From NCBI GenBank assembly GCA_002269645.1, contig NIVC01000460.1, positions 186,001-250,000 on the forward strand: a stretch of 64,000 bases of DNA. Direction: 5' to 3'. The notes below the pieces were generated by a model, which was not told where the DNA came from, searched no databases, and saw nothing but the letters and a program-made list of their open reading frames with translations. A program made the position numbers and the translations under genes. Below are positions 1-64,000 of the stretch, in pieces. Source of the stretch: Macrostomum lignano. Lineage: Eukaryota. The stretch's first letter is position 1. The number at the start of each line of letters is the position of its first letter.

Positions 1-54
1 ACTAGACTTGGAATATAAGAGAAATATTATTAGCCTTAACATATAAACAATACC

Positions 55-226
55 ATATGCATGCTTGGGTGCAACCTAGGGATTCACCAGCTGTTTCAAT
101 TGGCAACACACAAATTGCTATTGGACAAAATAGTAGTCACGTGACTGCTTTCAGCCAATAGCAACTTACTATTGTTGCCAATAGAAACGGCTGGGTGATT
201 CCCAAGGTTGCGCATGCATGCAGGGT
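55..226. mobile_element. Palindromic (foldback) MITE-like element centred on GTCACGTGAC
   Basis: Left arm gcaacctagggattcaccagctgtttcaattggcaaca matches the reverse complement of right arm tgttgccaatagaaacggctgggtgattcccaaggttgc. Inner arms ttgctattgg/ccaatagcaa; centre palindrome at 136-145. No TSD identified. Confidence 0.55.
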
Positions 227-544
227 CCATATAGGCCCCAAACCTTCAATTCATAGTGAGTCTTCATTACGCTATGAAGTCTTAGCAACTCCCTTTGGGC
301 TTTAAAATCTCAACAACTCCACCTGAACTCTGGAATCTCAATGAAATGAGCTTTGGAGTCTCAGCAACTACTTTTTAAGCATTGAATCTCCATCACTACC
401 TTTGTATCTGATGTTAAAATTTGTGAATGCTGCACTTTGCATCTGTGGCTAGCTATCATGACTTGATATCCTTAACTTAAGCACAAAGTGGTGCAATTCT
501 AAAATTAAAAAGCCCGAAAAACTTTTTCTAGCTAAACTTCAGCG

Positions 545-919
545 ATGTCCTGGAGCTCCTGGTTCGGCGGCGGCTCGTCTGGCGGAAGCGACAAGCCAGC
601 CTCTAGCGATGCCTACAACGACACGAGTAGCTTCCAGTACGAGACGGTGCCCAGCATAGGCTCATCCAGCAGCTACGGCAGTTCGAGCGGCGGCACTGCA
701 GAATTCCAGCAGCAGGTTCAGCAGCAGATGCTGGTAGCGGAACTGCAGCGGCGCATCGGCCAGCTGAGCGGCCTGTGCTGGGAGAAGTGCATGACGGCCT
801 ATCCGAAATATTCTATCAGCTCTCGCGAGGAGAACTGCGTGACCAACTGCGCCGAACGTTACCTGGACGTCAGCTCGCTGATTGCCGAAGGACTGGCTAA
901 AAAATTTGAAGCCTCTTAA
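545..919 (+). CDS. TIMM8: Mitochondrial intermembrane-space small Tim chaperone, Tim8-like, intronless, with Gly/Ser-rich N-terminal extension
   Basis: Twin CX3C motif CWEKC...CVTNC followed by AERYLDVS, matching the Tim8 pattern CWEKC...C..NCVERFIDTS. Confidence 0.85.
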   Translation: MSWSSWFGGGSSGGSDKPASSDAYNDTSSFQYETVPSIGSSSSYGSSSGGTAEFQQQVQQQMLVAELQRRIGQLSGLCWEKCMTAYPKYSISSREENCVTNCAERYLDVSSLIAEGLAKKFEAS

Positions 920-1519
920 CATTATTTGGTCGGCATCAGCTCGGTTTGCTATTAGTGTTTTTTTAGCCTTTTTAGCGTATTATTAGTTTAGCCAGCTAAA
1001 ATTGACGCTACCTTTAATTAAATAAATTCGGTAATCAACAACTATCAGGCAGTGTTTACGTTATTTTGATTGAATACGCTTAAATATGCTTTGTTACTCC
1101 TACATTGTTGCAGCCTTTAAAGTTTATTTTTATGTAAAAAATGGAGTCGGTTACGCTTAAGAGCAGCATGTACAGGTTTGGTCATATATATGTACATATT
1201 CATATGCTGTAAATGACCATAAGAAAAAAGCTATATAAAAACAAAGCAAGCAGTTAAATTAATTTTGTTTTTCATCATAAACAGCAGTAACAAATTAGTT
1301 AATGCCAGTGTTCAAGTAAAATTACATGAAATTTAAGTAGTCACCTAAAATGCAAAAATTACCTGTTGATTTTGCAAAAGCTGGAAGTTAGGCAAAAACT
1401 TACTTTTTTTAGTCAGAAAAACAGAAAATTCAGCTCAAGCGAAACGAGTAATAAATACTGTTATTAAATGTAATTTTTCTGCAAACTGCTGCTTTAGTGG
1501 GCCCTTTTTGGTCCATCGC

Positions 1520-2030
1520 TGGGTTGACAACACCCCACTTCCGGTTCATCAATGAGTTGACAACACCCTACTTCCGGTTCATCAATGAGTTGACAACACC
1601 AGACTTCCGGTTTAACAAGTTGAAGGAGTTGACAACCCCTACTTCCGGTTCATAAATGAGCTGAGAACATCCTACTTCCGGTTTATCGATGGGCTGAGAA
1701 CATCCTACTTCCGGTTTATCGATGGGCTGAGAACATCCTACTTCCGGTTTATCGATGGGCTGAGAACATCCTACTTCCGGTTTATCGATGGGCTGAGAAC
1801 ATCCTACTTCCGGTTTATCGATGGGCTGAGAGCGTCCTACTTCCGGTTTATCGATAGGCTGAGAACATCCTTCCGGTTTATCGAGGGGCTGAGAACATCC
1901 TACTTCCGGTTTATCGAGGGGCTGAGAACATTCTTCCGGTTTATCGAGGGGCTGAGAACATCCTACTTCCGGTTTATCGAGGGGCTGAGCATCCTACCTA
2001 CTTCCGGTGTATCGCTGGGTTCACAACATC
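1520..2030. repeat. Minisatellite, ~33-bp unit (acatcctacttccggtttatcgatgggctgaga)
   Basis: About 15 tandem copies visible; most contain ACTTCCGGT. Confidence 0.95.
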
Positions 2031-2614
2031 CTAAACTTGTCAAGTTCTTGTCAAATACTGGTCACATCCCATAGTTGTCGAAATTCTACTTTCCGTCCAC
2101 CATGGGCATTGTTAAGGTAAAGTTTCAGCTGTGGAAACTTCTACATGTAACTGTTATGCTACAGGTGCGATGACAGGTAGACTACGCAATGCCATGAAAG
2201 AAGAATTCTAATGTAAAAACTCCGGCAATTCGATTCAGTAATAAAGCCATTAATTAGAAACTACAATACAAAATGATACGAGATTTACTGACACAGGCAA
2301 TATGAATAATAAATGCAACTACCTAGTTTGATGCGGGATCTTTGTTGTTGAACCACTCGGCAATGCTGTACATGGGAGACTAATTCTAATTCCAAATTTA
2401 TTACAATATCCTAGCTAAAAATGGCGCTATTTACGAGCTAAAATCGAGCTTAAAACAAAGATACTGAGTTGCCGAGCATAAAATATGGGTACTTGTATAG
2501 GACAGATTGATAAGTCAGACTGTCTCGGTTGATTTACAAGTGCAAAAAATAGGGATAGGGACTTTCTAAGTATGCTGTGAATCTTTAGGACTTAGAAACT
2601 AGATAAATCCATAA

Positions 2615-3265
2615 GAGACACCAGGATACTCAATAAGGGGCACTAAGATACTCAATATGGGATACTAAGATACTCAATAAGGGATGCTAAGATACTCAAC
2701 AAGGGACACTAAGATACTCAATAAGGGACACTAAGATACTCAATAAGGGGCACAGATAATAAGGGACACTAAGATAGTCAATAAGGGACACTAAGATAGT
2801 CAATAAGGGACACTAAGATAGTCAATAAGGGACACTAAGATAGTCAATAAGGGACACTAAGATAGTCAATAAGGGACACTAAGATAGTCAATAAGGGACA
2901 CTAAGATAGTCAATAAGGGACACTAAGATAGTCAATAAGGGACACAGATAATAAGGGACACTAAGATAGTCAATAAGGGACACAGATAATAAGGGACACT
3001 AAGATAGTCAATAAGGGACACTAAGATAGTCAATAAGGGACACTAAGATAGTCAATAAGGGACACTAAGATAGTCAATAAGGGACACTAAGATAGTCAAT
3101 AAGGGACACTAAGATAGTCAATAAGGGACACAGATAATAAGGGACACTAAGATAGTCAATAAGGGACACAGATAATAAGGGACACTAAGATAGTCAATAA
3201 GGGACACTAAGATACTCAATAAGGGACACAGATAATAAGGGACACTAACATACTCAACACGACAC
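2615..3265. repeat. Minisatellite, 22-bp unit (aataagggacactaagatagtc)
   Basis: Direct tandem copies visible. Confidence 0.95.
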
Positions 3266-3416
3266 TAAAAGGCTCAATAATAGACAGGAAAGGACATAAG
3301 GTAATTCACTAAAAAGTACATCACACAACGAAGCTCGACAAGGCTCAAAAAGGACAATAGAAGATTCGATAAAAGACACCGCGAGACTGAATCAAAGTCA
3401 CAATAACAGCCAATCG

Positions 3417-4250
3417 TCAAGGCTTGTACCGTATAAAAGCGGTGGGGCCGCTCCTAGCGTAGCAAACATCGCACAGCCATTCGGCGAAGATCTCCTGACG
3501 CAGCATGCGCCAAGCGTCCGTAGTCAGCTGAGTGCACGCCCGATGGTACCAGTACTTGCACGACGCCTCGCACTGGATGCTCTCGTCTGTGTCGGCAATT
3601 TCAAATCGACAAGCGCCGCACAGAAATACGACTGGAGCGTTGACGCTGCCGCCGGTGTACAGCATCGCCGGCTGGCCCGGGTGCGGGTGCGGGTGCGGCG
3701 GCATCGGCTGCTGACGCCGGTGCTGCAGCTGCTGCTGTTGAGGCCCGTGAGGGTACTCCATAGCTGGGCCCGGCCCGTAGGCCACCCCAGCGGGTGGTCC
3801 ACCGGCAAGGTTGCCGCTGCTGCCTCCTCCGCCGCCACCGCCAGAGGCTGCCGCTGCTGCAGCCGCCGCGGCCGCCGCTGCCGCTGCTGCAGCCGCCGCG
3901 TGACCGTTGTGCTGGCTGGGATATCGAGGCGGCTGCTGCTGCATCATCATCATCTGCTGTTGCTGCTGCGGATGCGTCGGCGGCATCATGGGAGGTCCGC
4001 CAGGCGGCAGGTGTTGATGGGGCAGCGGTGGTGGCGGCTGCTGCTGCTGCTGACCCGGCGGAGGCGGCGGCGGGCCGCCCGGATGTCCACCTGGTGCAGC
4101 GGCGGCGGCGGCGGCGGCTGCTGCGGCGGCTGCCTGGTGAGCAGCGGCGCTGGCGACTGGCATTGCTTTATGGGCAACGAGAAGAACTCGACAAGTAAAA
4201 AATGCGAACTTAGCGACTGGTGCTGAGGCGATGCGGCTGAAAAATGGCAT
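3417..4250 (-). CDS. PYGO: Pygopus-like protein: Ala/Pro/Gln-rich N-terminus and C-terminal Pygo-type PHD finger. Likely start at ATG 4163 (MPVAS) or on an unseen upstream exon.
   Basis: VFLCGACRFEIADTDESIQCEASCKYWYHRACTQLTTDAWRMLRQEIFAEWLCDVC aligns with the Pygo PHD pattern YPCG.C..EVNDDQDAILCEASCQKWFHRICTGMTE.AY.LL..E..AVWGCD.C; the PHD is C-terminal as in Pygo. Confidence 0.85.
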   Translation of the reverse strand: MPFFSRIASAPVAKFAFFTCRVLLVAHKAMPVASAAAHQAAAAAAAAAAAAAPGGHPGGPPPPPPGQQQQQPPPPLPHQHLPPGGPPMMPPTHPQQQQQMMMMQQQPPRYPSQHNGHAAAAAAAAAAAAAAAAAASGGGGGGGSSGNLAGGPPAGVAYGPGPAMEYPHGPQQQQLQHRRQQPMPPHPHPHPGQPAMLYTGGSVNAPVVFLCGACRFEIADTDESIQCEASCKYWYHRACTQLTTDAWRMLRQEIFAEWLCDVCYARSGPTAFIRYKP

Positions 4251-4289
4251 GCGGATTGGGTTCGCTGCTATAATACCCTAAGCTAATGT

Positions 4290-5358
4290 GTTGCTAGGAC
4301 ACGATGATGCTTCGCTAACACACCCTAATCGGTTGCTAACACACTTTAATCGGTTGCTAACAAACCCTAATCGGTTGCTAACACACCCTAATCGGTTGCT
4401 AACACACCCTAATCGGTTGCTAACACACCTTAATCGGTTGCTAAGACACCTTAATAGGTTGCTAAGACACCTTAATCGGTTGCTAACACACCTTAATCGG
4501 TTGCTAACAAACCCTAATCGGTTGCTAACACACCCTAATCGGTTGTTAACACACCTTAATCGGTTGATAAGACACCTTAATCGGTTGATAAGACACCTTA
4601 ATCGGTTGCTAACACACCCTAATCGGTTGATAAGACACCTTAATCGGTTGATAAGACACCTTAATCGGTTGATAAGACACCTTAATCGGCTGCTAACACA
4701 CCCTAATCGGTTGATAAGACACCTTAATCGGTTGATAAGACACCTTAATCGGTTGATAAGACACCTTAATCGGTTGCTAACACACCCTAATCGGTTGCTA
4801 ACACACTTTAATCGGTTGCTAACAAACCCTAATCGGTTGCTAACACACCCTAATCGGTTGCTAACACACCTTAATCGGTTGCTAAGACACCTTAATAGGT
4901 TGCTAAGACACCTTAATCGGTTGCTAACACACCCTAATCGGTTGCTAACACACCTTAATCGGTTGCTAACACACCTTAATCGGTTGCTAACAAACCCTAA
5001 TCGGTTGCTAACACACCCTAATCGGTTGCTAACACACCTTAATCGGTTGCTAACAAACCCTAATCGGTTGATAAGACACCTTAATCGGTTGATAAGACAC
5101 CTTAATCGGTTGATAAAACACCTTAATCGGTTGCTAACACACCCTAATCGGTTGATAAGACACCTTAATCGGTTGATAAGACAAGACACCTTAATCGGTT
5201 GCTAACACACCCTAATCGGTTGCTAACACACCTTAATCGGTTGCTAACAAACCCTAATCAGTTGCTAACACACCCTAATCGGTTGCTAACACACCTTAAT
5301 CGGTTGCTAACACACCTTAATCGGTTGCTAACACACCTTAATCGGTTGCTAAGACACA
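4290..5358. repeat. Minisatellite, 21-bp unit (taatcggttgctaacacacct)
   Basis: About 50 tandem copies; the unit is a multiple of 3, which produces stop-free repeat ORFs on both strands. Confidence 0.97.
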
Positions 5359-5918
5359 GGCGTACACGTTACAGGCGTGCGGTCGCGGTCAATAAAATTT
5401 TACTAACAGAATCAAAGCTTTATAACAAATTGAATTAACACTACAGACGGAGGAAATGCATAGTCGCTGTCTATTTTTCAATACGTTAGGCAAATAAAAT
5501 GCATAGAATTCAACTTAAAAAAAACAGCTACAAACTTAAGGAAGGCCAAGATTGTAAACAATACAATAGTTTACGCAAAAAAATTCTTAGCGGGGAGATC
5601 TGTTAACAAGAGGTTTTGAGCTGACTTGTGATTGAGTACTACTACAAATTTATTATTTTTTGTTAACGCAGAATACCTGGGGTTAAAAAACAGTCACCGA
5701 TATTTTGCTCATTTTTTCTATGCAAGAACTGGACCTCTTGAGGCGGAAGATTTTAAAATATTCGATGAATTTACTACACAGAGACCTATTAGTATTAAAG
5801 TTATTTCGATTGTCTAATTAAAGTCCAAGAAGTAGGTGAAAACGAAAAGAAAGCTTTATTGCTTCAATCAAGCAAGCAGTTTAAAGTAGTTAGAGTTGCG
5901 CAAACACTAATTAATCAA

Positions 5919-6293
<375 letters not shown>

Positions 6294-6417
6294 CTAGCCG
6301 CTTAAGAATGAATTTTATACTCGATTCTATGCTGAAATATGCATGCTTTTAACTTAATTAAAAAGTCCATAGACAAAAACTCTGCCTTTGAAATAGACTT
6401 TTACTAAAATTAATCAA

Positions 6418-7179
6418 TATAGCTTTTTGCAGCTTATTTGGGCTAACGCGCATTGAATTTAATCCCAGATACATTTGCCAATGTAACGGAGCTTTTGTCT
6501 ATGGTAGCAAGGCTGCCACAGCGGCATTCGATTTGGTCCAGCAAGCATCAATTTGGTCCAAATGCTTGTGAGCCCATGGCAAACTCTTGCCTTCTCGCAA
6601 CCGCCTAAGGGTTGTTGCGCACCGCTGGAATGTCAGCGTCTGTACCAGCAATTTTCAGTCGCTTTTCCAGAGCTCTGCTCATAGTCCAAATCTGATAACC
6701 AACTGGAACTGTTCCTTCAACTTCTGCTGCATTTTCTGCTCCGTCAACAAAGGGCTCGTCTCAATTGCATTAAGTAGCAGTTGGACCTGAGTCTCTAGCA
6801 ACTTGCCTTGGCGATTGCCACCTTTCACAGGCGACCTATGCCAGAAGTGGTTTCAACACGCTGATGGATGCTGTAAACCATCTTTCTTCTATATTCAGCA
6901 ACCTTGCAATGTCCTTTGGGTGTTCACCTCTGTTGAGTGCTTTGATCACAAGCAAGTGCCATACGTTCGACAACCTAGCATGGTTCACAATTATGGAGGT
7001 GATCTTGCTCCTCCGCAACAGTTGCAAATAAAGCTATGGACCAAATTGATGCTTGTTGGACTAAATTAAGTGCCGCTGTCGCAGCCTTGCTACCATAGAC
7101 AAAAGCTCCACTACATTGGCAAACCTGTCTTGGATTAAATTAAATGCATGTAAGCCCAAATGGGCTGCAAAAAGCTATA
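6418..7179 (-). mobile_element. Non-autonomous IS630/Tc1-like DNA transposon (element A), ~142-bp imperfect TIRs, transposase N-terminal relic
   Basis: TIRs 6418-6559 and 7038-7179 (tatagctttttgcagc ... gctgcaaaaagctata). The minus strand has an HTH-like segment IKALNRGEHPKDIARLLNIEER, then in another frame GGNRQGKLLETQVQLLLNAIETSPLLT. No DDE core. Confidence 0.8.
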
Positions 7180-7180
7180 A

Positions 7181-8564
7181 TATAGCATTTTGCAGTCAAG
7201 TTTGAACTGCGGGCATTCAAATTAGACGCTTGACCAGATCTCACTGCTGGCACAAATGCTATCTATGGCCTAGACAAAATCACACTGGTGGGCACTCAAT
7301 TTAGACAAGGGGCATTCAAATTAGACAAGTTCTCAGGCGCATTGGCTGGGCAATTCAAGATCGTGTTGCGTCTGTTGTCAGACAACCATTCTGTGAACCC
7401 TGAACTATGAAGATAAGAACAAGTTATAACAAAGTAAGTATGTGTGAACAAACAAAACAGGGTGCTCAGCACATCAATGAACAAGAGTCTCACAAGAGTC
7501 TCATCTGATAGAGAATTCAAACGATGTCTTCATTTGCCAGACAGCGTGGGATGAAGCGGAGCGTGTGCTGATACCAGTGAACGCACTTCAGTGGAGTCAC
7601 GTCATCCATCGCGATTTCCCCGCACCTCTGCAGCACCATCAGTCTCCATTGAACGGCAGTCATGTCAGGAGGCGGAACAGCCAATTCTCTCTGAACTTCA
7701 GGAGTTCAGATTTCTGCTCGAGAGACTGTTGAAATGTCAATCGTTGGTATTGCGGGAAACTCAGACAGAAGCGATTCCCGCATTTGCCCGAGTGTCATCA
7801 GAGGGTTGGCATTCAACAAGGCGGCCAGATCATACATGCGCAACAGTCGGCCGAGTCGGCCGATCCGGCCGACTGATTTGGCAGCCAACCATGGAAGTCG
7901 CAAAAATGCCCACCCAAAAAACACCAAGTAGTAGTACTAAGTAGCTGACGAGGCATTTTTGCCTGATAAGACAGTCATGGTTACTCCCGCCGTTTACCCA
8001 AAGTTGCGTTAATTTTGCTTTAGGTTTTTTTACATGTAAGTCGCATTTTTGGCCAAAAACTACGTCGCATTTTTGTTAAAACTAAGTCGCACGGCCGACC
8101 GAATTTTGGACGTTGCGCATGTATGGGCCAGATGGTCCTTCATTGCAGGATTCATTCGACGGTGCCTGGCTCCTCCCCTTGGTAGCGCGTATCGCTGGCC
8201 ATCCTGAACAAACTTGTTCCAGATGTTGTACACTGATGATCTCTTGACATCCAACATGTTGGCAATTTCAGCCACAGAGTCACCACGTTGGCATGCCCCA
8301 ATAATGAGGTCACGCTTCTCTCTGGAAATTCTTGCATAGCGACGAATCGGATTGTCCATGGTCTTTCTCTCTGGCACACATAGACTTTCCGCTGCTTGTC
8401 TAATTTGAATGCCCGTTGTCTAAATTGAGTGCCCGTCAGTGTGTTTCAGTTTGTGCCACAGACATAAAGTTCTGCTTGACTTGGGGACGGATTCTGAAAT
8501 TTGGCTCTTCCCTTCTTGTCTAATTTGAATGCCTGCAGTTCAAACTTGACTGCAAAATGCTATA
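7181..8564 (-). mobile_element. Internally deleted IS630/Tc1-like DNA transposon (element B) with IR-DR-type ends
   Basis: Outer TIRs tatagcattttgcagtcaagtttgaactgc ... gcagttcaaacttgactgcaaaatgctata, and an inner repeated motif ggcattcaaattagacaa near 7312 and, inverted, near 8396. Minus-strand transposase pieces: HTH GDSVAEIANMLDVKRSSVYNIW, GGARHRRM, winged-helix NANPLMTLGQMRESL...ISTVSRA, and C-terminal FIPRCLANEDIV. Catalytic DDE region absent. Confidence 0.85.
7831..8125. mobile_element. hAT-type MITE nested in element B
   Basis: Perfect 14-bp TIR catacatgcgcaac / gttgcgcatgtatg; 8-bp TSD ggccagat at 7823-7830 and 8126-8133. Removing it restores the host reading frame (KDHLA-ALLNANP). 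Confidence 0.9.
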
Positions 8565-8684
8565 TCTTCTTGAAGCTCAACTCATAGGAGGCGGCAGAAT
8601 GGTGTTCAACTTTTGGCGGTTCCCATAATGTACCAATCATTGTTCTTCATTACAGCAGTCACACTGCTGTGTCACAAAATGAGC

Positions 8685-8915
8685 AGCGAGCAGAGAATCA
8701 ATCTCAACTTTTTTATGCAGTCATCAGAATATCATTAGCTTCTTCATGAGGTATATGGAGATGATGCAATGTCTCAGACAAGGGTGTACGATTGATGCCT
8801 TACCAACCACCTTACCTTCGCATGGCCAAGGATCCGATAAGAAGCATTCTAATTGAAGATTTCAGCATAAGGAAGCTGTGCACTAAGATGACGCCAAAGA
8901 TGGCGCACAAGACAT
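8685..8915 (+). mobile_element. Degenerate mariner-family transposase N-terminal relic
   Basis: MSSEQRINLNF..., EVYGDDAMSQTRVYD and ILIEDFSIRKLCTKMTPK resemble the mariner motifs EQRINIKF, YGDDAMSRTRVFEW and ILTEDLGMRKVCAKMVPK; frames are broken. Confidence 0.7.
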
Positions 8916-11429
8916 TTTCAGTTAGGCAACTCCTCGAGACCACCCCATTCATAAGTGTCACGACTTTATTTGTCTTTCTCCAGTTCACTTTAACTTGTCT
9001 GTTTACTCTGCTTTCTCTCCCTCTCTTGTCCAGCTCAAATATTGTTATTCCCTCTCTCTCCCTCGCTGCCTTGTGCCTTCTGATTGGCTCTCCATTCTCG
9101 CCCCTCTCCTCAGTCGCACACTCCACCCCCCCCCCTAATTCACTCAACACTACCCCTCCCCTCCACTAGGTTATTGACATAAATATACCCATTTAGGCCT
9201 TGAGCCCCACTTACTGTCTGTTTTGCATTCAACTCTAATTAGGTATCTCTCAATTTAAACAGTATCATTATTTTTTTACATAGCACCTAATTTAAAGTAG
9301 AACTCAATATGTAGTTTATTAAGTGCCAAATAGGCTGACTTGGATTTGTTCGTCACAGTCGAACGCGTCATCTTGTCATTCCATCATTGTTGCTTATTGT
9401 CTTGTCTGCCAGCCTCTCCTCGACTCATGTGTGCCATGCGATGCGCTTGTGACAAGCTGGGGAGTGAGTGCAAGAGTCTGGCCAACCTTGTCCCCTCGTA
9501 TTTCGTCTATACAGCCCGATGGTCTCACTACGAGCATGTACAAGACTTGCCGGACCTATAGAGTCACCACTTTCTCTATCATGTGGAGACTCGCTAGTCC
9601 AGCTATTGCTTGTAATTAACTAACTGCGAGAGTTTGTTCTAAAGTGCAACAGCTGACAGCCTACTGGCAGCCTCGAGAAGAAGCAGGTTCAACTCTGCTG
9701 GCCCTGCAGATGAAAAAAAGAACCTAGAAAAGGCTGAGGATAATCTGGCTAAGAAAAAGTGCAAATTAGAGGCCAAGCAATGAAGCATATGCATATGACA
9801 ATTGACTCAAGTTTATAGAACATGGATTTGGGGGGATTAATTCCAACAAACTTGGCATTTGGTCTGGGTGCATTTCATTAGATAGATAGAAGGTGCATGC
9901 CTATTGGTTGAGGGCTGCTAAAGGGAATAAGGCTAGATATTAAATGTGCTTCTAGTAGTGAATATAATTAAACATTTTCATTCAAGCTTAATCCTTGATC
10001 TGTATCAAAAACTTATCTAGCATGAATTCATTAAACCACCAATTAGCACAATTAACAAAAACAAGTGACTGATTAAATAGTAAGGTAGGCATATTATTGA
10101 TTGAAATATTTGTATTCAATATTACTTGGTGTTTGAATTAGTTTTATTATATATTTGAATTGAATCAAATCAGTTCAAAAATTTTATTTTGTCTTATCTT
10201 TAGGCTTAGGCCTACTATACAGAAATTATAGTAGCAATATAATGTTTGATATTAATTGTCAAATTTAAACTAACAATGCTAAACATTCATCATTATTGCT
10301 AAAGACAATATAGAAAGTTAACATATTAATAAATAAAATTTATGAAGATCATAAACTAGTCTAATGCAAGTACAAACTACTTTGGCAATAGAGATTCACC
10401 ATAGACAAATCTGGCAAAAGAGACTTTATTAACAATCTAGTCAAGTTTAGCAATAATAATAAAATTATAATTATGGATAATTGCTAACCTAACCTATTAG
10501 GTAACAAACAAATTCATTGACAAAAACTCACTATGCCTAGGCCTATTGACAAATTTAGCAAAAGCAAATATTCAACAATAATCTAATAATAAAATTTGTC
10601 AATAATGTCAATGAAAAAGCAATTATATATAATTATTAACCAATTTTGTAACAAACAATTTTAGATTAACTCAAGACAAATTTAGCAGAAATAAATTTGG
10701 CAATAGGCCTTAATCTAGCTAGTCAGATACAATTTATATTAATATATTATAATCTTAATGCTATTAAATATAAATCAAATACATATGAATATAGTGTGAC
10801 TATTACCATTTTGACTAAAAATATTATCTTTTTGAATGTCACCTATTTGATTGTCACATTTTTGATCCATTGCCTTTTTGACTTATAGCCATATGATAAG
10901 CTTAGGCCTATCTAGAGGTGTCAGTCATTTTATCTGCTAATACTAGGGTCTAAATAGTTAGTCTATTAGGTAGGCCTACACAAAAGTTTTCTTTTTCTAA
11001 AACTGTTTGTCTATTAGGAAATAGGATAAAGATATAGAGTAAGATATAAAGCTACCTAACAACCTTCCCATTTGTTGAAATGCTTTAGGGATATTGGTTT
11101 CCTCAAAAATGATAAATGCTATCTATGCATTATAGGCCTACTAGGGACTCCTGGGACTATCAATTTTTAAATACATGCCCCAAAAATTCTTAGTGTCATT
11201 GATATCATACAAGTTACTAGATAAGAATGGTTTTACAAGCTTGTAGAGAGCATGGAAATATGATTTGCAACAACTCTAGATTTGAAATGAAAGCTTCTTA
11301 ACAAATATGATTAATTTTTGTTTGACATTATGACAGGCTTAGTTATCTACAAAGTGTAAAGAATAAAGAATAAATAAGAATTACGATCTGTTGATATTTT
11401 TATCTTTACCAAGTTTTAAACAGCTTTTG

Positions 11430-11540
11430 GGCTATCCTGTAGTTTCGCACATTAAATTATTTTACGGAATTATTTCGCCCTCTATTCAAGGGTGGTGGGG
11501 GTGGGGGTTATAATTAAACGTGCGAAACTACAGGATAGCC
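11430..11540. mobile_element. 111-bp MITE, Merlin/IS1016-like ends
   Basis: Perfect 21-bp TIR ggctatcctgtagtttcgcac / gtgcgaaactacaggatagcc; 8-bp TSD agcttttg at 11422-11429 and 11541-11548; GG termini. Confidence 0.85.
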
Positions 11541-12329
11541 AGCTTTTGTTCTACTGTTTTTAGCTTTTATTGTAAATGTGCATATTGTAAAATAGTTTGT
11601 AAAAATTATGGAGGAAGGACCCCTGCAGCGCTTTAACAATGTCAATGGAGAGGTTGTTGGGTAGCTCCCCACCCCACTCCTCATCTCACCCCACCCTCAT
11701 TTCCCAGCAGACAAACAGTTTTAGAAGACGAACTGTCAGCAGACGAATGAACTGGAAATGATCATAAAATTTTGATGCCATACGCTTTAAGGAGGCGCAG
11801 TATCAGCAGGCTAGTATTATGCTAGGGAGTGTACCACATTTTGACACCTTTACGTACATTTAAGATAGCAGAAGACTACGTTTGAAGCCTCAAACTAAAA
11901 ACACACTCAATCTGGGCAGTAGTAGTAGTAGTAAGTTGGCTCAGGCAAGAAGCCTGTTTGGCCAGTATATTTCTGTGTATTTAAGTTATTTTAGCATTAG
12001 TTGTTTAATTACGATTAAGTTCAAAAGGTTAAATTTGTTCAAAAGGTTAAATTTTTACACGAGTTACGATGCGAGTTACGATATTTGTAAAATTATTAAG
12101 GTATTTGAAAGAGCGTTTTTTGTAAAAAGATGTAGTATTTTGCAAGCGCGCAATATTTCAAAGCGTGAAAAACGAACGAAAAATGAACAAAAACGAACTT
12201 CGAAAGAACTTTAACGTTAAACGAATAGCGACGATTTAAATAGGTATTAGATAGGAAACTAATTAAATACTAATTAAATGCTAATTAAATAGGAAATTAA
12301 AAAGACAGTAAATGAATAAACAGAAGAAA

Positions 12330-15150
12330 AGCGGATTTATTACACTGCTGATATGTCTGTTTCAGTTTGCATAACTGTTTTAGCTATTCATGACTTCATA
12401 TATTTTAGCTACACCAGTGAGCTCTTTTCTGACTCTTTTTTCATTTGTAGCATATCCTAACTTGTGTACTTGCTTGTCATTCAAGAGGTACTGACAGAAG
12501 TATTTTTTTCTGATCTTTTCAGTTTGTGGACATTCGGTCAAGTAGTGTAGGATATCGGAACCATTTCTCGCTCCACACAGTCTACATGCTTCATGAGAGA
12601 AAATGTTGGGTGTAATTTTGCATTTCAGTTTTAGGAGGGTTGTTAGGAATTTTTTGTTTCTAAAAGTGCATGGAAAGTAATCTGAAAGGTCGGGCCTGCA
12701 GATTTTTTTGTAGAGATAGGCATTTTTGTAGAGTTTAATATGTTGCTGATTCTCTAGCTTTTGGCTAAGTTCTCTTTCTGTGTATCTTGAGGTGCTTTTT
12801 CACTAGGTATTTCTCGTTATTAAAGCTTTGGGAAAGTTTATCTTCAGTTAGTGCTTTTAAGTCTATACTTTCCAGTTTCTTTAGTACATTTGTTTTCCAT
12901 GGATTTTTTTGGCTGGTGTTTGAGTAGAAAATTTCTAGAGTCGTTTGGCTTTGGCAGAGTTTTTTGTGTCTAATCTTCAGCCAGTAGATGAGGTAGGTTT
13001 TAGCGATTCGTTGAGAGATTGGAGTAAGCTCAAGTTCTGATGATATCACCCTGTTGCTAGCAAATTTTGGTAGATTGAAGAGATATTTGTAGAATTTCAG
13101 CTGAATATTATCAATAGCTTTTGTATCAGACATGGTAGCCAGAGGGCCCCAGAGCTCACAACCGTAAGTGATAACGGGGGTAACAAGCGCGTCAAATAGT
13201 CTGCGAATGAGTGTGATATCTATGGACGTATTCTTTACCCTATGGAGTAGGGAAAACATGGCTGTATATCCCTGCTTAGTTTGGTGTTCAATACATTTTT
13301 AAAGCTGTTTTTTGGTTCAAAAATAATTCCCAGGTATTTAAATTCATTTACTTCTTCTATTTCTTGGTTGTCGTAGTATATTTTTGTAGCAATGCTATCT
13401 GTGTCGTTTTTTTGTCTGGTATTGCCCTGCATAAACTTTGTTTTGCTTGCGTTTACTTTCAAGTAATTTTGTTTGCAGTAATTTTCCATAGTCGTAAATG
13501 TGTCTTGAAGTTCGTCTTTGTTTTTAGCTAGAATGGCTTGATCGTCTGCAAAGAGTAGGATGAGTGGGAAAGCAGATCTCGTAAGAGAGCGCCTAGCGCT
13601 AGAGAGTTCAAGATATTCAACAATGTCGTCAATATATAGTTCAAAAAGAATGGTAGAGAGAGGGTTGCCTTGAAGAACACCTTTAGATATTGGGATTGCC
13701 TGGGTTTCATCATCATCATCATCTTTTTTTAGAATGAAGCAGGCATTTTTATGCATGTTCTTGATAAGTTCTATCATTTGACCTTTAATACCCTGATTAT
13801 CTGTTTTGCACCAAAGGGTCGGTTGATTTAAGCTATCGAAGGCTTTTTCATAGTCAACAAATCCAATAAAGAGTTCTTCTTTGTTGTAGATGGATTGGTT
13901 TATAATGTTGTAAAGATTAAAACATTGGTCGATTGTGCTGTGATTGGGCTTGAAACCGTATTGGTATTTTGATATAAGATTGTTTGCGTATGCTAGGTTT
14001 TCGAGTCTGGATTTAATAATTTGGCAAAAGAGCTTGCCAAGAATTGGTTGAATGCAGATTCCTCTGTAATTGTTGGGGTTGGCACTGTTGCCTTTGTTTT
14101 TATAAATCGGATGAAGTGTATTTGTTATCCAACTAGTTGGGAAGGTTCCTTGTTTGAGTGCTTCGTTGAAAAGTGAGCATAGGAGGTCAGCAAGTTCGTT
14201 CTCGAGGTATTTGAGTGTTTCTACATATACTTTATTGTGCCCAGGTGCTTTGTCGGTTTTGAGCTTTTTGATATGTTTTATAACTTCTTCTTTGGTGAAT
14301 GGGGCATTGAAATCCTCTAAATCAGCCAGAATAGGGTTGTCAAGGTGAAGATTGTATGAGAGTCTAATGCTGCTGTCTTGTTCAGTTACAAGATTTTGAA
14401 AGTGTATGACAAATTTTTCATCAATTGTTACTCTGTTGTTTGAGGGATTTGGTGTTTTTAATAAGTTCCAAAGTTGTTTTGTATCGTTTTGAATAAAGGC
14501 CTGGTTGATCATGTTGTCTGCACAGAGAGTTGTTTCAAATTTCCATGAAGTGAGCTTTTTTTCGTATGCTTTTTTGAGTTGTACTTTGCTTGAGAGGTTG
14601 TTGGGAGTAGGGAAGGTTTTATATCTTCTGCAGGCATGTCTAGCAGCGTTTCTTAAATCTTTAAGGAAGCGAGGCAGTGTTGAGCATAGTGGGTTCTTTA
14701 TCTCTACTGTGATGTTGTTTTGAATTTGTCTAACTTTTCTACTTAATTCATTTATAAAAGCTGGGTTTTGTATGTCTAGATTTGTGATTTTGTCATGCAT
14801 GTTTTTCAGGTCATTTGCGAAGTTATTGATATGTTTTTCTTATTGCAGGTTGGGTTTATGTGACTTTTTTAGGACTCTGTATCTCGTTTTTGAGTTATTG
14901 GTTGCTTGTTTAGTTTCTGTGATTTCCTCTGTGAATTCACTTGATAAGGAGAGCACTATTTGGTTGTGGTCACTAAAGTAGGAGTGGTTCTTTACTTTAA
15001 AGTCTTCAAGGTGTTGGAGTAAGCTGGTAGAGACGAAACAGAGATCAATAACAGAAGAACCAGATTTTGAGAGAAAGGTGAATTCACCATTTGTGTCTGA
15101 TAGTGAATTATGTGAAATTTTATTTGTGTTAGTAATCAGCATTTTAGAAG
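12330..15150 (-). mobile_element. Decayed, 5'-truncated non-LTR retrotransposon (LINE) ORF2: end of APE endonuclease, RT, C-terminal CCHC knuckle
   Basis: Endonuclease end FTFLSKSGSSVIDL...SDH (14840-15142). RT motifs KAPG, NYRGI, QYGFK, FVDYEKAFDS, GVLQG.PLS..LF, LFADD, FKYLG (13235-14800). TYGCELWG (12765-13259). CRLC-x9-H-x4-C near 12530-12590. One in-frame stop at 14840 and several frameshifts. Confidence 0.93.
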
Positions 15151-15237
15151 TGAAAGATTTTGGTTTAATAGTCTATGTAAATCTGATTGTTAAAATATAA
15201 GTCGCCTTTCTTAGAAAATTGTTGTGCATGCATCATC

Positions 15238-15935
15238 CAAGGACGACTTAAGTAGAAGGACGGGAAACCTCGTTTCTTAGAAAATATTTGAAGGCACTTT
15301 TTCCCGAAAAAAAATCACTACGGAGATAGGAAGTTTTCATTTTTTCAGCACAAAAATTGTTATTGCGTTTGATAGGAGGCAGATCCTGTGTTCATCTTTT
15401 GATATGTTGTGCCTTTTTTATTGCTCTATCAATATTTATAAAGCTTTTCGTTTAGAAAATTAGGATTCTATGTTAATTTTTTATTCTACGTATATTTTCA
15501 AGTGTCTTGTGCTTGAAATACATTAGAATACCACGGCTTGGCTCTTTGATTTTATGAGTCTATTTTATCCTACTTACCTGACTGTATAGCAAATAGTCAT
15601 AACATAGATGATAAAATAGATTCATAAAACCAAATATTGGAGCTGTGCCATGCATTTTTGTGATTTTTAGATACAGGAAATATACGTAAAATAAAAAATT
15701 AACAAAGAATCCTAATTTTCTGAACAGAAAGCTTTATAAATATCGATAGAGCAATAAAAAAGGCACAACATATCAAAAGATCAACACTGGATCTGCCTCC
15801 TATCAAAAGTTATAGCAATTTTTGTGCTGAAAAAATAAAATTTCCTATCTCCGCAGTGTATTTTTTCGGGAAAAAGTGCCTTCAAAAACTTTCTAAGAAA
15901 TGAGGTTTCCCGTCCTTCTACTTAAGTCGTCCTTG
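15238..15935. mobile_element. Foldback-type MITE, ~260-bp TIRs, hAT- or P-like ends
   Basis: caaggacgacttaagtagaaggacgggaaacc ... ggtttcccgtccttctacttaagtcgtccttg; the inverted match continues inward to about 15500/15675. 8-bp TSD gcatcatc at 15230-15237 and 15936-15943. Confidence 0.88.
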
Positions 15936-18900
15936 GCATCATCTTTATTTAACCTCCTTGTCCTAAATCATGAAAAGTCCAAAATAGTTTTATTAAACGA
16001 ACAGAAAGTTGCTTCACGGCAACCAAGCGACAGCAGCTGCATCTTTTTGCTAAATTCATATATTAAGAGATTTTCCAAAATGGCCTAAAATTGTTGTCTA
16101 AGTGACTATCGCCGAAATGTCTTGTTGCTGAAGTAAAGACTAGGCGTAGTCTAAGACTTAAGTGTCCAACGCCGATGGTGATTGGTCTTGTCGCCGAAAG
16201 TAGCTGGTAGCCGTTTGATTCCTATTCACTCTGTTAATATTCTCTGCTTTTACGAGTATTCTAATTCTAATCTAATATTTATTAGGTTTTTGTGTAATAT
16301 GCTTATGCTTTATTACTATTAGAGTAACAACAACATTCAACAATGTCAATAACAAGATAGGTTAGGCCTATTTGTTTTAAAAACAATAGAGAAACCCACT
16401 TTTGCCTCCTTACTGACCACCAAAAAAAGAAAGATGTGTTCTCTAGTCTAGTTTAAGTTTGAATTTTTTATGTTAACTTAAGGCCTTAATTGCAATGTTT
16501 TCATTGAAATATTAAATTTGTTGTGTTTTGTATTATTATTAGGCCTAGGCCTAGGCCTTTAGTTTTTATGGCTAGATTCTATGAGTATGACAGTTGTAGA
16601 TTTTAGGATATGGGATATCTAGTTATAATACTGGTTTTTAATATGAAAAAGATAATTTGTACATTTTTTGTCCAAAAATAGGCCTAGCAAGTCTGCCATA
16701 GTCCGGATGGTGTAATGTGGTATGCCGGAAGGAAAAAGGAGGATTCCCAAGTGGTACGCCAGTGGTACGCCAAAAGAAAGACGTGGGGGTCCCTCAGTGT
16801 ATAACGTTGCGGCACTTCGACTTCGACATTTCAACTTTGAAAATGGTAAAAATATGGCGGACAAACTTTAACAATTATTAAAAAATAACAGATATAATCA
16901 GCGCTCAGAAATTTATTTACCAATAATACTAGGCTAAATTATTTTATTACATATTTATAAAATGATTAATCAAGTTATACAATGCAGGAAAAAATATATG
17001 CAATTTTTTACGTAAAATACATTGTCGTGTGATGTAGTCGTATCTTGTATGTCGTAATTTACGCAAAATTACAAAAAGTTTTTACTCTGGCAACGATTTT
17101 TTTGCCTGGTGGTGCCAATGGTACGCTAAAAGTGGTATGCCAATTCAACTTCAGCTTGGTGGTACGCCAAAGGTGGTACGCCAAATGCTTTTTCGAATCG
17201 GTGGTACGCCAATGGTGGTACGCCAATTTTTTGGAAAATTCATTTGGTACGCCGGAAATCTCCGGCGTAAAATGACCAGTTTGGGCAAAATGACCAGTTA
17301 GGCCTACCTATTGGCATATAAAAGACCAAAATATTGTAATGTAAAAAATGGTCTTATATTGCTACAATGCAAAAAAAGTTTTTATTGTTGCAATATCTTT
17401 TTTTAATGTCCAGTGTACATATCACAAGTATATTTGTTCTTCTTGTGTAAATTTTAATTTATAGTGTAGCGGAATCATTTTTTCTAGTATACCATATAAT
17501 AGATTTATGATTATGTGTCTGCCAGAGATCTATGCTAAGATAGACAGTTTATCTGCTATTGTGTCCAATGAAAAAATATACCACAGTCCAGATCATGCTA
17601 GGTGCACAGCCAAACAAAAATTGAATAATTAAAAATGCATGCCAAAAAAATTAAGTGCACACATATTTTCAAATCTATGCCAGTATTGCAACAATAATGA
17701 CCATTTGGGTTGAATAAAAACCCTTTTGGATAATAATTTGGTTGATTTTTGGCTTTTTTGCCTATACTATTTATAGAAAAAAATCAATACACAGTAATAT
17801 TTGTTCAAATGCCTTATTACAAGCTTAAAATACCTAGAAAGCTTGAAATTTATGCTTAAAATGAGCTTTTTTATCTTTTTCCACCTAAGACTAACTCTTA
17901 CTTGATTCTATAAGGTGTATACCAGGTGTGCAAGCACACTTCTTAGGAGTGATGCACATTAACTGTGTACATCTATTTTTGGCATGCAAGGCCAATAATG
18001 CATGCCCAAATTTTTAGGTATATACTACATGATTTGGAGTGTGAACAATACCTATCAATAAAGCAGTAAAGAATGTATTGGTTCAAAGAGAAATTGCTGC
18101 AAAAACATATATTTTTACCATTTAGTGCAACTTTTGTTAAGATAAATATAGATTATTAGATAATTATAGATGAATAAAGATTCATCTTAGGTTTTGAATG
18201 TATATTTTGGTAGAAATTTTGCACAAAGTAAGGCGACAAATGTTTTTCTCTGTGCCATTCTTGTAGTATTACAAATAATAAATAAACTTAATGTATAGTA
18301 GGGGCTTAAATACATTATAAAATCACATTTAAAATGTCAAAATCAAAGTGTAAAATCAGTTAAAATGAAAGCTAAATTATACAATGTCATATCTTCAAAA
18401 TATGTTATGCAACAGACAAACAAACTATAACATTTTCCCTTTGCTTTGAATATTAGGACTAAGCACAAATTAATTTATTAATCATATAATTGTAATATGC
18501 AATATATCATGTAGTCATGTAGAAATGAACAATGAATGCATCCATCATTGAATAGTCATTTGTCTGCTGGCAAATAAACTAAGAGCAAACAAAATAATTG
18601 CATCCCATAGATATGCTAGTTGTTGCCACAAAAATATGCACATATCAGACAAAAATAATTGCTCTTGAATTACTATGAATTTTGGTTGCCTGATCATCTT
18701 TCTAGGTAATTTTAGATTTTGGACTTCACCCAAATTTGGATAAATAGCAGGAGTATTTATAACTATATTATTAAGGCTAAATATCTTGTGATCTAATTAA
18801 GACTGAATTCAGATTACTTCTATGTATTTTTCAAGTGGTCATTTTTGCAACTTACCTTGGCTAGGCCCTTTGCCAGTCAGCTAGATTGGCTAGCTTGGAC

Positions 18901-19366
18901 AGGTATTGCAAGGAAATAGTCAAGGAAATATACATTAACATTTGGTACAAAAATCCTATGATAGTTGTAGCTAACTTGGTAAAGGTTTTGTGTGTAATGT
19001 ATGAAACATCATGAAAACTAAATTTACTATATAAAAGTACATATAAGTAGCTAATTTTTTGTGTATTTTTCTAATACTATACATGCTAGAACCATGCAAA
19101 AAACTTTGAAACTAATTTTATGATAGTCATAGCTACTGCTATGATTTTGAACCTTCAAGGCAAATTTCTCTTTTTTAGAAAAGCCTTTTTTAAAAAAGCT
19201 TTCCAAAACTATGCATAAGGCAATATAGTCTAAAAGAAAATATATAAACCCATGTTATTTATAGGAAGCTAAAAATGAAATTAAAAAGACTATTATATAT
19301 TGTAACACTTATTTTAGACTAGATGTAGGCTTACATTATAATTTTGCAAAAACTGTCATTTATTCA

Positions 19367-19674
19367 CAGTGGTGGATCTAGAGTTTCATTTTGGGGGAGG
19401 GGGCAGTCTAAGTTTAGACAAAAATATAAGGGGTGCCAATTTTTTAAGCTAGGGGGTGCCAAAGATGTGTATATAGGGCAAAAAGTCAAGCTTAAGGGTG
19501 CAAAAATGCATGTAAAGGGTGAAAAGTCAAACTTAGAGGCGCAAAAAGGGCATTGAGGGGGGGGGCAAAAAATCAAGTTTAGGGGGTGCAAACTCATGTT
19601 TTGGGGGGGCACAATGTTCTTTCAGGCTCATTTAGAGGGGGGGTGGCTGCCCCACCTCCCCTAAATCCAACCCT
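19367..19674. mobile_element. Probable old hAT-type MITE (CAGTGGCGGATCTAG-like ends, G-rich interior)
   Basis: cagtggtggatctag ... ctaaatccaaccctg imperfect TIR with repeated ggggg(t/g)gcaaaa motifs; no intact TSD. Confidence 0.5.
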
Positions 19675-20573
19675 GATCTAAACTATGGGTACCTCTACAA
19701 AAAGAAAAAAATATATGCAATGAAATATGCTAGGCATGTAATGCAAGTATAATATATAACATTCAAACCTAAATATTTGTTAATCTATAGTTGTTTTATG
19801 TATTCATGTATAAACTCAGCATTATATAAGCCATGTTTTCTTAGTTATGATTTAAAAAATGTGAAAGTGGAATGTAGTTTATAGCAAATTACCCAAAAAT
19901 ATAGGTCAGGCAAAGTTGTCTATTTAATGATTTATCTTAGTTAAACTATAAGTTACATCTTTTTATTTTTAGATAAAAGAGAAAGTTCTTGCAGTTTCCA
20001 AAGTTAGGCCTATATAAATTTCTAGAAACTTACAGAAGATTTTGTGTGCAGAGGTGTATAAATGCCAGTGACTGATGCAGATCAACCCAAATTAAGTTTC
20101 AGGTATAGAGCTACAGTACCTTTACATTTACTTTAAGTATTTCAATTCATAGTGGGCTTTATTAAAAACTGCAACAACTTTCTGTTTTACCAAATATATA
20201 ATTCCATTTGGCTAGGTAAGCTTTTAGGCTTGTTTCATCACTGAGGTAGTTAAACATGACATGTCTCATTTGATTTTTGTGTTATTGTAGTATTCTATAT
20301 TACTAACATGGCATCTTGAAAGACTATGTACATTTGTACAGTGTGCTAATTTTTTATGAAATAGAAAACTGTTTAAATAGAAAGCTAATTCATACAGCAT
20401 ATAATTCTGTTTGCTGCATGACAATGCCATTGATTTCTTGTTCAATCTAACATTAAAGTCGCTAGTTAGTCAGATTTCCAAGTCACAAGCATTCCTAGGT
20501 GGCAAAAAAGATTAAAAGATTTCCGCACTATACTACTTGAATTAGTAGCTGAAAGTTGAATAAATTATTAAGC

Positions 20574-22272
20574 ATGGAAGATGAATACGAATCGCTGCTG
20601 CCAGATAGCACGCCCAGTCAGCACATGATTGCGGGAGCCTGCGCTGGGGTGATGGAGCACACCATTGTGTATCCGGTTGATTGCGTCAAAACCCGGCTGC
20701 AGTGCCTGCGCCCGCTTGAAGGTGCTCGCTATGCCGGCTTGATCGACGGCCTGAGAACACTGATGCAAACTGAGGGCATTGGAAGGTCGCTGCGCGGCAT
20801 CGGCGCCGTGGTTGCCGGAGCTGGGCCCGCCCACGCAATGTACTTTTCCTGCTACGAACAGGGCAAACGGAGCCTATTGGGTCTGGGCTGGAATGAACGG
20901 GCCAGCTATCTAGTTAGCGCTATTGGGGCTACTCTTCTGCACGACGCTATTATGACGCCCGCAGATGGTCAGTTGCTCTTGATATTAGCAAATTGTCACT
21001 TCTTGCTTGTTGCTAGGCGGCTCCAGGTGTGATATTTTGTTTCAGAAGACTGATGTGAGTTTCTCAGTTTGATGAGAGTGACATTCCTGGTGTGAGTTTT
21101 CCAGTTTGATGAGAGTGACATTCCTGGTGTGAGTTTCTCAGTTTGATGAGAGTGATATTCCTGGTGTGAGTTTTCCAGTTTGATGAGAGTGACATTCCTG
21201 TTGTGAATTTCCCAGTTTGATGAGGGTGACATTCCTGGTGTGAATTTCTCAGTTTGATGAGAGTGACATTCCTGGTGTGAGTTCCCCAGTTTGATGAGAG
21301 AGACATTCCTGGTGTGAGTTTCTCAGTTTGATGAGAGTGACATTCCTGGTGTGAGTTTCTCAGTTTAATGAGAGTGACATTCCTGTTGTGAGTTTCTCAG
21401 TTTGATGAGAGTGACATTCCTGGTGTGAGTTTCCCAGTTTGATGAGAGTGACATTCCTGGTGTGAGTTTTCCTGTTTGATGAGAGTGACATTCCTGGTGT
21501 GAGTTTCTCAGTTTGATGAGAGTGACATTCCTGGTGTGAGTTTCCCAGTTTGATGAGAGTGACATTCCGGTCTGAGACCCCAGCCTTGTACATATCAAAG
21601 AGCTGCTCAACCCCAGAACAGGTACCGTGGTTAACTTGCAAAGTCTGCAATAGCTGGCACCACCCCATTGCACCCGCAGCTGTCAAGCAGCGAGTCCAGA
21701 TGTTCCGCTCCCCCTACTCCGGCTGCATCGACTGTCTCCGCTCCGTTCTCCGTTCCGAAGGCGTCTCGGCTCTGTACCGCGCCTACGGCACCCAGCTGAG
21801 CATGAACATACCCTTTCATATGGTACATTTTAGCGCCTACGAGTTGGGTCAGGATCTGCTCAATCCTCAGAGGAATTACGCACCCCATACTCACGTACTA
21901 AGCGGAGGTTTTGCCGGCGTTTGCGCCGCCGCCTGCACCAACCCGTTGGACGTCTGCAAGACCCTGCTGAACACTCAGGAACGATGCGCACTGCAGGCCG
22001 CTGGCACCGCTGCCAGCACTGAGATCGGTGGCCCCGCTGCTGCTGCCGCCTCCAGCCCGACTCAGAATCGAGTAATTATCAGTTCATTCTTATCCGCAGC
22101 TAAAACTGTTTACCAACTAGAAGGCCTATCGGGTTATTTTCGCGGAGTACAAGCCAGGGTGGTGTTTCAAATGCCCGGCACCGCTATCTCTTGGTCCGTG
22201 TACGAAACCTTTAAATGGTATTTGAGGCAGAGATCCGCCAATGCCAAGCAGCAGCAGAGCCAGCAAACTTAG
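20574..22272 (+). CDS. SLC25A37: Mitoferrin (SLC25A37/SLC25A28-like mitochondrial iron carrier); exons 20574-20967 and 21680-22272
   Basis: MEDEYESL...HMIAGACAGVMEHTIVYPVDCVKTRLQ, GAGPAHAMYF, TLLHDAIMTPAD/AVKQRVQM, YGTQLSMNIPF, TNPLDVCKTLLNTQ, GVQARVVFQMP.TAISWSVYETFK. GT..AG intron 20968-21679 (phase 1) joins in frame. Confidence 0.93.
21050..21568. repeat. Intronic minisatellite, 37-bp unit (cagtttgatgagagtgacattcctggtgtgagtttct)
   Basis: About 14 tandem copies inside the mitoferrin intron. Confidence 0.95.
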
Positions 22273-22429
22273 CCTTAACTCGCGCTTGTTCCAGCATCCT
22301 CTGATCCCTCCTTGACCTGTCCTTAACCGTTCGCGCTTATTGTAGAATAGCTGGCCTTTTTGGTTAGCTCTGCCGCGAAAGATAGAGTGAGATTATCCAA
22401 TTGATTCTGTTATGTATCGGGGTTGAGAT

Positions 22430-22790
22430 TATTCTATGTTTATCTATGAAGGTCAGATTATCAATCTGTTGTCTATGGGGCTGAGATTATCAATCTGTTG
22501 GCTATGGAGGGGCTGAGATTATCAATCTGTTGTCTATGGGGGTTGAGATTATCAATCTGTTGTCTATGAGGGCTGAGATTATCAATCTGTTGTCTTTAGG
22601 GGGGGTTGAGATTATCAATCTGTTGTCTATGAGGGCTGAGATTATCAATCTGTTGTCTTTAGGGGGGGTTGAGATTATCAATCTGTTGTCTATGGGGGTT
22701 GAGATTATCAATCTGTTGGCTATGGGGCTGAGATTATCAATCTGTTGTCTATGGGGGGCTGAGATTATCAATCTGTTGTCTATGGTTTCA
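22430..22790. repeat. Minisatellite, ~28-33-bp unit (gagattatcaatctgttgtctatgggg)
   Basis: Tandem copies downstream of the mitoferrin stop. Confidence 0.9.
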
Positions 22791-23527
22791 ATGAACAGCA
22801 CGACAATTTAGGCTTGTCATTACTAATGTCTATACCGATAGTAAATTCTGTAAGCATTAGTATTCAGTTGATTTTCAATCGCACCTTTGAGCTTGATCCA
22901 TTCAATATGCCGAGAAGTGTGTTTGACCCCAGTGACTTCGTTGCATATTTTCTAAATCGCGCTTTGCTTTAAACGTTATTTAGTAGTTTTTGTGTGTTTC
23001 TATTAGGTTACCCTGTACTGATTTGCTTTGATTGATTTCACTGATTTTTGATTGAAATCAATCAAAGGGTTGCATTATTTACTAATTTTTTATCCCTTCT
23101 CCGCTTCCAAGTGTGCTAAATCAACTGAGATAAACTAATTTGCTTCAAGACTTCTGTGCTTGTCCTGTTACTCCTAAGCTAGCTGAAATTGATTAGCTGA
23201 ATTATAACACTTGTATTCAATTAGAAAACATTACAATTAAAACCAATTTAAAATCCGTACTATACTACTTGTATCGGCTTGTCTGTGTCAGTAGTGCGAT
23301 TGCGAATAGCTTTAATTTTTGTTCAATGTCAACTTTCTTCTATGTATGCGCTGATCTCTTTTACGGTTGTCTCGCGTGCTCCGCTCTAAACTGCGCCTTT
23401 GCTCCATTGCAGCTGGCATTTGCAGTTCTCAATTGTGAGGATTTCAAGCCAGTCTAGAGCATTAATCTGCATTGATTTGCTGTTGCCTGACCTGGCTGTC
23501 TTAATGAGAAATAAAGCTGGGGAATTG

Positions 23528-23542
23528 ATCAGACAGACAGAC

Positions 23543-23599
<57 letters not shown>

Positions 23600-23666
23600 C
23601 AAACACAGACAGACAGACAGACAGACAGACAGAAAGAAAGACAGACAGACAGACAGGCAGGCAGTC

Positions 23667-23699
<33 letters not shown>

Positions 23700-24060
23700 G
23701 TCAGACAGGCAGAAAGACAGACAGACAGACAGACAGACAGGCAGAAAGACAGACAGACAGACAGACACATAAACACACAGACAGACAGACAGACACAGGC
23801 AGTCAGACAGGCAGACAGAAAGAAAGACAGACAGACAGACAGACAGGCAGTCAGACAGACAGACAGACAGACAGTCAGACAGGCAGAAAGACAGACAGAC
23901 AGACAGACAGACAGACAGTCAGACAGACAGACAGACAGAAAGACAGACAGACAGACAGTCAGACAGGCAGGCAGACAGACAGACACAGGCAGGCAGGCAG
24001 ACAGACACACAGACAGACAGACACAGGCAGGCAGGCAGGCAGACACAGTCACAGGCAGGC
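23528..24060. repeat. (GACA)n microsatellite with GGCA/GAAA variants
   Basis: Direct reading. Confidence 0.97.
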
Positions 24061-25149
24061 AGAGCAGCATTCTAGGGCCAGTCAGTGATTGCTTTTACAA
24101 ACGCATTACGCACAATGCTGAGACCATTATGGGCCATTGTTCACAACGCAGCACCCTTGGTGGCAACAATGACTTTTTTAGAGGGCGCTTTAGTGAAAAG
24201 GTTGCGCCGTACTTTCTTTACTGTTTCATTGTAATTCGCTTTAAAGGAAGCAATTTATTGTTTATGTGGACTACTGGAAACTGCTTCGCATTGCTTGCGC
24301 TCGAATAAAAATTTTGTGACAATTTCCGTTTTCTCGCGCTCTTCCCGCGTTCGTGTCTATTTTCTAAGAATTAATTTGCAGTGTGTATGTAGAGATGATG
24401 CCCGCAGTCATTGTCCGCGTTATTTTTTATTTAATAGACTAATAAACCGTAATTACACAGTTGCCGTTGATAAAAATGGTCTTATTTATATTTATTTATA
24501 AATACGTTAGTAAGTAAATAGCATTGTTGAGCAATGGAGCTGAGCAGTTGTTTTGTGTCACAGAGACATTCGCGAACCTTTTGGAGTTGAACAATTCAAT
24601 TGGAAGTTTTTCTATGTTATTCTTTTTTGCCGTTTATCGCATTTATTGACATGTACACTATGTACGCAGAGTCAATTATCGTGCACTTAAGCCCCAACTG
24701 AATGTGGCCTTGCATGGAATCGGTCGTAGTCGTAGCGTGATAGCCAGACGCTGAACGTAACGGAGCAACGCAAGTACACGCAATTCAATAATACTGGCTA
24801 AGCTTTTTGTTGCACATCTTCTCAGACAAAAAAATCAAGTCGCTGGCCCGCCGGACAGATAGCTCGTATTCAACATTTCTGCCAACATTCTGCCAAGCTT
24901 CACCAAATTTCATCAGCACGTTGACCACATGTGTCTGCATCAGCTCTGACTTCATTCGTCTCTGGCCTTCACCCAGGCGGAGCTTTTGGACCTTTAAAAG
25001 GTGGCACCAGGTGACTAAGGACACTCTGTTGCGAATTTCTCTGATATCGCTGATCAAACCTCGACTGGTATCAAGTCTCAACTGATAGGTGATCCTCAAA
25101 TTATCTCTTAAACATTCGGGCGTCATCTTAGACGCCGTAGACTCTTGAC

Positions 25150-25605
25150 GACTCTTAATAATCACTCAACGGAGTCTTGACATTGATTTAATAGAATACG
25201 AGTATTCTTAAGGGCTGGACAAAATCTTGATGATAAATCAACGGAATCTTAATTACGAGCCATATCTAAACGGAATCTTGATAGTGACTCAACGGAAACT
25301 TAACGATGGCTCAACTAAATCTTGATGATGGCTCAACTAAATCTTAACGATGGCTCAACTAAATCTTAATGATGACTCAACTAAATCTTAATAATGACTC
25401 AACTAAATCTTAATGATGACTCAACGGAATCTTGATGATGGCTCAACTAAATCTTAATGATGACTCAACGGAATCTTGATGATGGCTCAACTAAATCTTA
25501 ATGATGGCTCAACGGAATCTGATGATGTCTCGATGGAATCTTGATAGTGGCTAAAATAGGCTCGTAGTCTTGACAATGGCTCCACGGAATCTGGACAGTT
25601 ATAAT
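25150..25605. repeat. Degenerate ~21-bp array (gatgactcaacggaatctt), copy 1 of a dispersed satellite-bearing repeat
   Basis: Tandem variants; start and end motifs are shared with 27407-28175. Confidence 0.8.
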
Positions 25606-26194
25606 CTCTCAAGCCTTCATTCATCATCCAGACGCCGTCGCCTCCTTCAACGGGTGACACCAGGGGACGAGGAACACCTAAACGAAAGTTTTTACTGTCA
25701 CGCGAATCGAACTTAAGATAAAAAATGCTATTACAATCCACATGTAGGTACAATAGCAACAAGCATTATGTTTGCGCTAATTTTCCTTGTTTTTTATTGT
25801 TAATACTTCGTCGTGGCTCGTAGTAATAAGATTTTAAGAACAGAAACCTCTGCTTACTCAACTATCAGCGGGTTGGGTGCCCTTGTACTTTTTTAGTTTG
25901 ACTTGGGTGCGTCAGCGAGTCTCTGCTGAGATGCTTTTAACTCGGTATTCTAGATAATTATCCTACCTAATAAGTCTCTGGGTCGTCACGTTTTTCGTGT
26001 CAATCCCTCTACTTTGACTTTGAAATCGCAAAGTTTTTATGAGCCTTAGTTGAAGTCAGCCATTAATGTTTTGTGTTCTTTGTATAAGTTCGTGGCTAGC
26101 CTGATAATTAGTGCTTTCGGAATAGAGGTGCAGTGTCAGTATTCATCAAAATTAAATTTATTTATTTCACGGAAAAATCAATCCATTTGAATTC

Positions 26195-26550
26195 TCATCT
26201 CACAAACAGATATCGATCTATTTGAAATCTCATCTCACAGAGAGATATCGGTCTATTTGAAATCTCATCTCACGGAGACAAGTCGATCTATTTGAAATCT
26301 CATCTCACGGAGACAAGTCGATCTATTTGAAATCTCATCTCACGGAGACAAGTCGATCTATTTGAAATCTCATCTCACAGAGACAAGTCGATCTATTCGA
26401 AATCTCATCTCACGGCGACAAGTCGATCTATTTGAAATCTCATCTCACGGAGACAAGTCGATCTGTTTGAAATCTCATCTCACGGAGACAAGTCGATCTA
26501 TTTGAAATCTCATCTCACGGAGACAAGTCGATCTATTTGAAATCTCATCT
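26195..26550. repeat. Minisatellite, 35-bp unit (tttgaaatctcatctcacggagacaagtcgatcta)
   Basis: About 10 tandem copies. Confidence 0.95.
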
Positions 26551-27406
26551 CTGGAGATTTTAAATAGATCTATCAGCATTCCACTTGTCCGGTACTCTGA
26601 TTGATCTCAACTAGCAATTTAGGCACCGTTTAGGCATGGCTGGAGCTGCGAGTCTGCAATTGCAAAGCAGGGCTGCAAGCAGAATTTACAAGCTTGGATG
26701 CAGTAAAAGCATTTAAATGTATTTTTTTCTGGAATTAAAATACGAGTACTTTTCCTCCAAAAAACACAATTTATTTGTAGAACTATCAATTAAACAGATC
26801 AATTAATCTTGTCGCTAATTCATCACGGCATCATTCTGAGAGCTGCATCCTCATTGAAGCACTACAAATAAATTTTAATGTTGCTTCTCAGTTGAGCACA
26901 GCACTACACAAAGAGTCGCTGCATGCAGTCAGTTGAGTATTTTTTCTAAATTCATCCGCCTGAGTGGAGTGTTGAGTGCACGGTGTAGGCAGTTTTTCTC
27001 TCTGCTGAAAAATTGTGATTCACCCTCCATCAGGCTGCTCACAGCTGCAAAATCGGACGCACGGGCTTTGAAGGAATTGAAAGAAAGATGGTTTTGTTGG
27101 GATCAGATCCTTGCGTGTGTACAATGATTTTCTTTCTGTTGTGTGCGATTTCACAGGGTCCGTGGGCATTGGTTAACTGACTGACTTGACTGATTTTTTA
27201 CAATCACTTAGAATGCATCAAAGTTATTAAAATGATTATTGATTCCCAAAAATCACACAACAGAATATAACTGAATCAGCGAATAAAAGTGACTCAGCGA
27301 CATCGGGATAAAAACTTTATGATCTTGCTAATTAAACAAATAATCTCGAAAATAACCCGAATAATCTTGATGGCTAACATAATCTGATAAGGACTGACAT
27401 CATCAT

Positions 27407-28175
27407 GATAATCACTTAACAGAATCTTGACATTAACTTTAAAGAATCTTTAAAATGGCAAGACACAATCTTGATGATGGCTCATCGGAATCCTAATAGT
27501 GACTCAATGGAAACTTGATGATGGCTCAAGGAATCTTGATTGATGACTAAATTGAATCTTGATAGTGACTCAAAGGAAACTTGATGGCTCAACATAATCT
27601 GATGCTGGCTCAACAAAATCTTGATGATGCCCCAATAGAATCTTGATTGATGACTAAACGGAATCTTGATAGTGACTCAAAGGAAGCTTGATGACTAAAC
27701 GGAATCTTGATAGTGACTCAAAGGAAACTTGATAGCTCAACATAATCTGATAGTGACTCAAAGGAAACTTGATAGCTCAACATAATCTGATAATGGCTCA
27801 ACAAAATCTTGATGATGCCCAAATAGAATCTTGATTGATGACTAAACGGAATCTTGATGGTGACTCAATGGAAATTTAATGATGTCTCGATGGAACTTCG
27901 GTGATGACTCAACAGAATCTTAATTATATCTAAACGGAATCTTGATAGTGACTCAATGGAAACTTAACGATGGCTCAACATAATCTTGATGATGTCCCAA
28001 TAGAATCTTGATTGATGACTAAACGGAATTTGATGTCTCGATGGAACTTCAGTGGTGACTCAACAGAATCTTAATTATATCTAAACGGAATCTTGATAGT
28101 GACTCAACGGAAACTTAATGATGTCTCAATCGAAACTTGATGATGGCTCAACGGAATCTCGACAGTTATAATCGA
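27407..28175. repeat. Degenerate ~21-bp array (gatgactcaacggaatctt), copy 2
   Basis: Same unit family and same terminal motif (ggaatct.gacagttataatc) as 25150-25605. Confidence 0.8.
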
Positions 28176-31100
28176 ATCTTGCTTATAACCTTGATAATTA
28201 ATATTGATGTTCGCTCATGTATATACTCACTTCACTATAACTGTGCTTGTGTATCATTGTTTTTTTATTAACGTCAAAAATACATGGAAATCAGATAGAT
28301 CCATACATTGAGGCAAACGCTTTTATAAACCATTCAGGTAAGAATTAAGCCATCTAAAAAAGTAAAAAAGTGTAAAAAGCCCCCGATTTCCATCAATCGA
28401 AACCAACTCATTGTAGCATAGAGGAAGTAATGAATTAATCAACTTCATCGAAATTCACTGAGAGTATTATTAGCCACTTAACTGTGTCCCAAGGTTCTAA
28501 AGTCCTCCACTTCCACTAGAAGAAGTTGCCTCATCCTTTAGCATCCGCTTCTGGCTCTCTAGAGAAAAAAATGAATGACTGACTCTGTCAGGGGAAACAA
28601 TGCGCTATTCCAATTGCCGCCATCGAGTGGGGGGGGACTTCCTAACACAAAGGCTGTACTCACTCAAGCCCCTCCAGCAGATGCGCCCCACTCAAAGCAT
28701 CCTGTTTGCCGACTAAATTTGAAAGAGAGCTGTCCATTTTGTCATTGTTTTCTACCTTCCTGTTGGACCTCTACTCGTATGAAAGGGGGGGGGGGCAATT
28801 CATGTTTTATAGTAGCCATGCTTTTCTTAGAATATCGGCATAAAATAAATAGCCCTTTCTTAGAATCTTTTCATTCGAGTAGATGAACGACTTCTAAAAA
28901 AATTGCTCTGGATTATTAACAGCTTTTTTACAATATTAGCCTATAGATACCTGAAGTTCTTCCTTACAATTTAATTTATCGCGAAAAATGTAGGATCAGA
29001 TTCTATGCTTAATCTTCCCCTATAACTAACTTTTTGTAACTGGAGTCGGTTTTTTTAATCATTAGACCATTTAACCTGACTGGGAATATTGCCCTAAAAC
29101 CTCGTAATTAACCGCTTCTTTTTTGGAATCTCGATCTAGAAAATTCATATTTCTGAGAAACTTCTCCTAGATATAGCGTTTCTTAGAATCTTGCTTTTTG
29201 TCCATTTGTCGTTTTATAGAAATCTTATTTTTATGATATCATCTAACCAGAGATTTGATTCTTACCAAGATTACATGTATCTGTCATACGAGATCGAACC
29301 AGTGAACCTTATTCAACTCGCAAGGGATATTCTTGACAATTTCTCTTGAAGCATAACTTATTGACCAAACCCCAGTGTGTATGAAAAAAGCACAGAAAAT
29401 CCCCAAGCTAGGGGGCCTAACACTTGGCAGCCGTGCACCAAGTCATCAAAGAAATTTATTTTCGCAAGAGCGCCCGACAGCAGAGCACAGCAAGGAAATG
29501 AGCAGATGGAGCTATCTGTGCATCTATCATGACAGGAAGTCTATCCCTGAATATCTATTTGGGAAGCAGCTAATCCCAAATCCCTAATGTAGGTGGGATT
29601 TCCAATCCCGGCCCCCTAATTCCTGTTGCTGATTGAGAATGAGGTTTCGAGGCGAAGGATGTGGAGGAGGGTCGAGGAGAGAGCTAGCTGAGATCCCATC
29701 TGTTTTTCATTTTCCCCGTGATCTTAAATGAACTTCTTTCTTCCTTTTCTACAGCGATCGGGTCCCAATTCTTGCTAAGCGTGTGTGTGTGAACAGATCT
29801 AACCGTTTGTAAATAACTTCTCTATCAAACTTAAGACGCTTGATTCAAAATATTATTGTCGGTTGATAAACCTTTTTGAGTCGATTTTTCGAAAATAATT
29901 TATTGAACAGGAACTCATGATTATATTGACTTTTAAACTTCCAAACCGTCAAATTCTGGGTGCCACCTTGAGTATACAGCACAGGGGTGTGACACTCAGT
30001 GTGACACATAGTTCGCTGTTATACGTCTTACACTATAAGCTGCGCTGCTCTAAAAAACGCTGGAAGAATTTAGATTAGGCATGCAGTGACTTCATCTCAA
30101 CCGATTCTGTATTGTTTTTTATTTCTACTTTTTATCTCTTCTGTCTCTATTACTTACAGATGTATTGCAATTTAAGAATAGCTTAGTTATAAGTAAATAG
30201 CATCAAATCCAAATCTGCAGAATCCATCGATCTTATCATCAATGAAAGCAGTCTAAAACCTAGAGCCAGCTGTAGAGACCCATGCTGTGCTTTGTTTTAA
30301 TCTAATTTTTCTGCACCAATTCTGACGCACAGGGCGCGCCGGTAGTGCAGTGCTTTTCAAACAAATCAAGTTGGTCAGTGGCGCGTACTAAACTTAGTCA
30401 CTACTGATCACACTCGCCAAAATTAAATATCTATATCTGTGTATGAAATTGAACCGGAAAGATTCCGCATGATTCCCTATGATTTGAAAGTCACCCTTGA
30501 TATTGTACGCTTACTTTACGACTTATCTAAAAAAAGGTTTGTTATAACTAGAAAAGCGTATTTTCTAGAAAAGAAATTGTAAACACTAAAGAAAAGAATT
30601 AATTCTAAACGATGCTTCTGTTTTTTATTAACAGTAACTACGAGTATGAGTCAATAGCCGAGCCAATAATAGCATAGCAAAAATATATAGTAGGCAATAA
30701 GTTGACTTGAATTTCCGGAACGCTCGAATCTGTATCTTTTGTAGTATTCGTTTTATAAGATATTGACTCAATCGATTAGTAATAAGCTAAAGTAAAAAAA
30801 ATCATTCATTAACTAAATGACTTAAAACAACAAAAATACTTTCAAGAGTCTATTAGACTTGTTTGCACAAACATTCACAACGGCTATGCATTTAAAAAGT
30901 TTATTGAAAATTAAATTTATTCAAGTAAGCAGCGCCAATATTTTCCTGGACAACAAAGTTACAAAAAAAGGTTCGGAAACTAACCATGGCTTGTAATGGA
31001 CTGTACTTTTATTCAGAAGTGTTTTAAATATGCTCGTACAAAAAATTCAACTATATAACAAAAGCGACAGAAAATGCATGAATCCGTTTAAGCATGAAAT

Positions 31101-31309
31101 TTCGATTGATTTACAGTCTCAAATTGTTTAATTAAAATGATGGCACTTTTTAGCAAGATGTTTGCGTCAGAAAAGTACATAAAAAATATCCAAGGTATTA
31201 AGCATCAATTTCAATAGGTATCTTAATTATCAATCTCAAACAGTCTGACGCACCTTAGGGTCCTTCAACGCGAGTGAATAATTTACTGACATTCAGGCGG
31301 CTCGGGTGG

Positions 31310-33813
31310 CTATACAAAAGAAGAACTGAACAAATTTATCGTTTTTGAATGCTGCTGATGACGCTGCGATGGAGTCTGCTGCTGCTTCTTGCACAGCTGC
31401 CGGGTCTCGCGGCGGTCAACTTGCAGACTGCCGCATCTTCGCCAGTTTGGCGTTGATGCTGTCGACTTCTGCTGCTGCAACAGTTGGTAGCTGTGCCTGT
31501 CTGAGAGAGTTTCCATCGCCTGATAGTCCTCTAGAAGACGAGAATCCGACTCGGCAGGGCATCGCTGCTGCTGCTGCTGCTGCCAGATTTCTGTAGGGTA
31601 GCTGCAGTCCTCGCTGGCCGGAATTCGGCAGTCTGCGGATCGGTCGAGGAGGCGCGGAGTCCACTTGTGGCCTTTTGCTGGATGTTTAGTTGGGGCGGTA
31701 CATGTGGAAAGGAGTTCAGAAAGTACTTGGCAGACTGAGGTTCTCAGCGTTCAGCTAGAGATGAGAGATAATGTAGAGAAAGACTCCTTGAAAGACACCC
31801 TACAAAAAGACAAAGGACACTCACACATGTTGGCTTCTCCGCTACCAACTGACGGCCTCATGGTTTTGACTTGATGCGGAGTGCCATGCGGCATCTGCTG
31901 GCCTGAGTAGTGCTCCTCCATCACCGCTGACTGAGGCATCGGCAGTGTGGTGAATCTCTGCAAATGAGTCAGTGTTTGTGTCAGATCTATCGATCGGTCG
32001 TCAATCTATCGATTTTGGCCCTGATTCTTTCCCGGCAAGTTTCAAATGTTGCAGCAACATTCGTTAACAATTGGCTATTTCTTTACCCTGGGTGTCAATC
32101 TAAATGGGAGAAATTTGAGAAGCATATTTTGCTATGGCTGAGTTCCATTTGCGTGAGAGCCGGTGCAGCTGTGCATTTTCAACTGTGTATTGGCGAAATT
32201 GGATACCGCATGCAGGACAGTGAAGTGATGCGCACAAAGGTCTTGAATCAAGGCTTTATTTAAGCACATTTTAATTCAAAAATTCTGTTTTATAATTTTG
32301 TAAGGAATACAATATTATTGTAGCCATATTCAACACTTTGCCTGGCTTTGCAACCTCAATTCTTTTTTATGAGTGCACTTCCAAGCACGTGTGTTTATCT
32401 CTTGATGTTTGACTAGTTTAAATATTTACTGATGGAATTGCGATTTTATCCGTTGACAAAACAGACTTTTGTGACACTTTTGCCAGAGTAAGAGAGGAAA
32501 AGTCAGACAAGGAGAAGTTCAAAGGAAGAGAGTCAGAAAAGAAGAGAGTCACGAGAGAGCATGGAGAGAATCAGACGGAGTTAGTCAGAGAGGAAGAGAG
32601 TCAGACAAGGAGAGAGTCAGACAGGAAGAGAGTTGGACAGGGAGATAGACAGGGAGAGAGTCAGACAGAAAGAGAGTCAGACAGGAAGAGAGTCAGATAG
32701 GAAGAGAGTCAGACAGAAAGAGAGTCAGACAGAAAGAGAGTCAGATAGGAAGAGAGTCAGACAAGAAGAGAGTCAGACAGGAAGAGAGTCAGACAGGAAG
32801 AGAGTCAGACAAAGAGTCAGACAGGGAGAGTCGGTGGAGAGTCAGAGAAGAAGGTAGAGAGCTAGCAGGGACAGTGATGAGGATATAAAATCAACATAAC
32901 AAAGGGGTTTGAGTGGGAAAGTAGGCACATGACTTGCAATACAATAGCATCAATTCGGGTAAGTGTCTTTGATGTCGTGTTTGAATACACGAAACTTGCC
33001 CGTAAAACAACTCAAGACCACACACCAAAGAAACGCACGCACTGACACAACCGTCAAGTAGCATTTTAACGGGAGAGATCTGTGTTTGCACAGTTTGCAT
33101 TTCTGTTCTTCATACTCTCGTCCCACCCGTGGGAATTGAGAAATTGTTGCTCCCCTCAAAAGACGGATCGAGAGCGCTGGTGGCTGACTGCATGGCTCTT
33201 TGCTCGCGGGTGAAATTCTGAGAGGCTTTCTCAAGTGGGATCTTCTGCTTCTTTTGTGGGGAGGAGGGTTAAAAATGCCCGCCATGCGCAGGCTCCGGGG
33301 AGAAGGGGGTCATCCATCAGTGGCTCAATGCCGTTCTTAATTCTCCCCGCTTAATCCCGGCGTTTCATATTTGTTTCAGAGGCTGCAGGGCTGGGATTTT
33401 TTATCGCTCTATGAGTAATCGGTGCTGGACGACTCTGAACTTATAGTTTGAGCATTCCAGACTCCATGGATTTATGTGTAACATCATGCCAGCTCTGGTA
33501 GGGGTGGAAGAGTCAACTTCTAAAAGAAGACATTATATCCTAAAAGAAAATATTGCCAGATGCACAGATTAAAAAGTTCAAGATTTAGGTTTGATCGCTA
33601 GAGCAATCTTTTAGGAATAAAGCAATAACATGATCCAGATAAACAGATAATGTGTGGGATAGGAGTGCCTTAATGTCATCATTTAGAGTCTTAAAATGGT
33701 ACACCTCAGACTCAAAATGGCACACACACACACACACACCTCAGACTCAAAAGGACACACACACACACACCTCAGACTCAAAATGACACACACACACACC
33801 TCAGACTCAAAAT

Positions 33814-33856
<43 letters not shown>

Positions 33857-34182
33857 CAGACTCAAAATTACACACACACACCTCAGACTCAAAATGACAC
33901 ACACACACACACACACACCTCAGACTCAAAATGACACACACACACACACACACACACACCTCAGACTCAAAAGGACACACACACACACACCTCAGACTCA
34001 AAATGACACACACACACACCTCAGACTCAAAATGACACACACACACCTCAGACTCAAAATGGCACACACACACACCTCAGACTCAAAATGACACACACAC
34101 ACCTCAGACTCAAAATGACACACACACACACACACACACACCTCAGACTCAAAATTACACACACACACCTCAGACTCAAAAT

Positions 34183-34233
<51 letters not shown>

Positions 34234-34364
34234 CAGACTCAAAAGGACACACACACACACCTCAGACTCAAAATGACACACACACACACACACACCTCAG
34301 ACTCAAAAGGACACACACACACACCTCAGACTCAAAAGGACACACACACACCTCAGACTCAAAA

Positions 34365-34410
<46 letters not shown>

Positions 34411-37400
34411 ACACCTCCAAATGACACGCACCTCAAACGCACTAGGAATCCAGCAGGGCTGGTTGCTTTGCAAATCGTCTCACCTTCAAGCTCATGCCAG
34501 ACTGCCCGTCAATGCTGTCAGATCTGTTTTTAGCAGCAGTTGCCATGGACTGTGTGTGCCGCTGGCCTCTTTGCTGTTGCTGTTGCTGCTGCTGCTGCTG
34601 TTGAGAAGATCTTCTCATCCTCAACCACAACAGCCCGACCAGAAACACCACAGCCAGAAGAGCCCCCAGCAAAGCCAGACAGACAATTAGAATTAAGCTT
34701 TTCTGGTACTGCTGCTGCTGCTGCTGCTGGTTGAACCGCCTGTCACTGTCCGAACGACCTCCACCGGCGAGGTCGAAGCGGCCTCGACCTGCCAGTTCGC
34801 TGCCGGAGTCGGTCGGCAGAGCCGGCAGCTGCCGTACGGCCACAGTGAGAACGGCGGCCGACCTCAGCTGAGGCGAGCCGTGATCGGCAGCCTCGATGAT
34901 CAGCGGGTAGCGGCCGCAGTTGGCTATGCTCAACTGCCTGGCCAGGGTGAGCTGTCCCGTGTCCGGGTGCAGGCTGAACAGACCGGCACTGTTGCCGCCC
35001 AGAAGGCGGAACTGGACCCTTGAATTGGACGTCTCCTCGTCAGCGTCTTTAGCCTGAAGGTCGGCCACTGGCGCCCCGGCAGCGTTGAAACAGGAGGTGT
35101 CCACGATCGTGGTGTTGTCGGAATTTGGGTAGATGAATCTTGGCGGATTGTCGTTCAGGTCAGTCACCTGCAGTTGTGCGGTTGCTAAGGCTTCAAAAAA
35201 TTGTGCGTAAGACGCAGAGGCATCCTAGGATACAAAATGGCATCGGATGTTTCAAAATGGCACACTACGATTCAAAATGGCGTTCCATGATTCAAAATGA
35301 CACTCAGTGGTTCGAAATGGCATTCCATGATTCAAAATGGCACCTGATGATTCAAAATGGCACCCATGATTCAAAATGGCACCCAGTGATTCAAAATGAC
35401 ACCCAGTGATTCAAAATGGTACTCTATGATTCAAAATGGCACTCAGTAATTCAAAATGACACCCAGTGATTCAAAATGGTACTCTATGATTCAAAATGGC
35501 ACCCAGTGATTCAAAATGGCATGTCATGATATTCAAAATGACACTCCAAGAAACAAATTCGCATCCATGGGATAACAAAGTGGCACCACCTGAATATTGA
35601 GTAACAACTCTGAATAAAATCTTTCTTTCAGAAACTCTTAAAAGTTCAAACATCCACTATTGCCACAGCCGCTACCCTACACCAGCTCTCGAATATTGGC
35701 TGGGTGTCCACTTGCATGCACCGAGCACACGCACAAAAAAAGTTTTCATTCCCTCATCGTCCACCCAGACTCCCTCCGTCTCCCCGGCATCACTCGTACT
35801 AACTCTGGAGCTCTCGCAGAATTTTATCAATTTTGCCAAGGCGTCTGCCTTCAGACTTGCTGTGAGAATCCTCACTTGCAGAGAGAACATATGAAGGCAT
35901 GAATTAAGTGGCAACCGCACATGCTTGGAATAGATTAACTGTCCCCGGGCTGACAGCTTTTTGCTTCTTCTAGGAGAGACAGGATTCGGCGGAAAAATTT
36001 CAATTTTGCCGCCTCTCTGAGCCGGTTAACTCCGGGGTCAAGAGCGACAGTTGAGGACAGCTCGGTTATCTGCTTGGTGACACAAATTGACAGAAATTAT
36101 CGACTGAGCTTTCCTGGGGCTGAGTATTTTTTGGAATTGTTGGTTTAAGAGAGAGGCGAGTTTGGTGAAGCACCTTCGAGGAAGCTGAAGGATTTGAAGA
36201 GTGATAACCAGTGAGACTGAAGAGTCTGAAGGATCAGGGGATGGTAACTAAGCCTGAAGGATCAGAAGGATCAGGGAGAGGATGGCAACTAAGCCTGAAG
36301 GATCTGAAGGATCAGGGAGAGGATGGTAACTAAGCCTGAAGGATCAGAAGGATCAGGGAGAGGATGGCAACTAAGCCTGAAGGATCTGAAGGATCAGGGA
36401 GAGGATGGTAACTAAGCCTGAAGGATCAGAAGGATCAGGGAGGGGGCGGCAACTAAGCCTGAAGGATCAGAAGGATCAGGGAGAGGATGGTAACTAAGCC
36501 TGAAGGATCAGAAGGATCAGGGAGGGGGCGGCAACTAAGCCTGAAGGATCAGAAGGATCAGGGAGAGGATGGCAACTAAGCCTGAAGGATCAGAAGGATC
36601 AGGGAGAGGATGGCAACTAAGCCTGAAGGATCTGAAGGATCTGGGAGGGGATGGCAACTAAGCCTGAAGGATCTGAAGGATCAGGGAGAGGATGGCAACT
36701 AAGCCTGAAGGATCTGAAGGATCTGCGAGGGGATATGGTAACTAAGCCTGAAGGATCTGAAGGATCTGCGAGGGGATATGGTAACTAAGCCTGAAGGATC
36801 TGAAGGATCTGCGAGGGGATATGGTAACTAAGCCTGAAGTATCTGAAGGATCAGGGAGGGGATATGGTAACTAAGCCTGAAGGATCTGAAGGATCTGCGA
36901 GGGGATATGGTAACTAAGCCTGAAGTGTCTGAAGGATCTGCGAGGGGATATGGTAACTAAGCCTGAAGTATCTGAAGGATCTGCGAGGGGATATGGTAAC
37001 TAAGCCTGAAGTATCTGAAGGATCTGCGAGGGGATATGGTAACTAAGCCTGAAGGATCCCACTAAAAAACTTAACCATAGCATGTATCACCTTTTAGATA
37101 ATTATCGGGATAATTTGCCGCTAAGCATGAGTCGATGGGAGGCTGGGGGAAAGTGTGAGAAATGTGACAGACTGCCTCTCCTAAAAGCAATAATCTGGTA
37201 GATCGTGACAGATAACAGACGAACAAATTTGCAATCATAATCTCAGGTGCTGGATGAGAGACGACCCGCTAGGAAGAGCCATAGGGGTCAGCTGCCACGT
37301 GGGGCGTGACTATCCAAATGAATTGGAGGGCTGCTGGGTGTGCTTCTCAATGAGCCCAGATGCAAAAAGCCAGCAGATTCCCAATCTTCATCACCTTCTC

Positions 37401-40400
37401 TCCGCCTCTCTCTCTCTCTCTCTCTCCTCTTTTCTTCCTTCCAAGTCCCCATAAAAAGTATTTGTGATTCACTGTGGCAGGATGCGGGGAGTTGCACAGG
37501 AGCTTCCTACTGAGCAGTCTAAAGAATCTGCATTGAATTGGGGGCAAGGCCTCAGTTGGGGGGTACTGAAAAATCCTATCACGAAGAGTTAGCTATGGGA
37601 TTTAATAACAGCGTACAATTATTGCAAACTGTGTGCCAAGTTGTACACTTGTACACCACATGGTATACAAAATTGCAACTCAAAATTTAACAATCAGATT
37701 GAAGCCAGACTTTGTTATAATGGCCAGCTGAAAAGTTCTCTAATTTAAAATTGTCACCTCATTGATTTTTTATACACTTTTTATAAAGTTCATTCTGATA
37801 TTTCAAAGTGCTAAAGATTTACGACGACACAGACGACGCTACAGAGTCACTCATTTGGCGCCGCAGAGTCACTCATTTGGCGCGCTACAGAGTCACTCAT
37901 TTGGCGCGCTACAGTCACTCATTTGGCGCGCTACAGTCACTCATTTGGCGCCACAGAGTCACTCATTTGGCGCGCTACAGAGTCACTCATTTGGCGCGCT
38001 ACAGAGTCACTCATTTGGCGCCACAGAGTCACTCATTTGGCGCGCTACAGAGTCACTCATTTGGCGCCACAGAGTCACTCATTTGGCGCGCTACAGAGTC
38101 ACTCTTTTGGCGCCACAGAGTCACTAATTTGGTGCGCTACAGAGTCACTCATTTGGCGCCACAGAGTCACTCATTTGGCGCGCTACAGAGTCACTCATTT
38201 GGCGCCACAGAGTCACTCATTTGGCGCGCTACAGAGTCACTCATTTGGTGCGCTACAGAGTCACTCATTTGGCGCCACGGAGTCACTCATTTGGCGCCAC
38301 AGAGTCACTCATTTGGCGCGCTACATAGTCACTCATTTGGTGCGCTACAGAGTCACTCATTTGGCGCCACAGAGTCACTCATTTGGCGCCACAGAGTCAC
38401 TCATTTGGTGCGCTACAGAGTCACTCATTTGGCGCGCTACAGAGTCACTCATTTGGAGCCACAGAGTCACTCATTTGGCGCCACAGAGTCACTCATTTGG
38501 CGCCACAGAGTCACTTATTTACACACAAAAATTCGTAAATTTTCTTATCACAGGCTCAGTTCCCTTCTTTCTCCCTTCTTGACAGCCAGCAGCCGCCCGT
38601 GATGAAGCTGTCAAACTTTGCTAGCATAAAATTTTCTTAGAAAACCAGCGACTGAATCGAAAATGAGGGAAGGCTGCGTGAACTTCCGGTTCACCTTAAC
38701 GCCAGGTTGCTCAAAAAAACCCGTTACAAGATTACTATGATCTCTATAAAAGCAATTTTTTGGAGCCGTTGTCTGCCTGCTTGACAATGGTGCAGCCCTG
38801 TGCTACTTCAATTTCTAACTGCTCAACGAAATGATTAATTGGGTGCAAATGAATAAAGTCTGGTTTGTGGCCCGTCTGTCTGTCTGGTTCAAGTCGCTAA
38901 ATCTATTGTAATATTGAATCTAACCCGTTTATTAGCCCTTTCAGTTGACTTTCTGGTTAGCAAGAGGCTGTAAATCAGTTCATGAGATCATAGGTGAGTT
39001 CATGAGATCATCATGAGTGAGTTCATGAGATCCTGAGTGAGTTCATGAGATTATGCGTGAGTTCATGAGATCATCATGAGTGAGTTCATGAGATCCTGAG
39101 TGAGTTCATGAGATTATGCGTGAGTTCATGAGATCATTGGTGAGTTCGTGAGATCATAATGAGTGATTTCATGAGATCATAGGTGTAGTTCATGAGATCA
39201 TAGGTGAGTTCATAAGATTATCATGAGTGAGTTCATGAGATTATGCCTGAGTTAATGAGATCATAGGTGAGTTCGTGAGATCATCATGAGTGAGTTCGTG
39301 AGATCATCATGAGTGAGTTCATGATATCATGCGTGAGTTCATGAAATCATGAGTGAGTTCATGAGATCATAGGTGAGTTCATGATATCATGCGTGAGTTC
39401 ATGAGATCATGAGTGAGTTCATGAGATCATAGGTGAGTTCATGAGATCATAGGTGAGTTCATTAGATCATCATTAGTGAGTTCTTGAGATTATGCGTGTG
39501 CTCATGAGAACATAGGTGAGTTCATGAGATCATAGGTGGGTTCATGAGATCATAGGTGAGTTCATGAGATCATAGGTGAGTTCATTAGATCATCATTAGT
39601 GAGTTCATGAGATTATGCGTGAGTTCATGAGATCATGAGTGAGTTCTTGAGATTATGCGTGTGCTCATGAGAACATAGGTGAGTTCAGGAGATCATCATG
39701 AGTGAGGTTATGAGATCATAGGTGAGTTCATTAGATCATCATTAGTGAGTTCATGAGATTATGCGTGAGTTCATGAGATCATGAGTGAGTTCTTGAGATT
39801 ATGCGTGTGCTCATGAGAACATAGGTGAGTTCAGGAGATCATCATGAGTGAGGTTATGAGATTATGTGTGAGTTCATTAGATCATGAGTGAGTTCATGAG
39901 ATTATGCGTGAGTTCATGAGATCATGAGTGAGTGAACACCGAGCCGGTTCTCACCTTGACAACAACAGACGCGCTGCCCGACCTCCTTGGGTTGCCTCCG
40001 TCGAACGCCATCACTGTGAAGCTGTACGTCGATCTCTCCTCCCTGTCCAGCAACCGCAACGTTTTAATTTGGCCGTCGTGCCGACCGACGCTGAACACGG
40101 AGCGCAGGCTGATCTCCGCCAGGCTGTAGGTCACGTGACCGTTCGGACCTTCGTCTGGGTCGTGCGCCGTCAAGACACCCACCAGTTCGCCCGGTCGCTG
40201 CTGTTCAGCGATGCGGAACTCCAGGGGCATGTTTCTGAAGTTAGTTATTCAGTTAGTTAGTTAGTTAGTTAGTCAGTTAGTTAGTCAGTTAGTCAGTTAG
40301 TTAGTCAGTTAGTCAGTTAGTTAGTCAGTTAGTCAGTTAGTCAGTTAGTCAGTTAGTTAGTTAGTCAGTTAGTTAGTTAGTCAGTTAGTTAGTTAGTCAG

Positions 40401-40522
40401 TTAGTTAGTTAGTTAGTCAGTTAGTCAGTTAGTTAGTTAGTCAGTTAGTTAGTTAGTCAGTCAGTTAGTTAGTCAGTTAGTCAGTTAGTTAGTCAGTTAG
40501 TCAGTTAGTTAGTCAGTTAGTC

Positions 40523-40553
<31 letters not shown>

Positions 40554-42950
40554 CAGTTAGTTAGTTAGTCAGTTAGTTAGTTATTTAGTTAGTTAGTTAG
40601 TCAGTTAGTTAGTTAGTTAGTCAGTTAGTCAGTTAGTTAGTCAGTTAGTCAGTTAGTTAGTTAGTCAGTTAGTTACGCACCCGCACGGAGCGGCAGCCTC
40701 AGGGCAGAAGCTCGGCGCATTGTCATTCTCGTCCAGAACTTGGACCACGATGTCCAGCGGTCGCGAAGTCTTGGCCGGTTCTCCGCTGTCCTTGGCCGAC
40801 ACTCGCAGCTGGTAGCTGGCCTCCTGCTCCCTGTCCAGGGTTTCCTTTGTCAGCAGCAGTCCGTTGCGCTCCCCCAGGCTGAACAATCGGCTGTGCGGTG
40901 TGTCCTCGAGAACATACGTCACCCCGTCTCCGTCAGCGTCCGTAGCGTTTAACTGGTGCACCGGAGCGCCTGGCGGCCGGTTCTCCACCACCCGCAGCGT
41001 CAGAATCGGCGTCGTCATTGTCGAACTCAAGCTGGTCGCCTCGGCGAACTCCGGCCGATTGTCATTGACGTTTCCGACTCGGATGGTCAGGCGGCGTTGA
41101 GTGACGAGCTCGGGCTCGCCGCCGTCTGAGCAATTCAGCAGCAGCTCGTGCTGCTTAGCGGCCTCTCTGTCTAACGGCCTGGCGGTTCGGAGCTCGAACT
41201 CGCGCTGCTGGCCGCGGCTGAGTCCGCCGCCGCCCGTTCGCGAGACCAACTGGAAGGATCGAAGAGACTCGGCGCCGCCCAAAAGGCTGCAGTCTAGTCG
41301 GCTGGGGCCACCGTCCGCGTCAGTCGCCGTTATCCAAGCCACCAGCTCGGCACCAGCTCCGTTTTCCATCACCTCAAGGTTGCCGGCTCCAACGTCTTCG
41401 GTTGCTGGCGTGACATCGATGACTGGCTGCTCGTCGTTCCGGTCCAGGACGCTGACGGTGACAGTGGCGCTTCCGGTCTGCGGCCCGACTCCGCTGGAGT
41501 CCCGCCTGCCGTCTCTGTCCACGGCCTCGAGGATGATTACGTGCACCGGCTGGTGCTCGTAGTCCAGCCGGCGGCGCAGGAACACGCCGCCAGTGGTCGG
41601 GTCGACGCTGAAGAAGCCGCCGACGCCTCCGACGCCACCGGCGACGCTGCTCAACCGGTAGCGAATCTGAGCGTTCAGTCCCTCGTCCGGGTCGGTTGCG
41701 TTCATTCTGATGAATACGGTGTTCAGCGGAAGGTCTTCCTGCACGTGGACCGTCATCTGTTTAAATGGGTTTTGTTGGTGTTCTTGCGCAACGAAGAAAT
41801 CAAAGCTGTACTACTTGTTTTCAACACTCTGATTGACCAGTGGGCGACATCCAAGCATTGAGAAAGCTTCCAACTTGTCCGCTACCTAAGGGCTACCGAG
41901 TGAGTGACCATCCACTTTCTGGACTCTCCGCGGAGGGCGACCGCACTGCGGACACCGGCACCACCGGATCTCCCCTGCCCAGCACAACAGCGCACAATAT
42001 TTAGGCCAACTTGACCGAAGCTACTGAGTGTCTGCGTTAGTTCGTAATTTGAAACAACGGCCCACCTGTTCCTTGGAAAATCGCGGCTTCTCATCGTTCC
42101 GATCGATCAGTCGGACGTCGATCTGCAACCGGCCGACCCGAGGCGGACTGCCGCCGTCCTTGGCCAGCAGTTCGAGCTTATGCCGAGCAACCTTCTCCCT
42201 GTCCAGCGGCCTCACCGCAATCAGCTTCGGCTGCAGTCTGCTGTCGCCCAGGCGAAAGTACGGAAGGTCGCCGTCCTGCTCTAGCGAGTACTCTTGCACA
42301 TTGAACGGCTCAGCGTCCAAGTCGACAGCCATGGGCAATTTGAACTCTTCGCCATCTTTCGGATGCTCGTCGATGTTTAGAATGAACTCCGCCTGGGGAA
42401 AGGTTGGCGCGTTGTCGTTCAAGTCGCGCACCCGGATGGCGACCTCCACCATCTGGCTGGCGTCCGGATTCACGGCGTCAATGACGCGAACTCGCAATGT
42501 CAACTCGCAGGCGTCAGTCGGCGATCGCGAATGCGCCCAGCCGGAGCGTCGACTCCGTCCTCTTCGGCGTCTCCGTTGGAGTCGGCTTCTGCGCGGCTGC
42601 CGACAGCAGCGCCGCACCAGGGTGCACATCCGGTCCCGGTCGAGGCTCACGTTTGGCGCCGTGCTGACCAGCCCGCTGTCCCCGTCCACTCTGAAGTACC
42701 GCAGGCCCGGCTCGCTGCTCGCCTGGCCCAGGCTGACGAACCGGGCGCCGCCCGGGCCTCCGACGGGAAGCCCCGGCTGGCCGGACAGCCGGCCGATTTC
42801 ACGTGGCCGAGCCGGCGGCTGCTCGCCTAAGTCTTCGTCTGTCTCGAAGGTGACTCGGATGGCGCCGCCGCTCGTTGTTGACAGCCACAGCGTTGACAGA
42901 AGTAGCAGCGCCGAGCCAGCGATGAAGCTGTTTGAGAGGCTGTAGGTCAT
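31310..42950 (-). CDS. Protocadherin with 7 cadherin repeats (delta1/Pcdh9-like architecture), ~1141 aa; exons 42950-42066, 41756-40681, 40234-39955, 35167-34484, 31957-31825, 31677-31310
   Basis: Signal peptide, then seven repeats with DRE/DRD, DxD and (D)xNDNxP motifs, a TM segment (LILIVCLALLGALLAVVFLVGLLWL) and a cytoplasmic tail ending SSSFV*. All five introns are GT..AG with matching phases (0,2,0,0,1); exon lengths sum to 3426 nt. The last two exons rest on splice and phase logic only and are less certain. Confidence 0.9.
32490..32850. repeat. Purine-rich minisatellite, ~16-bp unit (gagagtcagacaggaa)
   Basis: Tandem copies in protocadherin intron 4. Confidence 0.85.
33700..34410. repeat. 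Compound repeat: (CA)n interleaved with cctcagactcaaaatga
   Basis: More than 20 units of variable CA length. Confidence 0.95.
35250..35545. repeat. Minisatellite, ~20-bp unit (gattcaaaatggcacccagt)
   Basis: Tandem copies. Confidence 0.9.
36235..37056. repeat. Minisatellite, ~41-bp unit (aactaagcctgaaggatcagaaggatcagggagaggatggc)
   Basis: About 20 tandem copies with gradual unit drift. Confidence 0.95.
37838..38515. repeat. Minisatellite, 22/24-bp units (cagagtcactcatttggcgc[c/gct]a)
   Basis: About 30 tandem copies. Confidence 0.95.
38978..39930. repeat. Minisatellite of variable units built on gtgagttcatgagatcat
   Basis: Tandem variants running to within ~25 nt of the exon-3 donor. Confidence 0.93.
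40250..40674. repeat. (TTAG/TCAG)n microsatellite forming nearly all of protocadherin intron 2
   Basis: Direct reading; intron is 40235-40680. Confidence 0.97.
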
Positions 42951-43880
42951 TGACTCTGTCGTTGGTAGAAGCACTGTTGGTGCAATCTGTTGCCAATAGC
43001 TAGTCTTATAATTTGATTCGAATTCAGCACGGACTGGGTCTCACTGAGCTCCAACAACTGAACAAATTTATCGGCAATATCATTTGCCTCCTGTTGCTCG
43101 ACAAGCAATCCTTTCTTATAGATCCCTTCTCAACCCCCCTTGTGCTCACAAACCTTCTCAGCGAGTCTCCGCCAACCGGAGCAGTCGGGCTGGTTCCATT
43201 GGCTCTGGCCGGCACACACCGACACCGGTACACCTGCGCAGGTCACGTCTCAAAGGCATAAATTTCTGTAGCCAATTCGCGGGCAAGCAGGGCATTTCTT
43301 CTACTTTCTACTATTAAAAAACACTTCCCTGCGTGTAGCAAGCAGTTGCAGGCCCGGTTATTCAACTGAGGCCAAAATTGCTTTCCTTTTTTGCATTTCG
43401 GTAATAATAGCAAAGAAAATTAACTATTCCAAATATAGTAAAACTCTCAGCATTCCTCCTTTTCCCTCCCGCAAATGCTATCCAAACCAAATCGAGAAGC
43501 GAATTAGCGAAAATAAAGCTGAGTCACTTGGCCGGAACAGAGTCAATCAAAACCGAGTTTTTATTCGCTAAACTCCAGCTCGGTTTGATCTCAAATCAGG
43601 ACAGAGTCGCTTGAGAAATGAAAGACAATAGTTAGCAGTTTCACCCGGGAAAGAGGCTGGATGGGGAGGTGGGGCTGCGGACTCGCTCAGCAGGACTTCC
43701 GGCTGCGATTCGTCCGGCGCGTTGTTTAATTTGAGTTTTCCCGGGACACGAGAGGCAAACTCAAATAAGGGCTGCTCACGCGTGAGGGCGTGGAGACGGC
43801 TGGCTATGGTGTACTGTTTCAGTGCGCGTTTGCGATTTCGCAACTTTGAAGCCTCACCAGTTCATGAGATTTCACAACCT

Positions 43881-44120
43881 CAAATAATTGATTACACCTG
43901 CCCTAATGAGCAGATTTGCAACCGACAGCTCAACCGCAGCTGCGTACGGCTGTTCAGTCCAAGGACTGGCGGGTCTCCACACACAGCCTCAATTACCCCA
44001 GCTAATGCTCAAGCTAGGTGTCTTGCTCAAGGACACAAACTGTTCCCAGTGGGTCAAGAATCGAACCAGCGACCTTTCAGTCGTGACTCCGACGCTCTAG
44101 CCACTCGGCTACACTAGGCC
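43881..44120 (-). mobile_element. tRNA-derived SINE with CORE-like central motif
   Basis: Minus strand: ggcctagtgTAGCCGAGTGGctagagcgtcgg...ggtcgctGGTTCGATTCt (Pol III A and B boxes), followed by tgtgtccttgagcaagacacc, similar to the MIR/CORE motif tgtgaccttgggcaagtcac. Confidence 0.75.
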
Positions 44121-44684
44121 GGTCCAGAGTGGCTGGGTTGCCAACAAAAACAGCAACAACAACCTCAAAGCTTCACCAACTCATGAGATTTCACAAACTG
44201 AAAGCTTCATCACCTTTGACTCTGAAAATTTCTCAGAATAGGAGTATACTGTATAAGTAAGATTTTGTAAAAATTGTATCTTCCAGATCCATGAAAACAG
44301 TAAATAAAAAATTGCTTAGTCCTACTTATGAGTAGTAAACCATGCAAATTAAATATTTCACTCCAAGATAACCCCAAACCAGTTTTTAAGCATCCAGAAA
44401 ATCGATACCGGTATATTACTCCATTCTTAATTTAAAACGATCAAATCAGGAATATAAATGACTGCTAGGAGAAACAACAAATTAACATTAGTAGTGTACT
44501 GGATATTTTGTATAAAGAAGCACACTGCAGTTTGATATCAAACTTTCTAAAAGTGTAAATTGAAAAATATTGAAGCTAGCTAAATATTTATATCACGTTC
44601 AATAACTTATGTTTCAGTACGTTGTTCGATATATAATTGTGGGGGTTGTCGATTGAAAGGTCGAAGATAGAACAGAGCGTATAA

Positions 44685-45005
44685 GAAAGCAGAAGACAGA
44701 AAGCAGGCCAGAAAGCAGAAGACGGAAAAGAAGAAGACAAAAGCAGAAGACACAATAGGAGAAGCCAGAAAGCAGGAAAGAAAGCAGATAACAGAAGAGC
44801 AGAATACAAAAGCATAAGACAGAAAAGCAGAAGACAAAAAGCAGAAGACAGAAAAGCAGAAGACAAAGCAGGCCAGAAAGCAGAAGACAGAAAAGCAGAA
44901 GACAAAGCAGGCCAGAAAGCAGAAGACAGAAAAGCAGAAGACAAAGCAGGCCAGAAAGCAGAAGACAGAAAAGCAGAAGATAGAAAGCAGAAGACTCGAG
45001 ACAGA
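44685..45005. repeat. Purine-rich mosaic repeat (agcagaagacagaaa)
   Basis: Tandem variants immediately 3' of the claudin-like gene. Confidence 0.85.
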
Positions 45006-45081
45006 AAAAAATAATTCAACCGTCAGATATCAAATAATTCAAATTAAGATCCTCAGAAATTTTCCGTGTCTCCTTCCAGCC

Positions 45082-46637
45082 TCAGAAGCCTTCGTAGCTG
45101 TTTGTAACGGGAATTCGAGGCAGTCGGCCGCCGCCGCCGACGCCACCGCCGCCGCTCCAGTTGTTGCCGGCATCGAACCGGGCATCGGGTTGTTCAACCG
45201 GGTACCTCTGCATCTGGTAAGCCTGCTCGCCATTGCCAGCTTTAGCGGCGCTTCCCGTCGGCGTGTAAGGCGATCCGAACTCGTCGAACTTGTCGGATGG
45301 CTCGCCTCGCTGCTGCCGCTGCCGCTGGTTGGGCAGCGCCAGACCAACCAGGCTGGTTCCGGCTGCGGCCAGACAGGCGCTAAAGGCCGCCAGGGCGATG
45401 TAATAAGACGCTCCAGGTGTCACTTTCGTAGCCAGCTGCAAATTGCTCGGCAAAGCGTTGTAGATCGACAGGCCGGCCGAAGCTACAGCCGTCGTGCCTG
45501 AGATTGGCGGCAGCAGCTCGCGCATCAGGGTGTTGTTAAAGGCGATGTGGGCCCCGAACTGCAGTCCAGCAGCCAGCAGACTCAGACCAGTTGGCGCTAC
45601 CAGACCGGACATTTCGCTGGTGCTGGCCAGGATGTACAAGCAGACTAGCAGAGAGACGCAGAGCACAGCTCCGGAGGCCAGGTGCAAACCAATGTGCAGC
45701 CTGCGGTTTTTGTTCAGGTAAAGCCAGGGTTTTCTTAGAAAGGTGGCGATTGAATTTTCGTTTGAATCTAGCTTTCTATTTACCAACACACCTAAGTTCT
45801 TCATCAACACCCAACAAGACTCCAACAACAACTGCACAACCCAAGTTCATCCTCAACGACAGCCAACCTCTCTCCAACAACTGCACAACCCAAGTTCATC
45901 CTCAACGACATCCAACCTCTCTCCAACAACTGCACAACCCAAGTTCATCCTCAACGACATCCAACCTCTCTCCAACAACTGCACAACCCAAGTTCACCCT
46001 CAACGACATCCAACCTCTCTCCAACAACTACACAACCCAAGTTCATCCTCAACGACAGCCAACCTCTCTCCAACAACTGCACAACCCAAGTTCATCCTCA
46101 ACGACAGCCAACCTCTCTCCAACAACTGCACAACCCAAGTTCATCCTCAACGACATCCAACCTCTCTCCAACAACTGCACAACCCAAGTTCATCCTCAAC
46201 GACAGCCAACCTCTCTCCAACAACTGCACAACCCAAGTTCATCCTCAACCACAACCAACCTCTCTAACAACTATAAGAAAAAGGACTCACTTTCTGAGCA
46301 CCAGAATGGTGTCAGCACCAGTCCCCAGATAGCTGGCGTCGGTGTTATTCAAATTGCCGCCGAGGTCAACGTCGAAGCAGCTGCCGAACTTCACCTGACT
46401 CGAGTAGGCGGACGCCGACAGCGGAGGGGCGCTGGTGTTGGACAGGCAGGTGAGAAAAGCTCCGCGACTGCGGGTGAAATAATCCAAGCCTGTCCTATTC
46501 GACAAAGTGCTCCGATCAACTTCGAACTGTAGCCAGTTGGGCAGCGACAGAGACACCACGTTCAGTGTGATTGCGGCTAGCAAGGTTAAAATGGATAGAA
46601 AACCAATAAATCTTCGCGTAACGTCGTCGTCCTGCAT
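45082..46637 (-). CDS. Claudin/PMP22/EMP-superfamily tetraspan membrane protein, ~332 aa; exons 46637-46291 and 45733-45082
   Basis: TM1 (FIGFLSILTLLAAITLNVVSL), then W...FTRSRGAFLTC...C extracellular loop (W-GLW-C-C equivalent), TM2 LHIGLHLASGAVLCVSLLVCLYIL, TM3 GLSLLAAGLQFGAHIAF, TM4 preceded by PGASYYIAL. Phase-2 GT..AG intron joins in frame. Confidence 0.82.
45810..46265. repeat. Intronic minisatellite, 49-bp unit (ccaagttcatcctcaacgacagccaacctctctccaacaactgcacaac)
   Basis: About 9 copies filling the claudin-like intron. Confidence 0.95.
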
Positions 46638-47258
46638 TCTGGCTAAGAAGATGAGATAGATAGTAGGGTTCAGGTATACTGTGAATGGGCGTTAGTTAGA
46701 ATGTCTTCACTTGGGCGTCGGCCCTGTAGGCTCACGTATTTTTATAGACAGTGCAAGACTTAACCCGCGGTCTCTCATTCTTCGTGCCGCTCTCTCAGCC
46801 TCACCCGCCTGCCTTCGCCACTAGGCGGGTCAACAGACCTCCCCGACTCCACCAGAGCTTTCTATTGTCTCTTTTTCTAATTAATGGGCGTCTTCGCCAA
46901 TTCGCTTGGAGAGAAATTGCATTCACTGCGGCTCTGGGTCGGTGCTGGGACCCTGCCGCCCTGCTGAAATATTCAAACTCTCTACTTGGATTGTCTGTGC
47001 GTGATGCATTGTGAACAGCGAAGCGAATGCCTTACCCCCTGTCCCACCCTCTGTCTCTCTCTTCTTGTCTTTTACTTATCTTGGCTGTCCGAATGCACTC
47101 ACTCACTGTATCTTCAACTGCGAGGTCAACAAAATAATCTGAATGCCTCACTACTGCGGAGTGCTGAATGATAGGCGAAACAATTTACGTCGGGCTAACA
47201 ATTAGCAAGCAGTGCTACTTGAAGTAACCGAATATAGTGTTGGTAAAGTTTTTTTAAA

Positions 47259-47805
<547 letters not shown>

Positions 47806-48324
47806 TCTATCTGTCCTATTCTATCGAGTCAGACCGCATTCTAAGAAAGAAGGCAGTCTCAGAGAAAGTTTTTTCCTATGCAGAAAAAGATATCTCTTTC
47901 AGATTTTATCTAGAAATATCCCCCCAGAAATTCTTCCCCGGGGATTCTGAGCCAAGATTGATAGCCAATATCCAGTTCTCAGGATTCATCTGCACCAGTT
48001 GGGCGTTGGGAACTGCAAAATTGGGAAAATTAGTCAAAATCTTTTCCCAATACTTTCTTCCCATCATACTAGGGATTTAAGCCGCGGGCTTGCAACCTCA
48101 AAGCGACGCGAATGTCGGCTTGAATTTCTAAAATCCATGAAAAATTATTTCTGATGCTGAATGGGATAAGGAGGTATTCGAACAAACTAGTTTTATCTCA
48201 GGGTTTTTTCTTTAGCCAATGAGGCTTAAAAATCTTATATTTTTATCATGACACTATTAACTGTCATGTTCACTAAATTGCTTGATCAATTTTTTAAGTT
48301 TTTTTATTGTTATTCCTCAGCCAC

Positions 48325-48775
48325 CAAATTTCAAGGTCAGTAGCAGTCAAAGTCACTTAGAACGCGTGCCCCAATAAAATTCAAGATCAGTAGCTGTCAA
48401 GGTCACTTGAACGCGTGCCCCAATAAAATTCAAGGTCAGTAGCAGTCAAAGTCACTTAGAACGCGTGCCCCAATAAAATTCAAGGTCAGTAGCTGTCAAG
48501 GTCACTTGAACGCGTGCCCCAATAAAATTCAAGGTCAGTAGCAGTCAAAGTCACTTAGAACGCGTGCCCCAATAAAGTTCAAGGTCAGTAGTAATCAAGG
48601 TCACTGAAACGCGTGACCCCATTTAACTTCAAGGTCGTCAGTTAGCTGTCAAAGTCACTTAATTTTCGTGCCCCAAAAAACTTCAAGGTCAGTAGCAGTC
48701 AAGGTCCCTTGAACGCGTGCCTTAAAAAACTTCAAGGTCAGTAGCAGTCAAGGTCACTTAAACCACTGAAGCGCG
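48325..48775. repeat. Minisatellite, ~50-bp unit rich in TCAAGGTCA
   Basis: ttcaaggtcagtagcagtcaaagtcacttagaacgcgtgccccaataaaa, about 8-9 copies. Confidence 0.9.
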
Positions 48776-49967
48776 TGACCACTGAATCATAGTGTCATCA
48801 GCAGTCAATTTCGCTCGCTAGAAAATCAATTAAAAGTGAATTAATGGATCATTGGAATACAGTTTTCTGTTCAATTTCCTCATCTAAATTTTGTTTTAAT
48901 CAGTTTTGAGCAAGCGTTACATGTACTTTTATCGGTGTCTGCTCATTTCTAGAGACACGCCGAGTTCCATCTCAATGGCTTTGGTTATTCCCCAGCTGGA
49001 ATTGGTGTGCGGCAAGCCAGCTCGCGAGTGTAAACAGGAACTTCAGCCAATGTAGGATGCCAATCTCTCTCAGTCTGCGCGGAATCTGCAGCGGTCGAAA
49101 TTAGGACCGGGACTGGGGGGGGGGCTGGGCTGAGAAGTATTTATTCCCACGGGGATCGCTGCTGGGAATTAGTAAAACTGTATGCTGAGGGGCGTGAAGT
49201 GCTTGATTGCATTCTGTTTGCTGGGCTGCTATCAGTTGCAATTGCCATATATGCCGATTGCACCCGCCTCGCGATTGGCCTCAGACTGACGCTTGAGCAG
49301 AAAGTCAGCTCGGCTCTGAGTTCGCGTCAAAGGGGAACAAACTCTCTAGCTTAGGGAATCCAGTGAGTCAGGGGGGGGGGGAACAACACAGATCTTGCTG
49401 GCTTCTATAGATGCAAAGAGAGATCAGGTAGAGATCAGAGTGAGATTAGAGAGATCAGAGAGAGAAAATGCAACTCATACAGAGGTCATACAAAGGTCGT
49501 ACAGAGGTCATACAGAGGTCATACAGAGATAACACAGAGGTCATACAGAGATCATACAGAGGTCATAACAGAGACCATAAAGAGATTATACAGACGTCAC
49601 AGAGGAGACAGAGACCATAATCCCTAGGTTGCTAAATTGCAGTTCCTGACAGACAAGCAGATCAGCCTCTGCAGCAAGCGAAGAGTTTCAGTTTTGTTGC
49701 AAAGCACAAGAATGCAGGATTGCTTTAGAATTTTTGCGAGCATAAAATGTTTAACGACGAAAAATGAATGACAACTGAAGATGGGGAACAGAGTCAACAC
49801 AGGCCTGAAAGGATGCAGTTAGGTCGTTGCGAATGAGTAAGCAGCTGAGAATTTGAGGTTCTAAAAGAGATAATTGCAGTGAGGAAGATCCTAAGCTTCA
49901 CGAGGCCGTACAGCTTTAATTGACAAGAGGAGACAACTGCAGTCTACATGCGTGCAAGTTTGTTTGC

Positions 49968-51818
<1,851 letters not shown>

Positions 51819-52454
51819 GAGACGACACACGCTTATCTCTCCAGGATCCTGCTGTGGAATAGAATCGAAAAAGTTCTCTATTCTATGAAATTCAGCCCAC
51901 AGCCATAGTGCCGCTCACTGCTCACCCTAATCCATGCTAAAGAAAAGCTTTCTCTCTTCATTTGTGCACGCGCAACGCTGCATGCTGCAGCTCAGAAGAG
52001 ATTCTGAGTCGAGAGAGGCGCAGTCAGTCGGTGGGATAAATTGGGCAAACTCCCAAGCAGACACTTGGTCAAGAACGGAGCAGAGAGAGAGAGATAGAGA
52101 TGGAGGCGGAGACTGCGACACAGCCTGCAAAATGAGATCAGCCGTCCAGTGCGTTACATTTGGGATAAAGCAGGGACCAAGGAGAAGAGGATTTTGCCTT
52201 CTTCGGCTCTCGACTCGGCCAGGGGACTCGATGGATTGCCGGGGGATCGGCATGACGAGCGAGCACTGCAAATTACATACATGAGGGACGCACCGGCACT
52301 TCAAAGGGGAGTGGATGGGCCAAGGGAAAATGAAGCAGTCACAGTGTAGGGGAGCCTTTGCCTGAGAGATTACTAATAACAGGACAATCAAATGATAGGC
52401 TTTGCCGTGAGGTCTGGACGAAGTTCCCGAGGAGGAAGATAAGAGAGATGGGAA

Positions 52455-52905
52455 TGCTGGGTTTACCGGGTGCTGGGTTTACCGGGTGCTGGGTTTACCG
52501 GGTGCTGGGTTTACCGGGTGCTGGGTTTACCGGGTGCTGGGTTTATCGGGTGCTGTTGGGTTTACCGGGTGCTGTTGGGTTTACCGGGTGCTGGGTTTAC
52601 CGGGCGCTGCTGGGTTTACCAGGTGCTGGGTTTACCTGGTGCTGGGCTTACCAGGTGCTGGGTTTACCGGGTGCTGGGTTTACCGGGTGCTGGGTTTACC
52701 GGGTGCTGGGTTTACCGGGTGCTGGGTTTACCGGGTGCTGGGTTTACCGGGTGCTGGGTTTACCGGGTGCTGGGTTTACCGGGTGCTGGGTTTACCGGGT
52801 GCTGGGTTTACCGGGTGCTGGGTTTACCGGGTGCTGGGTTTACCGGGTGATGGGTTCACCGGATGCTGGGTTTACAGGGCGCTGTTGGGGTTTACCGGGT
52901 GCTGG
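52455..52905. repeat. Minisatellite, 16-bp unit (gctgggtttaccgggt)
   Basis: About 27 tandem copies. Confidence 0.95.
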
Positions 52906-53334
52906 GTTTTGGGCTTACCTGGTTATCACCTATTCTGTAGTAGTAGAACTACGAGTACGAGTATAAATCAATATTGTTGAGGAAACTTCAGAGAACTTAA
53001 TCTGTGAAAGTTCATCGAATACTATGAACTGCTCAGCGAGTCGAGTAGAGTACATGTAGAGTACGTTTGTGCATATCGTGACTTTTTCGGTCACTGCCTA
53101 ATTTAGATTTTTTCTATTCTAACAGAACTACAGTTCGTAATTACTTGTCTGAGGTAGCACTGCGCACGCACTCTGAGGGTTTGGGTGGCAATTCGGCAAA
53201 TGAATATAGAGACTTAAACTTTTTAAATAATCAATTTCATTTTATGATCAGGATTATAGAGTGGGTGATACAACGCAGGGAGAAGTGGAAAGAAAGAGAG
53301 GTGAGATATAGTGAAATGTGACACAGTAGAGAGT

Positions 53335-54455
53335 TTAGAGGAGATGAGAGGAGATGAGTGAAGAGAGGAGAGGAGGGGAGAGGAGAGGAGAAAGAGGAGA
53401 GGAGGGGAGAGGAAAAGAGAGGAGAGGAGAGAGAGGAGCGGATAAGAGAGGAGAGGAAAGAGAAGAGAGAGAGAAGAGGAGAAGAGAGGAGAGGAAAGGA
53501 AAGGAGAGGAGAGGAGAGGAGAGGAGAAAAGAGGAGAAGAAAGAAGAGGAGAGCAGTGGAAAGAAAAGGAGAGGAGAAGAGAGGAGAGGAGAAAAGAGGA
53601 GAAGAAAGAAGAGGAGAGCAGTGGAAAGAAAAGGAGAGGAGAAGAGAGGAGAGGAGATGAGAAGAGATGAGATGTGAGGAGAGGAGAGGAGAGGAGAGGA
53701 GAAGAGATGAGAGGAGAGGAGAGGAGAGGAGAGGAGAGGAGAGGAGAGGAGAGGAGAGGAGAGGAGAGGAGAGGAGAGGAGAAGAGAGGAGAGGAGAGGA
53801 GAGGAGAGGAGAGAAGAGGAAAAGAGAGGAGAGGAGAAGAGATGAGAGGAGAGGAGAGGAGAAGAGAGGAGAGGAGAGGAGAGGAGAGGAGAGGAGAGGA
53901 GAGGAGAAGAGATGAGAGGAGAGGAGAGGAGAGGAGAGGAGAGGAGAGGAAAAGAGGAGAGGAGATGAGAGGAGAGGAGAGGAGAGGAGAAGAGATGAGA
54001 GGAGAGGAGAGGAGAGGAGAGGAGAGGAGAGGAGAGGAGAGGAGAGGAGGGAGAGGAGAGGAGAGGAGAGAGAGGAGAGAGAGGAGAGGAGAGAGAGGAG
54101 AGCGAGGAGAGAGAGAAGAGAGAGGAGAGGAGAGGAGAGGAGAGGAGAGGAGAGGAGGGGAGAGGAGAGGAGAGGAGAGGAGAGGAGAGGAGAGGAGAGG
54201 AGAGGAGGGGAGGGAGAGGAGAGGAGAGGAGAGGAGAGGAGAGGAGAGGAGAGGAGGAGAGGAGAGGAGAGGAGAGGAGAGGAGGAGAGGAGAGGAGAGG
54301 AGAGGAGAGGAGAGGAGAGGAGAGGAGAGGAGAGGAGAGGAGGGGTGAGGAGGGGAGAGGAGAGGAGAGGAGGGGAGAGAAGAGGAGGGGAGAGGAGAGA
54401 GAGGAGAGGAGAGGAGAGGAGGGGAGAGGAGAGGAGAGGAGAGGAGAGGAGAGCT
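53335..54455. repeat. (GGAGA)n purine-rich simple repeat
   Basis: Direct reading. Confidence 0.97.
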
Positions 54456-55074
54456 AGGGAGCAGAGTAGTAAGGGAGAAGACACAGTCAGCAAGGCAAAT
54501 CAGAGCAAAGCGGGCAGGCCCAATCCTTTCAATCCACCCCAGGCTCCCAGCCAGCAGAGGTTCAATCGGTTTTTCCTCTGCTTTGCTGTTATTATTCTAA
54601 CAAAATTTTGCTGGCCGAGCCAGAAGCAGCCAGTAGAGTTCAATGAGGAAAAACTTGAGCAGCTATTAATTTTAATGGCCCAAAGCCAAACCAAACCCCG
54701 TCGCTTCGTCTCAGCTGGGCCGCCAATTCCCCACAGTCAACTCAGCCCCATCAGCCCAGAGCACTGAGCAGTCTTGGCTTTCTTAGACAACATGCAAATT
54801 CTTTTCTCCTTACCCGACGGGCTCAGGGTATCAACTCTGAACTGAGGGTCTTTGAACTGCCTCCCGCGTGACTGCGCATAACAATGCTCTCAGCTCTGCC
54901 TCCGTTTGATCATAGCTAATGCTTCTTGCTTTGACAAGTATTTCATGCTTCAGAAGAACTTTTTTCGCCTTGCCATTTGTTGCGAGAACGTCTTCTAGTG
55001 CAGTTCTTTTCAGAGAGGGAAACGGGATAAAGCATGTATTGGTTGTTTATCCACAAGAGAACTTTTAATTATCT

Positions 55075-55690
55075 GATCTCTCCCCTCCTCTCCCATGTCT
55101 CCCCTCCTCTCCCATCTCCCCTCCTCTCCCATCTCCCCTCCTCTCCCATGCCTCCCCTCCTCTCCCATCTCCCCTCCTCTCCCATCTCCCCTCCTCTCCC
55201 ATCTCCCCTCCTCTCCCATCTCTCCCCTCCTCTCCTCTCCTCTCCTCTCCTCTCCTCTCCTCTCCTCTCCTCTCCCATCTCCCCTCCTCTCCCATCTCCC
55301 CTCCTCTCCCATCTCCCCTCCTCTCCCATCTCCCCTCCTCTCCCATCTCCCCTCCTCTCCCATCTCCCCTCCTCTCCCATCTCCCCTCCTCTCCCATCTC
55401 CCCTCCTCTCCCATCTCTCCCCTCCTCTCCTCTCCTCTCCTCTCCTCTCCTCTCCTCTCCTCTCCTCTCCCATCTCCCCTCCTCTCCCATCTCCCCTCCT
55501 CTCCCATCTCCCCTCCTCTCCCATCTCCCCTCCTCTCCCATCTCCCCTCCTCTCCCATCTCCCCTCCTCTCCCATCTCTCCCCTCCTCTCCCATCTTCCC
55601 TCCTCTCCCATCTCCCCTCCTCTCCCATCTTCCCTCCTCTCCCATCTCCCCTCCTCTCCCATCTCTTCCCTACTCTCCCATGTCTCCCCT
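55075..55690. repeat. Pyrimidine-rich repeat, 17-bp unit (ctcccatctcccctcct) plus (CCTCT)n
   Basis: Direct reading. Confidence 0.95.
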
Positions 55691-56164
55691 ACCCCCTACT
55701 TCACCCCTCTTCCCCTATTCTCCCCTATTCCTCTACTTCTTCCCTCCTCCCTATTTCTTCTTCCGAACTAAGGAACTGAATTCCCTCCTTCATCTCTACA
55801 AAAATATTTTCAAATATGGACTCGTTAACATTGTTGAAGAGACCAATTGGAGCTGAAGATTGCTGCCAATAACGAGTACCGGAGCAAGGACTGAGTTGCA
55901 GACCTATTGACCCAATTTTATCAAGTGGTTAATCTATCAACTAATATATCTGCAAGGACTACAAGAGCTGCAAGTTGTTAAGTAGTCCTTGGTTTGCTGT
56001 TGAAGGCGGCACAGAAACGAAGAATAGATCGAATATATCTGTCTTTTCCGCCTGCTGCTGAAGAAAGTCCATGTGAATTTTGCTTTTAAAAATTTTCTGT
56101 TGGGTCACGGAATTTTGAGACGCAAAAGAAACATCAAGAAGATAAATGTAGTGTGCAAAAGCTA

Positions 56165-56870
56165 GAGGAGAAGTAGAGAGAGGAAGAAAGAAGTAGAGGG
56201 GGAGTGAGAAGTAGAGGGGGAGGGAGAAGTAGAGAGAGGGAGAGAGAAGTAGAGAGAGGGAGAGAGAAGTAGAGGGGGAGGGAGAAGTAGAGAGAGGGAG
56301 AGAGAAGTAGAGAGGGAGAGAGAAGTAGAGGGGGAGGGAGAAGTAGAGAGAGGGAGAGAGAAGTAGAGAGGGAGAGAGAAGTAGAGAGAGGGAGAGAGAA
56401 GTAGAGAGAGGGAGAGAGAAGTAGAGGGGAGGGAGAAGTAGAGAGAGGAAGAGAGAAGTAGAGAGGGAGAGAGAAGTAGAGAGAGGGAGAGAGAAGTAGA
56501 GGGGGAGGGAGAAGTAGAGAGAGGGAGAGAGAAGTAGAGAGGGGGAGAGAGAAGTAGAGGGGAGAGAGAAGTAGAGAGGGAGAGAGAAGTAGAGGTCGAG
56601 AGAGAAGTAGAGAGAGAGAAGTAGAGAGAGGAGAGATTAGTAGAGGTCGAGAGAGAAGTAGAGAGAGAAGTAGAGAGAGGAAGAGATAAGTAGAGATCAA
56701 GAGAGAAGTAGACAGAGAAGTAGAGAGAGAGAAGTAGAGAGAGAGAAGTAGAGAGAGGGAGAGAGAAGTAGAGAGAGGAAGAGATAAGTAGAGAGAGGAA
56801 GAGATAAGTAGAGAGAGGAAGAGATAAGTAGAGGTCGAGAGAGAAGTAGAGAGGGGGAGAGTAGATAGGG
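56165..56870. repeat. Purine-rich repeat (gagagaagtagagagg)
   Basis: Direct reading. Confidence 0.95.
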
Positions 56871-57297
56871 GATAGAGAAGCAGAGAAGTAGACAGCAATC
56901 CTGCAGTGCTGGAGAGTTTGCAGTCCAAGACAAATAAGATTATAAAAACTCTTCGAAGCTTTCAAATATATGCAGCGATCTCGACAAAGGAAATTAGCGA
57001 TCGAACAGAAGAAATTTGCTCGATATTAGCTAACTAGTATTTATTTTATCACTGGACAACCAGATTTCAAGTGTGAACAGGTTCGAATCTGTCTGCGGCT
57101 ACGCAAGGCTAAATGTTTTAGTTGATTCGATAATTTTTACACAGACAACCTTCGAAGTGCTTCGCTTTCAGCTCGCATTGGGCCAAGTAGATAGGACTGA
57201 GATAAGAGTTCGACAGAGGGACAGGCGCACAACCTTGATTCCGCTTCGCGACAACCTATTCATTGAGACAGCGTGTTGGCAGGCAGTTGACTCTGCT

Positions 57298-60011
57298 TTA
57301 GTTTTCATTGACGCTTCGCTTCTTGCGGTAGGAGCTGCGATAGTAGCGGCTGTAGTACTCGCCAAGCAGAGTGCCTAGGTCCTTCTCGTTCATCGAGCAG
57401 TCGGTCTTGCAGGAGCGGATGCTGGAGCCGCGGATGCCGAGGGCGGAGCTGACGCAGCACTGGCCTGGCGGGCAATCCGAGTCCACCTGGCAGTCGATGC
57501 GGCGTGGCATGCCGAAGTCGTAGTAGCGCGGCATCTCTCGCTCGCAGACGCCGCCGTATCCTGCGTAGTGTTTGATTGGTTGCTATTTTTAGCACATGAG
57601 GGTTTGTCCGACGAGTCGAGGGGGGGGGTTTAAACGCAGAATGCGTTTGATTGGTTGCCATTTTTAGCACTCCCTCGGCAGGGATACAAGTGAAAATCAC
57701 GGGCTCTTCTAATTGGTTGCTATTTTTAGCACTCCCTCGGCAGGGATAGAAGTGAAAATCACGGGCTCTTCTAATTGGTTGCTATTTTTAGCGTGGCAGG
57801 GCTACCCCTGGGCAAGGAAAATCTTTTTTGCTTGATTATATATTTAGAGCTCAACATTTTTTCTCCAGAAAGTAAAGTTTAGTGCTCAGTGTTTCTTTAA
57901 TTGGCTCGCTAATTTTATGCCCTCGCTAATTTAGATTTTTTAAAATGGAAACCCAATCAAAAGGTTCCCGATTATTGAATACTCGGAGCATTAAAAGTGC
58001 AAAATTACTGAGATATTCCATAAAATGGCCCATTGCAGTTCTCTACGTAAACACAAAACTTTCAGGCAAAAGTTGTCCGAGCCACTCAACAAACTGCATT
58101 TTATCCTTGGGATTCGAAATCCAATTCTGAGACCGGAAAACGGCGTCGCGCCCTTCCCAGTGCCACAATTTGATCAGCTTAAGGAGGCTTTAAAATCCCC
58201 TCCCCGATGGGACCTCAGAGTGCTGGGAATCGGCGACAGACGAGAAGGGAAGAGCGAGGATGAAGACTGGGAGACTCCCCGGTCTCATGGCAAACTTGGA
58301 ATATTCGATAAGGCTGGGGAACAGCCCGCTGGGGATTCTGACTTGGGGAAACGATTTCTCCTGCCGCACGGAACCTCAGCTTTCAATGCTTCTTTGTTGC
58401 CAAGTAGGGCGGAGAATCTTCTTTTCGGGGAACTGCTCAGAACTCTGCCATGTCCCCCCCCCACCCAACGAAATAAAATGCCACTTCTCGCGGCTGCTAA
58501 CTGAATTCTGGAGAAAGAGAATTTGATTGAGGGGAAAAATGGTTGATTTTATGGACCGGGCCGAGCTGGGCGCCTCATCAATTTTCAGCTCCCTGCTGCT
58601 GCTGGCTTCTTAGCCCGCCAGCAGGAATGCAAAATGAGGAGAGCTACAGTGGCGGCTCTTCTCCCCACAGAATAAAAATTGGCCAAGCAAAACAGAGAGA
58701 ACTGGCCCCTCATTGCGTGGCGCGGAAATGTTAAAAAAAGTCAGTGGCACAAGAAATTATGGCAAGAGATTTCTGGCAGCACTCTGGATGTGGCCGCTGA
58801 GCCAGCTGTGCAACATTTATTAACGAAGTTTTAAGTGGCAGCTTTTTTGGACCCAAAAATGCATGTGGATACTAAAAATAGACTTTATTGTAAATAGACA
58901 TCCGCGATGGAAGTCTGGGTGCATTGATGGGAACATATTGCAACGGTAGTCATGTGGTTTAAAAATATCCCCAAAAGAAGCGCTCCGTATGGGAAGCTTT
59001 TAGAATTGGTATATTTATTTTTGTCTCGGTTCCCGATGTTGGCTAGATTAGCAATCCATTCTATTCCTTCATCAGTGATGCTGGCTAGATTAGCAATCCA
59101 TTCTATTCCTTCATCAGTGATGTTGGCTAGATTAGCAATCCATTCTATTCCTTCATCAGTGATGTTGGCTAGATTAGCAATCCAATCTATTCCTTCATCA
59201 GTGATGTTGGCTAGATTAGCAATCCATTCTATTCCTTCATCAGTGATGGCTAGATTAGCAATCCATTCTATTCCTTCATCAGTGATGCTGGCTAGATTAG
59301 CAATCCATTATATTCCTTCATCAGTGATGCTGGCTAGATTAGCAATCCATTCTATTCCTTCATCAGTGATGGCTAGATTAGCAATCCATTCTACTCCTTC
59401 ATCAGTGATGCTGGCTAGATTAGCAATCCATTCTATTCCTTCATCAGTGATGCTGGCTAGATTAGCAATCCATTCTATTCCTTCATCAGTGATGTTGGCT
59501 AGATTAGCAATCCATTCTATTCCTTCATCAGTGATGTTGGCTAGATTAGCAATCCATTCTATTCCTTCATCAGTGATGGCTAGATTAGCAATCCATTCTA
59601 CTCCTTCATCAGTGATGCTGGCTAGATTAGCAATCCATTCTACTCCTTCATCAGTGTCACTCATCAGGGTCACTCACTCTTATAACCGTATCGGCAGACC
59701 AGGCCATCGCAGCACACCGTGTCCGAGTAGCAAAACGAGCCCTCAAAGCCGCACTAAAAAGGTGCAAAAAGGTGAAAATCGCAAATGACGAATATCGAAT
59801 ATCTTCAGCACACGCAGATCTCATCAGCGCAGAAACCGATATCAAATTTCAACGAATAGCTTATAGTTAGATCGAATATGATGATTCGATTGCAACTCAC
59901 GTTGCTATCTGAGCCGCCGCCCATGATCCTGATGAAGCCCGCAGCCTCCCTAGGACCCATGCTGATCGACAGGGCGACAGTCAGAGCAATCAAAATGGTT
60001 GCAGCTGTCAT
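57298..60011 (-). CDS. Secreted cysteine-rich peptide precursor, 149 aa (signal peptide, knottin/ICK-type domain, prokineticin/colipase-like domain, Tyr-rich tail); exons 60011-59901, 59753-59678, 57560-57298
   Basis: Both donors are GTGAGT; acceptors are tttttag and acgcag; phases 0 and 1 match; total 450 nt. Translation: MTAATILIALTVALSISMGPREAAGFIRIMGGGSDSN-CGFEGSFCYSDTVCCDGLVCRYGYK-RYGGVCEREMPRYYDFGMPRRIDCQVDSDCPPGQCCVSSALGIRGSSIRSCKTDCSMNEKDLGTLLGEYYSRYYRSSYRKKRSVNEN*. Confidence 0.82.
59035..59655. repeat. Intronic minisatellite, 42/39-bp unit (ggctagattagcaatccattctattccttcatcagtgatgct)
   Basis: About 15 copies in intron 2 of the peptide gene. Confidence 0.95.
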
Positions 60012-60344
60012 TTCGCTGCTTTGTTAAAATATGGAATTCAGGGAAAACTTTTTTAAGGTTGAAAAATAGTTTTCTTAGGATCGACTTGAACAGCTAGCGC
60101 GCCCTGGAGATGCCGCCGGGTCCCTGTTTTAGCTGACGAAATTGATGACTTCTTCAGCCGATCGACTAGATAGTGATTCTTTCCAGCGGCAGCCCGAGTG
60201 CAGAGGGTTTATACACCCACCGAGGCTGGGGTTCCTGACCAATGGGGAGAGGCCTCAGACTGGCTGGCAGTTTGAGGAGCTAGCTCGATCATTGGCAAAT
60301 TACATTTTGAGCATGAGCATGGGACTCTAACATCTTGAGACTCA

Positions 60345-62290
60345 TTATCATGAGAGTTGAGAATCAGACTTCAGTATCATGAGAGTCTAGCATCATGAGA
60401 GTTGAGAATCAGGAGACTTCAGTATCATGAGAGTTGAGAATCAGACTTCAGTATCATGAGAGTCTAGCATCATGAGAGTTGAGAATCAGGAGACTTCAGT
60501 ATCATGAGAGTTGAGAATCAGACTTCAGTATCATGAGAGTTGAGCATCAGGAGACTTCAGTATCATGAGAGTTAAGAGTCAGGAAACTTCAGTACCATGA
60601 GAGTTGAGAATCAGGAGACTTCAGTATCATGAGAGTTGAGAATCAGACTTCAGTATCATGAGAGTTGAGCATCAGGAGACTTCAGTATCATGAGAGTTAA
60701 GAGTCAGGAAACTTCAGTACCATGAGAGTTGAGAATCAGGAGACTTCAGTATCATGAGAGTTGAGCATCAGGAGACTTCAGTATCATGAGAGTTAAGAGT
60801 CAGGAAACTTCAGTACCATGAGAGTTGAGAATCAGGAGAGTTGAGCATCAGGAGACTTCAGTATCATGAGAGTTGAGCATCAGGAGACTTCAGTATCATG
60901 AGAGTTGAGCATCAGGAGACTTCAGTATCATGAGAGTCTAGCATCATGAGAGTTGAGCATCAGGAGACTTCAGTATCATGAGAGTCTAGCATCATGAGAG
61001 TCTAGCATCATGAGAGTCTAGCATCATGAGAGTCTAGCATCATGAGAGTTGAGCTTAAGGAGACTTCAGTATCATGAGAGTTGAGAATCAGGAGACTTCA
61101 GTATCATGAGAGTTGAGCATCAGGAGACTTCAGTATCATGAGAGTTGAGAATCAGGAGACTTCAGTACCATGAGAGTTGAGCATCAGGAGACTTCAGTAT
61201 CATGAGAGTTGAGAATCAGGAGACTTCAGTATCATGAGAGTTGAGCATCAGGAGACTTCAGTATCATGAGAGTTGAGAATCAGGAGACTTCAGTACCATG
61301 AGAGTTGAGAATCATGAGACTCAGTAAGTATCATGAGAGTTGGGAATCAGGAGACTTCAGTATCATGAGAGTTGAGAATCATGAGACTCAGTAAGTATCA
61401 TGAGAGTTGAGAATCAGGAGACTTCAGTATCATGAGAGTTGAGAATCATGAGACTTCAGTATCATGAGAGTTGAGAATCAAGAGACTTCAGTATCATGAG
61501 AGTCTAGCATCATGAGAGTTGAGCATCAGGAGACTTCAGTATCATGAGAGTCTAGCATCATGAGAGTCTAGCATCATGAGAGTCTAGCATCATGAGAGTC
61601 TAGCATCATGAGAGTCTAGCATCATGAGAGTTGAGCTTAAGGAGACTTCAGTATCATGAGAGTTGAGAATCAGGAGACTTCAGTATCATGAGAGTTGAGC
61701 ATCAGGAGACTTCAGTATCATGAGAGTTGAGAATCAGGAGACTTCAGTATCATGAGAGTTGAGCATCAAGAGACTTCAGTACCATGAGAGTTGAGAATCA
61801 TGAGACTCAGTAAGTATCATGAGAGTTGAGAATCAGGAGACTTCAGTATCATGAGAGTTGAGAATCATGAGACTCAGTAAGTATCATGAGAGTTGAGAAT
61901 CAGGAGACTTCAGTATCATGAGAGTTGAGAATCAGGAGACTTCAGTATCATGAGAGTTGAGAATCAGGAGACTTCAGTATCATGAGAGTTGAGAATCAGG
62001 AGACTTCAGTATCATGAGAGTTGAGCATCAAGAGACTCAGTACCCTGAGAGTCTATCATCATGAGACTTCAGTACCCTGAGAGTCTATCATCATGAGACT
62101 TCAGTACCCTGAGAGTCTATCATCATGAGACTTCAGTACCCTGAGAGTCTATCATCATGAGACTTCAGTACCCTGAGAGTCTATCATCATGAGACTTCAG
62201 TACCCTGAGAGTCTATCATCATGAGACTTTAAGAAACGGACACTTCTGTAACATAAGACTTCAGTAATATACACTTCAGTATCATGAGAC
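60345..62290. repeat. Minisatellite, ~32-bp unit (ggagacttcagtatcatgagagttgagaatca) with 13-bp sub-arrays, ~1.9 kb
   Basis: Tandem copies starting ~330 bp upstream of the peptide ATG. Confidence 0.96.
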
Positions 62291-63184
62291 TTCAGTGAAC
62301 AAACACCAGTCACTTCAGCAACAGACACTTGAACAGCCAAGCCATTTTCAACCAAACATGCAAATACCTTTGCCATGGGATGCTAGCTAATGCAGTCTGT
62401 GTTGATTAATAAATCAGCCATATGCAGTTTCATGCACACGGTTCTGTATCCGCCCCAGCTTCATTCCTTTAGCGCGTAATTACGCACACAGCGAATGCAA
62501 AGGGAGAACGACGGCCACAAAGGACCAAAAATCGATGACCTGAATCGAAATTTTTCTCTCTAGAAGTCCTTCTCCAAGCACACCAGGCCAATGCTTGGTC
62601 GATGCAGATACAGCTACACCCGGTCTCTGTGATACATGCAGGGTCATATATTATTTCCCCACAGCAAAGCAATAATTAGAGCTAGAATAGTTGACAGGTG
62701 AGAATTCTCTCACAAAGAAAAATTGTCTATCATGAAATATTCACAAACACTAAACACTACACTATTATGATTATTTCTTGGATTCTGTTGTAAGGGAAAC
62801 AAACAGACAGCAGTGCTGCATTTGGCAACTAATAATATTTACTCTTTTCATTTCATGCCATCTGCATATTTATTGATTTGTATTATTATTGAACAGTCGG
62901 ATACAGTAAAACTCATAAGACAATGGCAGTACAGACCGACCATACAAGACAAACAGCAGGCATTTGGCGTAAAGCAAAACAAGAAAACAAGAAGATTACA
63001 AAACAAAACAAGACATATTATAATTGCGACAACAAATTTGAATTGTGTTTTGTTGCATATTTCAACAATAGAGCAATATTTAATGTTTATAAATACAGTC
63101 AAACATTGGAATTTTGTTGATTATTGGACACATTGAGAATCCAAACGCAATGCACATTTTCTATATTTGGAATTTTGCTTATGG

Positions 63185-63600
63185 GGAGATGAAGGGAGAG
63201 ACGAAGGGAGAAAAAAGGAGAGATAAAGGGAGGGATAAAGAGAGAAAGATGAAGGGATGGATGTAGGGAGAGAGGAAGGGAGAGATGAAGTAGATTAAAG
63301 GGAGATATGAAGCGAGAGAAGGGAGATTAAGGGGAGGGATGGAGGGAGGGATGAAGGGAGAGGTGAAAGGAGATTAAAGGAAGATGAAGGGAGATTCAAG
63401 GGAGAGATAAAGGGAGGAATGAAGGGAAGGATGAATAGAGATAAAAGGAGAGATGAAGGAAGAAATGAAGGGAGATTAAAGGCGGAGATTAAGGGAGGGA
63501 TGAAGGGCGAGATAAAGGGGGGATGAAGGGAGATGAAAGGGAGAGGTGTATTTTTAGGAGAGGAGATACAAGGAGAGAAGAAAGGGATAAAATGGAGGGA
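63185..63600. repeat. Purine-rich low-complexity region (gggagatgaa/gggagattaa)
   Basis: Direct reading. Confidence 0.8.
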
Positions 63601-64000
63601 TATAAGAGAAGCATTAGCCAGCAAGAAGAAGTCAAAACGATGGGGCAACAAGAAGCGAAAGCGAGCACAGAGCAGCGGCTCTATGTTTAACACAGTACTG
63701 CAAACCCGAGCAGACACGAGCAAGCACGCGGGAAAAGCCATATACGGAAATGCTAACAATAACCAAAAAAGAACAGAAAAAAAGCATTTTGACGTAAGCG
63801 GAATTAACGAGATTAGTTTATAGAGATAGGGGAGAGGAGGACACGGGGTCAGGCTGTAACGGTCAGGCCTCTCTGAACTTAATCAATAAAATCAGCACAA
63901 AGGAAGAATTAAGAAAGCGCTCAGATGGCATGCATTGAAATAAAAAGAATGAAACAAAATCCGTTTAATGCTACTGGCATATATTTTACTCAGTAGCTAA

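Follow-up and report, generated by a model that had tools for sequence, protein, structure and literature searches.

The C-C-CC-C-C cysteine spacing is the inhibitor cystine knot (ICK) framework, which is found in O-superfamily conotoxins and in many spider toxins. DkTx, Hi1a and Xt3a are single secreted chains with two small disulfide-rich domains and a short linker between them, the two being tandem copies of the same ICK domain. A different scaffold, the colipase fold, is found in the prokineticin/AVIT/MIT1/Bv8/astakine group. This fold needs ten cysteines and five disulfides, and prokineticins carry a conserved short hydrophobic motif, AVITGA, at the extreme N-terminus of the mature protein. 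Precursors of insect agatoxin-like peptides, flatworm NPF and RFamides carry a signal peptide and a convertase site, and an arginine comes before their C-terminal aromatic residue. Tick ixodegrins are short, secreted, cysteine-rich proteins that combine a prokineticin-like cysteine motif with an RGD/KGD integrin-recognition motif (PMC3386632). The gene described here, Mlig005172 of the flatworm Macrostomum lignano, lies in a 64,000-nt stretch of DNA (the window) that matches contig NIVC01000460.1 of assembly GCA_002269645.1, where the locus is identical.

Splicing of three minus-strand exons gives a 450-nt coding sequence for 149 aa and a stop, and the product matches three deposited M. lignano proteins (PAA53895.1, PAA74677.1 and PAA82649.1) from end to end at 100% identity. 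A sequence-only reading of the window had proposed a 149-aa precursor encoded by three exons with GTGAGT donors and matching phases. Those exons were placed exactly (Table 1), with phases 0 and 1, and a splice model read by eye from the sequence proved to be an exact copy of a deposited eukaryotic gene model. The same reading called the gene hidden, which is true of a prokaryote-style ORF track, from which it is absent, but not of GenBank, where the gene model was already present. The gene is not new to annotation: its GenBank entry reads "hypothetical protein". At this locus, older automatic models conflict with the 149-aa model (P0002, 193 aa; P0004, 380 aa; mis-spliced or fused), as might be expected if there were no gene but only an artefact of annotation or an ORF that arose by chance. 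However, a 925-nt mRNA-like contig from a related sample (SRR28338164, L001) has an uninterrupted ORF for a 154-aa protein that is 59% identical, and the contig is colinear with the spliced sequence over both junctions at 74.7% nucleotide identity. Both intron positions and their phases are the same in three paralog groups (Mlig031025, Mlig022787 and Mlig030832), so that the exon structure is common to four groups in all, and two of those three also have an exon 2 of 76 nt. Because of the deposited identity, the colinear ortholog contig, the conservation of introns among paralogs and a dN/dS of 0.37 against the ortholog, the locus is more than a chance ORF. The three-exon gene for a secreted, two-domain, 12-cysteine precursor is confirmed, and the artefact reading, the probability of which is close to nil, is effectively refuted.

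The first exon encodes a signal peptide of about aa 1-25, with predicted cleavage between ...EAAG and F, followed by the mature N-terminus FIRIMGG. The hydrophobic N-terminus described earlier is evident as a Kyte-Doolittle mean of 2.84 over residues 6-16. Cys1 of domain 1 comes directly after intron 1, Cys1 to Cys5 of this domain are encoded by exon 2, and intron 2 interrupts the codon for Arg63 between Cys5 and Cys6, so the first domain is split across exons 2 and 3 as had been stated. The third exon supplies Cys6 of domain 1 (57544-57546), a linker, domain 2, the tail and the stop. Both cysteine patterns are also as originally given: C-x6-C-x5-CC-x4-C-x10-C at aa 38-68 and C-x5-C-x4-CC-x14-C-x3-C at aa 86-117.

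Table 1. Features of the Mlig005172 locus, in positions of the window.
Feature	Position	Strand	Details
Possible core promoter element TATAAA	60208..60213	minus	about 200 nt 5' of ATG; read directly from the sequence
Exon 1	59901..60011	minus	CDS 111 nt; aa 1-37; ATG start; donor GTGAGT
Intron 1	59754..59900	minus	147 nt; phase 0; GTGAGT...TTTTAG
Exon 2	59678..59753	minus	76 nt; aa 38-62 + 1 nt; acceptor TTTTAG, donor GTGAGT
Intron 2	57561..59677	minus	2117 nt; phase 1; GTGAGT...ACGCAG
42-bp minisatellite in intron 2	59035-59656		15 copies
62-bp repeat in intron 2	57650-57792		2.3 copies
Exon 3 CDS	57298..57560	minus	263 nt including TAA stop at 57298-57300; acceptor ACGCAG
Domain 2, six-Cys module CQVDSDCPPGQCCVSSALGIRGSSIRSCKTDC	57397..57492	minus	aa 86-117
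Tyr-rich tail, predicted helical	57316..57396	minus	aa 118-144
RKKR at tail end	57316-57327	minus	furin/prohormone-convertase-type site
SVNEN after RKKR	57301-57315	minus	probable discarded C-terminal propeptide
Probable poly(A) signal AATAAA	57040..57045	minus	253 nt 3' of stop

Domain 1 (aa 38-68) is knottin-like by sequence. Its C-C-CC-C-C framework, with short loops of typical length, is kept in the ortholog and in all paralogs. When a domain 1 profile was compared with the PDB, 18 of 18 matches were knottin-type peptides, led by the double-ICK toxin Xt3a (E 7.2e-5, two repeats summed) and then AMS3 (0.0098), and BLASTP of domain 1 against each Xt3a ICK repeat gave 47-50% identity over 30 aa. 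Weaker profile matches were found to tachystatin A, B1 and B2 (E 0.3-0.9). None of the curated toxin or knottin Pfam families was reached at cutoff, with sub-threshold matches to Conotoxin_I2 (best 0.017) and Toxin_12 (0.011). AlphaFold2 predicted a beta-hairpin in domain 1 (55-59/66-70, pLDDT 70-77) within a model whose overall pLDDT is only 58; an earlier model from a two-sequence alignment (pLDDT 47) was unusable. The structural check that had been proposed for the knottin fold gave a mixed result, as ICK toxins lead the Foldseek list (TM 0.6-0.74 on target) but none has E<0.001. The knottin claim itself agrees with the PDB profile matches, the knotted connectivity, with disulfides I-IV, II-V and III-VI, being putative. 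Domain 1 has the same framework and the same CC-x-G-L-x-C core as phi-xibalbin3-Xt3a (remipede, PDB 7rz3) and spider ICK toxins. Unlike them, it is broken between Cys5 and Cys6, where a phase-1 intron falls, and is joined to an unrelated second cysteine domain and a processed tail. DkTx, Hi1a and Xt3a all appear in the Foldseek list and share the two-domain layout with Mlig005172, but the two domains of Mlig005172 have no detectable mutual relationship. Internal duplication was considered and rejected (hhalign probability 0.9%, E 0.061).

The second domain had been labelled prokineticin-like, and only part of that label stands. Domain 2 aligns weakly by hhalign with a prokineticin alignment made up of approximate sequences (probability 19-24%, P 0.8-1.2e-3, columns 4-45); the aligned part takes in prokineticin Cys1-Cys6, including C-x-x-D-x-x-C-x-x-G-x-CC and the R-G stretch. 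However, the Pfam check that had been suggested was negative: none of the five family members matched Prokineticin (PF06607) at E<=10, in a search whose HMMER speed filters remove most similarities beyond about E 0.1 and may leave very faint ones off the list. Domain 2 has six cysteines whereas prokineticins have ten, and because only six of the ten are there it would be unable to form the full five-disulfide colipase fold. AVITGA is also absent: domain 2 is internal, and the mature protein starts with FIRIMGG. Prokineticins and Mlig005172 are alike in concept, since each begins its mature chain with a short hydrophobic motif that is conserved. The same stretch of domain 2 also matched Dickkopf_N, WAP and a granulin-like chain below threshold, so its motif is generic. 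Judged by these comparisons, domain 2 is not a prokineticin but an orphan cysteine-rich domain, in which C-x5-C-P-x3-CC and all six cysteines are found in every family member. The protein resembles tick ixodegrins in being short, secreted and cysteine-rich with a prokineticin-like cysteine motif, but unlike them neither RGD nor KGD is found anywhere in the Mlig005172 protein (which has IRGSS) or in its paralogs. A C-x5-C-x4-CC-x14-C...C layout like that of domain 2 is seen in PDB 2ndi ("putative secreted salivary protein"), a match that is not significant (E 0.24) and for which no paper was found. The statement that the domain combination was not recognised is upheld, as it is in no curated family, even though the gene itself was already annotated.

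Mlig005172 is one member of a small, uncharacterised family that comprises at least four paralog groups and has so far been seen in Macrostomum only. A HMMER search of 1.84 billion representatives returned no homolog outside Macrostomum, only M. lignano paralogs and one spurious match (P0006, a 3142-aa repeat protein), and a profile word search likewise found nothing but Macrostomum. One of the models, P0020, is a frameshifted version of Mlig030832. The 64-kb window holds no paralog of Mlig005172, and the M. lignano paralogs are single-copy loci dispersed over separate contigs and not in a tandem array. The common architecture starts with an apparently cleavable signal peptide and [FY][IL]R[IL]MGG; the knottin-like domain 1 with its six cysteines comes next, and then a linker that varies, six-Cys domain 2 and a Tyr-rich tail. 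UniRef names were rejected as evidence, since members that are at least 90% identical carry seven conflicting names (Ixodegrin, WAP, Calglandulin, Prokineticin domain, ITG-like, Disintegrin and CC domain). In the literature search, no paper was found that mentions Mlig005172 or the paralog identifiers. When the protein was compared with its ortholog, in a selection analysis that covers one species pair at dS ~0.75 and very short segments, the signal peptide was identical at 7 of 25 positions (omega 0.72), the N-terminus with domain 1 at 35 of 44 (omega 0.14), and domain 2 and the linker evolved faster (omega ~0.7). The sequence comparison indicates clear purifying selection on domain 1, the N-terminus and the tail. 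The FIRIMGG motif of the mature protein is kept in the ortholog and in paralogs.

In the C-terminal tail, LGEYYxRYYRxSYRKKRS is kept in the ortholog. RKKR and the 17 residues before it are conserved there, whereas residues after RKKR diverge. The Mlig005172 protein ends in ...SSY-RKKR-SVNEN, without a glycine amidation signal, whereas Mlig022787 ends in ...RKRFG-stop and Mlig031025 in ...PRRFGR-stop; C-terminal RFG and RFGR are classical PAM amidation signals. The RF-Gly(-Arg) ends of these two paralogs and a YY motif in the predicted helix upstream resemble the precursors of amidated hormones and neuropeptides of the ICK or RFamide/NPF type. Unlike those precursors, no cleavage site is found upstream of the tail, which would remain on the cysteine-rich body. 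An NPY/NPF-like tail is kept as speculation only, since searches of the tails alone against Pfam reached no family at E<=10 and hence no hormone family. The conserved mature N-terminus FIRIMGG and the Tyr-rich tail ending in RKKR are newly described here. M. lignano has a neuronal PC2 homolog, the knock-down of which is lethal (PMC4490696).

The most likely function for such a protein is that of a secreted ligand for the worm's own cell-cell signalling, hormone-, cytokine- or neuropeptide-like, though its probability is put somewhat short of an even chance. In this model, the precursor would enter the ER, where six disulfides would form; a furin or prohormone-convertase-type protease would cut after RKKR and a carboxypeptidase would then trim the end, and the paralogs would be amidated to ...RF-NH2. 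The protein then released, stable and about 120 aa long, would act as an extracellular ligand of a membrane receptor or ion channel, as a conceptual counterpart of prokineticin/astakine and the insect agatoxin-like peptides. The main competing idea is that of an exogenous toxin, secreted from pharyngeal or epidermal glands, with the knottin domain blocking or modulating ion channels of prey, predators or competitors. Domain 1 is indeed closest to arthropod venom ICK peptides and double-ICK toxins, propeptide cleavage and amidated C-termini are common in venom peptides, and the family is lineage-restricted. However, the conotoxin or venom pattern is a conserved signal peptide with a diverged mature region, and the reverse is seen here. 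The endogenous ligand is favored over a toxin because the signal peptide has diverged while the mature domain is constrained, because the processing sites are of the hormone type and because there are no tandem arrays. Additionally, no curated toxin family was reached, an intron lies within the knot domain, and the ICK fold is also found in hormones and antimicrobial peptides that are not toxins. M. lignano is cultured on diatoms, and this grazer is not known to have a venom apparatus. A limited literature search for Macrostomum with knottin, prokineticin or toxin, and for flatworm cystine-knot toxins, gave nothing relevant. A venom toxin is thus ranked as less likely than an endogenous ligand and is considered unlikely. 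It should be noted that several observations count against an endogenous ligand. Convertase sites and C-terminal amidation, being common in venom peptides too, are compatible with a toxin; Mlig005172 itself has no glycine amidation signal; domain 2 has an omega of ~0.7; and a family confined to one genus is more what one sees among effectors or reproductive proteins that evolve fast than among conserved hormones.

A reproductive protein, made in the prostate or seminal fluid or in female-tract glands and acting on the mate, is quite unlikely. Small, secreted, cysteine-rich, genus-restricted and unannotated products are the typical profile of M. lignano prostate-limited transcripts, and Mlig005172 shares all of these properties. 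The faster evolution of domain 2 and the linker would fit such a role as well. However, domain 1, the N-terminus and the tail appear to be under purifying selection, and the amidation signals of the paralogs suggest, though not exclusively, a regulated neuroendocrine-type pathway. The tachystatin matches of domain 1, together with the basic, Tyr/Arg-rich composition of the protein, could point to a mucus or epidermal defence peptide that, like the ICK-fold tachystatins, is antimicrobial or binds chitin, but those matches are not significant and are weaker than the toxin matches, and tachystatins have neither a conserved N-terminal motif nor a processed tail. This role is judged very improbable. 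A more specific version of the endogenous ligand is also conceivable, though improbable, in which these proteins are Macrostomum-specific chimeric ligands with a knottin and truncated prokineticin-like scaffold that presents FIRIMGG and the RFamide/NPF-like tail to a GPCR. The scaffold would be protease-resistant, FIRIMGG would be used as AVITGA is in prokineticins, and the GPCR would be engaged as prokineticins and RFamide peptides each engage theirs.

These results define an apparently genus-restricted, uncharacterised secreted family in which a knottin-like domain is combined with an orphan six-Cys domain and what looks like a hormone-style processed tail. Its host is a tractable model flatworm, open to RNAi, in situ hybridisation and transgenesis. 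If the proteins are endogenous ligands, they would be a flatworm case of knottins that serve outside venom, and they might reveal a new receptor-ligand pair. If they are exogenous effectors, they could be early peptide toxins of free-living flatworms, of which none were described in a limited literature search. Neither outcome would overturn current concepts.

Outside the coding sequence, Pfam and Rfam searches of the introns gave no nested gene or ncRNA, and the opposite strand likewise gave none. The ortholog contig also has an AATAAA, at a distance from its stop comparable to that of the probable poly(A) signal of Mlig005172.

The 149-aa product of the minus strand at 57298-60011 belongs to a real gene, Mlig005172, which is already annotated. 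When the minus strand of 57100-60300 was read and its exons were spliced in silico, the three-exon model proposed in an earlier sequence-only reading was reproduced exactly, giving a CDS of 450 nt that encodes 149 aa and a stop, with introns in phases 0 and 1. Unspliced read-through of exon 2 reaches a stop after ...YGYKSE and includes five Cys only. The precursor has the strongly hydrophobic N-terminus that had been read as a signal peptide, and its 12 Cys, at residues 38, 45, 51, 52, 57 and 68 in domain 1 and 86, 92, 97, 98, 113 and 117 in domain 2, form the two patterns described from the sequence. The same reading had called the gene hidden, and this did not hold. From end to end the product shows 100% identity with GenBank entries PAA53895.1, PAA74677.1 and PAA82649.1, titled 'hypothetical protein BOX15_Mlig005172g1/g2' from the free-living flatworm Macrostomum lignano, and because this model was already public the gene itself is no discovery. 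Two earlier automated predictions here, P0002 (193 aa) and P0004 (380 aa), are mis-spliced or fused versions.

Exons of Mlig005172, repeats and other ORFs in the window
Feature	Position	Strand	Remarks
Exon 1	60011-59901	minus	111 nt; ATG start, followed by GTGAGT
Exon 2	59753-59678	minus	76 nt; preceded by TTTTAG, followed by GTGAGT
Exon 3	57560-57298	minus	263 nt; preceded by ACGCAG, ends in TAA
Intron 2 minisatellite	59035-59656		42-44-bp unit, 15 copies
32-bp minisatellite	60337-62212		~59 copies (1.9 kb); begins ~125 bp upstream of putative TATA box
62-bp unit	57650-57792		2.3 repeats at 97% identity
Very dense micro-/minisatellites	49967-51818, 53337-54453, 47259-47825, 23530-24045
Long ORF, Pfam Cadherin	34442-35167	minus	E 1.7e-16
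Long ORF, Pfam Cadherin	40665-41756	minus	E 3.6e-47
Long ORF, Pfam Cadherin	42021-42974	minus	E 1.6e-09
521-aa ORF, reverse-transcriptase domain	13235-14800	minus	RVT_1, E 2.5e-31
ORF, borderline PHD-finger match	3417-4250	minus	E 4.1e-05, at gathering score

Independent support for a real gene comes from a colinear ortholog contig, the intron structure of the paralogs and the dN/dS ratio. A 925-nt contig from SRR28338164 carries an uninterrupted ORF of 154 aa that is 59% identical to the Mlig005172 product, along with a 5' UTR, a 3' UTR and an AATAAA, and it is colinear with the spliced window sequence over both junctions at 74.7% nucleotide identity; it appears to be the mRNA of a related macrostomid. 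When GT/GC-AG models able to yield the deposited proteins were searched for exhaustively, each locus gave a single model, and in the paralog groups Mlig031025, Mlig022787 and Mlig030832 these models place intron 1 in phase 0 directly before Cys1 and intron 2, of phase 1, between the fifth and sixth Cys of domain 1; two of the three groups also have an exon 2 of 76 nt. Between Mlig005172 and its ortholog dN/dS is 0.37 overall (Nei-Gojobori).

Over its 2714 bp, the gene as read in the window is identical to the one in contig NIVC01000460.1 (assembly GCA_002269645.1). There is a second genomic copy, on NIVC01000930.1 (L002), which differs mainly in the copy number of the intron 2 minisatellite, which has 26 copies there (L002 10356-11474) and accounts for most of the 438-bp length gap between the two gene copies. 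Upstream of Mlig005172, in sequence reaching past the window end (L003 1-981 and 2015-2578), lie genes for a QVR (quiver/Ly6-like) protein and for one of 188 aa that matches Med26 faintly. Both neighbours also flank the second copy, which fits duplication of the whole region.

The family is small. Only four true relatives came out when 1.84 billion cluster representatives were searched with a HMMER profile, the sole other match being a spurious one to a 3142-aa repeat protein (P0006). A profile word search across 5.8 billion proteins contributed nothing further except variants of these relatives and the SRR28338164 ortholog. That ortholog excepted, all members found are from M. lignano. No paralogs were found inside the 64-kb window; they are located on separate contigs. 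The members have a fixed architecture consisting of a signal peptide with a small residue at -1, a conserved mature N-terminus (FIRIMGG, YLRLMGG, FSGIVSGG or FIGTLGG), the six-Cys domain 1, a variable linker, a six-Cys domain 2 that starts C-x-x-[DN]-x-D-C-P-x3-CC, and a C-terminal tail with a YY motif. What is new here is a Macrostomum-restricted family with conserved exon structure and a conserved mature N-terminus, the joining of two unlike domains, one knottin-like and one orphan, and a tail that appears to be RFamide-like and processed in the style of a hormone.

When a domain 1 profile was compared with PDB sequences, all 18 matches at E<=10 were knottin-type peptides, including spider toxins, tachystatins, a sea-anemone peptide and SHL-I, so the reading of this domain as knottin-like holds at the level of sequence. 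The best match was Xt3a, a remipede double-ICK toxin (E 7.2e-5), with 47-50% identity between domain 1 and each Xt3a repeat over 30 residues. Domain 2 alone had nothing significant in PDB (an oryzain granulin-like chain and a hydrophobin, both 0.042) and has no detectable relationship to domain 1. With the whole-protein profile, domain 2 also matched 2ndi (E 0.24), a tick 'putative secreted salivary protein' whose Cys layout is the same. The proposal that domain 2 is prokineticin-like is weakly supported. Against a manually entered four-sequence prokineticin alignment, hhalign aligned domain 2 with Cys1-6 of prokineticin (P ~1e-3, probability 19-24%), which suggests a likeness that is real but at best weak, whereas the defining features of that family were not found and Pfam Prokineticin matched none of the five members. 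If domain 2 retains the prokineticin pairings for its remaining Cys, C1-C4 and C2-C5 would be kept and the orphan cysteines would pair C3-C6, giving a knottin-type pattern.

No Pfam family was above cutoff in any of the five members, and Conotoxin_I2, Toxin_12, Dickkopf_N and WAP recurred below threshold. AlphaFold2 models were poor with a two-sequence alignment (pLDDT 47) and moderate with five sequences (pLDDT 58; domain 1 70-77, domain 2 62-76), with a beta-hairpin predicted in each domain and a low-confidence helix in the tail. Foldseek found no PDB match to the predicted model with E<0.001; the top ranks, none reaching that value, were the ICK toxins Magi4, Pmu1a, Pm1b and PcTx1, the double-ICK toxins Xt3a, Hi1a and DkTx, Dkk1 CRD2 and draxin.

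UniRef names the protein 'Ixodegrin protein', and within clusters of at least 90% identity the names given are Ixodegrin, WAP domain-containing, Calglandulin, Prokineticin domain-containing, ITG-like peptide, Disintegrin domain-containing and CC domain-containing. Seven conflicting names at this identity show that the naming is automatic guesswork. The ixodegrins of tick saliva are Cys-rich proteins whose defining feature is an RGD or KGD motif; many have a Cys framework like that of prokineticin, and according to a 2012 review (PMC3386632) none had yet been expressed. Unlike ixodegrins, the Mlig005172 protein has neither RGD nor KGD.

The product is a precursor of the secreted type, in which two independent disulfide-rich modules are accompanied by conserved motifs at the termini. 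Mlig005172 ends in ...YYRSSYRKKRSVNEN, Mlig031025/019154 in ...NYYPRRFGR-stop, Mlig022787 in ...QYYSAMMRKRFG-stop and Mlig030832 in ...QYYSGLFR-stop. RKKR is a furin/prohormone-convertase site, and a C-terminal RF-Gly(-basic) is a classical substrate of carboxypeptidase and peptidylglycine alpha-amidating monooxygenase. In the ortholog pair LGEYYxRYYRxSYRKKRS is conserved and the residues beyond RKKR are not, which fits a discarded C-terminal propeptide. In the proposed mechanism the signal peptide would be removed before Phe26 and six disulfides would form, a convertase would cut after RKKR144 and a carboxypeptidase would then remove the basic residues, releasing a product of ~115-120 aa that would bind a membrane target. 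A dibasic KR also occurs at residues 62-63 (59680-59678 / 57560-57559), within the final loop of domain 1 (GYKRYGG), its Arg codon being the one interrupted by intron 2. It is kept in the ortholog, and the equivalent position in Mlig031025 reads WQYKRSISG; cleavage there would yield a disulfide-linked two-chain product.

An endogenous signalling role is favoured over venom, though not decisively, because of the distribution of constraint, the amidation signals in the paralog tails, a neuronal convertase in this worm, and the dispersed, single-copy family loci of an animal that grazes on diatoms. In a comparison limited to a single species pair and short segments, the N-terminus with domain 1 (35/44 identical, omega 0.14) and the tail (omega 0.21) are under tight constraint, in contrast to the diverged signal peptide (7/25 identical, omega 0.72); domain 2 evolves faster (omega ~0.7). 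Conotoxin-type venom genes have the reverse of this pattern of diverged signal peptide and constrained mature part. The neuronal convertase of M. lignano is a PC2 homolog required for development (PMC4490696). Amidation occurs in toxins too, and a family confined to one genus more typically consists of effector or reproductive proteins. Possible rival functions are those of a toxin or defence peptide, a seminal-fluid or reproductive protein, and an antimicrobial or chitin-binding peptide; on balance a toxin is not favoured.

Opposite-strand and intronic ORFs of the locus had no Pfam match, and no Rfam family was found there either. Further copies of the core 'GCTAAAAATAGCAACCAAT' of the 62-bp unit extend to the exon 3 acceptor, and the unit may be a short element, dispersed or tandem, from which the branch-point and acceptor region derives. 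The window is extremely minisatellite-rich, with about 20 arrays besides the very dense tracts in the table; examples are CTAACTAA x231, AGAGG x227, ATCT x142 and many 20-50-bp units in 10-50 copies. These repeats give rise to long spurious ORFs in both orientations and to GC-skew extremes. Downstream of Mlig005172 on the same strand, the three cadherin ORFs probably represent exons of a single large cadherin/FAT-like gene. The ORF with the PHD-finger match may be an exon of another gene. The reverse-transcriptase ORF sits in an AT-rich block at 10-20 kb and, since this region has just 30-35% GC, is probably a retroelement insertion.
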